A program made the position numbers and the translations under genes. Below the pieces are notes generated by a model, which saw only the letters and a list, made by a program, of their open reading frames with translations, did not search any database and was not told the origin of the DNA. Below, piece by piece: positions 1 to 32,000 of a stretch of DNA of 32,000 nt. Position 1 is the stretch's first letter. Every line of letters starts with the position of its first letter. The stretch comes from Candidatus Saccharimonadota bacterium (lineage in GTDB: Bacteria > Patescibacteriota > Gracilibacteria > UBA4473), in assembly GCA_963677105.1 (NCBI GenBank), contig OY781871.1, forward strand, positions 450,001 to 482,000, read 5' to 3'.

Positions 1-1
1 T

Positions 2-2239
2 GCTTGGCGCTGTGACTCTTGTGGAGAAATTCATGTAGTTTCTTCTCGTGCAGAATTGGAGAAAAAAACGGGAAAAAAAGTAAATGATTTACATAAACAT
101 TTTGTGGATGATTTAACCTGGAAATGTGAAAAATGTTCCGGGAAAATGAAACGAATCGAAGAAGTGCTTGATTGTTGGTTTGAGTCTGGATCAATGCCAT
201 ATGCAAGTACGCATTATCCATTTTCTGAACTAAAAGAAGAGCAAAGTGCGGAAGATTTTGATTGTTCGAAAAATGAATTTAAATCAGCAGATTTTATCGC
301 TGAAGGACTGGATCAAACCCGTGGATGGTTTTACACATTACATGTTTTGGGATGTGCTTTATTTGGAAAAAATATTTTCAAAAATGTAGTTACAAACGGA
401 ATTGTTCTCGCGGAAGACGGACAAAAAATGTCGAAATCAAAAAAGAATTATCCAGATCCACATTTGGTATTTGATAAATATGGAGCGGATGCGATGCGAT
501 ATTATCTTTTGTCTTCGCCAGTTGTGCGTGGAGAAAACTTTCGTTTTTCCGAATCTGGAGTTGCAGAAGTATTGAAGTCTGTAATCTTGCCACTCCGAAG
601 TTCATATCAATTTTTCTCAACATACGCGAATATCGACGGATGGAATCCAACTGAATTCACGTTTATACGACATGGAGAAGGCGAACACAATGTGAAAAAG
701 ATTTACTCTGGAAAAGTCGATAACGATCATCATTTAACTAAAAAGGGAATTCAACAAGTCGTAGAAACTTCAAAAAACCTTGAAAACTTTGATATACTTG
801 TCGCTTCCCCGTTTATTCGTACACAAGAAACGGCTGAGATTATAAAAAATGAAACAGGATTTTCGGGAGAAATTATTACTGATGAACGAGTTCAAGAACT
901 CTCTTTTGGGAAACTGGAAGGACAGCCGTTTTTGTCTCGCAGAGAAAGAGTTGCTGAAAAAACTACTGAACAACCAGAGTCTGTAAAAAAACGGCTCTCA
1001 GCATTCCTGTCAGACCTGGGGAAAAAATATCCAGGAAAAAAGATTGTAGTGTGTAGTCACGGAGGAGTGCTCATGGCGTTAGATTCTCTTGAAGCTCGCT
1101 GGAAAACAACTGAAGAAATGCTCCGACTCCCTGTTGCACAAACAGGAAAAACTCGAACAATATTCCCCGAACCAGCATCTGAAAACGAACTTGATCAGTG
1201 GATTCTGTCTGAATTACAAGAGCTTTTACAAGATTATTGCAAAAAGATGGATGTATATGATCTCGAAGGAGCGTTACGTCAAATTCCCGTATTTGTTGAT
1301 AAATTAAACAACTGGTATCTTCGTCGAAATCGACAACGATTTTGGGCAAATGGATTGTCTGTAGAAAAGTCCGCTGGATATGCAACATTGCATCATGTGT
1401 TACAAACTATTGCGAAAATACTGGCTCCAATTTGTCCATTTTTTGCAGAAGAATTATTCCAAAATTTGGGTGGCGGAGATTCCGTACATTTAGAACTTAT
1501 CCCTCAATCACGAAACGATTGGAAGAACGAACCGCTTGATCAAAAAATGGATCAAGTTCGCGATATTGTACGTTTATCTGCTGGAATACGAGCAAAAGCA
1601 AAAATAAAATTACGACAACCACTTGGAAAATTACAGGTATTTGTTTCCAGTCCTGAAAATCTAGATTTAGACGTTATTGCCGCCGAATCGAATGTGAAAT
1701 ATATAGAAATATTATCTAAAGAATCCCTCAATAAAATCGCAACAAAAATAGTAAAAGTGAATGCGCGAATTGTGGGAAAAAAGTTTGGGAAAAAGGTTCA
1801 AGAACTCATTCAAAAGGGAAAATCTGGTGAGTTTACAGAAAAAGAAAATGGCTTCATCGAAATTGCAGGAGAAATGCTTTCTTCGGAAGAATATGAATTA
1901 GGATATTTAACCGCAGAAGGACTTGAGGCCGAAGCTTCTGCCACATCCGTCGTTCTCCTCGATACAACAATTACACCTGAATTAGAATTGGAAGGGATTG
2001 CTCGTGAAGTTATTCGTGCAATACAAGAACTACGAAAAACTTCTGGATTTGAAATTTCAGACAGAATCTCTATCGAGTGGAATACTGAGGACGAAAAAAC
2101 AATGTCCGCTATTACTCAATTTTCAGAAAAAATAACAAGTGAGGTATTGGCTGATTCACTAGAAAATAAACCAAACATATCAAGTGAACCAATTGTTGTT
2201 GATGATGTGAAAGTGTTCCTCTCTATTAAAAAGAGCTAG
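2..2239 (+). CDS. ileS: Isoleucyl-tRNA synthetase, type-2-like, 5'-partial (N-terminus outside window), with internal histidine-phosphatase insertion
   Basis: The frame of ORF 56..2239 stays open back to nt 2, and the track's M at 56 is a TTG codon. Motifs seen: WRCDSCGE, WFESGSMPY, KMSKS loop (GQKMSKSKKNYPDP), LNNWYLRRNRQRFW, and a C-terminal region typical of type-2 IleRS. Confidence 0.9.
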   Translation, partial: AWRCDSCGEIHVVSSRAELEKKTGKKVNDLHKHFVDDLTWKCEKCSGKMKRIEEVLDCWFESGSMPYASTHYPFSELKEEQSAEDFDCSKNEFKSADFIAEGLDQTRGWFYTLHVLGCALFGKNIFKNVVTNGIVLAEDGQKMSKSKKNYPDPHLVFDKYGADAMRYYLLSSPVVRGENFRFSESGVAEVLKSVILPLRSSYQFFSTYANIDGWNPTEFTFIRHGEGEHNVKKIYSGKVDNDHHLTKKGIQQVVETSKNLENFDILVASPFIRTQETAEIIKNETGFSGEIITDERVQELSFGKLEGQPFLSRRERVAEKTTEQPESVKKRLSAFLSDLGKKYPGKKIVVCSHGGVLMALDSLEARWKTTEEMLRLPVAQTGKTRTIFPEPASENELDQWILSELQELLQDYCKKMDVYDLEGALRQIPVFVDKLNNWYLRRNRQRFWANGLSVEKSAGYATLHHVLQTIAKILAPICPFFAEELFQNLGGGDSVHLELIPQSRNDWKNEPLDQKMDQVRDIVRLSAGIRAKAKIKLRQPLGKLQVFVSSPENLDLDVIAAESNVKYIEILSKESLNKIATKIVKVNARIVGKKFGKKVQELIQKGKSGEFTEKENGFIEIAGEMLSSEEYELGYLTAEGLEAEASATSVVLLDTTITPELELEGIAREVIRAIQELRKTSGFEISDRISIEWNTEDEKTMSAITQFSEKITSEVLADSLENKPNISSEPIVVDDVKVFLSIKKS
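656..1177 (+). other. Histidine phosphatase superfamily (branch 1, PGAM-like) domain inserted in frame within IleRS
   Basis: Ordered motifs FIRHGEGEHN (RHG at 668-676), SPFIRTQETAEII, ELSFGKLEG and CSHGGV (His at 1058-1060). The segment lies between YANIDGWNP and ENELDQWILSEL, which in IleRS are normally joined by a short linker. Confidence 0.7.
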
Positions 2240-2254
2240 CATTTAAAACGACAA

Positions 2255-2296
2255 AAAGAAAAACTCTTCTCATAATATACGAGAAGAGTTTTTTGT
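2255..2296. terminator. Bidirectional rho-independent terminator between convergent ileS and the lipoprotein gene
   Basis: Stem ctcttctc (2264-2271) pairs with gagaagag (2281-2288) around a 9-nt loop. An A-run lies upstream and a T-run (2289-2294) downstream. Confidence 0.6.
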
Positions 2297-2314
2297 TGTT
2301 CAATTATTCAATAA

Positions 2315-2572
2315 TTACTCTGCAACAACTTCTTCAATAACCTCATCTTCCATCTCAATCTCGTCCATATCAACTGCTCCACCTTCTTCTGCTTCTCTTT
2401 CCATTTCCATTTTTGCTTCGATAGCTTCTGTTACTTCTACAGGAAGAACTACCTCTACTACTTCTCCTTCTTCTACATCTACGTCTACAACAGGTGTTTC
2501 TGTAGCTGTGTTACACCCTGTAACTGCAAAACCTAACGTTAAACACAGAGCAATTCCTAATAACTTTTTCAT
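2315..2572 (-). CDS. Small, highly acidic lipoprotein (hypothetical)
   Basis: Signal peptide with lipobox-like MKKLLGIALCLTLGFAVTG|C. The mature part is E/V/D-rich and low in complexity. A possible TTGACA-N17-TTACAA promoter lies at 2605-2633 on the minus strand. Confidence 0.55.
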   Translation of the reverse strand: MKKLLGIALCLTLGFAVTGCNTATETPVVDVDVEEGEVVEVVLPVEVTEAIEAKMEMEREAEEGGAVDMDEIEMEDEVIEEVVAE

Positions 2573-2650
2573 GGTAAGTATGGATTAAATTATACCGAGG
2601 GAGATTGTAACTGCTTTATGAAGATTTTGTCAAGAAACCAATTTTAGTAA

Positions 2651-5600
2651 TTATGGACAATCGTTCATATAGTTAAATGATTGTTGTGGTGTATATCGAT
2701 CGGAATTGCTTCCCCATCCACCAACATCATTGCTTATAAAGTCAGCAACAACACTACAAGATGTCGCATTAAATTTATTGCCATTCAGCATTAAAAGCTC
2801 CAATTGACTAAATCCACCAAATGAACTTGGGATTTCTCCACTTAACTGATTATTAGATAACAATATAGTCCTTAAGTTTGAACTTCCCAATGAGTTTGGG
2901 ATTTCTCCACTTAACTGATTATTGGATAAATTTAAATGAACAAGATCCAAATTCCCCAATGAACCTGGGATTTCTCCACTTAACTGATTATTAGATAACA
3001 ATATAGTCCTTAAGTTTGAACTTCCCAATGAGTTTGGGATTTCTCCGCTTAACTGATTATTAGACAATGCTAAATAATCTATTTCCCCCCACGAACTTAG
3101 TATTTCTCCATTTAAGTTATTAGAATCTAATTGTAATACTTTTAATCTGTCTAAATTTACTAACGAACTTGGGATTGTTCCAATTAAATTATTATTATTG
3201 AGGATTATTCTAAGACCTTCACAAGCCCTCGGATTTCCAAACATTATTCCTGCCCATTCATCTAGTGGATGAGCACTATTCCAATTTGTATTATCGGTCC
3301 AATTATCCCCGCCTGTAGAAATATAAAACTCCTCTAATGTAGCAATTTCACTTGCACTCCCTTCACAATGACATTCGTGGTTTGTACATGTACCTCCACA
3401 ATTTCCACAATTTAATGTATTTCCGCAGCCATCGTCTATCGTTCCACAATTATATCCAAGTGCTGTACAGGTTGTTGGTGTACAACAATCCTCCATATAA
3501 TTGAATGATTGTTGTGGTGTATATCGATCAGAATCAGTTCCCCAACCACCAACATCATTCGTTATAAAATCTTGAACAATACTACATGAATTCGCATCAA
3601 AATTATTATTTCCAAGAAATAACATATTTAAACCACTTATTCCTCCAAGCGAAGCTGGAATAATCCCACTCAAATCATTCCCTTGTAGAGATAGACGCCC
3701 CAAATTGCTCAAATTACTAACTTCAGATGGAATCTCGCCATCTAAATCATTATTAAGTAAAATCAAACTTGTTAATTCACTTAACTCTCCAAGCGAAGCC
3801 GGAATTTGACCAACCAATCCATTATTAACTAAATTTAATCCCGTCACACATTCATCTACCACTGTTACTCCATGCCATGTATCTATTGGATTACTTGTGT
3901 TCCAATTGGAATTATTGGTCCAACTCGCTCCATTTGTAGAATTATAGAAATCTATCAGTGCTGCTCGATCTCTATTAATACATTCGTTTTGACATTGTCC
4001 AGAAACATTACATGTCTCTCCCGTTCCACAACTTCCACAAGAAAGAGGCGTTCCACATCCATCATCTGGCGTTCCACAAACATATCCAAGTGCTGCACAC
4101 GTTGTTGGTGTACACGCACTGTCTTCTCCCAAAATCCAATTGAAACAGAACGGGAATGTTCTACATTCTCCATTAAGAATCCAATTAAAACAGAACGGAA
4201 AATCAACAAAGCTACATCCGGTAATTTCTTCCTGACAGGTTCCCCACCCAGTTAATACTGTTCCTGGAGGACATTCTTCTTCACAAGTTCCCGTTCCATA
4301 TGCCATAGTTCCTCTTTTTTTCGGAGAAATTGCACACATCACAAACTTTTCCTCACACGCTGATCCTGTATCAAGAAATGGAGAATTTATATCATTTTCT
4401 CCACACGCAGAAGTATCTGTTGTGATATTCTTTTCTGCTGGATCATTCAGTCCTACAAGAGAAAATATGTAAGATTCGAATGCTTTAATTGTGCTTTTTG
4501 CAGACATTCCATCATGCACAACATCAAATTCTGTTAATACTGGCTCAACGGGATCATATTGATTTATTTCAATTGGCTCTGCCGTCGAACAATTCCCAAC
4601 ATAATCACAGAGCACAAACTCATCACTCCCAGACAAACAAAAACCCTCTCCTGTAGAACAGAAATTTCCCGTTACTTCAAATGTATGAGAACTCGCTGGT
4701 AAACATCCTGTCGCATCTTGGCAAAAAACTTGTACATCAACTGGTTCATTTGTAAATTCTCCTGGAGCCAAGGTCATTCCTCCCGTAGATCTGTAATATT
4801 CAAAAGTAACAATTGGTGGTGTTGTGTCTATAAGTAATAATTGAGACAATTCTATTTCTAAATTCCCTATATTTTGTGGCACAATGTCTGATTGTGGAAT
4901 ATCAAGTTCCATATACACAAATCCATCATTTATTGTACTTGGAACAGTTGCGACAAAATCATAGTCATATTCATTAAGTGTTTGAAATACAACAGAATCT
5001 GTCGCTAAAACAGTTCCTCCTGATGTGCTCGGATTATCTAAAAACTTCACATCAACATGAATGTCTGTTGATATTGGGAAAATTGGTCCCATGTCTAAAT
5101 CTACGTGTCCAGTAAATTGCGCTTGCTGAAAATTAACATCCGCAGAATTTGGATTAACTGCCCATCCATCTGTGGGAGAAGAAGAAGTAACTGCCGCACT
5201 TGCTGTGGAAACAAAAAACGTTAGCAATAGCACCAATAATTTTATGTGACGGATATGATGAACAAACATAATAAATCCAATAATTAATCCTAATAAAATA
5301 ATTAAACTAATTATAATAGCTATTTGATCACGTGTCTCGCTAAACATAAAATCTTGGGTCATTCTCTCCATTGCAAAAGAAATATTCGTTTGTCCTTCTG
5401 CCGCATGAAATTTGCGGGACTTCTGTGTCGAAAATTTATATGAACCAATCGTCTTGGCTCGATGACGAACCTCAATCGAGATGTAAAGTTGTGCTGTCTC
5501 TTTTGCGATTGAAAATTCCACCTCCCCAGAAAATCTTCCAATAGAATCTGTTTGTATTGGCAACTCTTTTTCAAATATTATTTCTTCCGATGAATCCGCA

Positions 5601-6493
5601 ATTGTTATGTCTAATGTTAACGACTCCTCCCACAAAGAACTCGTTCCAGCAAAGGATACTATCACATCATCTCCCTCGTAAAAATATTCTTCAGGCGATA
5701 CTTCGAGTGAAGAAATCGTAGTAAACTCACCTTTAATGATAAGTGGTTGTTCTTTTATTCCCGTAACAGCTTCTTTCTTATGAAAAATTTGAACAGTTGT
5801 TTGATATCGACCAGGCATCTCTGGCAGATTAAATAAAATACTGAAATCCATTTTTTTTCCACTTAAAACTGTTTTTTCTGCAGAAATTTTTTCTTCAATA
5901 ATATCCCCCGAAGTACTCAATAATTGTGCTTTTGCAAAAAAGAGTCCATCTGCATGAAAGTTTGAAAAATTTGTTTGTGTAATTATATTTTTTTCATCTG
6001 CGAAAGAGTGAAATTTTTCTATGCGGGAAACTTTTTTTTCTTCTGTCGCTTTCTTTGGGAAAACTAATTTCATGGCACCTTGTGCTAATGTTTGAGCAAA
6101 AGAACCATTCATTGTTGCTTTCTGTAAAGCAATGATAAGTTTTGAATTTTCATCGACTAATACGTCTGAAAGATCAAATTCAAATGGAAGATTTAATTCT
6201 TCTGTTCCATTAAATGTGCGAACTAACGGTTCTTCAAATTTCCACGTAGTCGTATTTGATGCATCTACAACATGATATGAAATACGTGTAACTTCTCCAA
6301 TTGGTGCTGTTCCCCAAATTTTTCCACGCACTTTAAAAGGATTGCTTTCAGAATAGCTTGTTTGAGAAATGCTGAGATTTTTTATTGCTCGACTTTGAAC
6401 CCGAAGCGCCGAAACATTAGAAATTATACCGAAGAACAATAATGCCGTCAGAGAAAGTGTTCGAATCTTCATTATGTGTGTTTTATTTTTCAT
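2651..6493 (-). CDS. Giant cell-surface protein: signal peptide, N-terminal ectodomain, TM hairpin, beta-rich/Cys-rich region, and two [Cys-rich module + LRRNT + plant-type LRR + Cys cap] modules
   Basis: Continuous 1280-aa ORF starting at ATG 6493. N-terminal signal-like MKIRTLSLTALLFFGIISNVSA. Two adjacent hydrophobic helices at residues 391-434 (nt 5192-5323). LRR consensus LSNNQLSGEIPNSLG. LRRNT-like FYNSTNGASWTNNSNWNTSNPIDTWHGV. Repeated CTPTTCxALGYxCGxxDDGCGxxLxCGxCG. Confidence 0.8.
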   Translation of the reverse strand: MKNKTHIMKIRTLSLTALLFFGIISNVSALRVQSRAIKNLSISQTSYSESNPFKVRGKIWGTAPIGEVTRISYHVVDASNTTTWKFEEPLVRTFNGTEELNLPFEFDLSDVLVDENSKLIIALQKATMNGSFAQTLAQGAMKLVFPKKATEEKKVSRIEKFHSFADEKNIITQTNFSNFHADGLFFAKAQLLSTSGDIIEEKISAEKTVLSGKKMDFSILFNLPEMPGRYQTTVQIFHKKEAVTGIKEQPLIIKGEFTTISSLEVSPEEYFYEGDDVIVSFAGTSSLWEESLTLDITIADSSEEIIFEKELPIQTDSIGRFSGEVEFSIAKETAQLYISIEVRHRAKTIGSYKFSTQKSRKFHAAEGQTNISFAMERMTQDFMFSETRDQIAIIISLIILLGLIIGFIMFVHHIRHIKLLVLLLTFFVSTASAAVTSSSPTDGWAVNPNSADVNFQQAQFTGHVDLDMGPIFPISTDIHVDVKFLDNPSTSGGTVLATDSVVFQTLNEYDYDFVATVPSTINDGFVYMELDIPQSDIVPQNIGNLEIELSQLLLIDTTPPIVTFEYYRSTGGMTLAPGEFTNEPVDVQVFCQDATGCLPASSHTFEVTGNFCSTGEGFCLSGSDEFVLCDYVGNCSTAEPIEINQYDPVEPVLTEFDVVHDGMSAKSTIKAFESYIFSLVGLNDPAEKNITTDTSACGENDINSPFLDTGSACEEKFVMCAISPKKRGTMAYGTGTCEEECPPGTVLTGWGTCQEEITGCSFVDFPFCFNWILNGECRTFPFCFNWILGEDSACTPTTCAALGYVCGTPDDGCGTPLSCGSCGTGETCNVSGQCQNECINRDRAALIDFYNSTNGASWTNNSNWNTSNPIDTWHGVTVVDECVTGLNLVNNGLVGQIPASLGELSELTSLILLNNDLDGEIPSEVSNLSNLGRLSLQGNDLSGIIPASLGGISGLNMLFLGNNNFDANSCSIVQDFITNDVGGWGTDSDRYTPQQSFNYMEDCCTPTTCTALGYNCGTIDDGCGNTLNCGNCGGTCTNHECHCEGSASEIATLEEFYISTGGDNWTDNTNWNSAHPLDEWAGIMFGNPRACEGLRIILNNNNLIGTIPSSLVNLDRLKVLQLDSNNLNGEILSSWGEIDYLALSNNQLSGEIPNSLGSSNLRTILLSNNQLSGEIPGSLGNLDLVHLNLSNNQLSGEIPNSLGSSNLRTILLSNNQLSGEIPSSFGGFSQLELLMLNGNKFNATSCSVVADFISNDVGGWGSNSDRYTPQQSFNYMNDCP
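2775..3215 (-). repeat. Coding tandem LRR array with 69-nt (23-aa) period, including a 138-nt higher-order duplication
   Basis: The core gggatttctcc[a/g]cttaactgattatt recurs at 2829, 2898, 2967 and 3036. Segments 2829-2923 and 2967-3061 are 94/95 identical. Confidence 0.85.
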
Positions 6494-6568
6494 GAAAAAC
6501 TATAGCACATGAGGAAAAAAATCAAACAAAATTTGCGATTACTCAATATTTCCGGAAAATGAAAATCG

Positions 6569-8017
6569 ATGCATAACCCTCGCCGACCTCGAAAATCATT
6601 TCGTACTCCTTCTCGATCATATAGAAGCAGAAGAAAACGAAATAACCACAGTTCTAAAAGACTAATCTTCTTTTTAGTAATTATTAGTGTGTGTGTTTGG
6701 GGAATTCGAACTATTACCTCTCGCGGAAATAGTGTTTCAGCAGAAGCAACTATTGAAATTCGTCGTGGAATTATCGAGTTTTCATTAAATGGGGAAGATT
6801 TATGGACACGAGGAAATTCTGGACAAAAATTTCTGGAAGGAGACCGCGTTCGATGTACTGGAAATTGTGAAGCATCTGTACAATTGTTAGACGGCGGAAG
6901 CGTCATTGTCATTGCGCCGAATACAGAAATCTCTTTTGACGAGCTACAACAAAAATCGTCTGGGACGAAAAAAGTTTCTATTTTTGTGAAAACGGGAACT
7001 CTCTGGGGGACGGTTGCCGCAAATGATTTTTCAGAAAAGAATTCCCATTTTTTAGTGCAAACTGAATCGAGTGAAATTGATGTAAAAGGAACGCTTTTTA
7101 ATCTTGATGTAGGTCCCGAATCTCTTCTGCGCATTTTACAGGGAGAAGCTTCTCTGCGTCTCGCAAATGAAAATAAAAAGAAAGAAGAACCGTTTCTTGT
7201 GAATGAGGGACATATGGTTCCTCTCAAACAGGTTTCTTCAAATAATTTTGATGCGAATGAAATCATTGAAAAAATAGATCCAGAATTTGAAGAATCTGAA
7301 TGGAACTTAAAAAATCTCGAACTTTTTCGTCCCCAAGAAGCAGCTGAAATTCGTCACAGGATTGAAAGAACTGCTTCTCCATCAACACAAGATCCGAGTA
7401 AAAATGGACTTGATTCTCCCGTAATTCAAACACCAGCTCCAGGTGCAATTATTCCAGCAGCACAAGATATGTTGAGCTTGGAGGGAACTGCTCCGGTCGA
7501 TGCTTACAGAATTAGTGTAAACGGATACATTCTTACAAAATTTCAGCCAGGAGATCGGAAGTGGTCCTACTTTGCAAGTAAAAAATTTGGAACACTTGTT
7601 CCGGGGAAAAACACGTTCAAAGTAGTTTCAATTTCACGCGATGGAAAAGAATCGGCGCCAGCCGTTCTTGAGGTAACATACAATGCAACGAGTGATCCCG
7701 TAGTGGTAGAAGAGTCTGAATCAGATTTTCCAGTCCCAGTAATTCAATTTCCTTCCCTTGCCGATGCCACTCAAGCATTTAATGCAACTGAACCAATTCT
7801 TCATATTACAGGAATTGTTGATCCACGAACTGTCGCCGTGGAAGTAAACGGATTTCGACTGAAAAAGTTTAAACCCGGAAATATCGAATGGAAATATATT
7901 GCAAATGCAAACTATGGAAATATGGACTTGGGAGAAAACATTTATACTGTCGTAGCAATTGGTCCCGAAGATGAACGATCTTCTGCTGTCCTTCGTGTAA
8001 ATTATGTTCCTCAATAA
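6569..8017 (+). CDS. Membrane-anchored FecR-domain-like protein with two C-terminal Ig-like repeats
   Basis: Arg-rich N-terminus followed by a TM helix (LIFFLVIISVCVWGI). FecR-like segment GDRVRCTGNCEASVQLLDGGSVIVIAPNTEISF...VKGTLFNLDV. Two roughly 70-aa repeats (VNGYILTKFQPGDRKW... and VNGFRLKKFKPGNIEW...) at about 7477-7690 and 7800-8014. Confidence 0.55.
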   Translation: MHNPRRPRKSFRTPSRSYRSRRKRNNHSSKRLIFFLVIISVCVWGIRTITSRGNSVSAEATIEIRRGIIEFSLNGEDLWTRGNSGQKFLEGDRVRCTGNCEASVQLLDGGSVIVIAPNTEISFDELQQKSSGTKKVSIFVKTGTLWGTVAANDFSEKNSHFLVQTESSEIDVKGTLFNLDVGPESLLRILQGEASLRLANENKKKEEPFLVNEGHMVPLKQVSSNNFDANEIIEKIDPEFEESEWNLKNLELFRPQEAAEIRHRIERTASPSTQDPSKNGLDSPVIQTPAPGAIIPAAQDMLSLEGTAPVDAYRISVNGYILTKFQPGDRKWSYFASKKFGTLVPGKNTFKVVSISRDGKESAPAVLEVTYNATSDPVVVEESESDFPVPVIQFPSLADATQAFNATEPILHITGIVDPRTVAVEVNGFRLKKFKPGNIEWKYIANANYGNMDLGENIYTVVAIGPEDERSSAVLRVNYVPQ

Positions 8018-9047
8018 CGTGCGCTTCTTTGAATATTCTGATTCCGTATCAAAAGAATGGGACGACTTTGTTCTCAATTCTGAACGTGGATCTATTCATC
8101 AACTCTCTTCTTGGAAACCCTTTCAAGAAACTATTTCTGGACGCGGACCAGTTCTCGGTTGGGGAATAAAAGACGATTCTGAAAAAATTCTCGCTACAAC
8201 ATTTGTCGTTGCAATGGACACGGGATTTATGGGAAAAAAATGGTGGTATTCTGCTCGAGGGCCAGTTTTTGATGATGAAGAATGTGGACAAATGCTCTTA
8301 GAATATGTTGCAAAAGAGTTGAAAAAGAAGGGTGGAATTTTTTGGAGATTTGATCCGTATGTCACAAAAAAAGAATTACAAAAACTTCAAGTTCAAACTC
8401 GATTCGCAACTCAAAATTACCAACCAACTGATACACTTATTCTTGATCTCACAAAGACGGAAAATGTTCTGCTTTCAGAAATGAAACGCAAAGGACGATA
8501 CAACATTAATCTGGCGAAAAAGAAAAATGTGAAATGCGTAAAAATCACTGGAAAAAATGTTTCTGAAAAAGACCTGAATGATTTCTGGAAATTGAATAGT
8601 GAAACCACAAATCGCGATTCTTTCTCCGGTCATGAAAAAAAATATTACCGAAATTTTTTAAAACAAATTTCTCCTTTCGCAGATCTATTTTTTGCAGAAG
8701 CGGAAGACGAAACTCGTATCGCAACAGCGATTTCTACATTTGCTGGAGATAAAGCCATTTATTATTTTGGTGCTTCTACTTCAAATCCCAATTATCGAAA
8801 TATGATGGCTCCATATTTATTGCAATGGACCATGATTCAGGAAGCGAAAAAAAGAAAATGTAAAACGTACGACTTTTTAGGAATTGCCCCAGAAAATGAT
8901 CCAAAGCATGCATATACTGGGATTTCTGAATTTAAATGGAAATTTGGAGGAACGCGAAAAACTTTTGCTCCTGGAAAAGAAATCGTATTTCATAAACTTT
9001 GGTATTGGCTCTATCGAATTGCAAAAAAATTAAAAAATTCTATTTGA
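8004..9047 (+). CDS. FemAB-family peptidoglycan interpeptide-bridge aminoacyltransferase (FemX/MurM-like)
   Basis: Family-typical segments SSWKPFQE, KRKGRYNINLAKK, YYFGASTSNPNYRNMMAPYLLQW, YDFLGI and ISEFKWKFGG. The gene overlaps the upstream gene by 14 nt. Confidence 0.8.
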   Translation: MFLNNVRFFEYSDSVSKEWDDFVLNSERGSIHQLSSWKPFQETISGRGPVLGWGIKDDSEKILATTFVVAMDTGFMGKKWWYSARGPVFDDEECGQMLLEYVAKELKKKGGIFWRFDPYVTKKELQKLQVQTRFATQNYQPTDTLILDLTKTENVLLSEMKRKGRYNINLAKKKNVKCVKITGKNVSEKDLNDFWKLNSETTNRDSFSGHEKKYYRNFLKQISPFADLFFAEAEDETRIATAISTFAGDKAIYYFGASTSNPNYRNMMAPYLLQWTMIQEAKKRKCKTYDFLGIAPENDPKHAYTGISEFKWKFGGTRKTFAPGKEIVFHKLWYWLYRIAKKLKNSI

Positions 9048-9085
9048 TTTATTGTCACTGTTCTAATCCCAATAGAAATTCGCGC

Positions 9086-9289
9086 TCAGGAAATTACATT
9101 TAGAATTTCCTCTTTGATTTCAGCATATCGTTTTTCAACTTCTTCCTGAACTCGATCATCTTCTACACAAGGAATAAACTTTTTTCCTGTTGCTTCTTCA
9201 AGACGTTCTCTCATTGTTTTTTCGCCGGAAGTTTCAACCATTTCACAAATCAATTCATCTGACACATCCGATAGTAATAAATTTCCCAT
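9086..9289 (-). CDS. Small acidic hypothetical protein (67 aa)
   Basis: ATG-initiated ORF with a good promoter directly upstream. No recognisable domain. Confidence 0.4.
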   Translation of the reverse strand: MGNLLLSDVSDELICEMVETSGEKTMRERLEEATGKKFIPCVEDDRVQEEVEKRYAEIKEEILNVIS

Positions 9290-9317
9290 TATTTAAACTT
9301 TATTAAGAATCGTGCGC

Positions 9318-9345
9318 AAAATATCACTTATTTAAAAAATGTCAA
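9318..9345 (-). promoter_or_regulatory. Sigma70-type promoter with extended -10 for the 67-aa ORF
   Basis: Minus strand reads TTGACA (9345-9340), a 16-nt spacer ending in TGa, then TATTTT (9323-9318). Confidence 0.45.
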
Positions 9346-9367
9346 CACGTGCAACGCCAAGAGAATT

Positions 9368-9757
9368 TTACTGCAAAAATGCTCCTTTGTCTGTCACATA
9401 ATTTCCTTCTCCTGGAAGATATTTCGTTGAGGAAAGTGCCAAAACAACAGCATCTGAAGAAAAATCCTTTAATTCGTGCCAACATCCCGTTCGTACTAAA
9501 ACTCCTTTTTTTTGAGAATCTAAAATAATTTCTTGATTTCCCGTTCCATCATTTACGAGCAATGTAACCGAACCATTAGTAACGAGAAAAATTTCTTCTT
9601 CAACAATATGTGCATGTCCTCCTCGCACAGAACCTTCTGTTGCAGTAACTAAATAAATTCGTTGGGGAATAAATGGCAATGCGTCAAACTCAAACGGAAC
9701 TAATGATCCGCGCGCATCTACAAATTCCGGAAAAGAAAGAATTTCATATTTTTTCAC
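9368..9757 (-). CDS. WxcM/FdtA-like cupin (sugar 3,4-ketoisomerase family)
   Basis: KKYEILSFPEFVDARGSLVPFE...RIYLV...RGGHAHIVEEEIFLVTNGSVTLLVNDG...W HELKDFS matches the FdtA/WxcM-C pattern. There is no in-frame ATG after the homologous region begins, so GTG at 9757 is the likely start. The long ORF to 9952 would run through the divergent gene's start. Confidence 0.65.
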   Translation of the reverse strand: MKKYEILSFPEFVDARGSLVPFEFDALPFIPQRIYLVTATEGSVRGGHAHIVEEEIFLVTNGSVTLLVNDGTGNQEIILDSQKKGVLVRTGCWHELKDFSSDAVVLALSSTKYLPGEGNYVTDKGAFLQ

Positions 9758-9854
9758 AAGACAAGAGTACAAAAAAAAGACAGAAATCCAAATTTTCTGA
9801 GAAAAATTGCATCTTACTCTGATTTCTGTGAAAATATTCAGTGAATAAAAATAC

Positions 9855-11999
9855 ATGAAAAAATTGTTTCTCGGTTTCGGAGTATTTCTTCCGTTTATTG
9901 CCTTTGCAGCAGTCTTTCCTGGCTCAGGAATTGATTTTGATAATTCTACCATAAGAATTCATGGTCCCTCTGGATCAACCTGTTTGGGAGAAAGTATTAC
10001 TTCTCCTCATTCCTTCACCTTCACGGAGATGGGATTCGATAACTTCACTCATTCAATCTCAAATTTTGGAAACTGGAGCGGTGGTACTACAACACGTTGC
10101 TTCCAAACGGCAGGACCATATAACATTACAATGAGGATAGTAGATAACGCGGGAAATGAAACATCTTTGAGTGACTCTATTGTAATTGCTCCAGACACTC
10201 CTGATGAAACTTCTTCTACTCTTAATGTTGTTTGCAACAATACCGTAGCAAATAATACTGATACATGTGATCTAACACTTTCTCTTCGTGATAGATTCGC
10301 GAATGTTGTAACACAAAATATTCCCGGACTTTCGTTTTCCGCTGCTACACAATCCTTTTCAGATGATGCGAATCTGGGAACGGAATTTCATGCAGGACTT
10401 CGTTTGGCTGGAAATAATCTAACAACACCTTATTCGTTCGATTGGGATAGTTCAATTCCTCCAAGCTTCGGTATTTCTGCCGTTGCGCCAAGTATTCAAA
10501 CCGTTCCAATAACCGAGGAGGGAATTCCAGCTGGAACCAATCTTTCCACTGTTGTAACGCGTCCAATTACTTTCTCTATCAATAATTTAAAAGAAATTCA
10601 GACAAACGGACTTGTGTCAGGAACTCCTATTTCTTCTTTTGAGGTTCCTTCTGCTCTTCGTTTTGATGCTCCTGTTGCTATTATGCCTGGGTTTAATCAA
10701 GCGGCGATTTCGTTTGCAGAAGATATTGAAGTAACTGCTACATATAATGTCCCTGATCCACTGACACACAACGTAAATTGTTCTATAGAAAGTAGCTCCG
10801 AACATTTATTTGTTGATGCCCAGGAACAACATGACTATGAAGCTGAAATGGATGCTTATGAAATTGCCCAAGATAACTGGGATGGAGTCTCTCCAGAACC
10901 AATTCATCCAACACCTCCTGTCCGTGCGGAATTATCATTAACCACGGATTTCCCGCTAGGAACTCCCGACGACACTCTTTTTGTTGATGTTCCAAAAATG
11001 GTATATGCAATTACCCAACATGATAATCCTGCCGATGTTTCATTGACTACTACTGCCTCATATATGTTAGATTCTGTACCCGTTAGTTATGTGGCTGGAG
11101 CGATGGGACAACTTCTCGCTGATGGAACGACTATACCTATTAATCAAATCGTTGGATTTAATCCAAGTAGTGTTGATTTCCGAAACATTGGAATCAGTAT
11201 TGAAGGATTTGTCGTGGGAGACCAAGATCAAATGCTATTAGTAGGAGGAAATGAAGAATCTATGACTTCAATTGCAAACAATCTTTCTACTACTGTTCGA
11301 GATAAAATCGTGGAAAATGCCTATCAATTTATTCGAAATGCATCAAATATTATCACAGATCCTGCGACCATTACGAGCTGGGATGCATTTAATGCTCAAA
11401 ATATAGTTGTTGTTGATCTTACGGATAGAGATTTAGCAGAAGCAACACTCACTCTTCCAAGTGGGACACTTCCAAGTGGATCAAAAACGCTCATTGTTCT
11501 GAATGGGAATGTACAAATTGCTGGAGACATTACTTATGGAAATATCGTAGATGATTCCTTTGGAATAATTCTTTTACGTGACAAAGCTGGCCCATATCCA
11601 GAAAGAGGAAATATATTTGTACACGAAGATGTTCAAAAAATCTCTGGAACCATCTTTGCTGATGGAGGATTTTTCAATGGAACTTCTCTCTCTACTGCAA
11701 ACACGGGACCTCGAAATAAACAACTTCGTCTTGTTGGGTCCTTGTTCTCAAGAAATACAATTGGAGGATCTCGACGTACAAACACCACAGGAGAATTCTT
11801 TACTCCGTGGGGAACAACCCCTTATCGAGACACGGCAAAACTCTACGATCTTCATGAAATACGACAATATGACTATAGCAGTGGAACCACATACTGTGTA
11901 TTAGACGCGGCGACATGTGACCCAAACAATGCAGCCTTCATTCTTCGCCAAGACCAAAAGATTAATCTTCTTCCTCCTCCAGTATTCCTCACTGACTAG
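9855..11999 (+). CDS. Large secreted hypothetical protein with a tentative Big_1-like Ig segment
   Basis: Signal peptide MKKLFLGFGVFLPFIAFAAV. The segment VANNTDTCDLTLSLRDRFANVV resembles bacterial Ig-like group 1. The C-terminal part has beta-helix-like GN/GD-rich strands. Confidence 0.65.
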   Translation: MKKLFLGFGVFLPFIAFAAVFPGSGIDFDNSTIRIHGPSGSTCLGESITSPHSFTFTEMGFDNFTHSISNFGNWSGGTTTRCFQTAGPYNITMRIVDNAGNETSLSDSIVIAPDTPDETSSTLNVVCNNTVANNTDTCDLTLSLRDRFANVVTQNIPGLSFSAATQSFSDDANLGTEFHAGLRLAGNNLTTPYSFDWDSSIPPSFGISAVAPSIQTVPITEEGIPAGTNLSTVVTRPITFSINNLKEIQTNGLVSGTPISSFEVPSALRFDAPVAIMPGFNQAAISFAEDIEVTATYNVPDPLTHNVNCSIESSSEHLFVDAQEQHDYEAEMDAYEIAQDNWDGVSPEPIHPTPPVRAELSLTTDFPLGTPDDTLFVDVPKMVYAITQHDNPADVSLTTTASYMLDSVPVSYVAGAMGQLLADGTTIPINQIVGFNPSSVDFRNIGISIEGFVVGDQDQMLLVGGNEESMTSIANNLSTTVRDKIVENAYQFIRNASNIITDPATITSWDAFNAQNIVVVDLTDRDLAEATLTLPSGTLPSGSKTLIVLNGNVQIAGDITYGNIVDDSFGIILLRDKAGPYPERGNIFVHEDVQKISGTIFADGGFFNGTSLSTANTGPRNKQLRLVGSLFSRNTIGGSRRTNTTGEFFTPWGTTPYRDTAKLYDLHEIRQYDYSSGTTYCVLDAATCDPNNAAFILRQDQKINLLPPPVFLTD

Positions 12000-12018
12000 A
12001 TCACTGAACTTTAAAAAA

Positions 12019-12049
12019 CAAAAAGCAGAAATATAATTCCTGCTTTTTG
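12019..12049. terminator. Bidirectional terminator between the convergent 714-aa gene and pepA
   Basis: aaaagcag (12021-12028) pairs with ctgctttt (12040-12047) around an 11-nt loop, flanked by A- and T-runs. Confidence 0.55.
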
Positions 12050-12068
12050 AATTAAAATTTGATCTTTG

Positions 12069-13523
12069 TTATTTGTTATTTTGAGTAAAACGAAACCATT
12101 CGCACATTGTCTGAACCATGGATCCTGTAGCCCCTCGTGGTGACAATTCATCTCCGCCGGATTCGTGATAAGCTGTTCCAGCTATATCACAGTGAACCCA
12201 TGGAATATCTTGCACAAAATTCTCTAAAAACGCTCCAGCCATAGAAGATCCTGCGCTCACTCCAGCTGTCCAACATTGTAAATCTGCAACTTCTGATTTT
12301 ATTTTTTCTCGAAAAAGAGGAATTATTGGCAATTCCCAGACGCGCTCATCTCGATCTTCTGCAGCAACTGAGATTGATTGTAATAATTCTGGCGTATTTG
12401 TCATAAGCCCTGTTATCTCATTCCCCAACGCAGCAACACAAGCACCCGTGAGTGTCGCAAAATCGATAATTTTTGATGGTTTATATTTCGTAGCTACGTA
12501 ATGGAGACAATCCGCTAAAACGAGTCGTCCTTCTGCGTCTGTATTTGTTATTTCGCATGTTTGCCCATTTCCAAAAGTAATAATGTCTCCTGGTTTAAAA
12601 GCCTGTCCTGAAACCATATTTTCAACAGCACCGAGAACTCCCACGACATGTATTTTCGGTTGGGTTTTCACAAGCCAGTGAAAAATTCCCAACACTGTCG
12701 CCGCCCCAGCCATATCACTAAACATAGACTCAATATGTTTTGTTGGTTTCAAATTATATCCTCCTGAATCAAAACACACACCTTTTCCAACTAATGCAAC
12801 TGGCTCTTTTGTGCTTCCTTTATATTCAAGAATAATCATCCGCGGTGGAATTTCAGAACCTTGTCCTACTCCCATAATTCCTCCCATTTTTAATTTTAAT
12901 AATTTCTTAGAATCAAGAACTGTTATTGAAACATTTTTTCCCTTTGCAACTTGTCGTGCTGATTTTTCCAAATCTTCTGGCGACATGTGTCCCGCTGGAG
13001 AATTCACTAAATCTCGTGTAAAATTTACTGCTTCTGCTGCTGATACTTCTTGATCAAGATCTTTTTTAGAAATCTTTACAGGGGAACAAAGTACTAATGA
13101 TTCGATTCTATTTTGTTCTTTTGTGTCACCAATTTTGAATTCATACGCTCCTGCAATTGCCCCCGAAACAAATCGCTGCATCTCTGGTTCGGTAAAAACG
13201 AAAGCTACTTTTTTTGCTTTCAATTTTTTAAGAGCACGAATCGCTGTTCCCGCTGCTCGACGAACTTCTTCTTTCTGTTTTAATTCTCCCAGTCCAACTA
13301 AAATACATTTTTTCACTCCTTTCGATTTTGGGAATATCTGCAATATTTCATTTTTCTTTCCTGAAAAATCTGCTTCATTTATGCGAAGAGAAATCTCTGA
13401 TACTATTTCTTCTGGCAAAATCGTCTTAAAATATGTTTTTAATGATGAGAAAGACTTGTTCTCCGGAATAAAAATAGCAACTGCTTCTGCTGCTACGAAT
13501 TTGGTTGTTGCCCGTATTTTCAT
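12069..13523 (-). CDS. pepA: Leucyl aminopeptidase, M17 family
   Basis: M17 signature NTDAEGRLVLAD plus VGKGVCFDSGGYNLKP. The start is set at the internal ATG 13523 (MKIRATTKF...); the 27-codon upstream extension looks non-coding. Confidence 0.85.
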   Translation of the reverse strand: MKIRATTKFVAAEAVAIFIPENKSFSSLKTYFKTILPEEIVSEISLRINEADFSGKKNEILQIFPKSKGVKKCILVGLGELKQKEEVRRAAGTAIRALKKLKAKKVAFVFTEPEMQRFVSGAIAGAYEFKIGDTKEQNRIESLVLCSPVKISKKDLDQEVSAAEAVNFTRDLVNSPAGHMSPEDLEKSARQVAKGKNVSITVLDSKKLLKLKMGGIMGVGQGSEIPPRMIILEYKGSTKEPVALVGKGVCFDSGGYNLKPTKHIESMFSDMAGAATVLGIFHWLVKTQPKIHVVGVLGAVENMVSGQAFKPGDIITFGNGQTCEITNTDAEGRLVLADCLHYVATKYKPSKIIDFATLTGACVAALGNEITGLMTNTPELLQSISVAAEDRDERVWELPIIPLFREKIKSEVADLQCWTAGVSAGSSMAGAFLENFVQDIPWVHCDIAGTAYHESGGDELSPRGATGSMVQTMCEWFRFTQNNK

Positions 13524-13641
13524 GTTTGTATAAGGATAAATTTCGACCGAAGTGTACTCTAGATTGTTTATTTTGAAAAAGAAAAATCCTACACACAGCG
13601 CCAATCAATAAGGAACCTTTTTTATATGTGTATATGAAAAC

Positions 13642-13669
13642 TTGCAAATTCTAAAAAAAAATAGACAAT
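13642..13669 (+). promoter_or_regulatory. Candidate promoter for tRNA-Lys
   Basis: TTGCAA (13642-13647), 16-nt spacer, GACAAT (13664-13669), about 9 nt before the tRNA 5' end. Confidence 0.3.
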
Positions 13670-13678
13670 CTGCGCGGC

Positions 13679-13753
13679 GGGTCGGTAGCTCAGTGGTAGA
13701 GCATCTGGCTCTTAACCAGTTGGCCGTGAGTTCGATCCTCACCCGACCCACCA
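13679..13753 (+). tRNA. tRNA-Lys (anticodon CTT), CCA encoded
   Basis: Manual cloverleaf. Acceptor GGGTCGG/CCGACCC, D-arm GCTC-AGTGGTA-GAGC, anticodon loop CTCTTAA, T-arm GTGAG-TTCGATC-CTCAC, discriminator A followed by CCA. Confidence 0.9.
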
Positions 13754-13795
13754 TAAAATTTGGTTATACCTTTGTGGCATAGGCAAGTTTTTTAT

Positions 13796-14260
13796 TTACT
13801 CCTTTTTTTCTGGTCGATTGCGTACATAAAATTTCACAGAAATTTTTTCAAGCTGATATTTTTCAAGAGAAGGCGGAAGACAAACTTCGCCCATTTCTTC
13901 TGGAGCAACATCTATGATTTCTGAGGTGTCTAAGTTCACAATATGATGATGATTTTCCATATTTGCATCAAAGCGAGAAGATGAGCCGTCTTTCATCGGA
14001 AGCTCTCGGACGAGACCCATTTCCTTGAATTTTGTAAGATTTTTATACACAGTTGAAAATGAAATATTTGGAAAACGAATTTTCATTGAATCAAATATTT
14101 CTTGCGCCGAAGGATGACGACTTGTCGCCGCAAGATAACGAAAAATTTCCATTTTTTGTGGAGTAAGTGGAATATTATTTTTCCGACAATAATCTCCCAT
14201 TCGCTGAATACGACGATCAGTCGTCGCATTTATCTGTTTCTGGTTACAACATTTATTCAT
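13796..14260 (-). CDS. fur: Fur-family metalloregulator (Fur/Zur/PerR-like), lacking the CxxC structural-Zn motifs
   Basis: Winged-helix region LTPQKMEIFRYLAATSRHPSAQEIFDSM...FSTVYKNLTKFKEMGLVREL and the His cluster ENHHHIVNLDTSE. The position of the usual CxxC reads NLDTS. Confidence 0.75.
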   Translation of the reverse strand: MNKCCNQKQINATTDRRIQRMGDYCRKNNIPLTPQKMEIFRYLAATSRHPSAQEIFDSMKIRFPNISFSTVYKNLTKFKEMGLVRELPMKDGSSSRFDANMENHHHIVNLDTSEIIDVAPEEMGEVCLPPSLEKYQLEKISVKFYVRNRPEKKE

Positions 14261-14361
14261 ATCTAATAATTAATATTGAATATTGTGTAATAATAATTGT
14301 CCACAAACAATGATTTGTCAATTATATTTTTATAGTTTGTTTTTCTCTCGAACGAAAAAAG

Positions 14362-14389
14362 TTGACAGAAGTCCTCTCTTCGTTAGAAT
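14362..14389 (+). promoter_or_regulatory. Sigma70-type promoter of tuf
   Basis: TTGACA (14362-14367), 16-nt spacer, TAGAAT (14384-14389), 42 nt upstream of the ATG. Confidence 0.6.
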
Positions 14390-14431
14390 CCGCCCGGAAA
14401 ATCCGTTTTATATTTTTTAATCCTTTCCAAG

Positions 14432-15619
14432 ATGGCTGACACATTTCAGCGAACGAAACCGCACGTCAACGTCGGAACCATTGGTCACGTCGACCACGGT
14501 AAAACTACGCTGACTGCAGCTATTACTTTCACTTTGGCAAACCGGTTGCCATCAGATGTGAATAAACAAATTGCGTTTGATCAAATTGATAACGCACCAG
14601 AAGAGAAAGCACGTGGTATTACTATCGCTACTTCTCACCAAGAGTACGAGACAGAAGCTCGTCACTACGCACACGTTGACTGTCCAGGTCACGCCGATTA
14701 TGTTAAAAACATGATTACTGGTGCGGCTCAGATGGATGGAGCAATTCTTGTAGTTGCTGCTACTGATGGTCCAATGCCACAGACAAAAGAGCACATCTTA
14801 TTGGCTCGACAAGTTGGAGTTGATCACATTGTTGTCTTTATGAACAAATGCGACATGGTTGACGACGCAGAAATGCTTGAGTTGGTAGAAATGGAAGTTA
14901 CTGAAGAACTTGCAAAACGTGATTATAACGATGTTACGATTATTAAAGGATCTGCTTTAAAGGCATTAGAAGATCCAACTGGAGAATGGGGAGACAAAAT
15001 CATGGAATTGATGGCAGCTCTTGATAAAGATATTCCAGAACCAAAACGAGAAACTGATAAAGATTTCTTGATGCCAGTTGAGGATGTATTCTCAATTAAA
15101 GGTCGTGGAACTGTTGCCACAGGACGTATTGAACAAGGAAAAGTCAACACTGGTGACGAAGTAGAAATCGTTGGAGTGAAGGCAACACGAAACGTGGTTG
15201 TTACTGGGGTTGAGATGTTTAAGAAAACGCTTGATGAAGGTCTTGCAGGAGATAACGTTGGTCTATTGCTTCGAGGAATTGAGCGAGAAGAAATTGAACG
15301 TGGTCAAGTTATGGCTAAAAAAGGATCCATTACACCACACACTAAATTTGAGTCTGAGGTATACGTATTGAAAAAAGAAGAAGGAGGTCGTCACACACCA
15401 TTCTTCAAAGGATATAAACCACAATTCTTTATTCGAACTACTGATGTTACTGGTGAGGTTGAATTACCAGCAGGAGTAGAAATGGTTATGCCTGGTGACA
15501 ACGCAAAATTCGTTGTTACACTTATCTGCCCAATTGCGTTGAACGCTGGAACTCGATTCGCTATTCGAGAAGGTGGACGAACAGTTGGAGCTGGAGTTGT
15601 TACAAAAATTATTGAATAA
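14432..15619 (+). CDS. tuf: Elongation factor Tu
   Basis: Full-length 395 aa with [18 protein letters not shown] and NKCD GTPase motifs, and EF-Tu-like sequence throughout. Confidence 0.97.
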
Positions 15620-15644
15620 TAATTCTGCTTTAAAAAGCTAATTT

Positions 15645-15669
15645 AAAAACCCGCTTCGGCGGGTTTTTT
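15645..15669. terminator. Strong bidirectional rho-independent terminator between convergent tuf and ftsQ
   Basis: aaaaa-CCCGC-ttcg-GCGGG-tttttt: GC stem, tetraloop, flanking A- and T-runs. Confidence 0.8.
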
Positions 15670-15695
15670 GTTGTACGATTTTAATTCTTTAAAAC

Positions 15696-16541
15696 CTAAC
15701 TCTCTTCCCAAAAAATCTGTTGTGGAATTCGCAAATCGATGTGATCAAATGTGTCTCGATACAGTTGTATTTTGTGTTCTGCTGATTTTAGTTTTTGTAA
15801 TTGCTGATCAATCGGTTGAGACAAATCGAGCCAAATCGCCATATCATTTCGCGATATCAAATGTAATTCGTTCGCCGCAAAAAGTATTTCCACCGATTTA
15901 ATCGGAAGCTGTAAGTCTCCGTCCAATATTTCCTCCGCGTTACGAATTTTTTGCAATTGCTCTGGAGACAGTAGCTGTTCCCTTAATTGTACTAACTCGA
16001 CTCGTTGTTTAATTTTTATCGTCGGAAGCCCTTCAATTGCCTGCAACGAGAGCACGATTCCGTCTTCAGAAATAACAGAAAAGTTCGCTGTTTCAATATT
16101 GAATATATTATACGCTGGTTTCGATGTACCAACTTGAACAGTAAGTGTTCGCGGCCAATCCTCTTCCATCTCAACATTCTGCAACTCTGGCATTTTAAGC
16201 TTCAGCGCAGCAATAATGTCATTTTTATTAATGAATAGAAGGTTTTTCCCATAGAAATCTTGTAAAATTTCTTCCACTAAAAGCGAATCCGCAAACGGAC
16301 TTGTTCGCTCTACTCGAAACGTATTTACTCGAAACAAAGGACTTAATATTGCTATCCCCACGAAAAGAGCCATCCCAACACACGCAAGGATTCCCCATGT
16401 AGAAAATTTTGAAAAAGGAATATTTTTAATCCATGTCGGCAATGGCAGTTTTCGACGCAATCGACGCACAGAACTCTGACGACGATGATTCGTTGTCTCA
16501 ATCATCAACGCCCGACGCCGAGCATACGAACGACGACGCAT
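15696..16541 (-). CDS. ftsQ: Cell division protein FtsQ/DivIB-like (TM plus POTRA)
   Basis: Basic N-terminus, one TM helix (ILACVGMALFVGIAILSPLF), then a POTRA-like segment FRVNTFRVERTS...DWPRTLTVQVGTSKPAYN. The start overlaps the frr stop (TAATG). Confidence 0.6.
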   Translation of the reverse strand: MRRRSYARRRALMIETTNHRRQSSVRRLRRKLPLPTWIKNIPFSKFSTWGILACVGMALFVGIAILSPLFRVNTFRVERTSPFADSLLVEEILQDFYGKNLLFINKNDIIAALKLKMPELQNVEMEEDWPRTLTVQVGTSKPAYNIFNIETANFSVISEDGIVLSLQAIEGLPTIKIKQRVELVQLREQLLSPEQLQKIRNAEEILDGDLQLPIKSVEILFAANELHLISRNDMAIWLDLSQPIDQQLQKLKSAEHKIQLYRDTFDHIDLRIPQQIFWEES

Positions 16542-17080
16542 TAAACTGTCATAATATCAGTCTCTTTTTTCTTAGAAATTTCTTCTACCTGTTTATTTTC
16601 TGTATCAACTATTTCTTGTGCCCTTTTCTCCATATGTTTTTTCTCATCCTCAGATAAATCTGCATCCAATTTAATTTTCTTCATCACATCTTGACGAGCA
16701 TTTCTAATGGCAATTTTTGCATTTTCAGCTTCTTCATGAACAATTTTCACCAATTTTTTACGACGATCTTCTGTCATTGGTGGAACTGGAAGTAAAATAT
16801 ATTCTCCCATGTTTTGTGGGGAAATACCTATGTCAGCTAACAAAATTGCTTTCTCAATTGCTCCAACCATAGACTTGTCCCATGGCTCAATACGCAATGT
16901 GCGTGTGTCTGGACAACTAACTGTTGCCACATTTTTTATTGGCATCGTTGACCCATAGCTTTCAACTTGAACATCATCAACTATGGCGGCACTTGCTCGA
17001 CCAGCTTGAAGTCCTCCATATACTTGTTTCAAGTGATTAATTGTATCTGAAAGTGTTGTTTTTAGTGTAGAAATCATCAT
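16541..17080 (-). CDS. frr: Ribosome recycling factor
   Basis: GRASAAIVDDVQVESYGSTMPIKNVATVSCPDTRTLRIEPWDK...LPVPPMTEDRRKKLVK matches RRF throughout. Confidence 0.9.
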   Translation of the reverse strand: MMISTLKTTLSDTINHLKQVYGGLQAGRASAAIVDDVQVESYGSTMPIKNVATVSCPDTRTLRIEPWDKSMVGAIEKAILLADIGISPQNMGEYILLPVPPMTEDRRKKLVKIVHEEAENAKIAIRNARQDVMKKIKLDADLSEDEKKHMEKRAQEIVDTENKQVEEISKKKETDIMTV

Positions 17081-17157
17081 TCAAAAATTAAATTCGCTTT
17101 CATTGTAAAGGAGGCATCATAGCTTTACAACGTCTTTTTTGAAGTAACGAAAATTTT

Positions 17158-18456
17158 CTAAAGAAGTGATTTTAAAATTTCCCGTGCAACTTCTCTGTCA
17201 TCAAACGAAATTACTTGTTTCCCAATTGTTTGTGTTTTTTCGTGTCCTCTTCCGGCAATTAATACCGTATCGCCCTTTTGTGCAGTATATAGTGCATATC
17301 GTATTGCTTCATATCGATCTTCTATTTCAAAAAAACGATCTCCTTCTTTTCTTCCCACGTATTGTCGCGCGTGTTTTGCAATCTTTTTAGGACTATCTTT
17401 ATATGGATCATCTGTCGTCAAAACAAATTCATCCGAAAGTTCTGCGATAATTTGTGCTGCTTCTCCCCAATTCGACGGAGCTCGACCTCCAGCTCCTCCC
17501 CAAATGGTAATAATTCGTCCGGAAGTAATCGGACGTAATGCGGAAAGAACCGCCTTCAGCGCAGAAGGTTTATAAGAAAAATCAACAATCGTTGCAAAAT
17601 CTTGCCCTTCATCTATCGATTCAAGTCTCCCTGGAATAGATCTAAATTTTTTAAGAGCGCGTTGTATATCGTTCATAGAAACACTCATGGATTGTGCCAC
17701 AGCAATCGCAGACATAAGATTCTCTAAGTTATGACGACCAACAATTTTAACCGTCATATCTGCCTCAAAATTTGGCGCACGAAGAAAAAACTCTGTACGG
17801 TCTGCAAAAAATTCAAATTTTTCTGGACGAATATCCGCATTTTCTTGGAGGGAAAATGTCCATATTTTATCCGCTACTTCGTCTTTAAACATTCCCACAT
17901 TTTCATCATCGTTATTCAAAACCATTTGCTTTGGAATTCCCGGTTTTCGTTTGCTCCGATTAAGAGATTTAAATAATCGCGATTTGGTATGAATATAATC
18001 TGTAAAGGTTTCATGATAATCTAAATGTTCTCCATCAAAAATATTCGTGAGAGTCGCAATATCAAAATTTACTCCCCACAAACGATTTTGGTCAATTGCA
18101 TGAGAAGACACTTCTAACACCACTGTGTCGCATTTTGCACGTAACATTTGACGCAACATTTTTTGCGTTTTCCATGGACTGAGCGTCGTTCTCAAGGTTG
18201 TATTAGGAATTGTTTTTTCTCCAATATGAAATTGGATTGTTCCAATCGCTCCACACGTATGTCCTGTATTTTGAAGAAGAAAATGAACTAATTCCACTGT
18301 TGTTGATTTCCCAGAAGTTCCCGTAACACCTATGACACGCATTTTATTTGCCGGAAATCGATACAAAACTGCAGCAATAATGGCTGATATTTTATGATAC
18401 GTTAAACGCAAACTTGAGCGTTCCGGAATGAGTGTGCGAAAGAATTTCATCATCAT
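17158..18456 (-). CDS. murE: Mur ligase, MurE-like (UDP-MurNAc-L-Ala-D-Glu:diamino acid ligase) with a short N-terminal domain
   Basis: P-loop VIGVTGTSGKSTT. Also DGEHLDYHETFTDYIHTKSRLF, GRHNLENLMSAIAV and RLE. DDPY (17401-17412) sits where DAP-type MurE has DNPR. Confidence 0.75.
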   Translation of the reverse strand: MMMKFFRTLIPERSSLRLTYHKISAIIAAVLYRFPANKMRVIGVTGTSGKSTTVELVHFLLQNTGHTCGAIGTIQFHIGEKTIPNTTLRTTLSPWKTQKMLRQMLRAKCDTVVLEVSSHAIDQNRLWGVNFDIATLTNIFDGEHLDYHETFTDYIHTKSRLFKSLNRSKRKPGIPKQMVLNNDDENVGMFKDEVADKIWTFSLQENADIRPEKFEFFADRTEFFLRAPNFEADMTVKIVGRHNLENLMSAIAVAQSMSVSMNDIQRALKKFRSIPGRLESIDEGQDFATIVDFSYKPSALKAVLSALRPITSGRIITIWGGAGGRAPSNWGEAAQIIAELSDEFVLTTDDPYKDSPKKIAKHARQYVGRKEGDRFFEIEDRYEAIRYALYTAQKGDTVLIAGRGHEKTQTIGKQVISFDDREVAREILKSLL

Positions 18457-18461
18457 GAAAA

Positions 18462-18483
18462 TTCTATCAGAGTTCTGATAGAA
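18462..18483. promoter_or_regulatory. Perfect 9-bp inverted repeat (TTCTATCAG-agtt-CTGATAGAA) 5 nt upstream of the murE ATG
   Basis: The repeat is read directly from the sequence. On the murE strand it is followed by TTTTC-ATG. Function unknown (operator or leader hairpin). Confidence 0.5.
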
Positions 18484-18529
18484 ACGTAAACAAGATGCTC
18501 TATATTTCTCCTAAATCTCGAAAGAGTTA

Positions 18530-18557
18530 TTGACTTTTTTATCGAGAACCATACACT
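18530..18557 (+). promoter_or_regulatory. Candidate promoter for tRNA-Tyr
   Basis: TTGACT (18530-18535), 16-nt spacer, TACACT (18552-18557). Confidence 0.3.
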
Positions 18558-18594
18558 CTCCTCGTTCTTTTGAGGAAACTTGAAACAGCGTCAT

Positions 18595-18679
18595 GGGTCG
18601 ATGGCGGAGTGGTCAATCGCAGCAGACTGTAAATCTGCCGACTTAGTCTACGATGGTTCGAATCCATCTCGGCCCACCA
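18595..18679 (+). tRNA. tRNA-Tyr (anticodon GTA), long variable arm, CCA encoded
   Basis: Acceptor GGGTCGA/TCGGCCC. Anticodon arm GCAGA-CTGTAAA-TCTGC. Long variable arm CGACTTAGTCTAC. T-arm GATGG-TTCGAAT-CCATC. Confidence 0.9.
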
Positions 18680-18687
18680 GATAAAAA

Positions 18688-18718
18688 TCAAAAACATCTC
18701 TTTATGGGGTGTTTTTTA
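18688..18718. terminator. Weak bidirectional hairpin terminator after tRNA-Tyr and the convergent VirB4N-like gene
   Basis: aaaACATC ... GGTGTttttt: 5 bp including one G-U pair, extended by A-T pairs, with a T-run. Confidence 0.35.
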
Positions 18719-18815
18719 TTTCGCGAAGTGAAAAACATGTGGTTCTATGCTGAGTCCGCAAAGCGAATGAAACGTGCGAAGCAATCCATTTCCTCTGCCC
18801 ATTCCTCTTGTGATT

Positions 18816-19550
18816 CTACTTCTCTTCTGAAATTAAGTTATCTGATGGAGACTCTCCAATTGACATTTTCTCTGATTCTGAAAACTTCTGTGTCCGAGCA
18901 AGCCCTGGATTATATGCTTGATAAAAAAGCTGAATAATCTGTTCTGTCGTCAACATTGTCACACCAAGTCCGCAATTCTCAAGCGCCGTTTTAACGGTAT
19001 TTACTCGTGCCGCCAACTCTTTCTTCAATCCTTTGAACTCACGTTTTCGTGTCATTATGTTCGCAACAGTATCTTCTGGTTGAATATAATCAAGAAAACT
19101 CGCCCAAACAGATTTATTCTGTGCTCGTTGTGGTTCAAGCGGAACAACTACGAAAAATTTCTTTTCCATAATGTCAGAAAACTCTACTAATTTTTGAATG
19201 AAATCGATGTATCCAGACATTTGCTCACGAAGTAAATCGTTTTCAATTTCGTTCTGACGTGTTTTGAGTTTTGAAATATAGGCATCAATATCTAGTTTTC
19301 GTGACCGTACTTGAATTTGTACTGGAAAATTTAAAGCATTTAAAAATCCTTGATAACTAGAAATAAGTGCACTTTGTTCTGCTTCGGATTTCAAATTAAA
19401 ATTTACCGATTGAACTTCTAAAACAGCCCTCAATCCTCCGTTTTTTAACACAAGCGTGTCATCATGTACTTCAGAGAACTGAAGATATCGCTGCGTGGAA
19501 ACCAGCTGATTTTGAGACCCCTGACGAACGGATGATTTTTGTTTTTTCAT
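18816..19550 (-). CDS. VirB4/TrbE/PrgJ-like N-terminal domain only; no ATPase domain (possible truncated T4SS remnant)
   Basis: LVLKNGGLRAVLEVQSVNFNLKSEAEQSALISSYQGFLNALNFPVQIQVRSRKLDIDAYI...FFVVVP matches, from memory, the N-terminal region of Gram-positive/CPR VirB4-like proteins. No Walker A motif. The ORF ends at TAG 18816, 137 nt from tRNA-Tyr. Confidence 0.45.
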   Translation of the reverse strand: MKKQKSSVRQGSQNQLVSTQRYLQFSEVHDDTLVLKNGGLRAVLEVQSVNFNLKSEAEQSALISSYQGFLNALNFPVQIQVRSRKLDIDAYISKLKTRQNEIENDLLREQMSGYIDFIQKLVEFSDIMEKKFFVVVPLEPQRAQNKSVWASFLDYIQPEDTVANIMTRKREFKGLKKELAARVNTVKTALENCGLGVTMLTTEQIIQLFYQAYNPGLARTQKFSESEKMSIGESPSDNLISEEK

Positions 19551-19553
19551 TTT

Positions 19554-20003
19554 TTATTGGGCTTCTGGAACACCTTCACTATCTAATAATTTTGCTAACG
19601 AGCGAACTTTTTCAGAAGAAAATTCTTCTTGATGCGTATCCATTTCTGGCTGTTTTTTGACTGTTTTCATTGAAAACGGAGTTGTCATTGAAACAAATGG
19701 TTCTCCCGCATGTTTCATCCAACGACGACGTGACTGTCGAAAAACAACCTGTTCTATTTGTAATAATACAAACTTAAACAAAGAAATTCCATGAATTTTT
19801 AAAAATGCGATTGTTGCAGACAGAGCGGCTGGAATCCAGCACAAAATAATTTCTATTTGATGTAATTCGTATTGCTTTGAAAGAGAATTGGAAAGCGTAT
19901 ATGAAATTCCAAACCCAAGAATTAGAACAATAACTTGACGCAAAGTAAGGAACCAGAGGATCTGGTCTTCTCTTTGCACGTCTTGTGGAACTTTAAATCT
20001 CAT
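19554..20003 (-). CDS. PrgI-family (VirB3-like) small membrane protein of type IV secretion systems
   Basis: N-terminus MRFKVPQDVQREDQILWFLTLRQVIVLILGFGISY fits the PrgI-family pattern, with two predicted TM helices. It lies directly upstream of the VirB4N-like gene with a 3-nt gap. Confidence 0.5.
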   Translation of the reverse strand: MRFKVPQDVQREDQILWFLTLRQVIVLILGFGISYTLSNSLSKQYELHQIEIILCWIPAALSATIAFLKIHGISLFKFVLLQIEQVVFRQSRRRWMKHAGEPFVSMTTPFSMKTVKKQPEMDTHQEEFSSEKVRSLAKLLDSEGVPEAQ

Positions 20004-20009
20004 CGAATA

Positions 20010-20038
20010 ATTATATCACAATGTTTGAAAAAAAACAA
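20010..20038 (-). promoter_or_regulatory. Extended -10 promoter giving a leaderless prgI-like mRNA
   Basis: Minus strand reads TTGTTT (20038-20033), a 17-nt spacer ending in TGa, then TATAAT (20015-20010), 6 nt (tattcg), then ATG at 20003. Confidence 0.5.
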
Positions 20039-20082
20039 CCCTGATGCTACACTCTGAGCGAGTTTTTTGTATCCATAAAATT

Positions 20083-21588
20083 ATGTGCGAGGAAAATCAT
20101 TTGATTGCAGAGCGTCGAGCGAAAATTGCTGAGTGGGAAAAGGCTGGATTTCCAGCGTATGCACAGAAGTTTGATCGCACGCACACTGCGCAGGAAGCAC
20201 GAGAATTTTGCGAAGAAACAACGCTCCGAGAAGTTCCTGAGATTGTTGAAAACCCAAATATTCAGGCAAAAATATGTGGTCGAATTATGAATTTTCGATC
20301 AATGGGAAAATTAGCTTTTTTAAAAATACGAGATGTTTCTGGAGATTTTCAAGTTTGTTTGATGAAAAATCTACTGGGAGAAGATTTTAAAAAGTTTGAA
20401 AAATTATTAGATCTGGGTGATTTTTGTGGATTTGAAGGAGAATTTTTTCTCACAAAACACGGAGAGCCAACATTACTTTCAACGGAAGTAACACCTTTGG
20501 CAAAAACATTACGACCACTTCCTGAAAAATTTCACGGACTTGCGAATCGGGAAGGCTGTTATCGTCAAAGATATCTTGATTTGTTAACGAACGATGAAAC
20601 GTTTCGTCGATTTCAAATTCGGTCTGAGGTTATCCGATTAATTCGTGAATTTTTACATAAAAAACAGTTTACTGAAGTTGAAACACGAACACTTCAAGCT
20701 CAAGCTGGAGGCGCTATGGCAAAAGTATTTGAAACACATCATAACGCACTAGATCATGAATTTGTGTTACGAATCTCTCTTGAGCTAGAACACAAAATGC
20801 TTCTTGCCGGACGATTCGAGCGAGTATTCGAGATTGGAAAATGTTTCCGAAATGAAGGAATCGATCCAAGTCATCTGCAGGAATTTACGCTTCTTGAATG
20901 GTATGCAGCATATGCAGACATTACAGATAATATGAATTGGACTCAGGCGATGATTCAATCAATTATTCCTAAAGTATTGGGAGATTCTAAATGTATGGTT
21001 TTGGATAAAAGCGAAAAAAAGGTAGAAATCGATTGGAACGGAAAATGGCCACGAGTGAAGTTTTCTGATTTACTAAAAAAATACGCCAAGATTGATATGC
21101 AAACTATTTCGCTTAAAGAATTGCGTGAATATGCGATAAAAAAATGTGATTTACCGACCGAAGAAGCAATGAAAATGGGGCGAGGGAATCTCCTAGATCA
21201 CGTGTATAAAAAGACGGCTCGTCCATCGTTAATTCAACCAACATTTGTTGTGGATTGGCCAACCGAATTGAAACCTCTTGCTCGACCAAATGACGATGGA
21301 ACAAGTGATGTATATCAATTGCTTGTCGCTGGATGGGAAATTGTAAATTCTTACGGAGAACTTATTGACCCACGTGTTCAAAGAAAACTCCTTGAAGATC
21401 AATCTGCTGCCAAAAGTGCGGGAGATGAAGAAGCAATGGAAGTGGACGAAGAATTTCTTACTGCAATGGAACATGGCCTTCCACCGATGACTGGATTTGG
21501 AATGGGAATTGATAGATTTGTTGCGCTCATCACGGGACAACCAAATCTCCGAGATGTAGTTTTACATCCACTTCTTCGTCCCGAATAA
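20083..21588 (+). CDS. lysS: Lysyl-tRNA synthetase, class II
   Basis: Class II motifs FRNEGIDPSHLQEFTLLEWY and GFGMGIDRFVALITG, with an OB-fold N-domain. ATG 20083 (MCEENHLIAERRAKI...) fits the usual LysRS N-terminus better than ATG 20044, but the start is uncertain. Confidence 0.9.
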   Translation: MCEENHLIAERRAKIAEWEKAGFPAYAQKFDRTHTAQEAREFCEETTLREVPEIVENPNIQAKICGRIMNFRSMGKLAFLKIRDVSGDFQVCLMKNLLGEDFKKFEKLLDLGDFCGFEGEFFLTKHGEPTLLSTEVTPLAKTLRPLPEKFHGLANREGCYRQRYLDLLTNDETFRRFQIRSEVIRLIREFLHKKQFTEVETRTLQAQAGGAMAKVFETHHNALDHEFVLRISLELEHKMLLAGRFERVFEIGKCFRNEGIDPSHLQEFTLLEWYAAYADITDNMNWTQAMIQSIIPKVLGDSKCMVLDKSEKKVEIDWNGKWPRVKFSDLLKKYAKIDMQTISLKELREYAIKKCDLPTEEAMKMGRGNLLDHVYKKTARPSLIQPTFVVDWPTELKPLARPNDDGTSDVYQLLVAGWEIVNSYGELIDPRVQRKLLEDQSAAKSAGDEEAMEVDEEFLTAMEHGLPPMTGFGMGIDRFVALITGQPNLRDVVLHPLLRPE

Positions 21589-21617
21589 AATTTTCTACGA
21601 AATATATCACTCTTTGT

Positions 21618-21646
21618 TGCAAGGGAAATAAGCTTGCATTTATTTT
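21618..21646 (+). terminator. Candidate lysS terminator
   Basis: TGCAAG (21618-21623) pairs with CTTGCA (21633-21638) around a 9-nt loop, followed by TTTATTTT. Confidence 0.4.
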
Positions 21647-21701
21647 GTGAAAGGATTATGAAAAAAAAACCAGCGGAGCGCCCTCTTTTCCCTTTAACGA
21701 C

Positions 21702-22229
21702 ATGGCTTCTCCTATTTCGGCGTCGAAAAATTTTGAATTCGTTGTTCGCAGAACGTTCTGGTTTCCTATGATAAAAATAATTTTGTGGAACTTTTTTGTA
21801 GAAGGACTGAATCAAATTGTTTTGCTCGGTGGAAAATGGCTCGAAGTACCGCTCCCTGAAACTCGCATCCACATATTTTTTCATCTTATGGGACTAATTG
21901 GAACTATTTGGATCTTTCTCAACTGGAACGCAATTCGATACACGCTCACAAACACGCAAATTATATTAGATCACGGAATTTTAAATATCGATCGAAACAC
22001 ATTTTTATTTCGAAATATCGAATGTGTAAAATTACACAAAAGTCTTATCGGACGAATTCTTTCTTTTGGAACCATTGAAATGTATTCTCCAACACTTCAG
22101 GAACATTTGTTTCTGCGAAATGTAGGAAAAGCAAAAAAATATGCAAAACTTATTCAAAAAAGTATTTCTCAACAACAACGTGCTAATGTTATTTATCCAA
22201 TGCGGGAGGCGGTCATGAATGCCACGTAA
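21702..22229 (+). CDS. Membrane protein with bacterial PH domain (bPH_2/YdbS-like)
   Basis: Two TM helices followed by YTLTNTQIILDHGILNIDRNTFLFRNIECVKLHKSLIGRILSFGTIEM, the typical bPH_2 pattern. Confidence 0.6.
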   Translation: MASPISASKNFEFVVRRTFWFPMIKIILWNFFVEGLNQIVLLGGKWLEVPLPETRIHIFFHLMGLIGTIWIFLNWNAIRYTLTNTQIILDHGILNIDRNTFLFRNIECVKLHKSLIGRILSFGTIEMYSPTLQEHLFLRNVGKAKKYAKLIQKSISQQQRANVIYPMREAVMNAT

Positions 22230-22231
22230 AA

Positions 22232-23740
22232 TCAATGCAAAAATGCTCGAGTTCCCGTAAGTACCATCGAAATATTTAATTCATCTGCTTTTGCGAAAAC
22301 TTCCTCATCACGAATAGAACCTCCTGGCTGAATAATTGCGGCCACTTTTGCTGCCCCTGCAATTTCAATTCCATCTGCAAATGGGAAAAATGCATCACTC
22401 GCAATAACGGCTCCTTCTGCTTTTTCTCCTGCATTTTCAATCGCAATTTTCATCGCTTCTACACGAGAAGTTTGTCCTCCGCCTTTCCCAATCATTGCCC
22501 CATCTTTTACTACCACAATTGCATTCGATTTTACTATTTTTACAATTTCCCATGCTGTGAGCATATCTTTTAATTGGTTTTCTGTTGGCTTATTTTCTCC
22601 TACAAATTCAACATTTTTCTCGTCAATCGTATGAATGTCCAAGTCTTGAACAAGCGTTCCTCCTCGAACTCGACGAAGCGCAATATCTTCTGATTTTTCA
22701 TGAAAATTTGGTACACGTAATACTCGAAGATTTTTCTTTGTTTTCAAGAGTTTCAGAGCATCATCATCAAAATCTGGTGCAATAACTACTTCGTTGAAAA
22801 ATGAAATAATATTTTCAGCCACAGCTTTACTTACTTTTTTATTAATCGCAATAATTCCCCCAAAAGCAGATGTTTGATCTCCGTTTCCCCAACTTCGATT
22901 CCACGCATCTTCAATCGTTTCTCCTGTTGCCGCACAACACGGAGTTGCGTGTTTTATGATACAAACAAACGGTTTTTCAAAAGAAATTGCTAACTCAAGC
23001 GCTCCAGTTGCGTCCTGATAATTGTTGTACGACATTGGTTTTCCGTTCAGCAATTCTGCATCAACAAGATTTACTCCATTTGAAAATGGATCGCGAAGTA
23101 ATACTGCGGGCTGATGTGGATTTTCTCCATAACGAAGTCCTCCTATGGGTGTTTTTTTTGCGCCTTCTGACCAAAATTTTGCAATCAATAAATCGTAATG
23201 TGCTGTCATTTCAAATACTTTCGTTGCTAAGTCTTTTCGTGTTTTGAGAGAAATTCCTCCCGCTGTTTTTAATTCCTCAATAATGTTTTCATAATCCGAA
23301 GGATCAACTATCGGTGCACAAAATTCATAATTTTTTGCAGCGGCACGAATCATCGACGGTCCACCAATATCAATTTGTTCTACTTTGTCTTCAAATGTTT
23401 TCTCTGGATCCATGTATGCATTTTTAAATGGATACAAATTCACAATCACAAGATCTACATTGTCGATATTATTCTCCTTGCAAAAGTTCTGATGTTCTGC
23501 GTTATTTCGCAAACTCAAAATTCCACCAAAAATCTGTGGAGTCAGTGTTTTAATTCGTCCTTCAAGCCCTTCTGGGAACCCGGTAAAATCCGCCACTTCG
23601 ATCATATTTTTCACTCCTGCTTCTTTCAGTGCACGAAATGTTCCACCAGTAGAAATAATGCGATAATCGAGCTTTTCTAATTCAAGAGCAAATTCAGCAA
23701 TACCTGATTTATCTGAAACGGAAATAAGTGCGTTTTTCAT
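22232..23740 (-). CDS. purH: Bifunctional AICAR transformylase / IMP cyclohydrolase
   Basis: MGS-like N-terminus ALISVSDKSGIAEFALEL...STGGT. C-terminus ends GGSIRDEEV...TGTRAFLH. The start is set at ATG 23740 (MKNALISVSDK); the 39-codon upstream extension was rejected. Confidence 0.9.
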   Translation of the reverse strand: MKNALISVSDKSGIAEFALELEKLDYRIISTGGTFRALKEAGVKNMIEVADFTGFPEGLEGRIKTLTPQIFGGILSLRNNAEHQNFCKENNIDNVDLVIVNLYPFKNAYMDPEKTFEDKVEQIDIGGPSMIRAAAKNYEFCAPIVDPSDYENIIEELKTAGGISLKTRKDLATKVFEMTAHYDLLIAKFWSEGAKKTPIGGLRYGENPHQPAVLLRDPFSNGVNLVDAELLNGKPMSYNNYQDATGALELAISFEKPFVCIIKHATPCCAATGETIEDAWNRSWGNGDQTSAFGGIIAINKKVSKAVAENIISFFNEVVIAPDFDDDALKLLKTKKNLRVLRVPNFHEKSEDIALRRVRGGTLVQDLDIHTIDEKNVEFVGENKPTENQLKDMLTAWEIVKIVKSNAIVVVKDGAMIGKGGGQTSRVEAMKIAIENAGEKAEGAVIASDAFFPFADGIEIAGAAKVAAIIQPGGSIRDEEVFAKADELNISMVLTGTRAFLH

Positions 23741-23884
23741 AAGAGAAGTTTTATAAATTCGCCGCGAGTGTACTTTTTTTGGCGAACTTTTCCAGTAAAA
23801 TTTAAACAACGGAAAAGAGCTCTGTGTGTAAACACCGAGCCCATTTCTTTTAAACAATCAATATCAACCAGTCGAGGGAATTGC

Positions 23885-24376
23885 CTAACCGATCTCCTCG
23901 AGCAGAATTTCCGTTTCTCGCTGGAGTGATTCCAACGAATCACTTCCGTGCATTCCATTGAGCCCGATGTCCCAATTGAAATACTTCTTCCCTTGTGCGC
24001 GAATTGTGAGAGTTCCCAATGGAAGTCCTAACTTCTCGCACCATTCATCAGGGATTGCACCAGCTTTATCTGGGTTTGTTGCACCCATGATAACGCGTAG
24101 AACTTTCCATGCAGGGAGTTCGTCCTCTCTTTTTAAGGAAATCAACAATAGATCTGGTGTCATCATATTATCAATGATTTCCTGAAAGATTTCCGGAGAA
24201 ACTTCCTGTTCTTTATGTGCATACCACTTTTTAGCCCCTTCTTCACTAAAAGTGATAGCGGACTCTGTGCTAATTTTGAACTTTCCAATCGTCAATAGTT
24301 GTTCCTTTACGAACTTCTCTTGCTCAGGATCTCCGGCCGTGTTTTTTTTCAAGATTGTAAAATTTACGTCAGGCAT
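23885..24376 (-). CDS. ndk: Divergent nucleoside diphosphate kinase-like protein
   Basis: NGMHGSDSLES (catalytic His motif N.xHGSDS), MGATNP and TIR. The N-terminal region is atypical (NFTILKKNTAG instead of TFxxIKPD), and there is an insertion before TIR. Confidence 0.55.
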   Translation of the reverse strand: MPDVNFTILKKNTAGDPEQEKFVKEQLLTIGKFKISTESAITFSEEGAKKWYAHKEQEVSPEIFQEIIDNMMTPDLLLISLKREDELPAWKVLRVIMGATNPDKAGAIPDEWCEKLGLPLGTLTIRAQGKKYFNWDIGLNGMHGSDSLESLQRETEILLEEIG

Positions 24377-24525
24377 TTCTTACCCCTTTTCTTTCTTTTC
24401 TCTGCCAAATTTGGACAGGAAGCTCTCCGCAAATACGAAGAATTTCCTGCCCAATTAAATATTGATTGTTTGAAAGATCAATCGCTTACATGATTCAAAA
24501 ACATGAATCTATGAAAGACGGCGTA

Positions 24526-24554
24526 CTTTTAACGTAAAATGCAAAAAATGTCAA
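24526..24554 (-). promoter_or_regulatory. Candidate promoter upstream of ndk-purH
   Basis: Minus strand reads TTGACA (24554-24549), 17-nt spacer, TAAAAG (24531-24526). This implies a leader of roughly 140 nt. Confidence 0.4.
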
Positions 24555-24620
24555 TCAAAGAATTTATATATGAAGAAGTCCCAGATAGCCATTACTGATT
24601 ATTTGGGACTTATTTCTTTT

Positions 24621-25070
24621 TTATTCCGATTCTGAAAAAATGAGAAAACACTCTATGTGTTCTTTATTTAGAACTTCTACTTCTCCCTGTAAAAGCTTCC
24701 AACAACTGTCGTTGAAATTCTCGAACCCTTCCTCCCATGAAGAAAGCAAGATTAGTATACAAGGAACCGGCTTCTTAATTGATAATAATTCCGGTGGAAA
24801 TTGATCCTTATTCCCGTGTTCGTTTGGAACCAATTTTATTTTATTAAATCTAAATTCGCCAAAAAATTGGTTTTTTCGAAATTTATCAAGAAGCACATCA
24901 ATGTCTGTTTGAGAGACAATGAATAATGTTGCAACTTGACTTTTGATTAATGCTTTTGCCAAAGTATTCCTCCTTTTCTTCCGTTTATTAATATATTTCG
25001 CAATCTGAAATAAAAAAGATCTCGCCAAGATGGAATCAAAAAATTCTTGATCCATTTTAGACGACTGCAT
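24621..25070 (-). CDS. Hypothetical protein (149 aa; start may be ATG 25055)
   Basis: ATG ORF with TTGACA (25096-25091) just upstream and an 8-bp hairpin (24567-24601) downstream. It has a basic KRKKRR patch. No recognisable domain. Confidence 0.45.
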   Translation of the reverse strand: MQSSKMDQEFFDSILARSFLFQIAKYINKRKKRRNTLAKALIKSQVATLFIVSQTDIDVLLDKFRKNQFFGEFRFNKIKLVPNEHGNKDQFPPELLSIKKPVPCILILLSSWEEGFENFNDSCWKLLQGEVEVLNKEHIECFLIFSESE

Positions 25071-25111
25071 TTTTCATGTATCTTAAAAAATGTCAACATA
25101 TCAATTAATCC

Positions 25112-25140
25112 TAAAAAAATCCCCGCGCAAAGCACGGGGC
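25112..25140 (-). terminator. Rho-independent terminator of the 224-aa gene
   Basis: Minus strand reads CCCCGTGC-ttt-GCGCGGGG (8 bp including one G-U pair) followed by ATTTTTTT, 6 nt after the stop at 25146. Confidence 0.7.
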
Positions 25141-25145
25141 GGTAT

Positions 25146-25820
25146 CTAGTTTTTTCCAATAGGTGGATAGTTATATTTCGATTGAATTTCTGCATTCCAG
25201 GAACTCAATTGCTCCATAGAGTGCGGAAACTCTATTCCGTTCATGTCAGAAAAAAGCCCAAAGATTTTCTCTGTGAACCGATCCCTCTCTATTTCAAGAA
25301 AGATTGTCAAAGAACCTCCGTTCTGTGAAAAAATAGTTACTCCTCTCTGGATACCCTTCTTTCGTAGAACTTCGACAAAACCTTCTATCCCCGCAGCTTC
25401 TTTCAGAATAACTGGAAAATAGACGATTTCCGGATTCAGGTCTGGGAACTCGGGACTGTTGCGCATGTATGAATACATATGCGCCCAATCTCCAAAACAA
25501 ATAGGAGCATATATCCCTTCTTTCTTTTCTAAAAAGTTCTGTACTTTTTGATAACGAGACAGGATATTTCCCTCATCTTTCTTTAGACAAGAAACCCAAA
25601 CAATGGGGACTCTTCTCCCAGACAATTCTTGAGCAATTCGATTTTTCTCTGGAAACTCTTCTCCAAAAAGATCCTTCCAGAAAGAGGTTCCTCTGTCTTT
25701 GTAACACAATCCTAATTCAAAGGATTTTTCTAGTTCTTTTGTCACTTCCGTTAACATCTCAAGAGATGCCTCTGGACTGATTACAAATGGAAAGAATTCT
25801 TTCCCTTTTCTTGTTTGCAT
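25146..25820 (-). CDS. Hypothetical protein (224 aa), no recognisable family
   Basis: ATG preceded by GGAGTGAGTA (a canonical SD with canonical spacing), with its own promoter and terminator. No P-loop or metal motif was recognised. Confidence 0.6.
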   Translation of the reverse strand: MQTRKGKEFFPFVISPEASLEMLTEVTKELEKSFELGLCYKDRGTSFWKDLFGEEFPEKNRIAQELSGRRVPIVWVSCLKKDEGNILSRYQKVQNFLEKKEGIYAPICFGDWAHMYSYMRNSPEFPDLNPEIVYFPVILKEAAGIEGFVEVLRKKGIQRGVTIFSQNGGSLTIFLEIERDRFTEKIFGLFSDMNGIEFPHSMEQLSSWNAEIQSKYNYPPIGKN

Positions 25821-25971
25821 TACTCACTCCTTTTTTTTATTCTACCCAGCATTAGGCAGGAATCTTCTCGCCAAGACAAAAAGGTCTCTACCTAATAACC
25901 TATTGAAATGAAAAAGATCTCTTACCAACTGTGGATTCAAATATTGTATCTGCTCCAAGTTGGACAAGGGT

Positions 25972-25999
25972 CTTATACTCTTTTTTTGTAAAATGTCAA
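25972..25999 (-). promoter_or_regulatory. Candidate promoter of the 224-aa gene
   Basis: Minus strand reads TTGACA (25999-25994), 16-nt spacer, TATAAG (25977-25972). This implies a 5' UTR of about 145 nt. Confidence 0.45.
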
Positions 26000-26014
26000 C
26001 CTGTATCAGAAACT

Positions 26015-26042
26015 TTGGCAAAAGAATTTCACAGAGTATACT
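26015..26042 (+). promoter_or_regulatory. Promoter giving a leaderless or near-leaderless rmuC mRNA
   Basis: TTGGCA (26015-26020), 16-nt spacer, TATACT (26037-26042), 7 nt (ccctaag), then ATG at 26050. Confidence 0.5.
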
Positions 26043-26049
26043 CCCTAAG

Positions 26050-27102
26050 ATGGACACAACAATGTATATACTCGGTGGGCTTATTTTAGTGGCAGTGATT
26101 ACGCTCATTGTACTTCAACTCCGATCACAAGCGACTGAAAATCCTCAGGTTTTGGAAGAATTGAAGCGAGATCGCGAAACACGGTTCCGAGAAGCAGAAG
26201 CATTGAAAAATGAACTTCGTTCAACACGAGAAGATTTACAAAAACAATTTCACCGAGTCAATCAAACGGTTGACACAAAGCTTTCTGAAAATTCAAAACA
26301 GCTCAATAATCGACTCGATAAAAGTTCTCTTGTAATTGGAAATCTTCAAAAAGAACTGGGGAAGATGGGGGAAATCGGAGCAAAGATTGAAAATCTTGAT
26401 AAAATTCTTCGTGCCCCAAAAGGACGTGGTTCCCTTGGAGAACAAACTCTGGAAGAACTTCTCAGTACAACTTTTCCTGTAAATATGTGGGGACGACAAG
26501 TAGCTATTGGACGAGTTGGCGTTGTGGATGCTGTTGTAAAAACTTCGAACGGAATGATTCCGATTGATGCAAAATTTCCACTCCCTGCCTTCGAAGCATT
26601 AGTAAATGCAGAAAATGATAAAGACCGTGACGAAGCACAACGCGAGTTTCAAAAAAATGTAAAATCTCGAATTAATGAAGTAGCAAAATATATTCAGCCG
26701 AGTGAGGGGACTTTGGATTTCGCAATTATTTTTCTTCCAAACGAAAATATTTATTACGAGGCAGCTATTCGTTCTGTCGATTTGTCGGAATATGCACGTA
26801 CGAAAAAAGTGCTTATTACTGGACCAAATACAATGTTGTATGTGCTTCAAGTTTTGTTGCAAGCATATCAATCTCAACAATTTGCGTCAAAGGCAAAAGA
26901 AGCTCTTGCACAACTTACTGGCGTAAAAAATCAGGCACAGAAACTCGATGAAGCCATTGCTTTGGTAGAAAAACATCTTGGAAATGCTGGATCCAAGTTG
27001 GGAGATGTAAAAAAGGAAAACGAAAAATTACAAACACAAATTGAAAAAGTGACAGAACTCGAGTCTGGACTTGATGCCGAACAAGCACCTTTATTAAAAT
27101 AA
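26050..27102 (+). CDS. rmuC: DNA recombination protein RmuC
   Basis: N-terminal TM helix, a long coiled coil, then RAPKGRGSLGEQTLEELL...VDAVVK...IPIDAKFPL...FLPNENIYYEA, typical of RmuC. The start is set at ATG 26050 (MDTTMYILGGLIL...). Confidence 0.8.
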   Translation: MDTTMYILGGLILVAVITLIVLQLRSQATENPQVLEELKRDRETRFREAEALKNELRSTREDLQKQFHRVNQTVDTKLSENSKQLNNRLDKSSLVIGNLQKELGKMGEIGAKIENLDKILRAPKGRGSLGEQTLEELLSTTFPVNMWGRQVAIGRVGVVDAVVKTSNGMIPIDAKFPLPAFEALVNAENDKDRDEAQREFQKNVKSRINEVAKYIQPSEGTLDFAIIFLPNENIYYEAAIRSVDLSEYARTKKVLITGPNTMLYVLQVLLQAYQSQQFASKAKEALAQLTGVKNQAQKLDEAIALVEKHLGNAGSKLGDVKKENEKLQTQIEKVTELESGLDAEQAPLLK

Positions 27103-27141
27103 CTAAAGTTTGTACTTTACTCTTTGTTATTTGAAATTTGA

Positions 27142-27936
27142 TCAATTCTCTCTGTGCAATAATCCAAAATCAAAAAACGGATTAAGGTTTTTTTGTCGAT
27201 ACTCAAATTCGATAATTTTTTCTCGCCCAGCGGCTTTCCCAATTGCTCGCACATGTGTTTGTGCTGGTGCCATTTCTCCATTTAATGACTTTACTTTTCC
27301 TGATATATTACCATTACCAAAATTTGTAAGAGAGATAAAACATAAGTCGTCATCTAAAAATGAACTTAAAAAATCTTGAATATTTTTATCAACTGGTAAA
27401 TCCGTTCCATTGTCCCACCCTCCTATTGATATTTCTGTTATTAGATTTCCACTTGCACGAGCCTGTAGCATTTCTGTTGTGTTCACAAGAGAATTATTAC
27501 ATTGGATTTTCCACTGTAAATCGCTCACTGTAGCCGGTGGATCAATATTGATTTCAAAGTCTTTAACTAATTTTTGTACCACAAGCATTTCGTCATTTGT
27601 ATCAAGCCCTAATTGCCAACGAAGTATTGTTTTGGGCGGAAGGGAAAAGGGAAACTCTGTTTTTGAATTTTCTACAAACACTTCTGTAATCGATGCATTC
27701 GGAAGAATTGTTTCGATATTTACGTAATTTATTGGCGATGTCTTCAAGGAAAGCAATGATTGTTCAACTCCTGATTCCGCTGCGAAATAAGCTCTTTCTG
27801 CAAGCAATAAATCTGCTGAAAACTGGAGTTCGTCCGAAACAATCTTGGTCAAAGCAAGTGCAAGAGAAATCAACATTCCTGAGATTATCAGTGTCGGAAG
27901 AAGAATCGTTCCATCGTTTTTCACACGAATATTCAT
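27142..27936 (-). CDS. PilX-like pilus-associated protein (N-terminal hydrophobic helix, no Glu5)
   Basis: LLPTLIISGMLISLALAL followed by AERAYFAAESGVEQSL resembles the PilX N-terminal domain. It is the last gene of the pilus operon, with a 4-nt overlap. Confidence 0.5.
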   Translation of the reverse strand: MNIRVKNDGTILLPTLIISGMLISLALALTKIVSDELQFSADLLLAERAYFAAESGVEQSLLSLKTSPINYVNIETILPNASITEVFVENSKTEFPFSLPPKTILRWQLGLDTNDEMLVVQKLVKDFEINIDPPATVSDLQWKIQCNNSLVNTTEMLQARASGNLITEISIGGWDNGTDLPVDKNIQDFLSSFLDDDLCFISLTNFGNGNISGKVKSLNGEMAPAQTHVRAIGKAAGREKIIEFEYRQKNLNPFFDFGLLHREN

Positions 27937-28424
27937 TGGATAATTCGTGAAGAAATAGTGGTACGAATTGGAATTATGATTTTGGGATCATCTGATCTCT
28001 CGGAAACTTCCATTTCAATTGTTACGCTTGGTTGAAGATGAGATATTTCGGGATTTTGACTAACAGTAAATACTACATCTTGCACCATTAAATTTGAAGA
28101 AAATAAAGGCTCTCCATTCATTTTCAATTCTCCGGGCGTGTCATCAAATTCAAATGTATCTGCACCAATAATCGGTAAAAAATGATGATTAATATCAGGA
28201 TCAAAGTTTAAAAAATGATAATCAACCGATTGTGATCGAATACGATCGGCGACACGAGTCGTTGCAAAATTTATTTCACGCTGAATCTGACGAGTAAGAT
28301 CAAGTTGGTGTTTCATTTTACTGAGCGTCAAGAAACTTCCCATTACTGAAACAAGAATTATTCCGCCCATTGTCATCGCGACAACTAATTCTATCAAACT
28401 GAACCCGTGTTTTCGCGCGTTCAT
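27933..28424 (-). CDS. Type IV pilin-like minor pilin (pseudopilin)
   Basis: Prepilin leader and methylation motif MNARKHG|FSLIELVVAM with Glu at +5. Confidence 0.7.
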   Translation of the reverse strand: MNARKHGFSLIELVVAMTMGGIILVSVMGSFLTLSKMKHQLDLTRQIQREINFATTRVADRIRSQSVDYHFLNFDPDINHHFLPIIGADTFEFDDTPGELKMNGEPLFSSNLMVQDVVFTVSQNPEISHLQPSVTIEMEVSERSDDPKIIIPIRTTISSRIIQ

Positions 28425-28870
28425 AATTGTTTCCAGTTAGTGAGAATTTCGTTCAGAACTAATCGCTCTGTTCCACTTCGTAATGGCCACGAAACTGCAC
28501 ATTTTATCCCAATGGAGCCAGCCACAGAGGCATCCATTTCCATTTTGCGATTAAACTTAGTTGATGTTCCAAGAATTAGAATTAAATTTTCACCGTCTAT
28601 CATATCTTGCACTAAGGGAAAAGCTCCTGAACAATTATTTGTAAATGCACAATCCCACGGAAGATGTTTTCTCCATGCAGAATCACGAGCGTTTCTCGCT
28701 AATTCTAAACATTCTTGTGCTAAATATGTAGCAGTAAGACGATTTTGATTTCGTTCTACAGCCGTTGCCGCAGACCAAATAAGAGAAGTCGCTCCCGCGA
28801 GCACAACAGAAAGAATCACGATCGCAATCACTACTTCTATAAGCGCGAATCCTGAACGTTTAATTCCCAT
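28421..28870 (-). CDS. Type IV pilin-like minor pilin (pseudopilin)
   Basis: MGIKRSG|FALIEVVIAIVIL with Glu at +5. The track's start at 28885 is a TTG; ATG 28870 is preferred. Confidence 0.7.
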   Translation of the reverse strand: MGIKRSGFALIEVVIAIVILSVVLAGATSLIWSAATAVERNQNRLTATYLAQECLELARNARDSAWRKHLPWDCAFTNNCSGAFPLVQDMIDGENLILILGTSTKFNRKMEMDASVAGSIGIKCAVSWPLRSGTERLVLNEILTNWKQL

Positions 28871-29309
28871 TTTGAAATGTTTCAATTAATCCTGAAGCAC
28901 GATGTATCTCCGTTTTTGTTGAATAATTTTTTCCATTCAGTTCAATTTCTGTTGGAGGGAGAATTCCGTCTAAATCAATGTCTCCATAAGGCGGAAGAAA
29001 GGTTATAAAAAAATCTGAATCAAGAGTAACTCCTCTCTCTAGTTCTTGAAAACGAGAATTTCCTCCTTCGTAAACAATTGATAATTTTCGACTATTTTCG
29101 ACTCCTGAAACCGTGACTGTTTCTGGATGAGAACGAGCATAAGAAAAAGCTTGCCCAAGTGTTGTTTCTAGAATTTGCTGAGAATATTTGAGTCGAGAAG
29201 AATCAAAATATTCTGAAAAAATTGGCGCAGATATTGTCGCAAAAAAACCAACCAATGCTATCACAACAATAAGCTCAATGGCCGTGAAACCAGCAGAACG
29301 ATTCTTCAT
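28860..29309 (-). CDS. Type IV pilin-like minor pilin (FimT/GspH-like)
   Basis: MKNRSAG|FTAIELIVVIALVG with Glu at +5. Confidence 0.7.
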   Translation of the reverse strand: MKNRSAGFTAIELIVVIALVGFFATISAPIFSEYFDSSRLKYSQQILETTLGQAFSYARSHPETVTVSGVENSRKLSIVYEGGNSRFQELERGVTLDSDFFITFLPPYGDIDLDGILPPTEIELNGKNYSTKTEIHRASGLIETFQNGN

Positions 29310-30448
29310 CCTGCAAAAAGTGATTGCATTTGAAAAATTGGTGTCATGATCGCCATCGCGAGAAATACAACAGCAATTCCTACAAATATAACAATAATTG
29401 GCTCCACTAATTGTGTGAGATTTCTTAATTGAGAATCCACTTCCGCTTCATATTGATCTCCAATTTGAGTAAATACTTCCGACAGAGATCCTGTTTTTTC
29501 TCCGATTTCTATCATCTCTGCAAGAACTGGATCTAGTATTTCTTGTTCCGCGAACGCCTCATGGAGCAACATTCCATGTATCACATTCCTTTCAATCGAA
29601 AGAATTGCATCTCTTTGGCAAGGAGATCGCAAAATGTCGTACAATACGCGAAGCGATTTCTCCAAAGGAAGTCCTGCTGAAAGCATTGCTCCCACATTAT
29701 GCGCTAAATGAACCGTATTTATATTTCGAATAAGAATTCCTATACGTGGCAAGGAATGAATCCATCGATCCCATGTACGACTTCCATTTTCAGAATGAAT
29801 CCAATTCTGAAAAATAAGCCATGTAGCAACTGCTAGGACAAATACGAGCCACCAATAATTTTGAAAAAAATCTGATGAGCCAATAAGAACCCTCGTTGAT
29901 ATCGGTAATTCTGAACCAAAATCTGCAAACATCGTTTCAAATTTCGGAACGACAAACAGCATTACTACAACAATGGCAAGAACGATTACACAAAATACTA
30001 TTATCGGATACATCAACGCTGATTTTACTCGTTGATTTAGCTCAATATTTTTCTGCACTTGTTCAGCAATATTGTCTAACACTTCTTCTAATTGCCCGGA
30101 AAGCTCTCCCGAATAAATCATACGAACTTCTGCTCTCGGAAACACTTTTGGATGTTTTGCCATTGCCTGTGACAACGTTGATCCATGGTGAATTATATCG
30201 TGTTCGATAGTGTCCAAAACTCTCTGGAGTCGCAGATTCTGTGTCCGCCGAGACAACATTCTAACTGCATTCGTAATGGGAACTCCTGATTTTACCAATA
30301 AACGAAGTGAATTAAAAAACAAAGATCGTTCTTTGTTTGTTATTGCGGAATTATTAACCAAAAAATCATTCACCTTTTCAAACAAGGAGAGACTTGATCG
30401 ATCAGTTACGCCATAAATGACCTGTTCATGATTTATGTGTCTTTTCAT
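29306..30448 (-). CDS. pilC: Type IV pilus platform protein PilC (GspF family)
   Basis: Two GspF-type repeats (LRLLVKSGVPI... and GAMLSAGLPLEKSL...) and three TM segments. It ends ...AIMTPIFQM, typical of PilC/GspF. Confidence 0.85.
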   Translation of the reverse strand: MKRHINHEQVIYGVTDRSSLSLFEKVNDFLVNNSAITNKERSLFFNSLRLLVKSGVPITNAVRMLSRRTQNLRLQRVLDTIEHDIIHHGSTLSQAMAKHPKVFPRAEVRMIYSGELSGQLEEVLDNIAEQVQKNIELNQRVKSALMYPIIVFCVIVLAIVVVMLFVVPKFETMFADFGSELPISTRVLIGSSDFFQNYWWLVFVLAVATWLIFQNWIHSENGSRTWDRWIHSLPRIGILIRNINTVHLAHNVGAMLSAGLPLEKSLRVLYDILRSPCQRDAILSIERNVIHGMLLHEAFAEQEILDPVLAEMIEIGEKTGSLSEVFTQIGDQYEAEVDSQLRNLTQLVEPIIVIFVGIAVVFLAMAIMTPIFQMQSLFAG

Positions 30449-30942
30449 CCCTCAATAAAAAAAGCATAAAGTGAAATATTCATTTCTGTACGAGGAATTG
30501 GCAGCGAGGAATCTGTGATAAAGGAAAGTCCGTTTGTTCCCATAAACCGTGGATTATTTTCTACTTCTTGAAGAAAATTTTGAATTTGTTTACGACGACC
30601 CGATAGTGGAAAACTAATACTGATTTGCTCTGCGTTCACATCCGAATTTTTCCCGATCGAAAAACTCCACGCATCAGGAAGCGTAAAACCCGTTTTTTTT
30701 GCTATACGATTAACATCGTTGATTAGCTCTATTTGTTCAGGTTCTGTAGGAATTATTTTTCCAGTATCTGCAACCGTCTCTACCTTTTCTAGCATCGATA
30801 ATCGCTCAATTTGTGATTGTTTTTGTATAAATAATTGCTTATTTTTAACTTCTCTTTCAATCGCCACCTTCCGAATTGGACCAACTCCAAATCCTGCCAT
30901 TAAAACAAGTGCCACCGTAAGAATAATGTTACTTGTCTTCAT
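30445..30942 (-). CDS. PilO-like pilus assembly protein
   Basis: N-terminal TM helix, coiled coil and a ferredoxin-like C-terminus (ISISFPLSGRRKQIQNFLQEVENNPRF). The position between the pilN-like gene and pilC also fits. Confidence 0.5.
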   Translation of the reverse strand: MKTSNIILTVALVLMAGFGVGPIRKVAIEREVKNKQLFIQKQSQIERLSMLEKVETVADTGKIIPTEPEQIELINDVNRIAKKTGFTLPDAWSFSIGKNSDVNAEQISISFPLSGRRKQIQNFLQEVENNPRFMGTNGLSFITDSSLPIPRTEMNISLYAFFIEG

Positions 30943-31468
30943 TATGGTTTGGGAAAAAATTAAATGTCAATTCTGCCGATTGCTTTGCTCCTGCTACTGG
31001 CGGAGAAAGTATTGAAGTACTAGCAATTCGAATATTACTCACTCGAGAATCTTTTTTTAACGAATCAATAAATACCGATAAACTCTTCCAGGAAGTCGCT
31101 TGGCAAGAAACCGACATCTTCCCTTCCGAAAAATTTACTCTTGAAAAACGCACCGCAGAAGACTCTAAATCTACAATCTGCTCCATAATATTCGACCAAT
31201 TTGTTCTAAATTTTTCTGCATTCCTTGCTACTTCTTTTTGTCTTTTAACCAATGACTCTGTTCCTGGTGCAAGAGCTTGAAGACGTTTTTGTGTGTTTTC
31301 AATAGAAACTTCAAACCTTTGATTTTCCTTCTCTAATCTCCATGATTTCAATCCATAAAATCCCATTACTACAACAACTATTGCCGCAGCGAAACTCCAG
31401 ACGATCCAAAATCGTCGATTAGACTCGTGTTTTTTTTGTATTTGTTCTTGCTCCATGGCACTTTTCAT
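30929..31468 (-). CDS. PilN-like bitopic pilus assembly protein (no INLLP motif)
   Basis: Short cytoplasmic N-terminus, TM helix (FWIVWSFAAAIVVVVMGFYGL), coiled coil, and a C-terminal domain like PilN. The track's start at 31495 is a TTG; ATG 31468 or 31456 is more likely. Confidence 0.45.
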   Translation of the reverse strand: MKSAMEQEQIQKKHESNRRFWIVWSFAAAIVVVVMGFYGLKSWRLEKENQRFEVSIENTQKRLQALAPGTESLVKRQKEVARNAEKFRTNWSNIMEQIVDLESSAVRFSRVNFSEGKMSVSCQATSWKSLSVFIDSLKKDSRVSNIRIASTSILSPPVAGAKQSAELTFNFFPNHNEDK

Positions 31469-31514
31469 TGTACGGTCGGCAAGACAATTTCTCAACTTTT
31501 TTTACCCTAAAATA

Positions 31515-32000
31515 ATGCAACTTTGGAGCGCTGATAATGCGGCACTGATAATAACTCGGGCAATTTTATGTCGAGAACCAAAAATTTCTCTACAAATCTT
31601 TCTCGGTGGAGCTTGTCCCAAAGATGCTGTTTCTGTTCCTGATATATGGGAAATAGCTATCGACAGTTTAAAATTGAAATATAAAAGACTTGGAGTTGCT
31701 TTCGATCAAGCAAATCATGAGGAGAATGAGTTTTTACAAAATGCTTGCAATTTTTCGCTTCCTATCAAATACGAACTCCTTTCTGATTTCGCAAATCGTC
31801 AATTAGCGGACACCGTTGAATTTCGCAGACTTGCAAGAAAATATCTTCGACCCGCAAAACACGCACACTGTGATGCTGTTCTGTTTTTATCTGGAACATT
31901 GGCTGAAGAATCGTCTCGCAAAATACTTGCAAAAACGCTTGGAACACAGATAAAATCATTTTTATTGACCGACTTTTTACCGAAAAGTTGGCTTGTCGCA
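31515..32000 (+). CDS. Hypothetical protein, 3'-partial (runs off the window; not in the supplied ORF track)
   Basis: My own translation from ATG 31515 gives 162 codons with no stop to nt 32000 (MQLWSADNAALIITRAILCREPK...HCDAVLFLSGTLAEE...). No family recognised. Confidence 0.4.
   Translation, partial: MQLWSADNAALIITRAILCREPKISLQIFLGGACPKDAVSVPDIWEIAIDSLKLKYKRLGVAFDQANHEENEFLQNACNFSLPIKYELLSDFANRQLADTVEFRRLARKYLRPAKHAHCDAVLFLSGTLAEESSRKILAKTLGTQIKSFLLTDFLPKSWLVA

Follow-up and report, generated by a model that had tools for sequence, protein, structure and literature searches.

A conserved histidine phosphatase domain embedded in the isoleucyl-tRNA synthetase of candidate-phyla-radiation bacteria

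Bacterial aminoacyl-tRNA synthetases are usually seen as architecturally conservative, domain acquisition being mostly eukaryotic. The window analysed here, a stretch of 32,000 nucleotides from a Candidatus Saccharimonadota genome, begins inside a gene for isoleucyl-tRNA synthetase (IleRS). A sequence-only reading had noticed in this gene about 170 extra in-frame residues with the hallmarks of a histidine phosphatase, at a point where IleRS normally has a short linker. This raises the question of whether such an insert is real, which kind of phosphatase it represents and what it may do inside a synthetase.

The host synthetase and the inserted domain

The frame starting at nt 2 of the window is open to a TAG at 2237-2239, and codes for the last 745 aa of an IleRS whose N-terminal part lies beyond the left edge of the window. 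The full-length protein (P0001, 1233 aa) is encoded on a 962-kb contig and is 100% identical over the window part. The locus is organised as follows:

2..649, + strand: C-terminal half of the IleRS catalytic (Rossmann) domain and the stem-contact helix (Pfam tRNA-synt_1, aa 1-180, E 5e-47; aligned to 8c8u residues 457-665)
650..1180, + strand: inserted histidine phosphatase of branch 1, 177 aa (fragment aa 217-393, Pfam His_Phos_1), referred to as site A
1181..1624, + strand: helical anticodon-binding domain (Pfam Anticodon_1, aa 398-541, E 2e-30; aligned to 8c8u from residue 671)
1670..2239, + strand: type-2 IleRS C-terminal domain with the TAG stop at 2237-2239 (Pfam DUF5915, aa 557-744, E 6e-30)
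2259..2293, no strand assigned: probable bidirectional terminator, a G+C-poor 16-bp hairpin with T-runs on both sides (terminator scan, 0.2 expected by chance)

The hairpin separates ileS from a convergent gene on the - strand (2315-2572).

The catalytic part has a pair of Cys-x-x-Cys knuckles (aa 4/7 and 42/45), the motifs CWFESGS (aa 58-64) and EGLDQTRGWF (aa 101-110), KMSKS at nt 425-439 and the stem-contact helix at aa 184-211, the final residues of which are ...ANIDGWNP. The anticodon-binding domain begins with ENELDQWILSEL and carries the arginine motif NNWYLRRNRQRFW at aa 437-448. P0001 passes the NCBIfam equivalog TIGR00392 for ileS (895 bits vs a cutoff of 621), and the class I and CP1 editing motifs PHYGHILAG, WTTTPWTLPSN and GTGIVHQAP...GEDD can be read directly from its sequence. 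The C-terminus is of the DUF5915 type and not the bacterial zinc-binding one, and the top PDB matches are 8c8u (IleRS2) and cytoplasmic eukaryotic IleRS. The host is, to all appearances, an ordinary, functional type-2 IleRS of a Peribacteria/Gracilibacteria-type candidate-phyla-radiation (CPR) bacterium with the standard genetic code. KMSKS or KMSKR is present in nearly all phosphatase-bearing IleRS.

In an alignment with IleRS2 of Priestia megaterium (8c8u), residues 218 to 394 of the query correspond to 665 to 671, so that about 175 residues stand where the solved enzyme has about 5; the reported excess of about 170 residues is therefore borne out. Site A follows the helix that closes with ...ANIDGWNP and precedes the first helix of Anticodon_1, so it stands before the anticodon-binding domain, as had been claimed, and the motif coordinates given for RHG (nt 668-676) and the second catalytic His (nt 1058-1060) proved exact. 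The sequence-only reading had also proposed a profile search, a structure prediction and a survey of relatives. His_Phos_1 (PF00300) matches fragment aa 220-360 with an E of 9e-28, and the insert alone with an E of 2e-29 (103 bits vs a gathering cutoff of 21.7). Modelled alone with AF2, the insert reaches a pLDDT of 94.8 and a pTM of 0.90; in the model of the 745-aa fragment it has a pLDDT of 93-98 and is joined to the host by linkers of about 6 and about 8 residues. The predicted fold is the alpha/beta/alpha one of the PGAM type, with a Foldseek probability of 1.00 to many PGAM-fold phosphatases and TM up to 0.85; among PDB entries, PhoE (1h2e) gives TM 0.85 and 9mmh has 30% identity. The models therefore present the insert as an autonomous alpha/beta domain on two short linkers, placed in a surface loop of IleRS. 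Three other loops (B1, B2 and C), which bear phosphatases in other lineages, are short and empty in the window IleRS.

Catalytic residues, insertion sites and lineages

The motifs of branch 1 histidine phosphatases (R223-H224-G225, R273, E299 and H353) are all found in the required order:

668..676, + strand: RHG motif with Arg223, the nucleophile His224 and Gly225 (Arg and His invariant in 106/106 embedded domains)
689..691, + strand: Asn230, phosphate-pocket residue of RHGxxxxN (invariant in alignment A1 and found in 102/105 embedded domains tallied)
818..820, + strand: Arg273 of SPxxRTxxTA, the second catalytic Arg (invariant in 105/105 domains tallied)
896..898, + strand: Glu299 of ELSFG, the expected proton donor (Glu in 104 domains, Asp in 1)
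1058..1063, + strand: His353-Gly354 of CSHGG, with the second catalytic His (invariant in 105/105 domains tallied)

The Arg/His/Arg/His set described as intact in this gene is also invariant among its homologues, and the catalytic residues do not vary in a 27-sequence alignment spanning all sites. The whole set of Arg223, His224, Asn230, Arg273, Glu299 and His353 is intact and has been conserved over a long divergence. Over 53 site-A homologues the mean identity is 42% for the insert vs 51% for the anticodon-binding and C-terminal domains; judging by these values, the insert is under purifying selection and its rate of change is about as low as that of the anticodon-binding part of IleRS. One stretch, between Glu299 and Glu323, is aligned as about 18 residues shorter in the clade of the window than in the other site groups. 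We take this region to be the putative substrate "cap" of the phosphatase fold, and its shortness could leave the active site open enough for large substrates. The embedded domains are near-neutral and not basic (median pI about 6.2), so their charge gives no signal of RNA binding.

The survey of relatives found the IleRS plus phosphatase architecture in more than 100 independent protein clusters. It also occurs in GTDB genomes named Peribacteria, Gracilibacteria, Saccharibacteria, Paceibacterota and Campbellbacteria; in the non-CPR type-2 IleRS of the same scan the insert was absent. Homologous phosphatase modules occupy four IleRS loops, site A and three others; together the sites are spread over the knuckles of the catalytic domain, the position ahead of the DQTRGWF strand and the anticodon-binding domain. 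An IleRS may contain from 0 to 3 modules (1-3 in the bearers, three in L005), and ValRS also bears them, up to 4 in one protein. In 192 of 195 cases the best match outside the host protein is a domain from the same site. Copies within one protein are only 17-32% identical, while the best same-site copy elsewhere reaches up to 90% (typically 36-88%). Each site has its own old phosphatase lineage, the trees being neighbour-joining ones without support values, and the insert is inherited vertically with the synthetase. Losses of the insert are nested inside phosphatase-bearing clades and one relative (P0052) retains a remnant, so in a few relatives the domain was lost secondarily. No free phosphatase gene adjoins ileS in one insert-less relative (P0055), where the neighbour is a YbaK-type tRNA_edit gene; the IleRS of P0055 has a natural linker of 8 residues in place of the insert.

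Now and then the same loops are occupied by a GNAT, a P-loop kinase-like domain or a serine hydrolase. Relatives of the window gene show GNAT inserts (P0005, L004, L025), and in some IleRS (P0160, L025) the phosphatase is joined by P-loop kinase-like domains of the AAA_18/AAA_33 types. Other architectures, found by a search biased by its profile, which was built from the embedded domains, include a QueC-phosphatase fusion and free-standing relatives, many of which are tandem two-domain proteins or products of adjacent gene pairs. In Clostridia MAGs the genes of free-standing relatives have NUDIX, PBP or a second phosphatase gene as neighbours, a context that is uninformative.

The embedded phosphatase in IleRS is a real, conserved and undescribed variant. 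In the literature searched, which lay outside subscription journals, a histidine phosphatase within an aminoacyl-tRNA synthetase is nowhere described, and in this respect the supposed novelty stands. It does not extend to this gene in particular: the feature is widespread in CPR IleRS, is found at three further sites and in ValRS, and had already been flagged by automatic annotation, a JGI record (P0010) being named [quoted passage not shown].

The type of phosphatase and its possible role

The domain had been called PGAM-like, which is correct only at the level of the superfamily; no curated cutoff is reached for mutase, CobC, SixA or PspA. The insert scores below dPGM_arch (79.5 vs 225 bits) and TIGR01258 (28.7 vs 81.7) as well as below the equivalogs of CobC (75.8 vs 162.9), SixA (29.1 vs 74.5) and PspA (48.8 vs 350). 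Its 177 aa, which cover Pfam profile positions 2-154 of 194, fall short of the size of dPGM (about 230-250 aa with a C-terminal tail). A PADLOC search gave no match to an anti-phage defence protein.

The explanation we prefer is a bifunctional protein composed of a normal IleRS and a tethered phosphomonoesterase of the PhoE/CobC type, not a phosphoglycerate mutase. Taken as a whole, we give it an even chance of being right; for its narrower part, the identity and activity of the domain, we are close to certain. Phosphomonoesters would be hydrolysed via a phospho-His224 intermediate, as in PhoE, CobC and the riboflavin-pathway phosphatase of Aquifex. The substrate would most likely be a small phosphorylated metabolite or nucleotide; the nearest characterised relatives of the insert are small-molecule phosphatases (PMC12051542). 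Because four loops are used, the copy number varies and unrelated enzymes occupy the same loops, the link between the two activities is probably one of tethering, which would provide co-expression, fixed stoichiometry and co-localisation with the translation apparatus. A fixed channel from the phosphatase to the aminoacylation or editing site is unlikely. Against this reading counts the repeated, independent entry of phosphatases into IleRS and ValRS, which indicates that something more than tolerant loops ties them to these synthetases.

Two alternatives concern the nature of the insert itself. It could be an artefact of chimeric assembly or a selfish element, intein-like or mobile, that is removed or non-functional. 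An IS200-like Y1 transposase domain does lie in frame inside the IleRS of one Peribacteria MAG (L025), so mobile DNA can enter these genes. A chimera is nevertheless rejected, because both junctions are common to many independent assemblies, recurring in more than 60 independent clusters across NCBI, JGI, ENA and Logan assemblies. The claim that the frame crosses the insert with no stop, frameshift or intein-type junction also held: the insert starts with Thr-Glu-Phe and ends in ...PEPAS, followed by ENE, without His-Asn, no Hint/intein Pfam domain matches the window IleRS, and no direct repeats flank the insert. As the insert is moreover conserved much like the host domains, we see almost no chance of an artefact or selfish element. 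Barely more credible is a fusion of IleRS with the cell's cofactor-dependent phosphoglycerate mutase, which the product name at JGI implies and membership in the same superfamily would allow: the profile match stops short of the last quarter of the Pfam model, the scores stay under both mutase cutoffs and the structures closest to the insert by sequence are phosphatases.

The remaining alternatives concern the relation of the domain to its host. The phosphatase may act on something that the synthetase handles, "healing" the tRNA or the enzyme on the synthetase before charging; candidates include a terminal or blocking phosphate on tRNAIle (a 3'-phosphate, the product of a 2',3'-cyclic phosphate or a toxin-added group), a phosphorylated nucleotide by-product and phospho-IleRS itself. 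Such a coupling would agree with the repeated recruitment of independent phosphatase lineages into IleRS and ValRS, with the QueC-phosphatase fusion, with the short putative cap in the clade of the window and with the AAA_18/AAA_33 partners, which recall kinase-plus-phosphatase RNA end-healing. From the helix topology, site A and the arginine motif should also share one end of the helical bundle; in the yeast enzyme it is this motif that binds the anticodon loop (PMC11685878), and the proximity makes a tRNA-directed role at site A plausible. We still consider the coupling unlikely, as the position of the sites relative to the tRNA path varies (in yeast IleRS the wobble base is about 70 A from the CCA end), an IleRS has anything from none to three copies, the domains lack a basic character and the insert-less relative P0055 has no phosphatase gene adjoining ileS. 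To our knowledge, no histidine phosphatase acts on RNA ends, which also counts against it. More speculatively, CPR class Ia synthetases could serve as modular platforms with tRNA-directed repair or modification enzymes, the phosphatase being an end- or adduct-phosphatase beside a PNK-like P-loop kinase, GNAT and esterase; by clearing a blocking phosphate from tRNAIle or the synthetase before charging, it would form part of a synthetase-integrated tRNA healing or anti-toxin system. We regard this as quite improbable. Very improbable, too, is a purely structural or regulatory role, in which the phosphatase fold would provide a dimerisation or docking surface or a ligand sensor modulating IleRS and catalysis would be incidental. 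The tandem and paired arrangement of free relatives suggests that the domains work in pairs, and the short linkers together with a pTM of 0.80 point to a module docked rigidly against the anticodon-binding domain; however, five catalytic residues and Asn230 are invariant in the 27-sequence alignment while the site groups are only 35-40% identical overall, a pattern difficult to account for unless catalysis is selected for.

Overall, an essential synthetase holds a second, apparently active enzyme inside its own body, and the same solution, found at four loops and in two synthetases, has persisted in an extensive, little-studied group of bacteria whose genomes are very small. Should the phosphatase prove to act on tRNA or the synthetase, translation would have a new layer of quality control or of defence. 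Otherwise, this is a clear natural case of essential proteins used as scaffolds for unrelated enzymes, and the permissive insertion loops mapped here would be useful for engineering of class I synthetases. The automatic "phosphoglycerate mutase" names can mislead metabolic reconstruction of these bacteria.

Comparison with known systems

The closest solved host is IleRS2 of Priestia megaterium (PDB 8C8U, E 4e-99; PMC10485003), which has the same domain order including the C-terminal DUF5915 and differs in having a linker of about 5 residues (665-671) in place of 177 residues. For the insert, the best solved relative by sequence is the histidine family phosphatase of Aquifex aeolicus (PDB 9MMH, E 5e-13, 30% identity), the ARAPDP phosphatase of riboflavin synthesis (PMC12051542). 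The two share the fold and the catalytic residues, but the Aquifex enzyme is free-standing, 203 aa long and has a defined metabolic substrate, whereas the window domain has 177 aa and is embedded in IleRS. The best structural superposition (TM 0.85, rmsd 2.4) is with the broad-specificity phosphatase PhoE/YhfR of Geobacillus (1H2E/1EBB). Like the insert, PhoE/YhfR and the alpha-ribazole phosphatase CobC (6NRU, 6E4B) are small phosphatase-type members of the superfamily and not mutases; the identity to them is only 23-24%, the CobC cutoff is missed and the putative cap is shorter in the clade of the window.

A curated precedent for an IleRS with an extra enzyme domain is NCBIfam NF040702 ([quoted passage not shown]), which differs by its passenger domain (the window protein scores 291 bits vs a cutoff of 1999); no curated model exists for IleRS with a histidine phosphatase. 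The phosphatase half of the mycobacterial RNase H/acid phosphatase (NCBIfam NF005567) matches the insert with an E of 3e-18 (score 66 vs a cutoff of 326). This enzyme is presumably of the Rv2228c/RnhC type, a branch 1 histidine phosphatase covalently joined to a nucleic-acid enzyme. The Rv2228c/RnhC-type protein is an end-to-end fusion, while the window phosphatase is an insertion inside a synthetase. In this respect the insert resembles the CP1 editing domain of class Ia synthetases, likewise a hydrolytic domain that interrupts its host synthetase and is inherited along with it. Unlike the phosphatase, CP1 is common to every IleRS, ValRS and LeuRS, always sits at one fixed place and has mischarged tRNA as its target; phosphatases of the window type are confined to certain lineages, differ in number and insertion site from protein to protein and carry out another kind of reaction.

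The phosphatase insert of the window IleRS

The reading frame open from window nt 2 ends with the TAG at 2237-2239. Its 745 residues are the C-terminal part of an isoleucyl-tRNA synthetase (IleRS); the gene start lies beyond the left window edge. This fragment is organised as follows (fragment residues):

1-180, tRNA-synt_1 (Pfam)
217-393 (window nt 650-1180), phosphatase insert
220-360, His_Phos_1 (Pfam, E 9e-28; excised segment by itself, E 2e-29)
398-541, Anticodon_1 (Pfam)
557-744, DUF5915 (Pfam)

The match of the excised segment bears out the sequence-only reading, which had placed a phosphatase domain within IleRS with exact motif positions (RHG at 668-676, second His at 1058-1060). It had also put about 170 extra residues in a normally short linker. 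Aligned with Priestia megaterium IleRS2 (8c8u), residue 218 of the fragment pairs with chain residue 665 and residue 394 with 671, so about 175 residues stand in place of a linker of about 5. Flanking direct repeats were not found at the insert junctions, and base composition over the insert is unremarkable.

The full-length protein (P0001, 1233 aa, from a 962-kb contig in public collections) passes the NCBI ileS equivalog (895 bits vs cutoff 621). Its sequence contains a HIGH-type motif, KMSKS and CP1 editing motifs; the gene is real and its host enzyme a working IleRS. PF00300 is present in 106 of the 120 best IleRS homologues (from NCBI, JGI, ENA and Logan assemblies, with identity down to about 40%), and in 65 of the 106 the insert occupies exactly the same loop, designated site A. 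As these 65 come from separate assemblies, the chimeric assembly that the earlier reading had considered is excluded.

Structure prediction, which that reading had recommended, shows the insert folding alone (pLDDT 94.8, pTM 0.90). Within the fragment model (overall pTM 0.80) it retains a pLDDT of 93-98 and is tied to helices 184-211 and 396-417 by two linkers, about 6 and 8 residues long. Its Foldseek matches are PGAM-fold phosphatases: PhoE (1h2e, TM 0.85), glucosyl-3-phosphoglycerate phosphatase, CobC and PspA-type enzymes. By sequence, its best relative among solved structures is 9mmh (30% identity), a histidine family phosphatase of Aquifex aeolicus that acts in riboflavin synthesis (PMC12051542). 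The insert falls below every cutoff of the curated NCBIfam models dPGM, CobC, SixA and PspA, and a PADLOC search with it gave zero matches. It is predicted to be a phosphatase-type member of the superfamily and not a mutase: the earlier label "PGAM-like" is right at the level of the superfamily only.

The catalytic Arg/His/Arg/His set is intact, as it had appeared to the earlier reading, and none of its four residues (Arg and His of RHG, second Arg, second His) varies over 106 embedded domains, with the catalytic Glu replaced by Asp once. A 27-sequence alignment that covers all groups shows no change at Asn230, Ser-Pro, Thr-Ala, Glu323 and Arg331 either. Mean identity of 53 site-A homologues to the window protein is 42% for the insert, 51% for the part made up of the anticodon-binding and C-terminal domains, and 71% for the catalytic half. 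Judged from these sequences, purifying selection acts on the insert about as it does on the host domains.

Other genes in the window are:

2315-2572, minus, small, very acidic protein with a lipoprotein-like N-terminus (LGFAVTGC), adjoining the next ORF
2651-6493, minus, 1280-aa protein with an N-terminal hydrophobic segment, Cys-rich repeats (CGTxDDGCG) and leucine-rich repeats
6569-8017, plus, FecR-domain protein
8004-9047, plus, FemAB-family protein
13679-13753, plus, tRNA-Lys(CTT)
14432-15619, plus, EF-Tu
17158-18456, minus, Mur ligase
18595-18679, plus, tRNA-Tyr(GTA)
20044-21588, plus, class II synthetase, Asp/Lys/Asn type
22232-23857, minus, PurH

The first two are probably surface proteins. 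FemAB-family proteins transfer amino acids from aminoacyl-tRNA to peptidoglycan. Every long window ORF reads through in the standard code, which is consistent with a Peribacteria-type genome that is not TGA-recoded.

Sites, copy number and spread of the modules

Four IleRS insertion points were defined by flanking motifs:

Site A (window), from ...ANIDGWxP to NELDxWI
Site B1, between the first Cys-x-x-Cys knuckle and DLHK
Site B2, within the second knuckle, ahead of MRRIPEVLDCWFESGS
Site C, from CWFESGSMPYA...YPF to PADFIAEGLDQTRGWF

Site occupancy in 179 phosphatase-bearing proteins taken as IleRS
A only, 79/179
B1 only, 57/179
B2 only, 19/179
C only, 5/179
B1+A, 6/179
B1+B2, 5/179
C+A, 3/179
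B2+C, 1/179
B2+A, 1/179
B2+C+A, 1/179

Phosphatase-bearing IleRS carry one to three modules, the maximum being in locus L005 (B2+C+A, all three confirmed by Pfam). Modules at B1, B2 and C were seen in P0059-P0118; L003, L005, L009, L012, L014 and P0122-P0130 are further module-bearing proteins and loci. The remaining 2/179, outside the four sites, are both valyl-tRNA synthetases (P0173 and P0222). ValRS of candidate phyla radiation (CPR) bacteria have one to four modules each (P0179, P0222, P0121, P0173, P0212, P0240, L071:179-3550), located at valS profile positions ~423-430, from which we infer correspondence to IleRS site B1.

By record names, the trait occurs in Peribacteria/Peregrinibacteria, Gracilibacteria (including genomes with TGA as sense), Saccharibacteria, Paceibacterota, Campbellbacteria and Falkowbacteria. 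In the same scan, type-2 IleRS of Delongbacteria, Bacteriovoracaceae, Spirochaetales and other non-CPR groups were without phosphatase.

The loops also accept other passengers. Site C holds GNAT (P0005, L004:3571-7791, L025:2428-7818), a P-loop kinase-like AAA_18 domain (P0160) or a YdeN/RBBP9-type serine hydrolase (P0251; PDB 1uxo, E 2e-19), and site A of L025 a P-loop kinase-like AAA_18/AAA_33 domain. Besides its phosphatase, GNAT and kinase-like inserts, the 1797-aa L025 ORF has an in-frame IS200-like Y1/HUH transposase domain in CP1 (aa 353-477; PF01797, DHVHMV), seen in a single MAG where misassembly is possible. NCBIfam already has a curated family "IleRS with N-acetyltransferase domain". 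The loops at these sites are general insertion hot spots in CPR. Additional in-frame non-phosphatase inserts of ~145-160 aa were noted in the IleRS ORFs of L032 (site B2), L055 (CP1, after P0055 ~297-305) and L015 (after ~217-220).

History of the modules

Phosphatase domains cluster according to site rather than host protein. With the host protein itself left out, the best match comes from the same site for 89/89 (A), 66/68 (B1), 27/28 (B2) and 10/10 (C) domains. Copies inside one protein are 17-32% identical to each other, vs up to 90% to same-site copies elsewhere, and between-site identity (33-40%) is not above that to free-standing 180-aa Clostridia phosphatases (35-41%). Each site has its own old phosphatase lineage.

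In neighbour-joining trees, clades of the IleRS core and of the phosphatase broadly match, and phosphatase-less proteins nest within phosphatase-bearing clades. One of them, P0052 (1106 aa), lies in the site-A clade, and its site A loop keeps a 32-residue remnant that starts KEFSFL (KEFSFLPCDILDD...) and resembles the first phosphatase strand, which points to secondary loss. Several old separate insertions, vertical inheritance and sporadic loss are the simplest reading, although trees without support values do not fix the number of events.

Free-standing members of the subfamily are most often tandem two-domain proteins of ~410 aa (representative search, P0131-P0268), and Clostridia have two adjoining 177-aa phosphatase genes (L085:4371-5534). 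Both hint that phosphatase domains work in pairs. P0229 (579 aa) joins QueC, a queuosine biosynthesis domain, to a phosphatase from this subfamily at its C-terminus.

Possible role and comparison with known synthetases

The polypeptide is bifunctional: its synthetase is intact, and so is the phosphatase active site, which is also conserved. The insert would hydrolyse phosphomonoesters via phospho-His224, possibly as a tethered small-molecule phosphatase.

Alternatively, the module could be directed to one fixed position on the bound tRNA. Phosphatases have been recruited repeatedly into IleRS and ValRS, which speaks for some link with these synthetases, and helix topology may bring the site A module near the anticodon stem-loop. 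Yeast IleRS binds the anticodon loop by Asn660 and Arg736/Arg739 (PMC11685878). Site A is at the end of helix 184-211, whose residue ~200 would correspond to Asn660 (an approximate offset from the 8c8u alignment). The loop following helix 421-442, at the same bundle end, carries an RRNRQR motif taken as the counterpart of Arg736/Arg739, so the module may lie close to the anticodon stem-loop. Sites B1, B2 and C all belong to the catalytic domain, a long way from the anticodon-loop end (wobble base to CCA end is ~70 Å in yeast IleRS). Since position and copy number vary, embedded domains have a near-neutral pI (median 6.2) and the closest relatives of known function act on small substrates, we favour the tethered small-molecule phosphatase.

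PF00300 had been precomputed by annotation pipelines, and the product name of one JGI record combines two enzymes. Searches of open full-text literature gave no description of a histidine phosphatase within a synthetase, and the AARS Online description mentions neither phosphatase nor CPR. A synthetase with an accessory domain is known, and the accessory here is a member of an enzyme superfamily already known; what is unexpected is its occurrence at multiple sites and in multiple copies.
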